From contig CM060731.1 in the NCBI GenBank assembly GCA_030704615.1, forward strand, positions 1,364,001 through 1,428,000: 64,000 nucleotides of DNA, read 5' to 3'. The stretch comes from Takakia lepidozioides. Its lineage: Eukaryota > Plantae > Bryophyta. Shown piece by piece: positions 1 through 64,000 of this stretch (position 1 is the first letter of the stretch; every line of letters begins with the position of its first letter). The notes beneath the pieces are model-generated. The model was not told where the DNA came from. It worked only from the letters and a program-made list of their open reading frames with translations, and did not search any database. The position numbers and the translations under genes are program-made.

Positions 1-519
1 ATAATCATAAATCCGGGAGTGAAGAATGTGAACCTCCACTGAACAGTGGAGGTCACTAGATATAGTCATGTCCCCGTATGAAGGCCTGTATCAGAGTCTT
101 GGGATTGCCCGGGATGTGCGTCAAGAATTCAACTGAAAAATGATTGAAAAATAGAGTACCATATCTATCACGTGTGTGATTACAAGGAAATGAAAATCAG
201 AAACCATGAAGATATTCAATAGCTCAAGTGAGATAGGATTGATCAAAAATAATTTATTTTGAAGCATTATATCTGAGACTCTTTAAAACCGTTGTCCTCA
301 ATAAAATCCCAGAGTGGGCTAAACTTGGGATCGTTTGAAACATTGGGAAAAAAACTCAACCCTATCATTTTTTTCCTAAGATAGCTTGAAACAGTGGGAT
401 GTTTCCTCATTCCAAGCAAATAGGTATGAAGAACCTTGAGAAGATAGCAACCATTAGTCTCCACGGTCTGGAACGGTTTGAGAACAAGACATGAGTCGGG
501 CGGGCTCAATACACACATC

Positions 520-3500
520 CACTAGAAGCATTCGTGTCATTTACCACTGGGATAACGACTCATTTTGAGTCGTAAAAATCAAAAAACAGGGATCGACTGG
601 AAGTTACAACAGACGTGGTAGTTGGGTTGGACATCCAATGATTGGAGTGGTAAAGGACGTAGACGCGCGAACAACTGCTCAGCGATTAATGCGATTAATG
701 CTGAAGAACCACGTGGCGTAACCAGGCGGGCCGCCCGTGTGTCTGATGTTTTGAGCTGACTTTGACTTTTCCCTCCGGATGAGTGGATTGACTCACCTAG
801 GGCGCGGTGACACATGGACGCGGACGTGGATGCGGACGTGGATGTCGATGTGGCGGCACCGCGACGAGCGGTAATGCCGCCGCGTGGCCACGGGCTCAAG
901 ACGCCACATCGCAGTCGGCCACATAACTTGGAGTGCTGCATGTCACGTGGCAACAGCCACTGGCGAAGTCGACTGCACAACTGCCGGCAGACAAATCCAC
1001 GGGGACCACGTGGAGAGTGTGTGGGTCGACGCGTGGCGTCGTCCCCACGCAATGGCAGTGAGGGGTACGACTGCTAGTGGAAAGACTCAGAGTGCTTGTG
1101 CCATCTCGGGACTGCTTTGGCCAACTCCGCTGCCACTATGCTAGTTGGTTGCACTACAGTAGGAAAGCACTGCAAATGAGCACTTGTAGTGGTTTGTGTG
1201 AGTTGTCCAACTGACTTGCATTCTAAGCTGAAAATATGGTTCTAATGCATTCTACTGGTTTTAGTGGTTCACCCATATGCAGGGGGAATTGAGAAGCAAT
1301 GATATTGGGCGACACTCAGAACACAGACCACGATGCATGCACAACATCACGCTAATGAACCAAATAGACGAGGCAATAGGGAGACCAAAGACCATCACAT
1401 ATACACATAGAAGGTGGACGGACACGACGACAAGTCAGGAAATGGAATATTGCATTCAAATTGGAGACCGTCGCGGCACACCTGCATATGAGCAAGACTA
1501 AATGCCAACATACATGGTTGCCGGACATCACTTAAACTGTCATGGCCCAAATGTACAAAACTGGTAACGTGAGTATCATACACACTTCTATGAGTATCAT
1601 TACACACCCAACATGGACTACAAACATGAAATGTCACTTGATACCTTCACCCCTCCTCATACTCTTCTCTGGCCACAGAGTCACCGTGCCTTTCACGTGC
1701 GCTAGTGTGGTCTGGGGGGGGGGCATCGTCCACATTTGGGCAAGGCAGTGTAACACTTGGAAGCATGATCTCGTGGACTTTCACCTTGTACCACCCGGAT
1801 GGAATGTCCTTGCAGTGGAACTTGTCAACCCCGGCTATTCCCACCACTTCCGCCTTGGCGGCGGCTGTCTTTGACCGCTTGTCATGGGGGTTCAGGAGAA
1901 ATACAGGATCTGATATCTGCAGACACCAACATCAGGGTCCACTCAGCAACAAACATAGCAATGACAGGGTGAAAGTCAAGCGCAGCTGGGCATGGAAACG
2001 ATCTTGGTTGCCACAATACTGAATCAGCAACAAATTCATGGTGTACCAACCTACCTTGAAGCGAAGCTCGTCGCTGAGGGTGGCAACTGAGGAAAGCTGC
2101 CCACGTGTATTCAACTGCAGCAGCAAAAAGAGGTTTAGTCAGACGGATAAGAATAACATGAACTCTGGTGGTTGCAATGGTATAAACACACCTCCACGGA
2201 GCAAGCTAACTTACACCCTGCTCAGACCGTGCACACTACAACCTCCTGGCAAAAATAACCCTACTAAAAACCAGCCAGGCAAAGCAAGGAGCCATGAATG
2301 CATGCCTTGGGAACCACGTCCTGCTGCGATGATGGTGCCGGGGACAGCCCACTCCTCTTGCTCACCTGCAATGAATACACATTGCAACGCTTCAGGAAGT
2401 GTATCCATAAAGGAAACCAACCAAGTAAGTTTGCGGAGAGGGCTGGGAACAACCATACCTTGGAGCCTGCCTCCTCATGCCGGGGGGGAAATCCGGAATG
2501 CTGCCGCCGTAGCACTATGGTCCTTGGCGTAGGACCCACCTTCTTCACAGACAACCCACTGCCACTCCCTGTACATGTGGTCCCTGCAAAACATATAGTG
2601 CCAGCCTTGCGTGAGAGGGCATCCGGGGGAACAAAACAAACATATCTTATCCATTGATGTCATGTTGCAAACAGTAAGGTTAGTTTCACCTGCATGGGCG
2701 CAGAAGTACTTCCCCCAACGACCCCATCCTCTCCCACATTCAAGCTGTCAGTCGGGGTCAGCTTCCGCGTGCTTGTGAAGACACGCACATCCTTGGAGCA
2801 AAACAAATCTTGGTAGTAGGGCCAGACTATTTCTAAAAGGTACTCTGAATCGGGCCCCTCACTGACATTGCTAGTGACATCAAACGACAATGGATGGACC
2901 ATGTTCAAAGGGGAGTTCCCCCTCCCCTTGTGTGGTGAATCATCCACTAGGAGGGTGTTGGATTCGTTAAATCCAGAAAATTCCGACCACACCCTCGACA
3001 GTCTCTTCTGTAAGTTCTGTACGGCAGGCCCTTTTGTGGGGTGTGGCTCTGTCAAGGGGTCACACTCCTCTTGTGACCACACAAAGAGGGGAGAACCCTT
3101 GACCCCCTGCATCACCACTTTGAAGATGTCTGCAACATTCCCCTTGTAAGCATAGGACCATATCCCAACGTAGAAATGCCGGAAGAGAAGGTTTAAAAAC
3201 TCGCAGACCTGGGGCCTTGGGAAAACATACTTGTTGGTGGTCAACACCCATGGCCAATGACGCCTCGGGTTGGGCTGAAAGTTAGGAATAGAGTGGCACA
3301 GGATCCCGTTCAGGTCTAGAACAATTAGTTTCGACTTTTCTATGAAAGGAGCTTTTGAAGGGGTGTCACGGGGTCTCACCTCAGTGGGTTGGGAGACAAT
3401 AGTCACCCCGGAGGGCAAAGTTTCGGTCCCCCTGCAGCCTGGACCAGGCAAACTACCACCCTCTCCCCCTACAGCTTCCCCTTTTCCCTTGATAGAATGA

Positions 3501-5505
3501 GCAATGACCCCCCATCGTCCATGTCATCCCCACCAACTCGCTGGATCTCTCCCTCTTCAACGAGTGGACCCTGCCCCCCACTGTGAATATCATCAACAAC
3601 AGGCTGGACCTCTGTCACATCCCTACCCACTACAATTACTTCCTCCTTCTCAGGTACAATGGTCGCAGCAGGGGGGTCTTCCATAATGCCACCCATCACA
3701 CCCCCTTTTTGCCTCATCATGAGTTCCACTATCTTCTTCAGTTGTGCTTCCATTCCCCTCTCCCGCTCCGCAGAGAGAGCCGCAAGCCTCTCTAGGGCCC
3801 CGATGCGGGCTGCCATTGAGTTCCCCGCTCCCTACGCATACAAACACCCACCCGTACTGTTAAAAACCAGAAGAAGAGGCCGAATGTGCAGGATTTCAGG
3901 CATTCGGAGATGGCTGGGTTTGGCATAACACCCCTCGTGTACCATGCGTGGGGGCCCCACATACCCACCAAATCTTAGTACAACAACAGATTCATGAATG
4001 GAAACCGGACTTCAAAACATACCTGGCTCAAAACAGACTCTGATGGGGTGCCAGTCGCATAGTTCTTTTGCTTCGCCCCGAGCTCGGACAGTGACAGGCT
4101 CCGCGCTTTGCGTCTTTTCTGTATTTGCCCATCCACACACTGTCAGTACATAATGCCAGGAGCATATGGACAAAGCACTGCCCTGCATATCACATAACAA
4201 CTAATTCTGCACAAGCAATAAAACCCACTCGTGGGTGTCTCTTCCATCAGAACATGCCACAACGTAGGAGCAATGAGAAGGGGGTGAGGAGATTACCAAA
4301 CGGGCTGCTTGGCCTGCAACTCCTGCCCGGCCCCAACGCGAGGGGTTCGTGACACAAGCACGTGCTTGCTTCATCCCTTCAGCCTTTGCAAGTCCACGAG
4401 GGGACTCCCAGTAGGCAACAAGCTTATCCCAATAGGCGGGTTCAGTGTTCATTGGCCTCACACTAGTCTTTGCCCATTTATCTTTCAGTTTTGCTCTTTC
4501 TCCTTTCATTATCTTCCCACATTGCTTCACTATAAAATCACGATTGGCAGGGATAGGTTTGTACTCGTACATTCCATTTATGCCCTCTATTACTGTTGAC
4601 ATGGCACTCTGGGACTGCTGGTCAATGTCTTGTACGCTTGAGTCAAGGTAACGCAATGCCAGGCCACGCAAATCACGCTGCCAGTGTTCCTTACCTTCGC
4701 AGCCAACATTGATGACTCCATTTCCATGCACCTCCACCTTGTGGCGCTTTAGCCCTACAGCCACCCTTCCCTCTCCATCTCCTTCCCATTGTTTCATGGC
4801 ATGGCGTCGTTCCTTCCTCAGCTCTGATGTCCATTTCCTGCCCCCATGCTCTGGAGCAGCGCCGTCATACGTTGTGGGGGGTGACTGATGTGTGCTGGAG
4901 GGGGAGGGCCGTATGGAGATGTGGGAGGCCCCCATTGTGACGTGCCAGCATCAGGAAGCCAGCGCCACGACCCCGAAGCAGGGGGGGCTCCCCATGGTGC
5001 ACTCTGTTGTGGAGACCATGCAGTAGGGGGTGGGTGCCAAGGTTGGTGTTGGTTGGCATTGTGTGGTGGCTGTGAGTGCTTTGATGCAGCTTCACTCCCC
5101 TTTCGCTGCCAAAAACATCCCACACACAAGGTGCATCAGCTGTAGTCCTACTGAACACAACGTCACCAGAGCACAAACGATCCCACAACCACAACTATGG
5201 ATTAGCTGACCTCAAACCCACTCCCCTGCAGCGCAAGTGCCAAAAACTGAAAAGGAGAGGGACAGAATGTCCTCATAACATGTAAGGCCATTCATTGGTG
5301 AAGAAACATAATGTGGGCGGGTTCACATCAGTACCATCATACACACTTACCAGGAAACCATTTCGGATGATAATGTCACTACTAGGTTCGAGTTCTCCGA
5401 AAGTATTTCCGTTTCCTCTGGTGTGGAGACCGTTGCAAGAAGTTGTGGTAATCGGAGGCGTCTTCAAACACATGCCTTGACTGCGAGCCGTTCGGGAGGA
5501 GGCTC
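520..5505 (-). mobile_element. CACTA/En-Spm DNA transposon, truncated: one terminus plus TnpA-like gene, TnpD largely missing
   Basis: CACTAG starts at 520, followed by the palindrome ACGACTCA-TTT-TGAGTCGT (556-574) and many CCACGTGG-like subterminal repeats (700-1070). The interior encodes Ptta/En-Spm-like and Tnp1-like domains on the minus strand. No matching second TIR or TSD was found near 5500. Confidence 0.72.
1634..4935 (-). CDS. Multi-exon TnpA-like (Tnp1/En/Spm) protein with an internal FCP1/NIF-family HAD phosphatase domain; two frameshifts in homopolymer runs
   Basis: Exon ~4935-4297 is Ptta/En-Spm-like (YWDKLVAYWESPRGLAKAEGMKQAR...SRWGRAG, then TTG|GTAAT). Exon ~4118-4023 reads KRRKARSLSLSELGAKQK...LSQ|GTATG. 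Exon ~3830-2690 holds a coiled coil and the phosphatase (LIVLDLNGIL, RPQVCEFL, VGIWS, LLVDDSPHKG). The last exon 1916-1634 is Tnp1-like (VFLLNP..AAAKAEVVG..FHCKDIPSGWYKVKV..LPCP..QTTL..GTVTLW). Exons between 2690 and 1916 were not resolved, and the start codon is uncertain. Confidence 0.7.
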
Positions 5506-6217
5506 TGTAATATTAATGGGTTAGTGTAAGCCGTTGTATGGCTTCGAGCCGCTGGATAACATTAAGTCCAACGGATGTACAGTTGACGTTACATTATGTC
5601 TGACTGCAACGCCAAAGTTGCAATCTCTAATAAAATATGTTTATCATCAATGTATGCGGACACATTCTTTCATGTCATCCTCTTCATCACATGTCATGAT
5701 TGTTCTATGTTTGGTTTTGTATGTCATCTATATGGTAACCATTTTGTGCAAAAAGTTTTACATATCTGACCTCACATCATGGTGTAATTTATTGCATCCT
5801 CCTATTTTTTTTGTGAACGTCAACTTGGCAGTGGATGTTATTCTAAAACCACAATACATACTTATAATATTGTCTCCAAAAACTGTTTGGAGGATTATAT
5901 TGTGCATAAAATAACCAAAATAATCATATATATCGCTTTATTTCAATAATACATTTTGTTTATTCATATTTCTCATATTATTTCTGGACCAAACAAAAGT
6001 CCAGAATTAGTTAAAATAGTGTTCACAAAATAATTTATGAATGATTTGACATGAAAAAATATTTTAAATGCTCATGCAAGAAAAAAAGAACTTGTGATAA
6101 TAAAGAAAGAGACTTCTTTTTATTTTGTTCTTTTGTTTTATCACATATTCACTTCCTTTTCAAGTCTCTACAGATTTTTGCATTCACATGGAAAAAATGA
6201 CCACCCACAATTTAGAA

Positions 6218-6428
6218 TATCAGATCAAGAGTCATAGATCGATGTGACAAACACAAGTTATTGAAATGAAATAGGAGCTTCAATACTTGTTTCGCTCATT
6301 GATAGCTAATTCAATTATAATTTGATACCACTTGAGGTGGTTGTATTTCACAAAATATTTGGCACCCTAGTATTGAATCTACACAACCACCTCAGATATT
6401 TTTCCTCATGTGAAAGCATGGGGTGTCA
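6218..6428. repeat. Dispersed LTR-like or MITE-like repeat, copy 1 (partial)
   Basis: Aligns by eye to ~41530-41738, sharing ATCAAGAGTC.TAGATCGATGTGACAA, TGAGGTGGTTGTATTTCACAAAATAT and TTTTTCCTCATGTGAAAGCATGGGGTGTCA. Confidence 0.85.
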
Positions 6429-6666
6429 GGTCCTTTCCAGACTAGTGACCAGACAAAACACTAAAAAACAACGTTTGTTCACCGTTTCGGCCGCTTCACA
6501 GATGCCATGTCATCAAAACTTGCGGGAAGTTGCGGGAACCCAGCGGACAAGCTTCACAGCGTTTTCATACCAAGTAGTGGACAAAAAAGGGTCCGCTGGA
6601 CAAGATATCTTGTCAGATTGTCTGGTTTTTTTACGAGATTTTTTGTGGATAGTATCGCACACAACC

Positions 6667-7792
6667 ATGGAGCCTTCGGGAAGTGATCTCCTTGCAACCC
6701 TTGCTCTTCAGTTTTCCATGTTCATTATTTTAGAGGCTATATCGAGTAGACATTCTCGAGCAATCAACAACCATCTCCAAACTGTATTGACCATGCTTCA
6801 CAGTTTGATATTGCAAGACAACAGGTCTGGTTGGAAGAAGAGAAGGATCCATGCATTTGAAAGACCTAAGGATTTTGCAGACATGGGATCTTACACTGCC
6901 ATAATGTTCAAAGATAGAATGCGCATGAGAAATTTTTTCGTACTTGTATGCACATGTAGCTCTTTTTATGAAGAAACAAGATACTAGGTGTTGAATTGTT
7001 ATTCCAGTGGAGACTAGGGTTGCTATTTCTATAGCAAGGTTGGCCACTGGTAGTACCTTGAGTATACTCTCAGATTGCGATGGAGTAGGAATTTCTACTG
7101 CTTAGAATATCGTGTTGGAATTTTGTCATGCACTGAAGACTAGGTGTCGTGATCTCTACATCAAATGGCCCTCTGCATCCAAAATGAAAGAGATGAGTAA
7201 AATCTTTACATGGTATAACATGGTGCATAGGGGCATGCACCTGATTATTATAACAGGAAAGGTTTTCATTGTCTTATTACAAGGCATTGTCGACACCTCA
7301 TGTTGCTTTTGGGACTATAATATACGGTGGTGTGGTAGTATTCATGACTGGAACCTGTTTGGAAAATCACATATTGGCCGTGTATGCCATAGTGGTGGCT
7401 TGAATCCCTATGCCCTTTTAAGTGATGTTGCTTACCAATGCAGGCCATGGATGTTTGCTTCATTTATTGGAATTACTGGGGAGCATGCAAATTGGAATTT
7501 TGTGCAACCAAGCTCAAGAATGTGCATAGAACGAGTTTTTGACATATTGAAGGGAAGATGGAGGATTTTATTAAAACAAATGGATTGCAATTTGGAATAT
7601 GTACCCATTCATGTTACAACTTGTGTGATTTTGCAAAATATCACCACCACTCACAAAGACTCATTCAACACTTCTTGGATTGAAGAAGATCAAGGTGATT
7701 TGCAAGCAAGCATTCAAAAAGGTCACACAGGCATGCATCAAGGCAAAAACATGAAACAACAACTGCAGCAGAGGGCACAATGTGGGAGATGA
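6667..7792 (+). pseudogene. Harbinger DDE transposase (HARBI1/DDE_Tnp_4-like), disrupted by frameshifts and stops
   Basis: Motifs VLLQGIVD..FWDY..WCGSIHD, LLSDVAY..PWM, WNFVQPSSRMCIERVFDILKGRWRIL and TCVILQN. The N-terminal part (FKDRMRM, IPVETRVAISIARLATG) is split across frames with in-frame stops. Confidence 0.88.
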
Positions 7793-8099
7793 ATGATGTG
7801 AAGCTTATAGCACAACAATTCAGTACTCACACACGACCACATGTCAATGGTGAAGGTACACTTCTAGGTTGGAATACAGGGGATAACGCAAGCACTGAGG
7901 AAATGTGTATGAGACGAATTCCATTGTAAAGTCTTTATTCAGCCGAAAAAGAATAAGGGACATGAAACAAATATGCCCAAACCAATATGTAGGACTATCG
8001 AGCGGGGATGAATCCGGTCAGGAGTATGTACTTCATTTGGTGCCCTCCTCTAGAATTTCTTCACAAGTTCAGACATTGTACCGAGCATTTGATGGAGTA

Positions 8100-9222
8100 T
8101 TGCTAATATTGCATTCTCGGTTTCTTTCATATTATCAAGGAGTAATTTTGATTGTTGAGAAAGCTCATTGATTGCTTCTTGTGTTGTTTGTTTTTCTCGT
8201 TTTCGCCCAGACAGGGTCTATGGAGTTGTAAAACTTGGTTTTGGTGCTGCATCAATGTCAACATCTAAACCCTCTGATTCTTCTTCAACATTCCCAACCA
8301 TTGGGGTCAACATCTGTAGCACTACCATGATGATGGTTGAAGACATTTGCTCTTTCATGCTCTTTCAACAAGCATGTACCACTTACATTTTACGGATTTT
8401 CCATTCCCACTACTTTTATTGGCAGTGTAATCAGCCTTGTAGTCCTCATATATCTTTTCCACTTCTTCATGCATGCATCATTGCTACGATCAAAATTGGG
8501 GAGGCTGCAACCAATTTTACATGGAGTAGAGCCCAATTATAACACCTGAAACCAACAACCACAATAGAATATTAGACAGACAGTTGTACTCGCAGATCGC
8601 ATTGTTGACAGAGTTAAATATACTACAACATTGGTGATTCAACTAGTGGCAGACAATATGGGTATTGAAGACATACACAAACCTTGTTTTTTCATTCCTG
8701 CAAACTTATCATGCATCTCTCCAATTTGGTTTATCACCCAATGGTCCTTCCAATTCGGGCCGTGCTTTGTATCGTCATCATCATCTGATTCATAATGTTT
8801 GTTATCGTTTGAAGCGCAATTTCGTTTTGCCTTGGTGGTCATTTCGAGCGGATTTTTTTGGAGTAGCCTTGCTCTCTTCTTTGTAAAAACAACAAGATCA
8901 CTTGACGGCAATTCAAAATCCCTGTCATCAACAGGCAATTCAGTATCTGCTTCATTGTCGTGCATGTTGGTACGACACTTTCTGGCCTACCAACGCTTTT
9001 TGGCCTGCTGAATATGGGAAGTTTGGATCTGGTAGCCGCATTGTGTAGTGCATGTGGTCTTCCAAATGAGCTGCATACTTGTGCAAATGATGCTAATGGA
9101 GTGACATGCTCGAGTTGCTTCCTGGAAATTTGACTGTCGTGATCGGGGTTGAAAGAGCTTTGTGAAAATTGACTTCCAAAGTCGTTGTTATCGTCCTGCC
9201 AAAAGAAATCTTCTTGATTCAT
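8100..9222 (-). pseudogene. Harbinger-associated Myb/SANT (trihelix)-like DNA-binding protein, degenerate
   Basis: An acidic low-complexity N-terminus leads into GPNWKDHWV...GEMHDKFAGMKKQG|GT, typical of the first trihelix helix. It lies convergent to the DDE gene and is fragmented over frames. Confidence 0.6.
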
Positions 9223-10109
9223 GCTTCACGCTGCTCTGACAAAGCCTTCATTTTGTTCGAAGTCTAGGGTTTGGGGCACTTAGGTCCATTGGGTCTTTGC
9301 GATTTAAGAAAAAAGAAAACATTTTAGTGGCTTAGGTCTCTTGGGTCTATTAAGTCCAAGGCCTTAATCTATTGGGTCTGTTGCAAAAACACGTCATTTA
9401 TTTCAGAATTTGAGCCTTGGATATCTCCCACAAATTGAACCTCATACCTTCACTGCTTCCAGATGACTACAAATTATGCTTCTTCTGGGATGAGTCCTCT
9501 TTCTTTCTATAAAATTGCTATCATGCTTGCACTGGTCTTCCAGCTTGTTACTAAGGCCTCCTGGCATTTTGAGGGTTTTAATGATTCTCTCTCTGCTTTT
9601 TAACAAGCAGCTAGTCACTATGGCTCGTCCTTGTGGAGAGCGGACTCTACTTTCATCCATAATAAATTTGAAAATTCACCCATGTAATTTTTATAAGTTG
9701 TAAGGTTGTAACCCATCTACCATGTTCATTCCATTGATCGTTTTGCCAATGCTATTAATAACTATATTCCAATGCATTTTTGCCTGGTCAATAGTAATAT
9801 CTCCAATGTGTGACGTCGGATTGCCGTGTTGTACATCTTATCACATACATACATTATGTAAAATTACTTCCCCAATGGACTTTCTTCCCTTCTTCTATTT
9901 AAAATAAATTTTAAATTGAAAGACGAGAAAACGTCTTCCATTCTGTTATGACACCGTATATCCAAGTTGCGATTTTCCATCGGTTGCGAAGGCTCAAATG
10001 AAAGGGGCAATCGGAGAATTTATTGCAACGTCGGACAAAACAAAAGTAAGAGATAAATTGGATGGTCCGACACTTTAAAGATTAGCAAACATTAGTCCAT
10101 AATTTCGTA

Positions 10110-11400
10110 TAAGTTTTTTAGTTTTTATTTTATTTTTTATTTTTTTATAGAACAGGGGGAAGAGGCCCTGGTTAATTTTATTTGGAGTTATTAGAGGGAA
10201 AAAAAATTAAAACCCTCGGGTACACCATTAGGCACACACACCGATGACGGTGAAGAACGAACCTTACTACTTAGAACTGAGTATTTGTCCAAGAAATGCG
10301 AGTCCATTCTACTCTTTACGAAGTACATATGGGTTGTGAACGCATACTTACGTCTTTCTACAGGTGAGTACTGCTTTAGATCTTGCAAATAATAGCTAGA
10401 AGATTAATGTGTTGCCTACCGAGCAACGGATCTAAGGATTGTCTTGAGAAACATAGAACTGCATCAAAGAACTGCCTAGAGACCGTAAGAGGAATGATTA
10501 ACATTCATTAGCGAAAGTGGAGCTTGGATTGCTTGGCGGCCTCCTTGACGTGCTTCCAGTTAATGTCTTTGTTGAACTCAAGCGATGCGGTGGAGTGCTG
10601 CACCAAGGTTGCTCCAGCAGGCCAGGGCTTGCTTGTTCCATTCGCAATGGTCGGGGGAGTGGCTGCTGCAGATGATGCCTTGATGCGCCCAGGTAGTGGA
10701 GAAGATAGAGTGCAGTTGCCCTCCGATCCGAGGATTTTTAAGAATTTTAGCACGTATTTTGTCCCAAGCTTTTCTTGCTTCCAGTTGTAGGTCATAGTAG
10801 ATGGTTGCGAGTAGGGCAGATATGGAACAAGTCGTCCCAGAGAACGTTTTTTACACCTTGCTTTCTATAGGTGCCATAGGGTTGTACTTCTGAGGGTGTC
10901 AAAGATATGACATTGACTAGCTGGTTGTTTTGTAGATTGGTTGTAGTTCAACCGTATGGAGAGCGAGGACCAGTCTTGAGCCCCCAAGGCATGTAGAAAA
11001 TCCGGATGTGGGCCATATTGCAGAAGGCAGTGTTCGTGGGTTTCCAGGGTTGCCTCGGAGCAACATTTGCAATGGAGAGCATCATCAAAACCCAACCATT
11101 CCCCTACCTTAAGCACTCTGTTGGCAATTTGCCACAAGAAAGCTGATACTTTTGCTGATCTGGTTTTTTTCCAGATGCACGTCGAGATGGTGTCCCATCT
11201 TTCCTCCAGAAAGTCAAAGTGACTCCATTTGCCATTCCACTTGGCTAGCATAGGCGGTGATTGAGAGAGGGCCGAGTACCCTTTCTTGGTGGTGTATGTA
11301 AAGAAGGGAGTAGGGGCTCTTCCTAATTTCCAGGACCATTCAGCTGGGTCGATAAAGTTTCTTAAAAAAGGCAACGGCAGCCAGAAATTCAACTAGAAAG
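10110..11400 (-). mobile_element. 5'-truncated L1-clade LINE: ORF2 C-terminal zf-RVT region, 3' UTR and A-rich tail
   Basis: ORF 10865-11392 contains IWKK..AKVSAFLWQIANRVL.VGEW...CKCC...ETHEHCL and TTLWHL, the zf-RVT pattern. The T-rich tract at ~10114-10147 on + is the A-rich tail on -. Confidence 0.8.
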
Positions 11401-13124
11401 AGGTGGAAAACATTTGTAATCTTTCCTTATTTAATTTGATTAAAAGGGCCTCCGGCCCCTTTGCATTTAAAAACAAGCCGCAAACTGCAAGAGGCTCTGT
11501 CTATTGAAGCAAAATTTTGACAAGCTACCACGGGGTTTATACTTAAAAAGATTTTTTAAACCAATCATACTCTTGACACGGTGTAAGGTCCGTTGACCAC
11601 ATTTTCTCCATTGACTTCAACATGATGCAAAGTCTCTGCCCTGAAGGGACAGAGCCTAAAAGAAAAAAAAGAAAAAAGAAAAGAAAACATAACCACCAAA
11701 GGGCTGTGATGAAGGTTTAGCATAGAGGGATAGGTAGCACCCCAACACCAAAAGCTAAATGGAAAATCACGTTCATCCACTGGTTTGACGGATGAACTAT
11801 AGATGAGAAATGCAAGAGACGTTCGTTCGCGTTGATTGAAGAGCTTGAATATAAAGAGCTGCTAACTTCCAACGTCCGATTTACCCCGCGTACGGATATG
11901 TAAGTGGGGTTTACCGGGCCGGGTAGGTCTGTGTTCCGAGAGGGTTGCAATTCTCTGTGCTCTGCTGCTGCACTCTGTGGCACCAATTCACAGCCACCAT
12001 CCAAGATCCTCACCGGGAGCGCTCCTGCCAGGGATGGACATGTTGTTAGCGCCAGTCAAGGCTGCGGGGGCTCGCAGAAATCGAGCTAGCAGGCCATGAA
12101 CCGCGTGTTCTGTGTTTGGAGCAGTATTGTCGTGTTTTCTCTTCGCCTTCGCCACACTAGTGGGAATGAATCAATTTGTGCAGTGAGGGGAGTTGGTATG
12201 TGTTCTTACGCTGGCCTACAGAATCACGTGTTGTCAATACAGACTGAAATAAGCCCTGTCGTCTCTGCCCTGCTCTGCTAGCTATACTTCTGTTTAGTGT
12301 ATGAGGATTAGATTTTGTTTGCATTAGGTGTGCACTGTAGTCTTCAACAACTGGACTGCAGGTCGCGAACATTTTAGTTTGTTTCGTGCTGGAGTTCACT
12401 ATGGCTGCACCGTTTAGTTGTGAGTACGGGAGTCTTATCCGGAGCATGATCCGCAGATTTGGTGTTAGAGGATAGGTGATGGTTTGTGCGCCAGACTGGC
12501 CAGAAGTTGCGCACTGCACCTGCGTACATAGGGAGGAGCAGGGAGCATAACAAGTATACAGACATGAGCAGAAAGCATGCTCTCTGAAGTTTGCATCCGA
12601 TATAATGGAGTAAATATCGATTTCCCGTCATTCATTTGGTGCCATATGCTGAGGAAACGACTTCAGAAATATGGAGGGAGATTAAAACTTCCGGCTGCAA
12701 GAGGGAGGTGCTTCGAAGTTTTGAGCGATAGGAAGTTTGTTGGCTGGAATGAAATCTGGAATAAACAGTCTATCCTAGTTTTGAAAGAAGGTACAAGGGG
12801 GTCATTGCAAAACCCTAAAACGACGGGCTCGCACAAGAACTTGCTCAACCACCTAGGTCCTTATCGGAGCTTAGGTTTAGAGTGTGACACTCCGCCTGAT
12901 TTTATCAACTTCAATTGGCCTGCAAGTTGTTCCTTGAAAGAGTTACACACTGTCAAGGGGCATTGCAAAGTTTTTGTCATTTGCATAGGACGACCTGGGA
13001 ATTGCTTTGGGTTCAGAGGTGTTGTTGTAGGTCACAACTGTCCTGGTCCAATCTCAAAAACTGCACATAGTATTAAAGCATACTCATCCTGTAATCATCA
13101 AGGGTGGAGGTGAATGCCTGCAAA

Positions 13125-16100
13125 ATGTCAGGCATGGGAAGTGAATATGACAAGAGAAGAAGTTCTTATGCTGTACCATCCAATGAGAACCCTTGTTCCT
13201 CTGACCCCGCAAATGCCTGGAGTCGTTTGGAGTATGAACGACGGCTACATGGAACGAAAAATACTTGGCCATACTCTGGCTCACTTCCTCCTCCACCTCT
13301 GGACAGTGAGGTGCAGCAGCAACTGCAGGAGCAGCCGCCAATGCATATGTCCGCTGCAGCTGCCCCCATGTCACAGCAGTGGTATGGCTACTATCCGCCC
13401 CAGCAATCCCAGGTGAGTTGGTTACTTACTCCTGTTACAAATGTGTATGTCTGCAACTGGGTCATCCTGTTGTTCACAATCCCCACTTCTTGGTCCCTTC
13501 ATTCAGGCATGGTCTTCTTGTCTGATAAGGCCTACCAAGGCTGCAGGTATCCTGTTAGGTCGATGGTTCCATTGTCTCTCAGGTTGCATTCACCGAAGGT
13601 GTAAGACCATGCAAGATCTTGTGATGCATGTGGATTGTACTGCAGTTGCCAGTATTGGCTACCCTTTTTTGCACAGAATCCTTGTTGATTGTTTTGTAGG
13701 ATTGATGGATTACTTGGTTGCAATCTGTCTATTTGCACTTGGAGGTCTTCTGGATGGCACTTGGGGAAAGAGGCTCAAGCCCTTTCCCCACCTTCTTGCT
13801 TGAAGGCCCCACCAGCAGCAACCTGGGAGCCTCATGTAACAGTCTGTGTAGAGGTGCCTTTGCCTATACTCTCCATGCTGCATTTTGAGTCCCTTTGAAA
13901 TAAGACTTTTGCCTCCCAGTGAGTGTTTTATCCCTTTCTACATGCCTGCTACTGCCCTCCTGGATTTACTAGTGCTCGTGTCTGATTTTGTACTGGGATG
14001 GGAGGGCACGAGCAGCAAGGAGGACAAGTGAACCAACAAGGAGTCAGTGCTCCCCCATTGCCCTCAGTGCCACCCCCTCAAGCTCCTTTGCCACCAAACC
14101 CAGGTATTACACCTACGTGGGCATCAGTAGTAGAAGGAGGGCCAAATGGAGCAACAGACAGCACGTACACCAATTACTACAGCCACCCTCATCAGCAGCA
14201 AGGGCAGGAGTTATCGGGCTACGGTGTCGAGGAAGTGCAGCCTGTCAGCAACTCCACAAGCTCCATCGTCCCTGCCCCATCTAACACTGCTTCAGCAAAT
14301 GGGTCCCAAAGTTATGGTCAAGCATATGCTGGGTACACGGGCACTGGGGAACAATATGTGTATGGAAGCACAAATTTCCAGGGTTATAACAATTACGGCT
14401 ATACTCAGCAAGGAGGTGATTCTTATTCTCAGAACACATCGGCGTATCCCAATTCCAGCACACAATATGCACCTCCTAACGCGTTCCAGAACACAAGCTC
14501 ACTTACTGACACATCGTCTTATCCTAGCACAACCACATACTTTGATGCTGGTGCTTATCAGACTGCAGGCTACCAGACTTCAGTCTACAGTGGGCATACA
14601 AACACTTGGAGTGACAACAGCTATGGAAACTATGGTTATACGGGCTACGCCGCACCCAACCTTAGCACTGCTGCAAACTCAGATTCAGCAATGCAGTACC
14701 AGCAAGATAACTACCACCAGCAGTGGGTCGATTACTATGCCAGTTACCAAACGGCTTCTCAGGCAGGTAGTGAGAGTTGCACTATCCCTGGGACAGATCC
14801 TGCCATGCCTTGCACTACTGTGCCTCCCCCTACATATGCTAGTGTGGTGGCTGCTACCCCTCCTCACCAGCCTCCCCCTCCTGGGACAGTCCAGCCTTCT
14901 TGGCAACACACTGCCCCATCTTATGCAACCATTTCGTCTCAGGCATGTGGTCTATCCTGACATGGTTTTTTGCAGGACGTTCCTTCTTTCCGATGTTTTG
15001 TTAGATAAATTCTCAAATGCTTCTCGCAGAGTGTCTTTTTCACTGCTTCGGATTTAGTGTCTATTTTTTAGTATTGTTAACATGTAAGTTAGGAGCTTAC
15101 AGGGCACATACATGGAGATATGTTTATTGCTTTTGGTTCAGTGGCCTAGGATCTGACCAAATCATCGCAGTAAAGGTCAATTAACTCGCTGGACCTTCTT
15201 AGCTTTTTCCTCTTCTTTACTCATTATGATTATGGTCCTCAAGTATTGTCTGACTTGTTTTTCATACTCAAAGTGTAGGACTCTGCTGTGCAGCAGGGGA
15301 GTTCAACGACAGCATCTTCGACCGGAGCTGGGCACTGGGATGCTGCATCAAAACAAAGCTCTCAGAGTGAGCAATATGCCCAGACATACTTTCCACCCTT
15401 GCCGCAGCAAACACATCCAATTGCCCAGCCTCAACAGCAGTCTGTATCCTCACAAAAAACACAGATGTCCCTGCACCTGCAACAGCAGCAATTCAAGACA
15501 GGCAAGCTCCAGATTCCAACTAACCCTCGCATTGCACCCAATGTGGGTGGCCATGGTTCAGGGAAGGAGGTTCAAAAGCCAGCCTATATTAGTATCCCTG
15601 CCAAAACCGTTGGACTCAAGCTATCAACTGATGCTGTGGCTGATGCAACACTTCAGGTGAAAAATATTCCCCTCTTATCTGACTCAATCTTGCAAGTAAC
15701 TGTAAAGAGTACTGACAAATCAGAAAGCAAATCAAATGTTCCATATTTCCTACGGACAGAAGGTGGTTAACTCTTTCTGAACACTCATATTCACTGAACC
15801 TCTGTCATGAGGTGGCCGCCTGGCGTCATACCTCTGTGGGAGACATACATAGAGCGTCTTAGGACTACTGTGCACTGTTATGTCTTGTGTTCCTTCTTTA
15901 TCTCTTCTCTGCTCATGTTGATATTTGCGGTTCCCATGATTATGAGTCAGGGATTCGCCTGCTTCCCATGTTTGCAAGTGCTTGTAGGTTCAAATTCGTT
16001 TCATTTCATTGTCTGATTTTTGACAAGAACACCCCCCACTAACTGAGTTTGCATAGCAGCCAGGAATGTTTCCTCCGTCCCTGCGTGCATATGTTGAGAG

Positions 16101-19100
16101 GGCATTGTCCCGGTGCAAAGATGAAGCTCAGAAAGCCTCTTGCCAAGACATCATGAAGGAGGTGAGGACTTCTGACGATATCCCTAGTCTAACCTGGATT
16201 GTCATCAGGACAGTTAGCAGTCCTTCAGGATGCCTGTGTGTATCTCATGCAGGAGCAAACTCATCAATTCACTACTATCCCTTCTTATAAATCATTTCTC
16301 ACATTGCAAATCATTTCAAGCGTGGGGGATCAAAGGACAGTCTGTTGTCTCACCAGGGCTCAACTTTTCACCTTTTGGAAGCATGTGGGTACGTGTTTCC
16401 TTGACTGGAAGGAATTCACCGAACCCAAACAGCATTCTTAGTGCTTTTGATGATTCTTCTCACAAAGACGTTGATCGGACCATCCACAAGTTTCTAAGAG
16501 CTCTGATTGCAAATCACTTCAAGCGTGGGGGATCAAAGGACAGTTTGTTATCACACTGGGGCTCACCGTTTCACCTTTTGGAAGCATGTGTATACGTGTG
16601 TCCTTGACTGGAAGGAAGACAATGATTCTGTTTCACTGAACCCAAACAGCATTCTTAGTGCTTTAGATGATTCTCCTCACAAAGACGTTGATCGGACCAT
16701 CCACAAGTATGTTCAGAGATTGAGCTACTTGTGGGAGATTGGGGTGTTGCAGATGATAACAGCAGCTTCGCTGGATGGCTCTCTTTTTACCAAGGATTGG
16801 GATACAGAACCACTCTTCCCATTGCCCAGCATGCCATCAACATCAGGAGGAAAAGAGTATGCCTCCTTCTCCTACCCTGTATTTCACCTGATGGAGGACA
16901 AAGTGAATACCTGTGGGATAGTGATGTCATGTCTTTAGCTAATGATCTTAACTCTTAATCATGTGCCTAGTATCATGCTGTATTCTTTGACCTTGGTTGC
17001 CCATTTCGGAGCTTCTGTTATCATGGTATTGTTGCAGTGCATCTTTCAACTGCACTGCAGAGTAGACGCAGTGTGACATCTTTTGCGCCTGAGTGAGGAC
17101 AGATCCCCTAGGAAAAAAGCCACTTATTTGTTTCCACTCTTCTCAAAGGTGGAATTAGGCCATTGTGTTGATAGCAAAGTACACCTTGTGAGGGATTTGG
17201 GTTGCCATTGCTGCCAATAACCTGGCTGGGGCACATCACTATGGAAATGAGATCTGAAGCAAATTCTCGTAGACTCGTCAACTCTTTTGACCATTCTGGC
17301 CAGTCATTCTACAGTCACAAACGTTGTGGTAGGTCTTTGTGCAGAGATTCAGGGATTCAATTTTAGTGGTATATTTCGCTTTTTGCGTCAGCAATTTCTG
17401 ATTCTGTTCTCTTTCAAATACAGGCCTACTCGCCCAAAACCTGTGTTTCCTAATTGAAAGGTAGCGTGAAGGAGCTAAAATGCTGATGGTGAAGCTAGGA
17501 ACTCCAAAACAATTTGTTCTGGAACCATCCAGAAAAGTGGAGACTCCTTTGACTGGTGGTTGTGCGGGAATGTGTAGAGTAAAACAGCAAGGGAATGTGG
17601 CAACATTTCAGTCCAAAGTGGAGCGGAGTCCAAATAAGCGATCAAAAACCCGCTGGGAGCCTGTTGCATCAGATGACATAGAGGAGAAGCAAGGGCGCCC
17701 TCTTAGTTTACGTGGTGTTTCCAAGGAAAATTTTCAAGACCGCGCCAAGGACCGTGATGGCTCAGTAAGTTGTTTTTATCTTGTTCAAGGAGATCATATT
17801 GCCCTAACTAAGTTCATAATATTGTACATTACAGAATTCATAGGATGTCTCATTCTAGCTGCTTCCAGCAGCATTCGTGTTGGGCTTGCCTTCACATGTC
17901 TGTCATGGATAGACAATCTCTTGTGGATGCTTTTGGTCCATATGCATCTCTGCCGATGGTTGTAGATACAGGTCCTCGTGGTAGGCATCTTAGCTTTGCT
18001 TTTTCACCATGAAACCTTCATATTCACCATGATGCCTTTTCTGGAAATGCTTTCATCTACAGTTTTCCTTTCAGTTCTTCATGTATTTACTGCCTGCTAT
18101 TTTCTTAAGTCACTTTGCTGTAGGAGTATTTGATAAGTTGGCTTGAACAATCTTTTTTCTATCCCACCAGGGTATTATTTCTGGTCTACCATGACAGAAA
18201 GAAGGGATTTAGCTCTATATTAAGGCGAGGCTTGTTCTTTTGAAGCTTTGAGGGGGTGGGCTTTTATCAATACAGCCGTCTCTACGGAAACGAACCAGCT
18301 GAGTAGTGGTGGGTTCAGCAATGGGAACATAAGGCAGCTGACAAAACTTCCCTTCTTAGTGGTGGGCTTGAGTGTAGGGTTGAGTTATTCAGATTCTGTT
18401 TTACAACCTTTTAATGAAAACTGTAGTCAGTGTCTTCAGGTATGCAGAGTACATCACGTGCCAGCATGGGTAGTAGTTGATTACCCTTCGCTTTTCTGGC
18501 AAATTTAACAAATATAACAACAAATCAAAGCTCTAAATCTATCTATCAAATGGTGTTGTTGTTATTGTTGCAGGCTTCACCAATGAAATGGGACAAGAGG
18601 GAGGTGGCATGGAGTAAGAACAACACGTCACAGCATCAGCAGCCACAGGTGAAAGATACAGTTGTGGGCTTGGGGAGGCATGCTGGGTTTCACTTTGCTG
18701 CACAGCCTATGTCCACCAACACACACAAGCAACTGAGCTGATAAACTGGAAAGGATATTGTGAATATTCTGGGGTTGAAATAAATGTTTCATTCTGATTA
18801 GGAATATCTCAGGTACCATATCAATTTCTGAGTTGTATTTTCATTGGTCTTGTCTTCTACGGGTAGACCTTTACTCACACATGTGTTGGTTGGTGGTTTC
18901 AAAAACTTGGAATAGTTACAGGCAAAGAGGTTGAAAAGAGGACCCAAAAAATTTCACCAAGGCAATATGCAAAGTATGAACGGGGGCCTCAATACTTCCA
19001 GTGAAAGTGAAGAAGAGGAAGACCAAACTGGTAGCATGTATCTAGGCTCTTTGTCAGCAGCTGAAACGCCTGAAGAGAAGAAAAGGCGACAGAATCGTAC

Positions 19101-22100
19101 CAAACGCTTTGACCGAGGGAAAGACCCAGGCAGGGGCTTGAAGGGCTTTGGAAGAGGAAGGGTGGGGGCGGGGGGCAGTGCAAGTGCAAGGAGGGCCACA
19201 GCCTTGCAGTTAGCCCTGAGTTCTGGAGATGGGCAAAATGGGCGAGCTGTTGAGGATATTGACTGGGACTCATTGACAGTGCGGGGAACTTGCCAGGAGA
19301 TTGAAAAACGCTACTTGCGACTCACCTCTGCTCCAGATCCCCACACGGTATCCTCTGGTCCATTGGATTTTTGTTTGAGAGAATGTGCATGGGTTAAGAC
19401 ATAGATCAAACATGCCAATGTAAGACTCTGTGCCACGCCGTAAGTGTAGCTTTTCACAAGGGGTTGGACACACATGCTGCAGAAATTTGTGAGGTAAGCA
19501 ACTCAGTTTGTGGCAGCAATGTTAGTATTCAACAACATTTCTGTAAACAATCTGTGGGCATGCTTACTAGTTATTTTTTAGGTGTCTCTGGTATGAGTTA
19601 CAAGACAGCAATACTAGAAGAGACTAGGTGAAACTAGCCATACAACTTCTTGATTTAGAGCTCTCCGATATTGTCCATGTAGCAGGGCGGGTTGCGGGGC
19701 CAAGTACTCTAGGTAGAGTTTCTGTTTGATGAAGTGGGAGTACTGGCCTGCAGAATTCCCTCACCTGCCAGCTCCCAAACTTAAAAGTTTTGATGTCGGT
19801 TGGCTGCAAAGCTTGTATGTCCTATCAGTATACTTTTCAAAATTCCCTATGCGGCTGGTTAGTTCAATGTATCTTTTTCCAGGACCATTATGCTGGAAGT
19901 TTCCCTTTGTTTTTGTCTTCAACCTTACAAGAATGTAAATGGAAAAATGCAGGTGAGACCAGAGGAGGTCTTGAGGAAAGCGTTGTCGATGGTGCAAACA
20001 ACTCTCAAGAATTATTTGTTCAGATGTGAGCAGTTAAAGTCTATTCGTCAGGATCTGACAGTACAGAGAATACGAAATGAGCTCACTGTGCAGGTTAATT
20101 TCTCTTGAAACTCTATTGCCCAATGTCTGCTCCTTTTGACAAGTCTATTTGTGATAGTTTGTTTTTGTTTGAAGGGCTTCCTTGATAGATTGACTGATAT
20201 ACTCACCACTTGTAGGCCGAGTTGGTGCAAAGGGCAACCTAAGGATGTTTCTATGTCCGTCAGGTCAGAAGAATATGTGTTGTTAATGTTGAGATAGGAG
20301 TAGACATCTTGTAGGTTTCCATTAGTGAGATCTTGATGGACCCTGTGACTCAGCAGCAAAGGGAATCTCTAGTGACTTAGAATAGACCTGGTAAGTGCTA
20401 CTCATCAAGTAGCAGGCTGGTTATATAAGGTTGATGACTGCATGTGGCAGGTATATGAGACACACGCACGCATGGCATTGGAGGCTGGAGACTTGCCTGA
20501 ATACAACCAGGTGCTTACCTTTCTTGTCACACCAAAGTGCCTCTTGACTCAAGGATACCAACTTGCACTGGATCTCACCCTGCATATGTTGCTGCAAGTG
20601 CTGATGTTGGTTTCCCACTTGGTTAGCACTATTTAGTTTTAAGCAGTGTGACCTGCACATAATTTGTTACGGTTTCTGAGTGTAAGAGCTGCTTAACAAA
20701 CTTTGCCATTCAACAAATAATCCTCAGAGTCATGAGGTGTCTCAGGATGGACGCGGATTTTGGTCATTGGCCTTACTAGTCGCCATGACTACGGAAGGTA
20801 TTTTGGTTGTATGGCTGATAGGGTTTTTTCATGCATTGAAGGGGGTTACCTCTGATAACAGATTCATAGATAACAAGTACTGGGAAGACAATGATAAGGA
20901 CCTTAGTTTACTCCATCCTAACAGCAAGTAGTAACAGTTTTGAAGTATTCACCAAAGAGTTGTTACAAACCACTTTCACTTTAGCCCATCCAAACAAGTG
21001 GGAAAGCATCCTTACACATTTGCAGAATTGGACTCCAATGGAAACTTGAGATGTTCATGTCACAAGAAACTCTTGAGCTAGTCATGCCGATAGTCGCTCC
21101 ACTTTGATTATTCATACATCTGGTAAGGAAGAGAATCGTAACAAGCTTGTGTGTTTTGCAGTGCCAGACACAGTTGAAAGGCCTTTATGCAGAAGGTATA
21201 AAGGGGTGCTGTAATGAATTTGCGGCATATAGCTTGCTGTATATTGTTTTTCAGCATGGCAATAGCCGAGATCTTCTCTCTGCCATGGCGAGGTACGTTT
21301 ACATCATTTCTTTCAACAATCTGAGTGACCAGGTTATGGAATTGACGTTGTGTATGTGTTGTGGGTATGGTTGTGGGTATGTCTTTTCATGCTTGCAGTA
21401 CATCTTTTGTCGGCCATTTGGTCGTGCCTGCATCCTTCTCACATTTATCTGCCCTTCTAATATTCATGTCTTCCAACGCCATATCCAGTTTATTGCAGAT
21501 ATCATTTTGTAGTTCGTGAGTTCACTTGCAATTGTGGGACATAATTTCTTTCTTTTTGTGGTATGTCATCAATTCCAGTTTGTTTTCTGTAATGGTGCTG
21601 CATAGCACATGAAAATGAGAGTAGGGCTTTGAGGTGCAGATTGACAAGGGAAGGAAAGAAGGATCAAGCAGTAAAGCATGCCCTGGCAGTGCGCACTGCA
21701 GTTGCAGTGGGCAACTACACCACATTTTTTCGCCTGTACAGAACAGCTCCGAACTTGAGTCCTTGCTTGATGGGTATATGCTTTAGCCATCGTCCTTCGG
21801 ACTGGATGTTTAGAAGCTCCACTTAAAAGGATTTTATCATTGTCTTCTGAAGTTATTGGGATTCCGTTTTGGAAATGGCATTTCAAAATTTGAAGAGCTC
21901 GGTAGAAACCATCAGTGTACTAGTGCTCTGTAGCTGGTTATTGTTTGGACATGAGGTGGAACCAGCCTTACATAAGTTTACTTTCACAAGCTGAAGGTGC
22001 TTTACTAACAAGATTAAGAAGATGTAGTATATAGATATTGTGAAATGTTGTGGGAAGTTTACCAGATGTCTACTGACTGGAAGGCTAGAATTAAGGATGT

Positions 22101-22991
22101 GAGCAAAGTTTGCTGTGGTGTAGAAAAGGAGTTGGGTCATTTATTGGGTGACTTCTGCAATGGATGGCAGATTTGTATGTGGAGAGGATGCGGTTTGAAG
22201 CAGTGAGATGCATGGCACGCTCATATCGTCCCACAGTACCTGTGTCTTTTGTTGCAAGGACATTAGGCTTTACTAGCATACCTGGTAGCGAAGGAGAGAC
22301 AGAAGGACTAGAAGAATGTGAAGAGTGGTTGAAGGCACATGGATCGCACCTTCAATTCGAAAGCAGTTCTGCCGAGTTAGTACTGGATGCGAAGGTAACT
22401 GTCTGTCATGTGTGTTTTTTTAGTGCTGCACATAGCCCACCAAGTGTACAAGCAGTAATCTTAGCAGTCCAGTGGAATTTGAAACACCATCTGTTGTATG
22501 AATCTCCCAGGCTATTCCTAGCCTCTGGACACACCCTACTGCGGAGTTCAGTTGTCCACTATCTGGACAAGCTGTATATAGCAAGTGTGTAGATGGTTAT
22601 GTTGAATATTTGCAGTCCTAGAATGTTGGTTCTACGCACTGTGCTGGCAGTAGATGTCGCTTGTTGTTCCTTCTTTCCAAGTGACAAGATTTCTGATGGG
22701 TGGATGCAGCTCGTTGACAGCTAGTTGTTGAGTGTGCCGGGCAGCAGTCCCCTGTAATCTGTAGATTCTCAATCAGTCAGACCATTATCAGTTACAATAT
22801 CTTGCTGCCTTCAAAATATCAAGCAAGTGTTCGTGTGTAGGATTTGAGATTGTCTCCATTTAACACTTGTGTTGGTGGTATTGCATGATGTGCAGATGAG
22901 TGCTACTAGTCTCTTTATGCCAGAGCCAGAAGACGTGGTTCCTCATGGAGACGCCAATCTTGCTCTCAATGATTTTTTCGCTCGCTCCTAG
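13125..22991 (+). CDS. SAC3A: SAC3 family protein A (SAC3/GANP/THP3 PCI domain, LENG8-like), multi-exon
   Basis: Exons encode [131 protein letters not shown] and the C-terminus [27 protein letters not shown]. Introns are GT-AG. The start ATG at 13125 is inferred. Confidence 0.93.
16303..16708. repeat. Intronic tandem duplication of two ~200-bp units in SAC3A
   Basis: Units 16303-16491 and 16506-16708 share e.g. TTCAAGCGTGGGGGATCAAAGGACAG and CACAAAGACGTTGATCGGACCATCCACAAGT. Confidence 0.95.
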
Positions 22992-25530
22992 TATCTTCCC
23001 CCCTCATTTCATTATTGCCAACCAAAATTTTGCAAATGGGTTGCTAGGAATTTGTTGGATTAGGACTATTTGTAGGAAGCATACCTGATAGGTTTGGTAA
23101 GTTGTCAAATGTTGCATCTTTAAATGGTAGTAGTAGCTCAAACAAAGAAGTAGTTTGTATCTGGCATAATCAGCTATACAGGTACAGGTTCAACTAGCAG
23201 GTTCTCTGTGGCACATTGTCAGGATGTAACTTAGTTGCAGACACTTGCTTGCTTAACCAATTGGTTAGTCTAGTAAATGTAGGACACGGGCTTGCTCAAT
23301 GCTCGACGGATATGGAAACTTTCGTATCTCCACATGGGTCAGTGAGCTTACTGGACATACACAATCTAACCATTGCCTGGTGTAACATCAGCAAATTCAC
23401 AAGATACCTGTGATTGTGTGATGATGGCTAAAGACCTTGCAAATGCTACTTTCAAGAGTGTCGTCACGAAAGTGCAGTCTCTCAGTAATAACAGCTTACA
23501 CATCGAAGTAACTGGGTGTAGCAATAGATTCTAGTTTTCAAGGTCAGCGCAGCTTTGTTCGGTGAGAGGCGTTTGTTCCTCTTCCAGTTTGTTCTGCATT
23601 CAAATATGGTAAGGCTGGCAGTGTTGTTCTATGTGGCGTTCTATCTGTAAATGAGGGTGTTGAGTTGTATATTGTCTCAGTGTTTGTATAGCATTTGGAA
23701 TTAGGTGAGGGTTTCCACTTTCATTAGTGTAAGGTTGGGTGGCTGTACCCTGGTGATGGTATCCTTGATTGTAGGAGACTCTGTTTCAAGAAAGCATAAC
23801 TGGTTTAGGTAGAAAAGTCTGATTTTTTGTCCATATCTTCCAAATTTTTGTGCCTTGTTTTGCACAAGAGGAAGGCCTCGCAATGACCTACCTTTTGCAG
23901 GTAGGCTCCAAACTGATACTGCGCCTGTATTAAAGGTTCAGTGCTACCAACCATGGGGATTCCCATTTCTCGTCAGTTTGTTTGCTTGTGAGCCTTGGGA
24001 TGTGTTCTAAGAGAGATGTCTGACTACAGCTTGAATCTCTATGCATCAAAAGTAATCAAGCTTACTGGTAATAGAGCTTCTCCTCCATGGCATGAGTCCT
24101 GATGTTTTCTGAATTCTCTCAGGTCACATGGTCTCATCAAGTTACAGTGTCTGCAAAGTGTAAGGTTCCTCCCTCCATTCGTGTTTTAAACATTGTAACA
24201 TGCTCCCCTGCAATGCAATATCTGTATGGACCAGCTCATCACAAGGTCTAGTTGGTTCTGGTCGGCCCATTGGAAATTCAGGTATGCCGGGGTAAGCAGG
24301 GGGTGGGAGAAAAACTTGGTCAGGGATAGCAGACACTTTTGAATGTCCAGGGCAAGTTTTGTTATGCATTCAAACAATTTGTGTCCCAAATTTTAGACGC
24401 TATTCAGAGATTTGTTCCTTACACTTCCTCTGGTTGATTGGAACATGGCAGTCATATTGCTAAACAGCTTCAGTATGCAGTGGACTTAGGCTCTTGGAAA
24501 GATGGGCCAAGACATGGCAGAAGGGTTTGGCAAAAGACTTGAGAAGGAGCAGCAATGACAGTACATACAGTACATATGGAATCCATGGGGAACAACCACA
24601 CCTTCTCAGGGCATCTTGGTGCTGTAGAGACCAGTGGAAGGAGAGGTTTTGTGGACCAGGGCATGTGCAAGGAGGAGGTACCTTGCCGTGAGGCTGTTGC
24701 CAACACAGACAAATATCCAAGAAACCCAAATAAAGAGGAGACAAGCTTTGGAAAGTCCCAGTGCATGATGACATAATTGATACTAAAAGGTGATTGCCCA
24801 TGCTCTTTCCCACAGTAACAAGAGCAATCAGTCTTTAGTCTCACCAAGGTTTCATCTCACTGGCCGAGAACTCATTACACATTGTATTCAGACATTCATA
24901 CTGCAGGACAACAAGGCCAATCTCAAGCTCTGTGAAGACTTGGTGATGGAGCCAGTGGATTGGGTCTGTCAGACAAATCATAAAAGCATCCATCTGATAT
25001 TGATGAACCCTGGTGAGCTCATCCCTTGATGTGTTCTATCATAAAGCTGTCAATCTGACTAGCCAAGGGTAATTAACGTGGTCATGACTGGAAGACTAAT
25101 CAATTGTAGGTCAAACTTCGTAGAAAAAAGAAACAAACTCATGAGGAGATATGCAATTACGAATGACACAACACAAGCGGCATAGCCACTAGCCACTAAC
25201 GTTTCCTACATTCAAAAGGCCCTAAAGCTGTTATCAAATGTGGGTCAGCAAGGAGCTAGTGCTCAACCAACCAATCATAATCAGCCACTGTCTTGAGGCA
25301 ATCTGACCCAAAAGACTTTTGAATTATTGAGCAAGTGGAGGTTGGGTGGTAGTTTAAAACTGAGCAGATGAGGAGACAAACATAGCCGAAGGATAGAAAG
25401 AGGAAATCAAAGCAGTTGGCTCAGCTTGGACTACAAAATTTGTTGTACAATGGAAGCAACTACGCAAAATCGGACAACAGGTTATCAGTAGGCCGAAGTG
25501 TTAGGGCCTATGCGCTCTCTACATTTGAAG

Positions 25531-28500
25531 TTAGGTGGATTTAACCTTGCGAGATGGTGGCCTGCGAAAAGCTCCAACAAGATCGTCAAATCCCTGCAAA
25601 AACATTGTTGCAACATGCTTGTTTTGTAAGTTGTCTGCTCTTTCGACGCTCTACTAAGCAGCAAGGAACTTGTCAGAGACGAACTTCGCACCACCTTCCA
25701 TTAGTAAGCAAATCGGACATAGTCACAGTCACTGATCACAGGATCACTTGTCCAATCAGTCAAAATCATGACAAGCAGTGAGTGACGGCTACCTTGGTTG
25801 TGACTAGCAGGATCAGAAACAGAACTCCCAGATAGGCTCCCACAGCCAACATTATAAACAAATCAAATGTTACACTTGCCACCTGTCACCGATCAACCAC
25901 CCTTCATGTCAATTCCATTGGACAGACAACTTCAATACACTAACTCTACTCTGCCCAACAGCATTCCTAACAAAACCCAAACAACATCAGCAGACAGAAG
26001 AAATCATGGTTAGTTGAAGTCACCTGATATATATTGAGTTGCGCCTTTGTCAAATCGTAGAAGACGAAAGAGGAGTCCAATAAGTCATGTTGGACACTCA
26101 CTTCTTTAGTATGGTCAGCCAATTCCTGCACCAAGAAATACAATGAAAGCAGTCATATTTTTCATCCAGATGCTGTTGCAGATGCCTACATATTTGACAT
26201 ACAACGCAGTAACACACTGCTGGAAGAAAAGCTCTTCAGCGAGCAATCCGCAGCTCACCGTGCCCCGGGGTTACTGAGAGAGGAATATTAGTTCGAATCC
26301 CAGATTTCCTCTAGAAAGCCCCTCACATAAGCATCTGTCTGCTGTGTGCGAGCCCCCAGCAATTAGACCCAACATGGCCAGGGCTCGGCCTCGAAATTTT
26401 GAAAGTTGGTGAACAGAGGTGCAGGGACTATGTTCTCGATGGTAAGGTCCTGAAGAAGGTCACTCTCTGATGAGGATACCCCGGACACTGTATCAGAAAA
26501 TGGATGGCATTGACTACCTCCTTTTCCTCTCTGCATCTCTTATTGTTCAAAGGTAGACTCCCCACCCTGAGTTTAGATTTCAGTGTACTGCCGAGGGTAA
26601 GTAGGCCCTTCAGGCCCATGGTACAGAGTAGAGCAACAAGAAAGCTATATCCGGCAGAGGGAACAGCACAAAATATTTCAATGAGGGTTATATCCTGGGG
26701 GATTCCTGGACCCTGAAAACACGGTTAGGATATTGCCTTTTCCGCCAAAGTTTGATCTAGGGTCTCGCCCCTCTATGTTCTTGAAGAAAGCAGAAGAGAG
26801 CATGCAAGAGAATTGCATACCTTGTGCAGAGCGGTAACAAGTGGAGCATTTTTTGTGAGGAAAGCGGCGACACGGGGAGTGTGAGAGAGGAGGTCAAGCC
26901 AGAGGCGCACGTAGGAAGGGTTGATAGCTAGGCTGCTTCCTTCGGCAAACACGTCTATCTGCCTTCCTTGCTGTCCATATATGTGCTTCTGCTCATACAA
27001 TTTATCACACAAATAACAGTTAGATTTCTTGCACACAACCCAGAACATTACTGCTATCCACCACAGGTCAGAAGAAAGCTCACATACTGATACATAGATC
27101 AATGAACTCTTTGTACATATTAATTTCAAATTTCTTCGTTCAAGTGGAAGGACAGACCCCCTAGTTTGGTGTATGTGTTTCAACAGCTTAAGCAATTCAA
27201 TCACACAGGGACAATTTAGTAGGTTGGAAGTGAAAAAGGTTAAGTCACTTACCGCTAGGCTCTCCGCTACAAGCTTAATACTGTTGATGACAGCAGTATC
27301 ATTCACTGTCTTCCTGCATGCACGGAAGCATCGGTTGTAACAGCACGCAACCACCACTAACTATGTTCAACTTGCCTGTATACATATAAAAGACCAACAT
27401 GACCAGATAGGCCGATGGACTTCCATAGTTCTGTTACCATATAGAAGGCTCATATGAGGAATACCGGCTGTCAGAAATGCCACCAGTATGTTGCAACAAC
27501 TCAGGGGCAGAATCTAGGCGGGATAAAGTGGCTGCTGTGATTCGATGTCGTGAAAACTGCTCATGCTCCCACGCTACCTGTGTCCATTCAGTCACATGTC
27601 AAAGAATGCGGTTTCCTGGTAAAATGCATGAAGTGATTGGGAATGAACTCACCAGACAATCTGACCAGGACAGAGACACGAGTAAAAATTGTAGGAATCA
27701 TTGGTTTCAAGTAGTGGTAGCCATGACCTCATGCTCGATCAATAAACAAGGACGGAGTGTCCAATGCCACATTTCAAAAAGGGCCTTGGACAAAATGGAT
27801 GAGCAATATGGCGTTCTTAGATATCTCAACTCACTTGCAACTTAGTATGGATGTTAACCATGCCAGGAAAAAATACAGTTAATAAAAAGGAGGGATAATA
27901 CTGCTGCAAGTATAAGCCTCAATTTCTAAGCCACATAGGGTAGTCAGAAGAGCCCATACTCGTGGATTAGAGATATTTATTTTCTTGTGCTTGATTTCCA
28001 CAGAGATATCTAAATCCTGTGCTGCATCTGCAATCTCCTGCACCCACAACTCCAGAGCTGTCCATGAAATCTCTCCACATTCCTCCTTAACATTCCTACC
28101 ACAAGCAACTTCTTCTCCCCCTTCAATTATGGATTAATCTGATAATAGAAGACCAAGGATGGGATCCCCATAGCTACCTAGAGACACTCAAGGCCAATGC
28201 TAAGAGGTGTCTACATGTCTACACGACTTCCTCAACACAGAGTATTAGTCACTGCTCAAGCATTTAGACAACAAACTCTACCTGAAGATTAGCTTGGCCT
28301 AATCCGAAGTCTGTTAACAACCTTTGTGACTGTACTTTTGTGATCCTCAACTTTTTGTGGGATAATTTCTTCTTGTTGTGAAAAAATCATGGACTGCTTA
28401 CATTCAAGATAAGTTTTTTACAGAGTGACACCACAAAGGAATACCCCAAGACTATCTCCAGGTCCACTGCTGTACTTTCTCCTCAGGCGCTCACTTTACA

Positions 28501-31500
28501 TGCTGCGTTTTTTTAATAGACTCACTACCTCTTGTGTAGCATCTTATTCATGGAATTACCAGTTACTGTGAACACATAAACTGAACTTGTTTCAGGCAGA
28601 TATGAACTGGCAGATAGTCCAAGTGGAGAGCACTGTACGTTATATATCTGTTTGATAAAAGCGTTGTCAGGGGGCTTGGAAACGTGCAACCATAGCTGAC
28701 TGCTCCTGGAACCTAAGGTATTCAAGCACAGTGCATACTCCATGCTCTCCCTAATGCGCTGGTCAAAGTTGCGAAGCCACTGCCCATCAGTTCAATAGCA
28801 GCCCAATCAGAAACCTGCCTTTCTGCCTGACAGGAAAACAGCACCCATATTTTGTAGGTGGGCATTGAGATGTTAACTTCCCAGAAAAAAACGCTACTGT
28901 TCACATTTCACAAGCAAACAGCTTTCAGGACAAGTAGATTTCAGTACTCACCTTGTACGTGCCATTATAATTGTAAGGTCCTCCAGCTGTTAAGCCAAAG
29001 AGCAAATTATAAGGCCCACGTGTTTTTGGATTGGCGTACAGGCGAGAAAACAGACGAGCCAACTCCAGCAAGGCCACCACACCACTTCCATTGCTGTCAC
29101 TGCCCACTGCAAGTGCCTGCATGCCATCCATCCCCTCTCTTGCCTTCTTCAGTTGTTGAAATGACAACATTTGACAATTCCCTACTTTCATCAGGAAAAG
29201 TCTCCACACCATATATTCCCCCCAGAAATGTCACCAATATGTTGGGGAAACCCATAGAACCCCACAACCTCAACAAAAGGTCACACGTTTGTAGTTCTTC
29301 TCATGTTGGTCAGGTTCAAAATTTCTTTGTGGAAGATTGTACAAATGTGAAAAAGTTGCAAATGCAGGGAGGTAATAATGGTCTTGACCATTCACATAGC
29401 TTAAAGTAAAAAAAGAAAGGGTTGATGCCTGCCGAAGCCAGCATAAATTATGGGGTATCTTCACCCTGAACAGCCACTGCCTTCCGTTGGGAAGGTGGTC
29501 CACCTTCTAACAGCCGCAACCAGGGCAACATGGTTGCCCAAAGGACTCCGTGGCTTAGAACCCACAACCACTTAAAAGGCGGCCTTGTGCCCTAACCAAC
29601 TGGGGCCATCTGTTGGATGCTGCTTTATCTCGTATTATGCACATCTATGTTCATTTTCTGACAACAGCCAAGGGTTACTGCTTATATCCAACCAGGAATG
29701 CAAGGGGCAAGACATCCAGGTACTAGCTTATTGACAGGTTTTCTTACAGGTGCAGCTCCAAAGGTATCGTAGGATGCCACAATCGCAATAGTTGGGAGTA
29801 CCGAGTTGTCGCCCTCTACCCGCAAACCTGGCAGCCACCCCTGCACACCAATACTTGCAACTAAAATTCACGAAAGCACCTCAAGCAGACCTTCCAAGGT
29901 TCCCCCACACTGAATTGAGGTTCCCTAACATCTCCTGTTCCACAGTTCAACATGCAAGCTTGTCAGAGCCAACAGATTCCCTTACATACGCCTCCTTTGC
30001 GGTTGAAACTCTAAAAGTTGAGATTACCTTAGCAATATAGAGTATTCGGAACCAAGATCTGCAAGTGTTGTTGCCACATGAGGCAGGTTGATGGTTGCTG
30101 TCTACCTTAAGTTCGTCAAACGGCGTGATTGCAGTTATGGCTGACTAATACTGTCTAGGCGTGGTTTGGGCATTGATAGGACATCATGGCTATCTGTGCC
30201 CTGTGTAAACAAACTTTTGAAAAGTTGGGTAATGGAACCGCTCATCAAGTTCTTATTATAGAGGATCTTTTAGCAAAGGCTGATTCATTGCAATTGGCCT
30301 GTTGTTGAGTGGTCTAAGCGATTGGGATCCCACCTCATTTGCTGGGAGAAAGGGGACCAGAATCCACGCCAAAACAATGAGTTGTTGATTCATAATCGTT
30401 GCAGCAAATGATCAAGGCATAATTGCAGGGAGGGTAAAAGGCTAGGGCTAGAGGTCTAGATAAACCTGAATGTTTGTGAGGGTCGGTGGGGACAGCTTTT
30501 TAGCATCCGTAACTGGCACCACCAGCTTGTACCTGCGTCCACCATGTACTCCCACAACTTAAATTACAATGGAAGACAAGCTTCACAGTCCAGCCAGGTC
30601 ATCCGTCCCTACCCTTGCCACACGCCTTGGCTCATTCATCTCCTCTTTCAAAATTGCAGTGAACAATGCTTAACTTCCACCAAATTGCTGCATTTACTCA
30701 CTCCTTGCAGTGTCAAAGACTTATCTTTGCATTTTTCAAAAAGAGAAGATTTGTCTGCAACATCAGTGTTTACAGAAAGACGCAATGAATGCAACCTTCC
30801 TTGATGCACGAGCTACAAAGGATGAGGGAGGTGAAGGTACCCGCCAGTAGTAGCTGTGGCAGGTCTACCAGCCACATCATTGATTGAGACATCCTTCAAC
30901 ATGCTTAGGAGGTTTTCATCCTCATATGCGAAATACACTGGGTACTGCACCAAATCCCCCACACAAAATATTACTGCGGAGCATATTGCCAATTCAACCC
31001 CCAGGAGCATGATATATGGATGGTGATAGCACATCCATTACAGCTCTCCAGACTCGAACTACTCTGAAAAGGAGGACTCCACATGCTCAGCAAATTACTT
31101 GCATTTGAAACCCATGAGAACCCCACAATGCACACCTGCACCATTTTGACCATATTAACAACTTATACTCCTGGTCTGCCACAGTTCCTCCCCACAAGGA
31201 TGTTCAGAAAGGATGACACAACCATCCTGGTTGCTGATGGTAGTACAAAGGTTGGACTATGACAATCTGAGGACTTCACTGGTACAACATACCACAGTAA
31301 TGAACAGGATGCTATTGCTAAAATGGCCTTTTATTCTCTGGGGCTGGGCCTACCCACCAGAAAAACAGGGGTTTTATTCACAAGCTTTCCCTCTTTGGTA
31401 CACACCAAGTGAAATGTGCACCTGGCCACAGAAGACCAAATGCAGGAAATAGCCTGCTGTGAGAATCAATAAAGGCTGAATTTTTGCTTATTGAGCTCAA

Positions 31501-32804
31501 TATAGCTACATGCACATTCACCTACCAATCATCCATTTGCAGCTATGTCACAAATGAAAACCACACTCTGAGAAAATGTTCAAGGATTGCAGTCCTCGCT
31601 TGACAACTTCTGCAGATGTACCCTCATAATAAACTTGCTTGGGCGCATAGGGGCCTTGCTATATCTTCTCTTGATATACAAATATGTAAGCTAGCAGAGT
31701 GTCATGGATTACAGGATACGGACTAATCACTAGCGACTCAAGACTACCAGGAGTTGCACATGATAACTCTGTTTCAACTTATTACAAGGAACTATCTTCC
31801 GTACATTCAGTCTCTCCATCCAACAGATGGCAGGGTTGGGATTGCAGTATCCTAAACCCCAAATTTGCACTTACTGGGATGCTGTTGTGCACAAGCCACT
31901 GCTCCAATGCCGCAAGGCACGTTGTCACCTCTTGATCGCCATCCTCACTGTCCCCTTCACTCTCTGACTGCTCTTGCCCCCCAAAATTCTGAGGTAACAA
32001 CAAGAGCAGCCCTCCCAACAGGCGCTTGCTTTGCAAATACTCTGCGGGTAAGGAGAGACGAAGAATCAAACCCCGCCACCTCTACCTTTGTGTGCTTGCT
32101 TTCTGGCCCCATCATTCCTGCCTTCAGACTCACTTAAAGGAAATTTATCGCTTACACTTTCATCAGAGGAAGGCAGTCGACCAGCCCTAGGAGCAGAAGC
32201 ATGTGCCATGAACCTCAAACTCGATGCTAAGTGTTCTGTCTTCATCACGGCAAACTTTTCGAGCAAATTTTGAAAAGTGTTCGATCCCAGACAGGGAGTA
32301 GGAACTCTACAAAACTTGACAGAGTGTTGGGTTGGGTACAGAGGGTGCCAAAAAAACAGTGGAAAGCGGAAGGCATGTTCAAATTCTGACCAGCAAAGCG
32401 ATGAATCCACTTTCAGCTAGAGCTTCATTCACAACATCCCTTTATTTTTCGCTAGCCTCCACATAGCCAGTTGCTGAAGGAGTGCCCGAGTAGCCTCGTG
32501 ACGGACAGCTAGACACGAAGGATCGCACAGGTTACTTACCATTCAAGAGTGTGATATTGACTTTTCTGATGGGGAGTATGACAACAGTGCGAGACAGGTC
32601 GGAGCCTTGCACCGAAAGGCCAGAGGAGGCATGATGGTTGAGTGCGGCCCGCCTAGAACCCAAGGGTGTAGCGCCCAGATCATATTGAATCATACGGTAC
32701 ACCTCCACCACTGCGGCTCCATCCGCCACCACTGCAGCTACCAAACCCACCAGGAGTGCCACCATGGCCTGCCACATTACCCTCTCCCGCATGCCCACAG
32801 CCAT
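25531..32804 (-). CDS. NCLN: Nicalin (M28 peptidase-like ER membrane protein), multi-exon
   Basis: A signal peptide precedes VVEVYRMIQYDL..PLGSRRAALNHHA, LLGGLLLLLP, YPVYFAYED, GWLPGL..LPTIAIVASYDTFGAAP, LAVGSDSNGSGVVALLELARLFS, VAWEHEQFS, VASVTFDL with a TM segment, and the C-terminus GFDDLVGAFRRPPSRKVKST*. Confidence 0.93.
26290..26770 (-). mobile_element. LINE (RTE/RTEX-like) 3' fragment in a nicalin intron
   Basis: Translates to KLRVGSLPLN...IHFLIQCPGY..QR, a LINE ORF2 C-terminal pattern. The nucleotide sequence matches 57050-57730 in the opposite orientation. Confidence 0.65.
29405..29610 (-). mobile_element. tRNA-derived SINE in a nicalin intron
   Basis: The minus strand shows an A-box-like TGGCCCCAGTTGGTTAGGGC, a B-box-like GGGTTCTAAGCC about 30 nt later, and a tail CCCTTTCTTTTTTT. 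No TSD was found. Confidence 0.6.
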
Positions 32805-33163
32805 TGCGCTCTGCTTCCGAAGAATGGAGCAGCTCACAAGCCAAAAGAGAGGGCGTAATGGGTAGAGAAGGGCCTTATGAGCGTAATTGACGGCCTTCTG
32901 TTTAGTCCAACGAGTCAACAGATGTCCCTACTGTACAACGGCACCCCGACAACGCCGTCGGCTGTGATGAGTGTTGACCTCCCCTCGCCCCCACCAACCC
33001 AAGTATGAAGCCTGCCCGCATATCATGCTCTGCGATTTTATACCTACCCCTTCTCGTACCACCCAAAGCCCTAATCTCGGATACTGGCATCCATCGTCTC
33101 TCTGTTTTTCCAACTGGGTAGGCATCGTTTGGACACGTTGAGAGGGACAGGAGCATTGTAAAT
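32805..33163. promoter_or_regulatory. Short divergent (putative bidirectional) promoter between nicalin and the PAN-cyclophilin gene
   Basis: Head-to-head ATGs at 32804 (-) and 33164 (+) are ~360 bp apart. A telobox-like AAGCCCTAA lies at ~33066. Confidence 0.6.
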
Positions 33164-36100
33164 ATGGGAAGACGGCCGAGTCATGGAGGATGGAGATTCA
33201 ATCTCATGTTGCTCACGATCACCTGCATCACTTCTGTAGCTGTCTATTTTGCTGTATCCCCTTTTTTTCATAATTCATCTTCACGCATAGATATTCTGCA
33301 GAAGACGATGGAACCCAGCAAAGAGGAGGCGGGCTGCTGTAGCGGCATAGAGCATCGGGAAATGTGGGGGTCAGCTGTAAACTGGGGCGCTGATTTTTTG
33401 GTGAACACATCAACTCAGTGTTGCAATGCCTGCAAAGCTATGTGTGTCAAAGGCGGGCCTTGCGAGTGCAACTCCTGGGTTTTCTGTGGTGATCGCTCAA
33501 GATGCGGTGACATGTATCGGCAGGTTCCGTCCTGTTACGACTCTATCTCTTCTCTCTTTATCGTGCCTCCCAGTAGATTGTGTAGGTTTGTTCATTATCC
33601 TTGTGACATTCCCAAGAATTGCATACATTGTGGACGATGAGGAGAGTAATTTCTTAGGCGACCCAGACAAAGGAGAAGAACGGGACTGCACTTTCCTTCA
33701 TGTGGTCTATATTAGTCAATCGACTCCTTGAGGATAGAATTTGTGAGGTGCTTGACTGTCGCTAGAGTAGTAGCAGTGTATTGTATCGTACAAGTGTCTG
33801 AGATTCATGAAATGGACAAATCATCTCTCCTAGGATTCGGGAAGCAATGAAACAGGCCGTGTCCGGGTGAAGAATGCTAAAGGGAGGCGTTCTTTGCAGT
33901 TTTTAGCATAAAGAAGCCAGAGGGGAAGGCAAAGAAAATGTGGTGCCATCAATGTAACAACTCGAAAGAACAAAGATTTGATATTTTGTCTCACCCTTGA
34001 GAAATTAATTGATACCCTAAGGGATCGAGGAGCATGCTGATGAGATGCACGTTTCTTGGCCAAGGAGGCCTTCTGAGTGAATCCAACTCAGAATGTTCTC
34101 AGACAACTTGTGATCTGAAGGCAGCACATACTGGCCCAGTGTTTAGTGCTGAGGCCCTTGAAACCCAGACACCTGAATATTGACGCATACTCCTCCTTGG
34201 GGCAGAATTCTGGTAGGACTGGGATACAGGTAGTGCCTTTGGAAAAAATCTTCTGGAGAACCTATTCAGGAATAAAGCTACGTTATTCATCATAGCAAAT
34301 TATACCGTAACAAGCCATGGTGACTGTCTCCTTTCTTTCTGCTTTTTATCTTTGCTCCACTTGATCCTGTGCTTTCAAAAGAGGGATTTTTGTTCTTGGA
34401 TTCACATAACCCCCAAAATCCCCAGTCCTACAACAGTGTGACAGAGCAGTCATCTAGTATCCCATGGTGACTGTACCCTCAAGGTCTGTCACAACTAGGG
34501 TCACAGGCACACTGAGTACTTTTTAGTCTATGGCCACAATCATCGTGAAATGTAAACATGCCTCCAACACACGAACGTGTGCATGTGTATATTAGACGGT
34601 GAGTGACTATTCCATGCCAACCAGGGGTTCATTGGAAGTTGCTCTGCAGAGTGGATCAGATTCACTGAAGGAGCAGGGGGTTTGTTTGGATGGGATGGTG
34701 AGCCAGTGTTGGTTGAAGAAGCAGGTGGATGTGCTGGCCCCTGAATATATGACACCGGTGAATCTGGATGTACCTTGGACAACAGGTCTGGTATACGGGA
34801 CGGACTCGGTACGATTTTCCACTGCTTGCCTTAGTTGGTTTATTAATGTCAGCTGAATAACCAGGACTTACTGAAGGTGACTGGGACTGGATGGGATGTA
34901 AGCAGGGGATTGTCGCTTTGGAGACTGAGCATGGAACCATTCACTTGAAGGTGAGCATTCTTAATTTCAGCTGAACAGGTCAGCAGGTGACTCAATTTGA
35001 GTCAAAAAGCTATACTATCTACTACACACTTGATGTGAACAGGGAATATGTTGGGTTGACAACCTTTTTCCAGTATCTTTGAAATAGGAGGTTTCACTTC
35101 TCATACAGGGTTAGAAGTACAAAAGTTTTATGATGGACTCCTTGAAGGAAAGTGCCTCCTAAGTGGTTGGTTGGAACTCTTTTTATTGTGCCAGTTACAC
35201 GACCATGAAGCCATAATTTTCAGCTTGTTGTGATGTGGATCCAATGTATGTGGCACATGGTCTCAGAGACCTGATTGTCTTTTTAGGAGTCTGCAGAAAC
35301 TGTGTGATGTTAGCAGTTTTCTTGCAATAATCTGGCATTTGAGATGGAGGCTGAAGGGTATTGGAATGGGAGTGGATGCAGCTGTTGCCAGATTGTGCAC
35401 CGCAGTCAGTGGCCTACATTTTGGAGCTCCTGAGGTTACGCCACTGTGCAGGCTGTCATTTCTATCGAGCTGACAGTCGTGCTCATTTTTGGGATGCTCA
35501 AGGAAAACATATACCTAAGGTGGTGTAAGCATATCTGGTGCCGATGTATGATTAATTTTTCTTTTGTATATCTTTGCATTACACCAACATTAAGTCCTTA
35601 AGTTCAAAACTGAGGTATCAATTAAGTTGGCGACTGAAAGTTGGCAGCATGTTGAGCACCTCATCACCGATCAGGTGGGCATTGCATGTCAGCAGGTGGA
35701 ACTGCAAAATTGCAGTGGGGCTTTGCAGTGCTTGAGATAGTGCCCACAATGTCTGGCTTTCCGAAGGTTGCCCATTTTGATATAGCTGTTTAGAACTGCA
35801 GGTGGGCCTTAGAAACGTCAAAAACTGTAGAGGGCCGTTTATTTTTATTTTTTGACTTTTCCCTGACCTGATTCAATGGTTAGGGTGCAGTGAGTTAAGG
35901 TACTGATTGTTGTGTTGGGTACAGAGTGCTGTTGGTCCACCGTATGGTGTACTGCAAGGCACATTGGAGGCTCGGAGTATGTCCTTTCCAACACTTCCAA
36001 GAGAATCGTGCCCAGTGGTCAAGAGAGGGATGGTGGGCTGGGTGGAGGGTGGGCCTGACTTCTTCGTCAGTCTGGCAAATCACAATGAGTGGTATCCTAA

Positions 36101-36251
36101 GTACACTGTTTTTGCCTTGGTACTGCCTGCCGATATGGCATTGCTTGAGAAGCTGGTCAAACTACCCTCCACCTCATCTGTTTGGAGTGGGGTGACAGTG
36201 GAAGTCCTCAAAAACCCCATCAACCTTCACTTCCGTAGACCTAAATTGTAA
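33164..36251 (+). CDS. Membrane-anchored PAN/apple domain plus cyclophilin-like fold protein (At4g17070-like), 5 exons
   Basis: An N-terminal TM segment is followed by EMWGSAVNWG...CCNACK..CNSWVFCG..C...QCWLKKQ...PWTTG, then ETEHGTIHLKLLPDCAPQSVAYI..CHFYRA and GPPYGVLQG...RGMVGWVEGGPDFFVSLANHNEW..YTVFA. GT-AG junctions are at ~33523/34707, 34808/34905, 34950/35381 and 35518/35924. Confidence 0.88.
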
Positions 36252-37342
36252 CAGAAAAGGATCCTTATCATTGGGCACCTGCATATGTTGACATCCTTTT
36301 AATTGAGTCATCTATGCACTCGGGCCCTTAAGGGTATTGAGAGTGTACAATAGCAATCTTAAATGCGCCCACTTAGACAGTTTCCAGTAAACAACTACCC
36401 TCACATAACAGGAAATTTTCTAGGGTATGTACAAATGCCTCAAGATGATTGTGCCAGCACCAAGAAGAGAAATACTGGAATCTTTTCCATGTTGATAAGT
36501 GCTGTTAGTAGATGCTATGACATTCTGTAGGAAGTCCAGTTGGTTCGGAAAACAATAACACAGTGCTCATGCTACTCCTGATGGACAGCTAGATCTGTTC
36601 CATTTTCTCTGTGGCAATGCACTGAGGACCAGGCATCTTGGCAAATGGTTCATGCTATGTTTTGCGCCTCCTGAGCACCGATACTGGCAACAAACAGAAG
36701 CTGAGAAACAAGAAACCAAATAACCAAGTGTAGCCAGTGTAGACAATCAAACCTGAAAGTGTCAAAAAATCAACTTTTTCTTTCGGAAAGTGGAATAGAG
36801 GCCCCAAAATCAGGTTTGAGAAAGCCAAGGCAAAAGAGAGGCTGCCACCTCCACGCCAGGGACCAAACATACAGACTAACACAGAGTAGGTCACAAGTCA
36901 AAAGGAATCCTAACTCCGTAGCCGGAGAGGATTGAACTTGATGTGAGCTTTGATCTTGGAACCAGTTGATGTCTAACTCATGCTCTTCCCAGATGTGGAA
37001 AAAATTAACCATAGGGCACAATCGACTTCCTCTTCAAAAGATTTCTTTTAATGAAAAATAGACACGATCCCAAAAGCTGTGGGACTATTTATGCATGGAT
37101 GTTGAAAGTAATTTTGGAGCAAAGAAATAGTAACCAAATTTAGAGTACTATTGATATGCTTGGTGAGCCTTTCCTCTCGAACTCCTAAACTCAAAACCCT
37201 AAACTTCTCACTCGACATATAATCAATGCTGAGGCTCACTCTTACACTTGAAAGCCTCAGTGTGGGTTTGTGCCCACCATTGCCTTAATGCACAAAGTAA
37301 ACTCTATTTTAGATTGTATCAGCACAATACCTACCCCTATAG

Positions 37343-38950
37343 CTAGTTAGGCGTTTTGGGGGTATTTTTCGAATTTTGGCCTAATTGCTCAGCCATATTG
37401 TCAAATACTCCCTTTGCATCCTCAATGCACCCACATTTCGTATACATGTCCACCAGGGTAGTGTCCAGAATGACATTTGGTACAATTCCAGCTTTTATGA
37501 TGTCACCATGCACCTCTTTGTCTTTTTCCAGGGCTGCCAGGCTTGCACAAGCATTGCAAACACACACAAACGTGATGTGGTTGCGCTTCATCCCTTCCCC
37601 CATCATTTGCTCATAGGTCTCCAATATCCAGCAAGCATGGCGTTCCATGACACCAAATCTTTGTTCAACCATATTGTTGAACACTCCCTCCGCATCCTCA
37701 GACTGCAGCCGGTCCCCCTTTTGAAATGAAAAAAAGTTCTGCAACATCCACTGTGTAGGTTCAGTATCACATCCTCAGTATCCTCCATCAGCTCTGAGTG
37801 GGGATAAGGGCCAACTCTAGGGCAAGTATTTGCCAACATTTTAGAGAAGTAACCCATTGCATGTCACATCCATTCAAAGGTTTATCAACACCAAAGTCGT
37901 GCTGTAGTTATATGCAAGGTAGTATTGGTGTTGGTACACCAGTGGAAAGGTGTGAGGATGGGCCTTTGCATCCTGGATGCTCCCGCATTTGTCCACCAGG
38001 GTGCGGTTCAGAATGACATGTGGTCCAATTCCCGCTTTGATGATGTACCATGGACCTCTTTGCCCTTTTCCATGGCTGCAAATGCAAGCAAACCTAGGTT
38101 TCACCCCTTCCCGCATATATTTGCTCATTGGTCTCAAAAGCCTCCATCCAACACCCATGTTGCGCATAGAGAGGACTGCCCTTGAGAAAAACGTGTACAA
38201 CGACCCCCCATAATAGCCATTCTGGTCATTGCCCTAAACCAAACACCCCAACCCTACTTATTACAGTCGTTCCAATTTTGAATTGCATCTGCTTCTCTCT
38301 ATAGTCCAACAGGCATTCACCTTTTTGTCTCCATTGTCCCACCATTGACTGGGGTCGGAAAAGTGTTCATTCCAAAGCTTCTCTTCATCTCTGTTATCTA
38401 TTTTTGGATATTTTCCTGTTGCCAGATCGGCATTAACTTGTCAAAGTCACTCCAAACCACCACAGATCCACCCAACGAGCTAACTTACATAATTCAATAT
38501 GAAAATTCAGGGCCGAGTCTGATGAGAGGGCAAAACAGGCTGAAATAGGTCGAAGAAGAAGGTTCTCCCACCACATTGTCCTCGACCTTGTGTCACGATG
38601 CAGGGAGGATTTGACCGACCATCAACCCAAAAGGACATGTCGGATTGGTATGTGAGAACCACCACGGTGTAGCTGAGCGGGGAGAAATTAAAACACGGCA
38701 TGCTGAGACCAAGCTGACTCTCCCAAGAACCTTGTAAACATCAGGAAGAATACCAAATCATGGTACTAACAGGAGCCGAGAGCCCACATTTGCATGATGG
38801 ACAAACTTCTTTACATCGTGCATTAAGAAAACACCTTGCGAGCTCATGCGGTGTACTGATAATCTGCAAATGTCCCATCTGCGATTGATAGGTGGGTGAA
38901 ACCCCTCGCGCTCAAGCACGCAGGACATCATCATCCCTTCCCCGCGCTGC
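37343..38950 (-). pseudogene. PLS-class PPR pseudogene with an N-terminal OSB-type PDF-motif exon
   Basis: PPR P/L/S motifs are present (DLVSWNAMLAGY; MMGEGMKRNHITFVCVCNACASLAALEKDKEVHGDIIKAGIVPNVILDTTLVDMYTKCGCIEDAKGVFDNM) with frameshifts. An upstream exon ~38415-38321 reads RDEEKLWNEHFSDPSQWWDNGDKK|GT. A further upstream transit-peptide-like frame contains TGA stops. Confidence 0.8.
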
Positions 38951-39416
38951 AAGACACCGATTAGTTTCGGGCATCTCGGGCAGATTCCAAAACATTTGAC
39001 GATGATGATGTGGCGACGATGATGTGGCTACAATGATGTGGCGACGATGACGAGGCACTTTGGCACCCTATTCCTGCTCTACGCTAATCTAGCTTCCGAC
39101 CTTCGGTCGTCGCTAGAATAAAGGGTGAGTGGGTGGGAAGGATTTTACAAGGGCCGCGCCAGAGGAGCCTACTTGAATAATAAGGGGAAAGTTCACTTGT
39201 GACTTAAGTTCTTACATTATTCCCACATAATAATGAGGCCCACTTAGTGAAAGAGGGACTCGTTGAATTGTTGTTAACACATAAGTAACACATGCCCTCA
39301 CAAAATCTGAGAAAAAACAACAAACAGAGCAAAATAACCCTTACAGAGGTAACATCTATCCAGGATTAAATTGTGAAACTGTGAAGTCCGACACCAAAGA
39401 CTACTCACATCACACA

Positions 39417-39452
39417 CAACAACGACAACAACAACAACAACAACACCACAAC
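39417..39452 (+). repeat. Imperfect (CAA)n microsatellite
   Basis: CAACAACGACAACAACAACAACAACAACACCACAAC. Confidence 0.9.
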
Positions 39453-39609
39453 AAATCTGTTTGAGAATTTGTGAAGGATCAGCGCGGCATCAAAGATGCT
39501 GAGCAGCAGAGATGCTGGGCTGTGCTGATCACGGAGGTGAAGCTCAGAATGCAGGCCTGCACCAGCGAGTAGAGGAGGCAAGCGACATTAGGTGGGTGTA
39601 AAGTTGCCG

Positions 39610-42600
39610 ATGGGTGTTCGAGGTAAGAGAAGAACCAATGAAAGCATGGCCTGGTCTTTAGCGAGGCTGGAGATAAGGGGATGCGTGCAGAGATGATAAG
39701 GAAGCGATAGGCCCTCCACCCAGCTGCGGGTTTGCTCCAGCCACCTGACGAACCCCAGCATAGCGGCGAGCTAGCTTACCATGGCTCTGTGGAGCCTCCA
39801 TTCTGGTTTGCATTCTACTGTCTGGGTGCTAGTTTGCATTCTGTTGGTCTGGTAGAATGGTGTGGAAGTGACTTCTCCTTTGCCATCACTTCTGGCACTC
39901 CATTGCCGCAGCGGATCGCAGGAGTCAATAATTGCCACCCTGACTATCTTCTGTCTTCCGTCCTGGCTGTCCGGGGATTGAGCACGCAGAAGCTTTTCCG
40001 CCTATCAAGACCAATTGGGCGGCTGAGGGATTGATTTGCTATCTGGATTGTATATCAGGATTACCGAGTAGTGTAATCCGTGACAATGCCAGGTCAATCG
40101 TAAGTCACCTGTGTGTTGTGAATGGTCAAAGACGATGTGCTGGTAGGAGGTGCTCCGCGTTACACAGCCCTACGCATTACGCTTAAGTGGCTGACAAAGC
40201 ATTCTCTTTCTCTCCCCGCATAGTCCTTTTTCCTGCATTCATCGATAGTGGCATTTGTTGAACGCTTGCAGGGGCGGGGGTCAGAATATGGGCAGCTCCA
40301 GCAGGCAGCACATTCTTGAAGCCGAAACAGGCAGCCGTAGTGCGGTGCAGAGCTCATGGGAGAGGAGAGAGAGTGTTGGCTGCTTTGCAGCGCAGAGAAG
40401 CAATGGCAGTTGTGGGGCTGACGGCAGCATTGTCGTGGCTGAAGTATGAGGTGGCTGAAGGAGCTGGTTTGCCAGCAGCAGAGGCACCGAAATTGTGTGA
40501 CTCCGACTGTGAGAAGGAGCTTGAAAGTGTAAGCCGGAGCTTACTGGTATCCACCTTTGCAAATTGTGTTCGGTCATTGGCTCGATGGTTTTCAATGGTT
40601 AAAGCAAAAGACCATACACACAAATGACAAAATGCAATGCACCAGTACTTGATAGCTGGACTGAAGTTGATGCAAGGCATGTTTGTGGTTTTTTGGTTGA
40701 CGTGCTGAGTGGGAAGTGGATGAGTGATGCCCTTCACAGATCCCTGCTACCACCACAGCTTCGGGCCTACAATATAAAGACATCGCGGTTGGTAGTGGAC
40801 CAACCCCTCCTGTTGGTTTTCAGGTGGGCAGTATGAGGCATACATTTGCTCTCTTTTTGCCAAGTGCACAGATCCCAGTGAAAAGCATGTTGCCAGATGT
40901 ACACAGTTTTCTTGATAGCAGTGTACATATTCTTTAGCAGGAATAGTGGTCCATTTTAAGGTATTGAATGGCCCTGATAGTGCTGTCTCCGGGTTGGGTT
41001 CACTGCTTGATTACAGGTTGCAGCCAACTATGTGGCCATGGTACCTTCTGGCAAGGTATTTGACAGGTAAGTTGTCACTTTGTCATCTCTCTGCCTGACC
41101 CACTTCTTCAGTTTTGATTTTCCAACTGAAGCAAGATAAATCTATCAGTTGGACATCGTGCCGCCAAACAGGGCAAATTTTGAAAGGACTGCATGTTGGG
41201 CTACAAAGTTGGTCATGCACGAAGGCAAGTTTTGGGGTGTGAGCGATCATTGCAAATAAATATGGACTGTGCTTTAGCATATGCTGGTTGCAATCCAGGA
41301 ATTGTTGTTGCCTTCCTGCCTGAGTACAACTCTGAGTAGATGAACCTGTGGCATGGAGACAGAGAACTGGAAAGCTGTGGTTCTGTCGAAATGGTGGGCG
41401 TCTCAAATAGACTTGTCAGATTTTTTGAGACACCCGTTTTGAATCCTTGCAGCCATTAGCTGCCATAATAGGCGAGAGCAGCAAGGTGCGGGACTCCCAT
41501 AGAAAAAAGGACCACCCATGATTCAGATTATCAGAGTCATCAAGAGTCGTAGATCGATGTGACAACACACAAGTCAATCTGAAATGGGAGTGCCAACAGC
41601 TATCTCATTCGGTCATAGCTTCAATCAATATTTGATACCTCCTGAGGTGGTTGTATTTCACAAAATATGTGACACCCTAGTACTGAATCTTCACTGCCAC
41701 CTCAGACATTTTTCCTCATGTGAAAGCATGGGGTGTCACAAAGTTTTATCTGGCATCATTTGATTTTGCCCCATTGTGCCACTCATTTACAGAGAACACG
41801 ATCTGTGTGGCAGTTGTTGAAAATACCATGGTTGTATCCACTGACCAGTGCCACTGTCTGAAACAGTTCTTTGGAGAAGGGGGTGCCTTACATTTTCCGA
41901 GTGGGGGCAGGTCAGGTGTGTTACGATCTATCACATTACTCTGCATATGGTCTAGGGTGTACTGTAGACAGTACCAAGTGAGGAGCAGCTTTGTGGGATG
42001 GGTCCTCCTACTAATGAGGCCTCACATGGTGTAGCAGGTGATCAAGGGTTTGGATGAGGGCATTCTGAGCATGAAGGTTGGGGGCAAGCGACGTTTGTAT
42101 ATCCCTGGAGAGGTATGAGATATATTATCTCATTGCTATGCACAATCTTATGCTACATCAAGATGCACTAAGCCTGCAGTAACAACTGTCTTGACAAACT
42201 TGCCCGTGAGTCAGAAATCATTCATGGGTGAGAAATTGGTTATGACTCATGGTCCCTGACTTTCTAGCTTCTCTCCAAAAGAGGTGCCAAAGAGCCCTTA
42301 TCTCATGAGAAAAATCCAATTCATGAGTGGCACCAAACTTTGTGGCATTTACCTCTTGAGGGAACCAGTGAGACCCTGGCTAAGTACAGACATTCATGTA
42401 GATTACTTACGGAACTATTATTCAGACTAGATGATATTTATCGGTGTCCACAAGAAGACCATCAGGGTAGGCCTTCTGAGTGTATGATCTGATCCTCTAG
42501 TTCTGGAGGATGGATACAACAATTTTAGGTAGTTTTTGGGGAAGGTGAGGGTAAATAATGTAAGCTATTACTGGCACACTCATCAAGGAAAATCCTTTGG

Positions 42601-42818
42601 TCATCTGACAGTTGGCCCATTCCCTGTATATGTGCATGAATGTGTACTCATGCCTGCATTTACAGACATTAATATCACTATCTTGTGGGTGGCAGCTTGC
42701 ATTTCCCAAAGGACTCTCAGCTGCAGCTGGAAGGCCAAGAGTGGCACCGAGTAGCCCAGTAGTGTTTGATGTAAGCTTAGTCTACATACCTGGGCTTTCT
42801 GATTTCGATGAAGAGTAA
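39610..42818 (+). CDS. FKBP16-3: Chloroplast thylakoid-lumen FKBP-type peptidyl-prolyl isomerase
   Basis: Exons encode a twin-Arg-like QRREA, GAGLPAAEAPKLCDSDCEKELES, TTASGLQYKDIAVGSGPTPPVGFQ, VAANYVAMVPSGKVFD, SSLEKGVPYIFRVGAGQ, VIKGLDEGILSMKVGGKRRLYIPGE and LAFPKGLSAAAGRPRVAPSSPVVFDVSLVYIPGL. The start exon ATGGGTGTTCGAG|GTAAG at 39610 is inferred from phase compatibility and is less certain. Confidence 0.9.
41426..41740. mobile_element. Short element with TG...CA inverted ends (solo-LTR/TRIM-like or MITE) in an FKBP intron, copy 2
   Basis: Begins TGAGACACCC and ends GGGTGTCACA. It is homologous to 6218-6428. No TSD was recognised. Confidence 0.6.
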
Positions 42819-43682
42819 GTAAAATTATGAAGATTATAACTGTGGCGAACATTGTGATACATGGATTTTGACATTTGATTAGTCTGGTTGCCTCTTGTCA
42901 ACAATGACATTTTCTCATCAGTGTCCATGATCAAGTCCTAGACTGATCAGCACGAGGCATTATCCAAGGTGCATATATACCAGGTTATTTTGCTTGCCAA
43001 GGTCCTTTTTCATTTGTTCACTACTGGAAGAGTACACGAGTGGAGGTAGTCTCTATGCAATTGCAATTTCTTTGTCTACCTCAATAATTCAATGTGAATT
43101 TCACAGAGGTAGAGAATGGACCAAAGGGAAGACATGCAAAAACGGATTTGAATGTTATGGTGTATTTATGTATTTCGCCCATTTATTTGAATGCTGAACT
43201 ATCATAGAAGATGTCCATTGAATCTCGCATTGTGATTTTTCCTGGTTCAGACTTCAGACACTGTAATTTATTTGCACAAAAGTAACACTTCAATTTTTAA
43301 AAATGTGGTTTGTACTTGTACAGAGTGGCAACGAGACGGTTGCAAATATACGTCACACCCTACAATCAGATCCCCCTCCCCCTAGAGAGACTATATGGGG
43401 GTATCTGTGAATGCAATCTTTTGCCTAGCATAATCATCTCCCTCAATTCATTTTCTACAATCTTGTGGAACTGGTCTTGCATGCAATCACTGACCTTCAA
43501 ACTTTGAAAGTGAGGAAGCAAAAAATGTTGATGGATTGCCTACATTCTGCCTGTATCTGAATGGGAGCTTCGACCTTGTAATGCAATCTACTCTCTTAGC
43601 ACAAAAATGCCATCTTGCCAGTGGACATATCAAAGAAGAAGGGAAGCTTGTGGAACAGACTGCTCAGAACACATACCATCTC

Positions 43683-45667
43683 TCATAGTTCTATAGCTGG
43701 TCCTCGAGATCCATTCCCAGTGCCTAAACCATGGTGTGTGTCGTCGTACTCGGAGTTGCCATGTTTGGTTATGTCGTACTTCTCCCCATCACCCCACAGT
43801 GCATATGCCTCCTCACCATGCACTGCGTCATCACCAATTAACAAGTGCTCCTCAGTCATGCGCAGTGGAATCACAAGCCGGATGACCAAGAGGATAAGGG
43901 TGGTCATGACCGTGTTCCAGCCAATGATGAAGAGGGCTCCAGCAATCTGCTTGCCCAGCTGTTTCCCTCCCTTTCCACGATAAAATGCACCCTGCTCATT
44001 GGGGACTGAAAGAAAATAGTTGCACAAATGAGGTTCTGCAAACAGGCCAGTGAGCACACCTCCCAGGCTGCCTGCAACAGCATGGGTGTGGAACACACCC
44101 AGTGTGTCATCTACCTTCTGCAGCAGTGACGAGCGCCTGTGCAAAATCATCATTGTAAACCAGGGCACACTTCCTGCTACAATGCCCATCACTATGGCTG
44201 CCCATCCTTGCACCACACCTGTGCCACTATAATATGTCATTGCAGTACCACATTCAACCTACCAACCTACACCACAATGACGAAAAGGTTTGATACATTT
44301 CTACGGCTATAGACAAAAAGATGCAGCTTAGTTGACTGGAGTCATCTGCATAACAAACTAACCATGCTGCTCCAGCACAGAGCAAGATTTGGCCATGCAC
44401 ACAAATCAGACTGAATTCCTCTCTGAAGCTCCACACGAAAACAAGGGAGGTATTGTGAAGCACAATACCTGCTGAAGGCGTGATGACGACAAGGCCAGTG
44501 ATCATTCCCTGCACAGCACCAATGACAGAAGGCTTGCCAAATACCAGCACATCCAGGCCTGTCCAAATCAGTAAACTGGTGGCCGCACACACATTGGTAT
44601 TGATCACTGCCATGGATGCATCTATGTTTGCCGAGTAGGGATCACCGCCATTGAATCCTGCCCACCCCAGCCAGAGCAGTCCTGCACCAGCCAGCATGAG
44701 CACAACATTGTTGGGTGGAAAGCGTTCACGATCCTTGGTCAACCTTGGTCCCACCTACAGTTCCATGCCACCAAACTGATCACCAAATTAGACTTCGGGT
44801 AACATGTATATCTCTCTCCACTCAAACTTGCAAGGACGAATACCCTGCAAACACCGACTGCACACAAGCGATAATAGTAAACAACCTGTTTTCATCTACA
44901 TGAGAACCATGACCCCAGATTTGAGGTGAAGAGGCGCTCTGACATAGAGTGATAGGTACAACATGAGTCATAAAGACAGTGACAACTTTAAGATAACATC
45001 CATATTGATATTAGGAAATACATACCCAATAGGCTGCTACGAAGCCAGTCACTCCTGCTGACAGGTGAATGACATAACCACCAGAGTAATCAATCACACC
45101 CCATTGAAACAATAATCCTCCTCCCCAAATACTGAATGCACCCACTGTGTATGAGCATGTAAGCCACAGTGGCACAAACACCATCCACGCCCGGAAGTTC
45201 ATCCTCCCGAGCAATGAACCTGCAATCAGCAGTAGCGTGATGGCGGCGAAGACAAACTGAAAGTATACCATGGTGGCCATCGGATAATAGGGCATCAGCG
45301 CTGCGGTTTGTGCAGTTTTGGTGGCTGGCAGATCTGCTTGTTGTAGCAGGTACTCGAAGTTCAATACTGTGCCCGCCTTGCCCCACATAGGAATAAGCCT
45401 CTCTCCAAAGGACATTTTGTAGGCCCATATTACCCAGCACAACAACACTGCTGCAAAAGCATAGAACGCCATGAATGCCGAGTTGACAGCCCACTTCTTC
45501 TTCACGATACTGCCATAGAGGATCACCAGGCCTGGCACACTCTGCATTCCTACCAGGGTGGCAGCTGTCAATTGCCAAGCATTGTCGCCCTTGTTCAGCC
45601 AATCTGGCACCACCCCACCTGGATTTTGATACGCCGAGGGAACAGACAAAGGAGCAGCTGTAGCCAT
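43683..45667 (-). CDS. AMT2: Ammonium transporter, AMT2 family, 3 coding exons (45667-45026, 44754-44469, 44218-43683)
   Basis: Motifs [75 protein letters not shown] and [19 protein letters not shown]. Both pore histidines are present. Confidence 0.97.
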
Positions 45668-45747
45668 GGCTGCAGCCTGCGGAATTGAACCTTCAAGAGG
45701 ATACTATGGTTGCCGGATTCGAGCAGTGCCACCTCAAAATGGCCAAC

Positions 45748-46416
45748 CTGAAAGGGGGAAAAAAAAGAGAGGAAGAAAGAGGCCTCACATCAGAAATTCT
45801 GGGCATACACATAATATCTAAACACTTATTTCTCAAGGTAAGCGTAAGCTAAGTAGACAGCACCCGAACTGTGAACATTGCCAGTATACCCGGTAATGGA
45901 ACGTGACCCTGCAGGGGAAGGTTACTGCATGTGCAGTAACCTTCACATGCTACCTGCCAACGTCCACTACTTCAAACATGCAGTTAGTAGGCGCCAGTGT
46001 GCGGAGGGAAGGAGAGAGGGCTGGTCGAAGGAGGGGGAGGTCTGATTACTGTTAAGAAACAGGAGTTGACCAAAGAAATGAATCGAAAAAGGAAAAGGAA
46101 TGGAGAGAATATCAGTTCTTGGAAACTGTGGTGCACGACACCACGAAATGGATCGGATATAGGCCTTAGCACAACTTCAAATGCTAGCCTAGCTCTCCTC
46201 TACCACCCTGCATCACATGCGGTACCGTCCTTCCACTCTATCACACAGCTAGGTAGAAAGCGTCACTCTCAACACTTGCCCAGACAAACACCACCATCCA
46301 GGAATACTGGGCTTACATAATAGGAGTGGAGTCCAGGAGCCTGATTGCCGGCCTTCCACACAGTCTCACCACACCCTCACACCGGATCCTTTGGAAATGT
46401 AAGGCGGAGCCCCTAC
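45748..46416 (-). other. Putative 5'-UTR intron of AMT2
   Basis: The minus strand shows the donor AAG|GTAGGG at 46416 after a CT-rich leader exon, and the acceptor TTTTCCCCTTTCAG| at 45748. Confidence 0.55.
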
Positions 46417-49400
46417 CTTGAATAGGATTCAGGGGTATGAGACATCAAGGGCAGATGCAGAGATGATATAGAGGGAGGAGGTCGGAGAGTGAGAAAGACC
46501 TCGAGCGAGACCGATTGCTCCCGAGGCCTTTCTTTCTTTAGAGAAAACCTCCTATAAAAAGCGCCCAGTATTATATTCCTCAATGCACCTCTATGTAGTG
46601 TAGCCAGCTAACCTAGGGGTTGAAGCTTTCTTTAGACATTACCACCTTTCCTCACCATTCTTCAGACAAAAACAGGCAAGAGTGCCAGGGTGGGGCAGCA
46701 CTCGAGACTCTCCAGACCCGTCAAAGCCATGCACATCACCGCTTGTGGACTGGAAAGCCAATGTACAATCTGTACTGCCCAGTAAAGACAGCCGAGTCAG
46801 TGGACTTTGTAGACTTTTTGTGGGTCTGGACTGATCTTTTGTGCGGTGCAGGTGAGCCAGCTTCACACTTTCTCCTCGGCAGGCAATACTGGAGAGAGCC
46901 CAGGAAAGCAGTAAATTTCCGGGGCTTGGGGTCCTCAAACTTCTTCTTCTTCTTCTCCTCTTTTTCTTTCCTTTGATCTAAGCCAGCAGACTACCTATTT
47001 TATTCTCACTGCATCTCTGTGCATCTCGACCACACCTTCTTTTTGACCAAGTCCTCCTCCCCTTCCTCCACCATTTACTGCCTTCACCTTTTACCAGTAC
47101 ACTATCATTCTTTTTGTTTGTTTTTCTTCTTGTTTTTTGTTTCATCTTCATATCCATTACCCATGATACTTGTGGAATTAGATCACTATTGGTATCAGTC
47201 CGGTCGGCAATCCACAAATTTTCGACCACAAAAATCATGATCCAGCATTGGTCAACATAGATACAAATGAGGTCGGTGGTTGCCCATTTGCAATTTTTCA
47301 CTAGGTTCGAGAAATCCGTTAGATGGCAAACAAAGTTTAGCTTAAATTTCTTCCATGCAAACCCGTCCCACCCTCCCATTCAAGACGGTTCTCTCCATAT
47401 TCAACATCCGCAGTACACCCATGGGTGATGGTCAAAAGGGCAAGCCCAACTAGCACAGATTTCCACCCTCCTTTGTGTACATGACCACGCGATGAAACCA
47501 TAGCCGGCAACCCTTGTAATAACCAGTGTTGCGCATGGATATTTGATATTTTTGATATCAGCCGGTTTGGGATGTCTAACTTCAACCTTGTTTTGAGAAT
47601 CCTTCCGGGGTTTTGAGTTTTCTCATTTTTAATATCCTGTCGATTGGCAACAGATGTAATTTATAAGTCTATACGGTTATGAACAAATGGTTCCGATTTG
47701 TATCTGGATGGCCTCCAGTGGTTTAACATCCGGTTATCAAACAAGCCCAAGTTTTGGTGAAAGAAATATAAATATCCAAACTATATTAAAATGTCTTAAA
47801 AATGAATCCAAGAGAGGGCCAGCTCATGACATGCCTCATCGTCTATAGAGTGAACCCAATAACCTGCTACTATCCGGATAATAACCTCAGGTTCTTAATG
47901 CTGGGTAAAAAGATTCATAACCTGCCTCTTTGGGCCACTAGTCCCGGATCGAAGATTCAAATCAAACACCAAAAAAATACAAAAGAACTCATTTTCAACC
48001 AATGGCTGGTTATCTCAGCTCTCCTATGGGGCGGTTTCTAACAGAGGCTATTTCACTTTTTGACCTCCGGCAGATCCACATAAATATATCTCGGCGGGGG
48101 ATTCGGAGAGGCCGAATCAGACCTCAGCGTAGCACTGGTAATAACATATAGCCGGAAAGAGAGTCCCTTCCATGTTTCCTTTGTAAAAAAGACAAAGAAA
48201 AGAACGAAAGAAAGGGGGGTGGGAATAAGGGATGTAAGTTATGTGTGACTAAGCCCCCTTATTGTCTGCTGAATGTGTCGTAACTCCTAACTTACTGTAC
48301 CGTAAGGATACTTAACCCAACAATATTTGTCGACATTTGTCGGCCTCCCTTCGAGATTGATTCGGATGGAATTCCAATGGAGGCAAAGTAGTTCGAAGAG
48401 CTGGGGAATGTACTTGTTTGCAAAAGTCCGGTGTAGATCCAAACTTAGAAAGCAACAGCAGCCAACGCGGGCGTAACACTGCCCCCCCCTCGGCCTTTGG
48501 AAGGCAACCCATGTCGGTACTCGTGTTGGCCCACCGCCAACTCCACAATTGCAGCAACTGGGCGGACAAGAGAGGCGGGGCCAGCTCTACCGCAGCAGCC
48601 TTGCAAGTCAACTCTGACGTAGCCCAACCGTGGAGTATATGGACTATGGACATTGGTGCTGTAGTGATCGATCCAATGAGAGTCACATTCATCGGAGAAC
48701 ACACAAACATACACAAGGGGTCAGTACATGAGTCGTAATAAACGACAAGACATGGATCGAAGTTAGGATATTCAACTCCCCACCTGTTCGCACTATGCAG
48801 GAGCGTCGGCAATGTACATGCTCGTAGCGGTTTTGCGATGGAGGAGATGTATGAGATGATGATGAACAACACGGAGGTTTCCGCCAACTGTGGAATAGGT
48901 CCTCCAGCCTGCCACGGCGGAGAGTTGACTTCCGAGCACCTGTGCACTGTGAACCTTGAGCGTCCTCTAGTAGATTTTTGTCGTCTTGCGATAAAGTTAG
49001 CGGTACCTACCTATGGGAGTTGGAAGTTGGAGAGAGTAAAGATGGATGCAGGCTGCAGCCACGGGCCACTCGTGGCATGTTGGAAAGTCAGCGCTGCATT
49101 CCCACATCTGTGGCGCCGGGTGCGCATAGGCAGCGATGAACGGCAAGAATCTTCACCCCCGGCCGCCAAGTTTCCAGAGCTTGCGCCTTCATTCCTGGCT
49201 CCCATTGCCCCTCCCTCGTGCTCAGGAGCTCTCAATCCCATGAACGCAGCGCCCCGTCCTTGAGCAGCCCGAGCAGAGCTGAGCTCATCGTGGGCGACGA
49301 AGAGAGAGAGAGAAGTGCCTCACTACCCGAGGAGATTGGTGCTGTTGGGCGAGTGTCGAAATACCCAACCATCAATTTGAATTATCCCATATCGTTTGCA

Positions 49401-50544
49401 CCAAACTATCCTTCCCTCTATATATATGTGAACCCGGAGGCTTCGAGTGCCGCACGGTGAAGGGGTGCTTCGGCAACACTACGAAATTTCCGGTAACGGA
49501 AGTGGAGTTGTAAAGGAAAGTGCCGAGTGAAAGTCCCCGAGCGATTCAAAGGCAGAGAGTGCCGGCCCGGAATGGTAGATCCCCGGCCGCCGCCGGTACA
49601 GCGGCTGAGGAGCAGTGGCTGAGCCCTTGCGGCCGGGGTAAGCTCGCTACAGCACAGTCATGCATCCCACAACGGAATGGGGCTTACTCTTACCGTGCTC
49701 CCCCCTCTTTTTTACCCAAGGTACTCCAGATCCAGAGTCATGTTATTATAATTGAGACAGAATGCGTACAAATGAACTATGATGATTCTTTACGGACCCA
49801 CACCTTCCACTCCACCACATTTAAATAAATTAACATTCGGAACACTTTGGAAGAATAAGTAGTTCCATAGTTTTTGGAAGACAAAGGACCATCACACCCT
49901 AGATTGTAGAAAAGTACAAACTTGTTAGTTACTGGACTAGAGATCTTGACATAATATACGGCCCAGCTCATCATAGGGACCATTTCTGTGTAGCCTCAAC
50001 AAAATCAGGTTGGAATATATGATTACACCTCTTTTCAGCTGGAAGAATTGTTTGAAGAGAGACACTAACATTTATTACTGAACATCATGTCCATGAAAGC
50101 AAACATACTTGACACTATTTGGGCCACCAATCCATGACCGGTGCTAGTATGTGTGCATATTTCAAGAGATCTGCTACAGCAGGTCAATCAAGGCTTGGGT
50201 CTTCTATCTGATTGCAGCCTCCCTTTGTATAAGAGCATGATTAAAAGACACCAGGACCAGCTGGGGGGGCAGCTCACATATTAGGCCACACACAAGAGCC
50301 CGACAGCAAGGTCACACCCTTATACATCTAGCTGTGGCAATCTGCTGTCAGACAAAACCTACAGTGCCAAAAATTTCAGGTGCGGTGAAGGATTAGAAAT
50401 CAGGCTATCCCAGCTAGGGAAGTCACTTGCGTATGAGCATGTGATGGTTACCTGCGTCATACAACATTAGTAGCCCTGCAAGAAGACTTGCCCAAAGGTA
50501 CCTCAGCTGAAGGACACCACATTGAGAAGATCAAAGCAAGCCTC

Positions 50545-51766
50545 CTAAAAAGTTCTTGAATACTTTTTGATCTCATACATGATGGAAGAAATCGACACAA
50601 CATCCTTGCCAAGGGCAGCACCCCCACCCACACGCTTGAGGCAGTCAGACAGACGAGTATAATAGAGCAGCAACTGCGTGAGGGCCGCCCGCAATATTTC
50701 CATGCCACACACAAAGTTGCTGAAGGATGTGATCACATCTTTGTGCATCACTTCTATCGCACCCTTCCACCGGGCTGCAAAGTCCTTCACCAATGGTTCA
50801 ACTTCTTCCAACGTGATGGGTTGTGCATTGCTTGTCCCTGCTTCCTCCCCTGCACTCCTCACACCCCAGGATGGCCTGGTCAGCCCTCGCACTCCCCTGA
50901 CCCTTTTCTTACCCAAATTCTTTTTTCCATGGGTTCGAGGCATACAAAGTTAACGAGTGCAGGACAAAGGTAGGTGAGGCGCATTGCAAACCTGCACGTG
51001 TCTTTACAAAGGATATAAGTGGTAAGAAATGCTCGCGCAGCTCCTCCTCCTGCATAACACCAACCCTCCCATGCCAACTCTTCACCGGGACTGCACCTAA
51101 AAGTCCCAAAACGAAAGAATCCTAGTAATAGTCCATCCTCGCAAATGCTAGATGACATAGCGTTGAGGGCATAATACTACCTTCCAAAAGAGAGGCCAGG
51201 GCTTCAACCCACCAGGGATGAGAAACTCAGTTTGAAACTACTGCAGCCAACGCAAATGCTGGTGATGTGGGACTGACTGTTGTTGAAGGCTGGCATGTAG
51301 TTCCAGAAGCAGAGACAAGGGAACAAAGAGAGACTGATGTTCTATCAGAAAACTCCCTTACAACCAGTGTTCTTTTTCTTGGCGAATTTTTGCCAAAAAG
51401 GCTCGTTTTTTTTCGGGCCTCCTACCTCACTAAAGGAAAATGAAGGCTTTGTTCTTCAACTTTTCGTTAAAACAGGAGGATGAACAAAGAGGTTGTCGCC
51501 AGTAAATCCGTATAACTGCCATCATGGACATGTTACAAAGTGTCACCTGGCATATGGCGACCTTTCTAGAGGCTGTAGCTCTCGGGGCGCGGCGTAGAAT
51601 TACACAGGTGGCCGCTCACGCTACTTTTTGAAAATGAGAAAAAAAAACGCTGCTAACAACAATTAGGCGCATGTATAACCCTGACGGCATTGTCCCTTTG
51701 AAAAGCATGATACTGATATGAATACCCTACACAGCTTGAGTTTGCACTGCCAGGTGTCCAGAAAGG

Positions 51767-51808
<42 letters not shown>

Positions 51809-54800
51809 TAACATGCTTGCCATTACAATGCTGCCTTAATGCTGAGTCTATTATCCCACTGTATACAAGCTTTGTCAGTGAACGGATGCAAACTTCCCTT
51901 TAAAAGGATCAACAAAGTTCCCCAAAAGCCTAGGACTAGGAAGAATGAAAACCCACAACTAAATCAATTCCTATAGCCAGATGTCTTTTCAAGGTGAATG
52001 AAAATAAGAATGAACACATACCACAAACACTGTGGTGCTGCTTTTTAGTAAATCTTCAAATTGCTGTTGGGTCTTCCCTCCATCTGTACCAGCTTCCTGA
52101 AAGCAAAACAGACACTGCACTCCCTTAGCTTGCCATCAACTATCTTGTTAGCTGTAAAGAACCACTGTGAAAGATTAATCTGAGGGGCACACAAAAAGAG
52201 TTTCCAAGTAGAAGGTTGGTTGCTAGCAGACCTTGAGCACAGCAAGGACCAGGTCATAGTTGTTGATGAGAAAGATAGTTTGCTGCTTCTGCTTGCGGAA
52301 CATCCGTGCAAGCTTCACCAACAAGTCATCCACCGCCACACGCAATCGCTCCAAATTGAGATCCAACTGCACCAACCCATGCTTTGCTCAGTTTCTCAAG
52401 CATGTCGTAAGAATTTTCACATCCTATCTCTGTTCTCCTACCCACAGAAGAGAGACACGTTGGCGTTTAATTCCCCAGTCCGATTCTCTCCAGTTTCTAC
52501 CCACATGAGAAGACATACCTTCCCACATATATATACCTATTTGAGTTCCCAGGTGTGTGTAGAGAATGTGCAATCAGCCGCTTGTTTCAACCTGATCCAA
52601 CTGTGGAAGTGCAACTTTTTCAATCAAAGAACAGCCTTAAGTGGGAGCCATACACCAGCCACTTGGACACATCCTGACAAACACACAGGTTGTCTTTCCC
52701 TCATGTCTACCAGAATTGATTTGAGAAGTACTTAGAAACTCCAACCTAACATTCATCAAGTACCTATAGAAGGAAATACACACCTGACCGTCACCATAGT
52801 TAATATTGAGATGGAGAAGGCTCGCAGCGAATTCTGCATAGCGCCGTGTCACATAGTGTGGGCGCACGTCATCTTCCCAGAGTGTGCGGGCATTGGCAGT
52901 GCGCAGACTACTGAGATGCATGTCAAACACCACCTTGAAGCGGGGCCACACCAATAGATTCAACTATACCCTCACACCCAAAAGATTCCTTTACTCCTCT
53001 GCCTAGAACAAGCACCTCACCGCAATCGCTTGTACCTGCCTGATATGTCTCAACTGATCCCTAATTTCCAATGGAGCTAATACTCATACCAACCTGCTAG
53101 TGTGTCTCAATGGGAAATGCTGAAAGGCACATGCAGACAAGAATGCAAACAAAGGAACATGTGTGAACCAGAGCACTGCTACATCAGAAGCCAAGGCACG
53201 CCCTACCTTGTCAAAGTACGAGTCCAAACAAGGCACACGCCTCTTTGACATCAAAAGCTGCATTCCAATAACAAAACCTATCAGGTTCATATTTCGGTAC
53301 AAGGCAGACAAAAAGGCCTGTGTGAAAAAAGTGCTGAGGTCATTCTGAACTGAAATTTGGTGACAAACTGGGGAGGTTTGAAACAGGACCTGGTGTTGAT
53401 ATGTCAGGCGGATCATAAGAAGGAGGCCAATTGCATCAAAACAATTAGGTAACACTGCATTCAAATGCTCCCCTATTACTCCAAACGGCCCTGTACCCAC
53501 CACCCTTGTTACCTTTCAGCATTCAATTCCTGTCCGCATCATACCGTGTTCATAAAGCTTTACCCAGCACTTCATAACTGAGAATTTGACCACACAAAAC
53601 AAGTAAAGACTGGATCACATGATAGACAGAAGAGAAATCAACAGTACCAGAAAATATTTCATTGAAGATTGCATCCTCTCCAAAGAAGTTGGAGCAGAAC
53701 AGATATCTGCACAACAAGTAGCAATTTCTCATTAGAAATGCCCCTTGCAATACAAAGTGTAGTTAAAGACGATAGATTTGATCTTTGAACTATTCCAAGC
53801 ACCACCTCATCTATACATACTGACCCTTTCAGTCAAATGGAGTTTCCCTGTAATATGATCCCTGCAGACCCCTATAAATGGAGCTAGAGAACTACAAACA
53901 AAGTTACTGTAGAGATCTTCTTCACCACTTCAATCCCTCTTCATGACAACTTACAGAGACAAAAACTGCAGCAACATCACCACCACCACTGCCGTACACA
54001 TTTTGCTTCAACTACAATTTCCACCATACAAATGTCGGCATAGCAGAGCTTCTTCATTTGCCCAAACAAGACAACAGTTTAACACATGGCTACAGGAACT
54101 CATGTCTTAGCCAAAAGTTGTGCTTTACCGTTGCATCTTTACCATTGAACCTTGTTAGTAATTTCTGTGTGAACATATTCTACCAATTACAATTGTTATC
54201 GACTATGCATATTCTTAGAAAAACTGGCTGACAAAAGAGCAAGCAGGAGCATTTAAAGAGGAGGTGCTAAGAAAACAATACTCAGAAGTGGCGGTGTCCA
54301 TGAGCAGCTTGTGAAGGCTGCGAAACAGCACCTCATATGGATATTTTTGACCACTTGCTTCTGCAATGTGAGGGATGATTGCTGCTTCATCTACTTCCTG
54401 CATTCTCATCCATAACCAAGTCCTCCATCACCAACCAAAAAGTTGCGATACATTACTGCTGTCGTCACTGCCATGCACAGATGCATCCGCAAAGCCTATG
54501 GTGCATTACCTTACAGCAGGCAGATGAGGTCTTTCTTTTTTGCACTACCCTCTTCTGCCTCCCATTTCTGGACAAACAAGTAGGAGCATCTATTCTCAGT
54601 CATGATAAACCTTCTGCGAGCGTGGCTCTATGATAAAGTCCTGCTCTGTGTGAACACTGGTCTGGCAAGTAATAGAGACTCCCAGAAATATTTTTATTTC
54701 AAAACTTTTGTTTGTTCAGAGCAATCACCCAAACGCATCTCATCATCTGTTGAGATCTTAACGAAATCCCCATGGAGTAGTGGACTTACTTTCAGCACTG

Positions 54801-57800
54801 TCGCACGATCACCAAGAGCGAAAACGGCAGCACGATTCTTCAGGGGTTCCCGAGCACGGGAGAACAGACCACTACTACGTGTCCCTGTATCTTCCATCCC
54901 AAGCATATCATTCCGGGTTACAATGTCTAGTTGCAACCTCTCCAACGCCAGAATGTAGCTTCGAAAATGCGCAGTCAACACCTGCACTTGCCACCTCATC
55001 ACAGTCAGCCTTCCATATGCATCGTGTTGATCCCGACAGATGCAAAAAAGAGGTCGGCAAGTTTACCTTGTTCATGGTCTCAACATAAGCAGCTCGCACC
55101 TCTGGATACACCTCCCGACCATGGTCATGCAAGAATGTGGCAACATACCTTCATCCAACCCCCACCTTCATTACAACATACCACAGCTGACAGACCACAC
55201 TACCAACATGCCTGTGAAACCACATGCACTTCAATCAGCAGAAACTTCATGATCTCCAAGGGTGTTCAGAACTGACTTGTACTTCAAAAGGACGTTTTGC
55301 TGCAAGATCTGGATGTTTGTTTTGGGACGCCTCAAAGCATACAGTTTCTGCATCAAAAACTCTCGAGCCTGCAACACAAACGACATTGTCCAGCTTAAGA
55401 GGTGAAAAAAAAAGAATGCCAAATCGTGTGATATAGATGCTCTTATACCACCCATGCGTTGCAGCTCCGCCAACATTTCCACATTAGTGAATCCTCTTTA
55501 AAAGCTTTAACTATAGGCATGTTAAGGAGAACAGGATATCTTCAGAATGGCTGGATGGGCAGCCCTGATTCCCACTTGTATACGCATCCTGCTCTTCCCA
55601 CAGGGCTTTCCCCCGCAAAGGCCAACCATCTGCATGAAGAGTTCATGAGTGCCTGACTCATAATGACCCCCTTCAAGCTAGGTTGTGTGTCTGTGTGCAC
55701 AGGCAACCTCCCACATAGGAACAGGAACAAACATCATCCTTAGCTAAGCTGGTTCTTACCCTTATGGTAAGGCTCGCCTTTTTCAAGATAGTGCCACTGA
55801 ACGAAAAGGTCACATTCATGGGAGCAAGAGCAGTTGAGGGTGAAACCTTAGTCACTCCCTTGATGCGGAGTTTCTCTATCTCAGGAATCACATCACGCAT
55901 AGCCGCAAAGTCCTTGGATTCACTATTTTCAGAAACATAAGTCAGCTTCTTGCTCAGCAACTGAAGCACCCTCATATACTCCTCATTTACCTGCAGCCAC
56001 AAGCCCATTCCTGACTCTTGATTCTTGCAAAGGTTAACACAAATTCTGACCTTCAAAACGTGAACGACATTGCATGAAGTGTGCACTAATTCTCAACTCG
56101 CCATTGAACAGCCCTCAGCTTCACTGACAGGCATCACAATGTGTAAGAAAGTGCATGAAATGGAACCGACGGAGCACATTCGGACACCTGGAATGTACAG
56201 AGGCACACACCTCACCATCCACAATTGTTTCAATCATATTTGGAGGAATTACAACTTCTTCGACAAATCGCGCCAGCTTGACCTCAGCCACCTATCACAC
56301 AAACAACCAATAAGGAAGTGTGATTTCTGCATTCACATGGCAGAAGACAGGACAACTGAAGTACTGCACGTCTAACACACACAACCAGGGATACCTCTAT
56401 CATGGCACCAGCAAACATACGAATGCCCCCAACTGTCTCTACATAATCATTACTCCGGTCCTGAAGATCAGCACAACAGGACCAGACAACACAGGAAATT
56501 TCCTTTGAACATCCTCATCTACACCTATGCAGTTTCTGCAAAAAAGGATAGGCACACGGCAATGGTACCTTCCGGTTTTTTAGCTTGACTCCCATGTTCA
56601 TAGACTGCTCCTGAAGGTTCTTGATTTCGGAGCTTATCGATCCCAAATCTGCCTGGGCATCGCAACACACCAATCCACCAAGGCATTGACATAAAATCAA
56701 CAGAGTCTTCAAGGTCCATGACAACATGTGTAGTGCACACGAGTATGTAGAAGTTAACCCAAACTATCACTGGGTTGATTTTCTTGTTGCAACCACATTT
56801 GAAGAAAAACTCATCTTTACCTGAAAACCACCAAGCAAGGCCTCCATATTGGTAAGGATTGAATCACATTCCCGGATTTGAGCATGCAGCGAAACCAGGT
56901 TGTCACTCTCTTTCATGTAGTCCTGCAGGATTGCATGGATATAAATCTTCAGATTAGCACACTTCCAAACACTTTCAAACTCTCTCTCTCTCTTTCTGAT
57001 TAGCACGACATTTCTGTGGTAAACACAGGGCTATAAAACTACTTTGCAACCGGGATTCTCACCAGAGAGTGACCCTCTTCAGGAACATCGAGAACATTGT
57101 TCCCGCACCTCTGTTCACCAACTTTGAAAATCTTGAGGCTGAGCCTAAAGCCCTGGCCCTGTTGGGGTCTAATTGCTGGGCAGCTCACACACAGCAAGTT
57201 CATGGTTGTGTGATGGGCCTCACAAAGGTTGTTTTTGTTTCGTTTCGCCCAAACTGGGCGCAGGGTCTATGGGCACGAGGCTACAGCAAACAACGTCTTA
57301 TGAGTACATTCTCTCTCGACAGTGCGTTTCCACTCTGTAACATGGCTGAGGACCTTAAGGATGATCTGAAGGGTACTAGAATGAAATTCATATTCAGGGC
57401 AGGGAGTCTACCTTTGTACAATAAACAAATGCACAGAGGAAAGGGAGATTGTCAATGCCCGATGTGCGGGCGGCCTGAAGATATCTGGGGTATTCTCATA
57501 AGAGAGCGACCCTCTTCAGGACCGTCAAGAACATAGTCCCTGTACCTCTCTCTGTTCACCAACTTTAAAAATCTCGAGGCCCTGACCCTGTTGGGGTCTA
57601 ATTGCGGGGCAGCTCACACAGCAGATTGATGCTTGTGTGAAATCTGGAATGCCACAACTAATTGTTAATACTACTGGAGTGAGCCGGCAAACAACGTCTA
57701 ATGAGTGCATTCTCTCCACGGTGCACACTTGCCCTTTCCCAAAAGGGTGTGATTGGTAGTGCAACCGGAACATGTGTCAGGTCTCTCACAAGGTAAAAGG

Positions 57801-59643
57801 CTACAGGAGCAAGGATAGCATCAACTCATGCTTTCTAGCATGATGGCTATGCCGACCCTGACATCAACAATCAAAGTCCCTGTAACCAGACTGTTGCTCA
57901 GCCCACCAAGGTGAATAAATTGACTGAGACCCAATTTGCTTCATTTCATATACACTGCTGGGCTAACACCCCAGAACCACCTCCAGGAGGACCAGGACCT
58001 TGCCCTCAGATAGGTAACATTCACATAGAACCCTTGACGAGTTATTTGAAATAAACAGCACCCATGTTTAAACTTGGACACTAAAAACACACACGCAAGC
58101 AAAGCAACACCAATAAACCCCTCTTATGATACTACTTTTACAATATTCTGAATAGCAAACAAGCAGGCAGACCTGACCTGAATTGACTCCAGCTCTACTT
58201 GGCGAAGCTTTTCCTCCACATCCCGGGCGTACTCACGCAACTGACTGCCCTGCCCAAGAATGTTTGCCACCATCTGCACATTCCCAACTCTGAAAATTGA
58301 AAAGGAATCTACAAACATACTATTGCTCGCAAAGAACATTGCAGTCCATAGAGGGGAGCATTTGGCATCTATAATGCTAAGCAAATTTTGCAGAAGCAAT
58401 CTGTTTCATCATCTAGTACTGCAGTCATCCAATTTGCTCAACATGCTCCCCCACCTCAACATTCTACAGCTGCAAACCGACAAGAATCTGCCAAAATATG
58501 AGAAGGCAGTAGAAAGAAGGAACCTTCTGGCCTTGAAGGTGCTCCAGCTCCTCCTGCAGCCCCTCCAGCGACACCTCATCACTGCCACACCATGCCATTT
58601 GTTTACTCTATCAGCTGCCAGCCTTCTCCCTCTCCTACAGGCAAGGACCCAGAATAACTTTGGACAACCAATTTCTGCCTGTCCAGCAATGCCTCTGGAG
58701 GTCAAGTACCAACCAGCATAGTAATTTCACCTTCTGGCCTCCCCCAACCCCCAGAAGAAAACCCCTCTATCAATCACCCCTTTCTCAAGTAAAATCCGGA
58801 TTCCTCTTTCTATGTCCTCCATCCATGCATAAATGTATGTAGAGTGGGACAGCCTGCAGACCTTGTAATGTCATCCTCAAATGTGAGGTCACCAGCTGTG
58901 ACTGCCAGATCTGCTGCTTGCTGCTCTGCTTCTCCAAGCTCAGCTTCCTACTCCCCAATCCCTCCATTCATTTACTGTCAAAAAAGAATTACCATACTAG
59001 AGAAATTTGTTTACAATACATAAGTTCCATAGAACTCCCAGATTGAGATGACAATGAGAAACTATTGGTGCCAATGCCCATGATGAATTATTCAAACATC
59101 ACAAGAGGACACAGCCTCATTTAGAGAATAATAACATCGTTATGCGTTGCCTTTCACAGAAGTGGCAATTCACACCCGTACTTGAGAGGGCGCACCACCA
59201 GTATGCTCTTCTCCAGAGATTGGATCTAACCAACCGTCTGGTCCTCAAAGTGACACGGTACCATCACATTGCCATCAGAGCACCTTCCGTCATTCCAATT
59301 ATGGATGGCTCACCAAGACTTACCCTATAATGATGGCAACAGATATAGGCAAAGAGCTGGGAGAGCTGGTGGCAGGCCTGGACTAAATTCGGCAGTTGGA
59401 TCCAACCAACTGCATTGATCTTCATCTTCTCCGTTTTCATCAACTCACAAGGGAAGAGTCACAAACCGAGGACGCAAACAGAGGCGATGCAAACAGCTTC
59501 TCCAACGCTGCTTGTGCGTACTCCTCTGGAGTCAGTTGCTTCTCCGGCGCGGCCTCCACACTGTCCTCCCCCTCACTTCCCGTTTCTGCAGACTCCTGCC
59601 CCACCACTGGTCGCCTCACTGCCATAGCTGAGGCCTCCATCAT
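50545..59643 (-). CDS. VPS52: Vacuolar protein sorting 52 (GARP/EARP tethering subunit), multi-exon
   Basis: Exons encode GDLTFEDD..DEVSLEGLQEELE, LRQVELESIQDYMKESDNLVSLHAQIRECDSIL, ADLGSISSEIKNLQEQSMNMGVKLKNRK, LRRPKTNIQILQQNVLLKYK, YPYEVLFRSLHKLLMDTATSEY, LLVWPRFKVVFDMHL..PHYVTRRYAEF and the C-terminus ALTQLLLYYTR..DVVSISSIMYEIKKYSRTF*. Confidence 0.96.
51769..51803 (+). repeat. (GA)n microsatellite in a VPS52 intron
   Basis: An uninterrupted GA run of about 17 units. Confidence 0.95.
57050..57730 (+). mobile_element. Tandemly duplicated LINE (RTE/RTEX-like) 3' fragments in a VPS52 intron
   Basis: Translates to MKFIFRAGSLPL...CQCPMCGRPED. The segment GACCCTCTTCAGGA...CTGTTCACCAACTTT...CCCTGTTGGGGTCTAATTGC occurs at ~57071 and ~57508. 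It belongs to the same family as 26290-26770. Confidence 0.7.
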
Positions 59644-60073
59644 CGCATCACAACACACTCCCGTCTTCGCGAACTCTCCTGCGGAGGGAGAGAGAGAGAG
59701 AGAGGCTTGTCTCTGACCGTTCTGGGCTGCCCGGATGTTTTGCATCTAAATTCATCCCTGATTCCTCCATGGTTACCACGTATATCATCCACGAGCAGCT
59801 GTTCTCATCTAAGGAGAGAAGTTTTCGGGCAGGGTAGGCGGCACGTGGCGAGCAGCGAACGAGAGTAATATATTGAGCCCGCGCTCGCTTCCTCTTCTTT
59901 CCCACACCGACAATTGTAGACTGGGATTTGTGGAGGCAATCTCTGGTGTGAGATCGGGGAGGCCTTGCGCTTGCTGTGAAGATGGCGTGGAGGGTGTGGT
60001 AGGCGCAGGTTGGTGGATGAAATGAAATTATAAAAATCGTTGTGAGGTGTGCCAGGTGAAGCAAGTGGTGAAT
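59644..60073. promoter_or_regulatory. Short divergent (putative bidirectional) promoter between VPS52 and BAG
   Basis: Head-to-head ATGs are ~430 bp apart. A G-box/ABRE GCACGTGGC lies at ~59841 and a GA repeat at ~59688-59703. Confidence 0.6.
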
Positions 60074-61900
60074 ATGAACAGAACGAATTCCAAGGGCGTC
60101 TTGGCGGGCAGTGCAGAGGAAGGGGCGGATTTGATAGAATGGGAAATGCGACCAGGCGGTATGCTTGTGCAGCGGAGGGATCCTGATGCGGCTGTTCCAG
60201 CTGGGCCTATGATCAAGCTCAAGGTGTCCCATGGGCTCTTCTCGCATGAGATCAGTGCGCCCGCCCATTCTACCTTCGGTATGCCCCGGTTCGGGACTCA
60301 ACCTTGAATCTTGCATACTGGTACAGTGCCTATACATGAGAGAAATGTGTGTCGGTATTGGGGGCGGTAGATGGAGCTACTTGTACCACATCAGTGAGGC
60401 GGTTTTTAATATGTACATAACGAGCAAAGGGAGCAGATTAGGTAGTGGCAATATGAGGACCTTGTTGCTGTTGTAATTTCTCTTGCTCAATGATCATGGT
60501 CAAGCGTCTCTATATCTCCCAGACCTACCCTAATATGTCCTGTTTTTATTCTTTTAAATTTGAAGGCTTGGTTCCATTTGAAGTACAGGACAGGACAGCT
60601 GTGGAAAAAGCCTTCATGTTCTTGGGGCGAACAAGTTTATCATTTCAATAGAGCTGTTGGAAAATAAGCTTGTAGAAGCGCCCTAGAAAGGGTTTTAGAC
60701 TGAAACTGGAGGGTTTGGATGCAGGTGATGTGAAGAAGTTGCTGGTACAGGACACAGGTCTGGAACCACAAGAGCAGCGGTTATTGTTCAGAGGGAAAGA
60801 GAAGGACAATGCCGAAGCGCTTCATGTTGCAGGTGTGAAAGACAAGTCAAAACTTATACTGGTGGAGGACCCTGCTTCACGGGAGAGAAAGCTGGAGGAA
60901 CAACGGAAAAAGGAGCTTATTGCACGGGCTTGCCAAGCTGTGTCCAACGTCCGAACAGATGTAGACAAGTTGGGGGCACAGGTATCTTTGGTTTCCTTCA
61001 TCCAAATTGTTTATTGTGTTGTAATATTGCCTTGCTCATCTGACTTCTCTTCACGGTGATGGTTGAATGAGGTGCCTGGCTGCGTTTTCATCTCTCTGTA
61101 TTTTCACCACTTAGCCCATGTTAGGAACGTATTCGGCAGTGCTGTCTTGCAGCCTGGCTCTTCCTGAGTCTTTCCCTATTTCCATCTTCATTTGTGACCA
61201 ATAGTTTCCCTAGAGTCTATCCCCTCCTGCACTTCCTCTCTCCACCCCTTGCACTCCTATCCCAAACTTCTAGCTTCATTACTGGAACTGCGTAACGAAT
61301 ATATGGAGATGCATAGCTGGATTGCACTTCATCTTAGGATCTTAAAGCTGCTTGAAATAGGGAGTTTGGCTTGCTATTCACTTACAGGAAGAAGAAAGTG
61401 GAGCTAACAAAATGCTTAATGTTAACTTGCAGGTATCAACTCTGGAAGGCACCGTACGAAGTGGGGGCAAGACTGAGGAGAGCGAGTTGATAGTGTTGAG
61501 TGAACTGCTAATGCGACAATTGTTGAAGCTTGATAGCATTGAGGCAGATGGTGATGCAAAGGCCCTCAGAAGAACAGAGGTACGATGACACACTCCTTGT
61601 AGGAGGAGGTTACTTAACATGTTTTTGTTGTGGTCTCTAAGTTTGTGTTTTGATTAGATTGTTATGGCAGCTGACACTCAGACTTTTTCTGTGCTATCGA
61701 GCTACCAGGTAAAGAGGGTACAAGGTCTTGTGGAAGCAGTGGATTGGTTGAGAGGAGCTCGCCTGAGGCCGCCACCTGGTGAGAGCACAGTTGTAGTCAC
61801 CACACAGTGGGAGACATTTGACAATGGTCTGGGCAGCCTCACTGCTCCTCCTCCCTCTACCTCACCCAGTGTCACCACAGACTGGGAGACCTTTGATTAA
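60074..61900 (+). CDS. BAG-family co-chaperone (ubiquitin-like plus BAG domain, plant BAG1-4 type), 4 exons
   Basis: Motifs WEMRPGGMLVQRR, IKLKVSHG..HEISAPAHSTFGDVKKLL..TGLEPQEQRLLFRGKEK, LSELLMRQLLKLDSIEADGDAKALRRTEVKRVQ and VVTTQWETFD...TTDWETFD*. Exons are ~60074-60278, 60725-60981, 61433-61579 and 61709-61900. Confidence 0.93.
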
Positions 61901-64000
61901 AGGTAGACCTAATGTTCTCACCTTATATTCCAGGTTTCTAGTGCGGAAAGGGATATAATTGGCTGGTTCCATCCTGTATAATGATTTAATTGGCCTCAGT
62001 TTTAAGAGAGCTATGAATAAGGAATGGTTTTGGGACAGTCCAGGAATTCTGGCTACACTAGCTTTCTCTTAGGAGTTCAGCAGGTTTACTTATGTCAACA
62101 ATGAAGATTTCATTTCAGTTGAGAGGGGTTTCAAGTGGCTGCCCATTTCTGGGGGGTTGTCTTCTCACCGAAAAGCTTCTTGTAGAGCTAAGTGCAGACA
62201 CAAAAGTGAGCGCCAGCCTCTTGAACCTCTCTGTACTTTATGATGGTCCAAGGTCAAAGTTGTGTCTGTTGCAGTGACACCTATGCAGAACTCATTGCTC
62301 CCCTTGAAAACTCGTAGGATTACAAATTTTGTTTCATGATTTGACTAATTTGAGATTGTACTATTCATGTAATAACCTTATCGAATATTGTTTTATGTGT
62401 GTTTTAGTACATCAACATCAAAAGATGACCAGAACAGGGTAGTTTTGGAAGTCGAATAGTGCCCATCTGCAAATTTATAAGCTTAGCTGGCAAGGACCAT
62501 ATGCATGGACCTTGCCTTCTGTGGTTGGTTTCTTCCCATATATGAGGGTTTACCCAGCCCTTCTCATTTCAAACTTGCAACTTGTCAAGGTTCTCTCATT
62601 TTGCTGCTGGCACAACACCTGACTTTAGGCCCAATATCTCTCTGAACAGTGATGGGTTGGTTCTCAGGCACATGCAAATACACATGGTCTGTATATTCTC
62701 ACTATCCTGACCATTGTATAAACTATTGATGAAATGGTTACTAACATTCACAGGACAGGTGGTTGCAGAGGTGTGAAGTGCATCTTATACATTATTAGTT
62801 TTGAATGTTGCATGGATTAGTAATGTCAAAACCACAGTGTTACAACTTCTATTATGTGATAGTAAGGTTAACTTGTTGAACTATCAAACACAAACCTTTT
62901 CCCATATTGTGGTAACTTTTTCCTGACCACCCTCTTTTACTGTCAAAGAGGGTTGAGGGTTTTTGTTTTTTCTCCGTACCAGTACCATTTGAGGAGGAGG
63001 GCATGAGTTTCTCTAACAAGAATTCTCCTTCAATTCTAGCTGGGTGGTTGCCCCAGCTCCCCCCTCTCCAGAGACTTCGTCTTTTGTGCAGTTTGATAGG
63101 TATGATTTTTAACGTTCAGAAGAATGCCCAAACTCTTGCACCATAAAATGAAGAGAACTAACTTTTGATGTTTACAGTTTGCACTCTTGCAAGGCATTGG
63201 AAGGTCAGTCATAACATCTCACAATAATGCCATGCCCCTAAGAACAATTCACAGAGGCCTTTGTACGAATTAAATTCAATCAACATGAGACACTTGCCAG
63301 TCTGAGTGAAGAGATGGTTGTTTTACCATCATATTTTGAAGAAAATTGCAGAGTAATCAAGTAAACATTATGCATGATGGATTTAGTAACTCTTTTGACT
63401 GCCCATGCAGTTGGATTCAGGTCATATATTTTTGTACCCTCATGATTTGAAAGGTTATATTTTAGCCTTGCACTTTTTTCACGTTGGAATCTAAATTGAG
63501 TTATCGACCAGTACTTTTATCAAAAGCAAGTTTTGGAGGTTGAAATGAGATGGAATAAATCATTTGTTGTTTACTTTGACATAAAGTAAGGAGTCGATTG
63601 CCAAGATGCAATGCACCCTCCATGGTTAACAGTTCCATGCTCGCATTTCAGGACTTCGTTCCCTTTTTAAGATAATAAATGGACTCAATGATAGACCTAT
63701 CAGGGCTGATGGATGGTTGAAGGCACAATTTTTTTTGAAGTACTTAGGATTTGAACCTGGCGGATGAGCCCTGAGCCTCAACTCATCCAAAGAACGTCAG
63801 GTCATACTTGTTTCTAATGTATCCATCCATGGTATAAAATATGGGGAAAAGCAGAGAATGAAGATGAGAAAGGATTGATTAGAGACACATGCAACATCCA
63901 TGGCAGTCATGTAATGAGCCAATCTTAGGAGTCCTCTTTATTTTCTGATTTAAGGGGTCTGCTAACATTCATTGTAACTTTGCTTGAAAAATAAGTTATA

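Follow-up and report, generated by a model that had tools for sequence, protein, structure and literature searches.

A NIF/FCP1-homology module in the TnpA-like gene of a high-copy, probably CACTA-like transposon family

Introduction

Among the means of plant transposons to evade silencing, accessory proteins such as TnpA and VANC are the best known. VANC is carried by VANDAL elements, and a ULP1 protease is found on CACTA and MULE elements. The locus described here, part of a 64,000-nt stretch of DNA (the window, to which all positions refer), raises the question whether a NIF/FCP1-homology domain lying among transposon-like coding pieces belongs to the protein of the element itself, and what it might do there. 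With a probability of roughly 0.6, the region from 1150 (or 520) to 5358 represents the 3' part of a single member of a high-copy family of DNA transposons, most probably of the CACTA/EnSpm-like kind, which bears a minus-strand accessory (TnpA-like) gene with an in-frame NIF module.

Results

According to the proposed model, the TnpA-like accessory gene of the family would occupy the minus strand in the 3' part of the element, with its exons running from exon A (Pro-rich and weakly Transposase_24-like) through exon B and a long linker/NIF exon to three small exons. The coding features are:

4297 to 5105, minus strand: exon A, comprising a Pro-rich part, a conserved part and, at 4297-4440, a Transposase_24-like end
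4023 to 4139, minus strand: exon B, 39 codons, both ends phase 0; acceptor ctgacag/TGT, donor CAG/gtatgt
2690 to 3831, minus strand: exon C plus NIF, a helical, acidic linker (3831 to ~3470) followed by the NIF domain
2786 to 3331, minus strand: NIF/FCP1-homology HAD domain of the DxNG clade; motif I LDLNGIL, motif IV LLVDDSP
2459 to 2583, minus strand: predicted exon E5, 42 codons in the X2/X4 variant; acceptor ttttgcag/GGA, donor AAG/gtatgg
2055 to 2114, minus strand: predicted exon E7, 20 codons, both ends phase 0; acceptor ctgcag/TTG, donor AAG/gtaggt
1647 to 1916, minus strand: predicted last exon E8, 89 codons plus a stop at 1649-1647; acceptor AG at 1918-1917, phase 0

All predicted splice junctions, as read from the sequence, are phase 0. 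A first-pass annotation of this DNA had proposed phase-compatible GT-AG introns between the upstream pieces, and this was borne out at the end of exon A (4297), at both ends of exon B (4139-4023) and at the start of exon C (3831). The phase-0 GT-AG intron after exon A begins with its donor GT at 4296-4295, and the predicted acceptor of the exon is located at 5107-5106, beside position 5102, where two probable RNA contigs both stop. The donor of the long exon, CAG/gtgaaa, comes after 2690.

The same annotation had described a collinear TnpA/NIF fusion. The pieces are indeed collinear, but exon C and the NIF domain do not form one ORF in the window copy because their frames differ: the helical exon meets a stop at 3469-3471, and the NIF frame is open from 3523. 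The offset amounts to one base at a C6 run (3508-3513). In a high-depth variant of the DNA run X2 this run is C7, and since exon C and NIF thereby become a single open exon of ~389 codons, the fusion is regarded as real for the family. One X2 contig (3267-3602, depth 1105) differs from the window by an added C after 3507, the loss of two bases at 3495 and the loss of one at 3491, resulting in a continuous frame; it also has six substitutions of unlisted letters, among which a stop is possible in principle. The X4 indels listed at the exon C/NIF junction sum to zero, leaving the X4 copy still broken on those, with three gap letters unlisted.

Exon E5 is one base short in the window, with a frameshift at the C run 2555-2557, and the additional C at 2554 of the X2/X4 variant renders it open, in phase 0 and compatible with its neighbours. 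In exon A, the frameshift of the window copy lies at the G run 4900-4904, where a Logan contig of run X4 (L001) has one extra base and an open frame of 296 aa through the exon. At the C run 1714-1723 of the last exon, one base fewer in a probable RNA contig and in part of the X2 contigs leads to an altered C-terminal tail. Compared with the majority variant, single-base changes of homopolymer length break the frame of the window copy in exon A, exon C/NIF and E5, and the frame of the last exon is probably broken likewise. These frameshifts reflect either real decay or long-read assembly errors. On the level of the family, the TnpA-like protein encoded by the spliced, transposon-borne gene includes the NIF domain as an integral, in-frame module.

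Copy number was judged from k-mer depth, with no single-copy baseline. A set of 355 X2 contig pieces matched the region in graded identity classes at a depth of 1000-7000; rare variants were found at depth 13-35, with one neighbouring bin at 60. The family is multi-copy, as the initial reading had assumed. Related copies also appear in probable RNA runs and are spliced, the RNA label of the runs in question (X11/X12) being the guess of the tool. Probable RNA contigs were placed on exon A, exon C, the NIF domain (3214-3385, 88% identity) and the last exon (1670-1808, ~97% identity); exon E7 had no RNA match. One of these contigs joins 3833/4297 with 94 other letters in between, its break points lying precisely on the predicted exon A donor and within 2 nt of the predicted exon C acceptor; the 94 letters are diverged and sit at the place of exon B. 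No single contig of the probable RNA runs bridges exon A to NIF.

Comparison of the window subfamily with the expressed subfamily pointed to constraint on exon A, in which 27 codons differ, 13 of them synonymously, and 17 of the 33 listed changes fall on third positions. Constraint on NIF is likewise suggested, since in the expressed subfamily NIF is alignable at 88% and the linker beyond 3385-3403 is not alignable at the 85% threshold. Between the window copy and L001, approximately 12 of 16 substitutions in exon A are nonsynonymous; this looks neutral, as is expected for young dead copies.

The ORF at 2660-3451 (minus strand) matched the Pfam NIF family PF03031 with an E-value of 5.5e-13 and 49.4 bits (cut-off 21.8) over profile positions 1-159 of 160. 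The complete NIF/FCP1-type HAD domain proposed at 2750-3340 was therefore confirmed over nearly the whole profile and placed at 2786-3331. Its motif I reads D-L-N-G-I instead of the catalytic DxDxT, with the first Asp kept and Asn in the second position. S123 (motif II), K173 (motif III) and D194-D195 (motif IV) are present in the 287-aa frame and conserved across relatives, and the domain lacks none of the 23 columns found to be invariant when it was aligned with the domains of 11 relatives (12 sequences). In a residue census, 118 of 132 aligned close relatives had DxNG as well. Judged by its sequence, the domain falls into a large clade of FCP1-homology domains that have DxNG. We considered the Asn in motif I as a mark of decay of the window copy and rejected this, because it is common to the whole clade.

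The closest sequence relatives (28-46% identity) are plant and fungal members of this clade, annotated as "FCP1 homology domain-containing protein C1271.03c-like". They include a Sphagnum 588-aa double-NIF protein, which was the best NIF match, and Asteraceae proteins combining two NIF domains with DUF724. They share DxNG and the 23 invariant columns with the window domain, but their genes are host genes and their partner domains are different ones; a transposase domain was absent from all 63 long proteins in the set of closest NIF relatives. Across 1.84 billion representative proteins, the identity of the NIF domain to any protein was at most 35-46%. A word-index search with the NIF ORF gave no match in the 145-460 aa range, and a NIF scan of metagenome contigs likewise gave none.

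Among solved structures, phmmer with NIF against the PDB gave no match, and a profile search did give matches, with UBLCP1 (PDB 3shq) as the nearest relative over the whole domain (E 4.8e-12). Both have the same HAD core, the motif II Ser/Thr, the motif III Lys and the motif IV Asp-Asp; UBLCP1 differs in having the catalytic DxDxT and a ubiquitin-like domain, whereas the window domain has DLNGI and no such domain. The RNA polymerase II CTD phosphatases SCP1/FCP1 belong to the same Pfam family, but their profile match is confined to the N-terminal third at an E-value of 1e-5 or weaker, and the general acid/base Asp is absent in the window domain. An action of FCP1/SCP type on the polymerase CTD, as suggested initially, is thus not favored by motif I or by the nearest solved relative. 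Because Asn replaces the general acid/base Asp while the nucleophile Asp, the Ser, the Lys and the Asp-Asp are kept, the module would be expected to be slow, trapping or purely phospho-binding, unlike a fast CTD phosphatase.

These data also bear on a less favored explanation, which we regard as unlikely, namely that a non-autonomous (Pack-type) element took up a fragment of a host NIF gene by transduplication and was amplified with it as passive cargo, its open frame being a relic of recent capture and the domain useless to the element. CACTA and MULE elements commonly capture genes (PMC6379663), and the window copy is without transposase and frame-damaged. Cargo of this kind is difficult to reconcile with a domain that is complete, in frame within a long exon along with the upstream linker, and followed by phase-compatible exons. 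Furthermore, the domain keeps every column invariant among its closest relatives in spite of its identity of at most 35-46% to any of the 1.84 billion representative proteins, and it can still be aligned with a subfamily whose DNA has diverged by 12%, in which the adjacent linker cannot at the 85% threshold. If the NIF domain were inert cargo, the locus would be one more case of gene capture.

The assignment to CACTA/EnSpm-like elements was evaluated from exon A, the last exon and the element ends. Exon A matched the plant transposase family Transposase_24 (PF03004) weakly and below the Pfam cut-off (E 0.015-0.09, 13-16 bits vs. 28.7). The match spans positions 2-50 of the 138 in the profile and stops at the exon A boundary; exons B and C showed no match to the remainder of the profile. 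For Transposase_24 as one pre-named family, the chance probability is ~E / 24736 models, i.e., about 1e-6. In the Atlas comparison of exon A, rank 5 was a cluster with PF03004 in 71% of its members. The Ptta/En-Spm-like domain reported earlier is weakly supported by this partial, sub-threshold match. A word-index search with exon A in 5.8 billion clusters returned as sole match a Logan contig that belongs to this family. For exon A (168 aa) and the C-terminal piece (94 aa), single-sequence modelling with AlphaFold gave a pLDDT of only 42-43 and no usable fold. A Tnp1/DUF8039-like C-terminal domain had also been assigned to the last exon; this was not reproduced, as Pfam searches of both frames at the homopolymer, where the frameshift may hide a match, gave nothing at E up to 10, and the best Atlas feature score was 0.77.

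For the boundaries of the element, the following features were considered:

520 to 536, plus strand: candidate outer terminus CACTAGAAGCATTCGTG, uncertain; single occurrence, no inverted partner in the window
1152 to 1190: 39-nt unit CACTACAGTAGG...CACTTGTAGTG, CACTA-like on either strand; single occurrence; candidate inner terminus or footprint
5358 to 5359: break point, where the family sequence stops and an unrelated repeat starts; loose ends on both sides in X2 and X4

The candidate terminus at 520-536 has a short inverted match, CTGCTAGTG, at 1071-1081, with differing flanking triplets. An X4 contig continues collinearly below 1100 at a depth equal to that of the interior, which argues against 1152 as the true end. 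Searching for the canonical CACTACAAGAAA gave matches at chance level only. The location inside a CACTA terminus, as originally described, was consequently reduced to one-sided CACTA-like strings at 1152 and 520, neither with an inverted partner in the window. Since the family sequence ends at 5358, the copy lacks the upstream exons and any transposase gene; neither of the sequences continuing past 5358/5359 in other copies was found in the window. No TnpD-type transposase occurs among the scanned window ORFs of at least 130 aa, which, for a truncated copy, is silent about the family. Self-BLAST and tBLASTn detected no further family fragments in the window. The window element is a truncated, frame-damaged copy, cut on the 5' side.

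Because no transposase gene, paired TIR or TSD is visible in the window, the superfamily is not proven. It is conceivable, at somewhat lower probability than the capture of passive cargo, that the family belongs to another DNA-transposon superfamily or is an unclassified repeat, its Transposase_24 resemblance being chance or very remote. The partial, sub-cut-off match and the lack of TnpD, paired TIR and TSD in the window would fit this, as would the report that TnpA-like proteins occur only in flowering plants (bioRxiv 10.64898/2026.08.24.746577), the host here looking like a non-seed plant, with Marchantia (77%) giving the best named match for an ammonium transporter and Sphagnum the best match for NIF. 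The sole Pfam family on exon A is nevertheless the pre-named plant transposase family, in the right place and with a match ending at the exon boundary; the PF03004 Atlas cluster is among the nearest neighbours, and CACTA-like strings exist at 1152 and 520. Finally, a host multigene family encoding NIF proteins (domesticated or never mobile), present here as a pseudogene, is very improbable: hosts do have a large family of DxNG NIF proteins with various partner domains (such as CCCH zinc fingers, DUF724 and GeBP) and transcripts exist in the form of probable RNA contigs, but the depth exceeds the depth of rare variants hundreds-fold, short variant contigs number in the hundreds, the junction with the unrelated repeat at 5358 is abrupt, and nothing like exon A exists in 5.8 billion protein clusters except the contig of the same family.

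Discussion

The preferred reading, a CACTA/EnSpm-like family with a NIF-bearing TnpA-like gene, finds its closest known counterparts in TnpA of maize En/Spm and the TnpA-like accessory proteins of Arabidopsis Spm. The window gene resembles theirs in being a multi-exon accessory gene located 3' within a DNA transposon, in its weak match to the start of Transposase_24 and in the helical region after it. It differs in that the match is sub-cut-off, the truncated copy has no DNA-binding HTH region, and the host is probably a non-seed plant. Described TnpA proteins are not known to have a NIF/HAD domain, whereas the window family has one. ULP1 of CACTA and MULE elements and VANC of VANDAL elements are comparable as host-type domains or accessory proteins on DNA transposons; they differ from the NIF module in fold and presumed chemistry.

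We found no description of a NIF/FCP1-homology fusion to a transposon gene in the literature. Together with the lack of transposase domains in the 63 long NIF relatives, this supports the earlier statement that the fusion is undescribed. It seems new in the literature, and belongs to a known kind, in which a host domain has been captured by a gene of a transposon. For the DxNG clade itself (C1271.03c), no characterised member was found in the literature.

TnpA binds subterminal motif clusters and counters silencing (bioRxiv 10.64898/2026.08.24.746577). By analogy, the accessory protein would bind the subterminal DNA of its own element and thereby bring the NIF-like module to it. An anti-silencing, VANC-like role, as had been put forward for this locus, is pure inference. 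In its most explicit form, which we consider a long shot, a non-seed-plant transposon family would hold a DxNG module on its own ends via a TnpA-like protein, and the module would bind or slowly dephosphorylate a chromatin- or transcription-associated phosphoprotein, thus promoting expression or transposition; the target may be the polymerase CTD, a silencing factor or the proteasome. If true, transposons would have a counter-silencing module of a new class, and the DxNG clade its first assigned function. A high-copy family in which an uncharacterised phosphatase-like module is kept across subfamilies would turn the function of the DxNG branch into a testable question, along with a second one, namely which host phosphoprotein a transposon gains from touching.

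One minor feature lies next to the candidate outer terminus, outside the range of the read-contig placement, which began at 1100:

618 to 1045, both orientations: approximately 8 CCACGT/ACGTGG motifs, from a k-mer count

This cluster possibly represents candidate subterminal binding repeats, or it is unrelated to the element.

Gene structure and reading frames

Comparison of the window with public sequencing runs showed that a NIF-like module (PF03031, the FCP1-homology HAD domain) lies in frame within a multi-copy transposon gene that is spliced and probably transcribed, and the corresponding observation of the first-pass annotation is largely real. Direct reading of the sequence yielded the following predicted features.

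Features of the accessory gene and the adjoining element
5105-4297, minus strand, exon A (predicted)
4139-4023, minus strand, exon B (predicted)
3831-2690, minus strand, exon C plus NIF (predicted)
2786-3331, minus strand, NIF domain (Pfam PF03031)
2583-2459, minus strand, exon E5 (predicted)
2114-2055, minus strand, exon E7 (predicted)
1916-1650, minus strand, exon E8 (predicted), stop at 1649-1647
1152, CACTA-like string CACTACAGTAGG, within a palindrome-like unit of 39 nt
618-1045, ~8 CCACGT motifs, between the two CACTA-like strings
520, CACTA-like string CACTAGAAGC

The predicted junctions are canonical GT-AG and phase 0 throughout, bearing out the phase-compatible introns proposed earlier. 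The claimed collinear fusion requires a distinction between copies. In the window itself, the helical exon runs into a stop at 3469-3471 while the NIF frame is open from 3523 only, and the two frames are therefore offset. A contig of the public DNA run X2 (3267-3602, depth 1105) carries an additional C after 3507 and deletions of two letters at 3495 and one at 3491; with these three indels applied, a continuous frame of ~389 codons leads from the exon C acceptor into NIF. The sole frame-relevant change at this junction is C6 versus C7 at 3508-3513. Similarly, one extra base in the G run at 4900-4904, found in L001 (the Logan contig of run X4, from the same transposon family) and in about half of the X2 depth (1301.6 of 2253.5), creates a 296-aa open frame through the Pro-rich region and exon A. 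E5 is opened in phase by the variant's additional C at 2554, and in the last exon the run 1714-1723 is shorter by one C in a probable RNA contig. Every difference that breaks a frame between window and majority variant is a one-base change in homopolymer length; the window copy is either decayed or mis-assembled at homopolymers. The X4 copy (C inserted after 3507, one letter deleted at 3491, net zero) would still be broken at the exon C/NIF junction on its listed indels alone, with three gap letters unlisted.

Overall, 7 of the 12 listed indels between the window and public contigs adjoin homopolymer runs (e.g., 1714-1723, 2555-2557, 3508-3513, and 4900-4904) and may represent assembly length errors; if so, these would touch any ORF call in the Takakia lepidozioides genome.

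Probable transcription and signs of selection

Positions 1100-5400 were compared with the contigs of four public runs, comprising X2 and X4 as well as the probable RNA runs X11 and X12. An X12 contig links 3833 to 4297 with 94 diverged letters in between, its breaks coinciding with the predicted exon A donor and lying at most 2 nt from the exon C acceptor; this joint is absent from all DNA contigs of the compared region. Position 5102, the shared end of two contigs from probable RNA runs, adjoins the predicted exon A acceptor, and further probable RNA contigs cover exon C, NIF (3214-3385, 88% identity), and the last exon (1670-1808, ~97%). None of the contigs in the four runs spans both exon A and NIF, so the single fused transcript stays a prediction.

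Between the window and L001, ~12 of 16 substitutions in exon A are nonsynonymous, a neutral pattern as expected between young dead copies. Compared with the expressed subfamily, the 33 differences listed for 4544-4791 affect 13 codons synonymously and 14 nonsynonymously, 17 of the changes lying at third positions; this suggests purifying selection on exon A between subfamilies. NIF is still alignable at 88% in this subfamily, while the linker (the helical/acidic part of exon C) fails the 85% threshold beyond 3385-3403. This alignability, together with 23 invariant columns (see below), may be regarded as an indirect sign of selection on NIF.

Copy number and element ends

A total of 355 X2 contig pieces matched positions 1100-5400, 161 of them at ≥99% identity, 137 at 95-99%, 39 at 90-95%, and 18 below 90%. 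Raw X2 depth along the stretch, not scaled to single-copy sequence, was 1000-7000; rare variants had depths of 13-35, and a single neighbouring bin had 60. Depth and variant contigs together give the picture of a high-copy family. At 5358/5359, X2 and X4 contigs from either side pass into unlike sequence, and both continuations are absent within the 64-kb window. The copy in the window accordingly breaks off within the intron that precedes exon A; it is devoid of upstream exons and of any transposase, and no further fragments of the family were found in the window.

The annotated CACTA terminus is not confirmed. CACTA-like strings do exist at 1152 and 520, but an X4 contig stays collinear with the window between 1316 and positions below 1100, its depth equalling that of the interior, which argues against 1152 as the element's end. 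CACTA membership is plausible, yet unproven here.

Just past the break at 5358, an AT-richer block hosts a PIF/Harbinger-type DDE_Tnp_4 transposase ORF (7112-7792, plus strand; Pfam E 7.5e-13) accompanied by ORF 6322-6987 (plus strand).

The NIF-like module and its flanking domains

ORF 2660-3451 (minus strand) matches PF03031 across profile positions 1-159 of 160 (E 5.5e-13, 49.4 bits; cut-off 21.8 bits), confirming the previously assigned location of the domain. Motif I reads LDLNGIL, retaining the nucleophile Asp with the second Asp replaced by Asn. This Asn is a clade trait: among 132 HSPs aligned for the best 150 of 1565 phmmer relatives (1.84 billion representative proteins searched), 118 have DxNG. 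The Ser/Thr of motif II, Lys of motif III, and Asp-Asp of motif IV are conserved, and all 23 invariant columns of a 12-sequence alignment with the closest relatives are present in the window's domain. Top relatives were a Sphagnum 588-aa double-NIF protein (35% identity) and Asteraceae proteins combining two NIF domains with DUF724; the maximum identity of any relative was 46%. Together with the Marchantia match of the ammonium transporter exon (see below), the Sphagnum relative suggests a non-seed plant as host, perhaps a bryophyte. Among the 63 of these closest relatives with at least 450 aa, none carried a transposase-type Pfam domain, the partners being CCCH zinc fingers, DUF724, and GeBP. 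The nearest solved structure by profile is UBLCP1 (3shq, E 4.8e-12, whole domain), whereas the match to SCP1 is confined to the N-terminal third (E 1e-5 or weaker).

The motif IV region (LLVDDSP, 2909-2963) is also the only segment matched by a 1248-nt X11 contig (55 nt, 89%, depth 45) and by a 624-nt X12 contig, both unlike the window on either side; they may derive from a host NIF gene or another, more highly expressed NIF-bearing element.

Regarding the proposed Ptta/En-Spm-like domain, ORF 4201-4935 resembles Transposase_24 (PF03004) at profile positions 2-50 of 138 (E 0.015-0.09), but its 13-16 bits remain below the cut-off of 28.7, making the match sub-threshold in a blind search. As a single pre-named family, its chance probability is roughly 1e-6 (E divided by 24736 Pfam models). 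The match stops precisely at the donor predicted for exon A. In the Atlas feature search, a protein cluster with PF03004 in 71% of its members ranked fifth. The upstream part of the gene is likely TnpA-like. A Tnp1-like C-terminal domain could not be confirmed, because the C-terminal piece (1650-1931) gave neither a Pfam match at E up to 10 nor a useful Atlas neighbour.

Proposed role

The target of UBLCP1, the solved structure nearest to this domain, is the proteasome. The accessory protein would bind the element's own DNA and carry the NIF-like module there. Trapping or binding of a phosphoprotein would be more likely than fast turnover, because the general acid/base Asp is missing; the polymerase CTD (Pol II, IV, or V) would be just one of several candidate targets. 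Of the earlier interpretation, the fusion and its apparent novelty stand; the function assigned to it is unsupported. Our literature search retrieved nothing linking CACTA or TnpA to a NIF/FCP1 domain. Arabidopsis Spm TnpA is described as a sequence-specific anti-silencing factor at subterminal motif clusters, and TnpA-like proteins are apparently restricted to flowering plants in a RepBase-based survey (10.64898/2026.08.24.746577). The same preprint mentions various accessory domains, the terms "phosphatase", "hydrolase", and "HAD" being absent from its text (10.64898/2026.08.24.746577).

Other features of the window

ORF 10865-11392 (minus strand) is probably a LINE remnant, with a zf-RVT match (E 1e-5) slightly below the Pfam cut-off. 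A tandem duplication with a unit of ~200 nt occupies 16298-16708, its 117-nt and 77-nt pairs being 89-96% identical. An AMT2-type ammonium transporter gene (43683-45667, minus strand) consists of three ORF pieces that together span Pfam positions 1-399. Between the second piece and the third lies an apparent GT-AG intron of just ~44 nt. The gene's exon 45011-45667 shows at most 83% identity to the collection, with Marchantia as best named match (77%).
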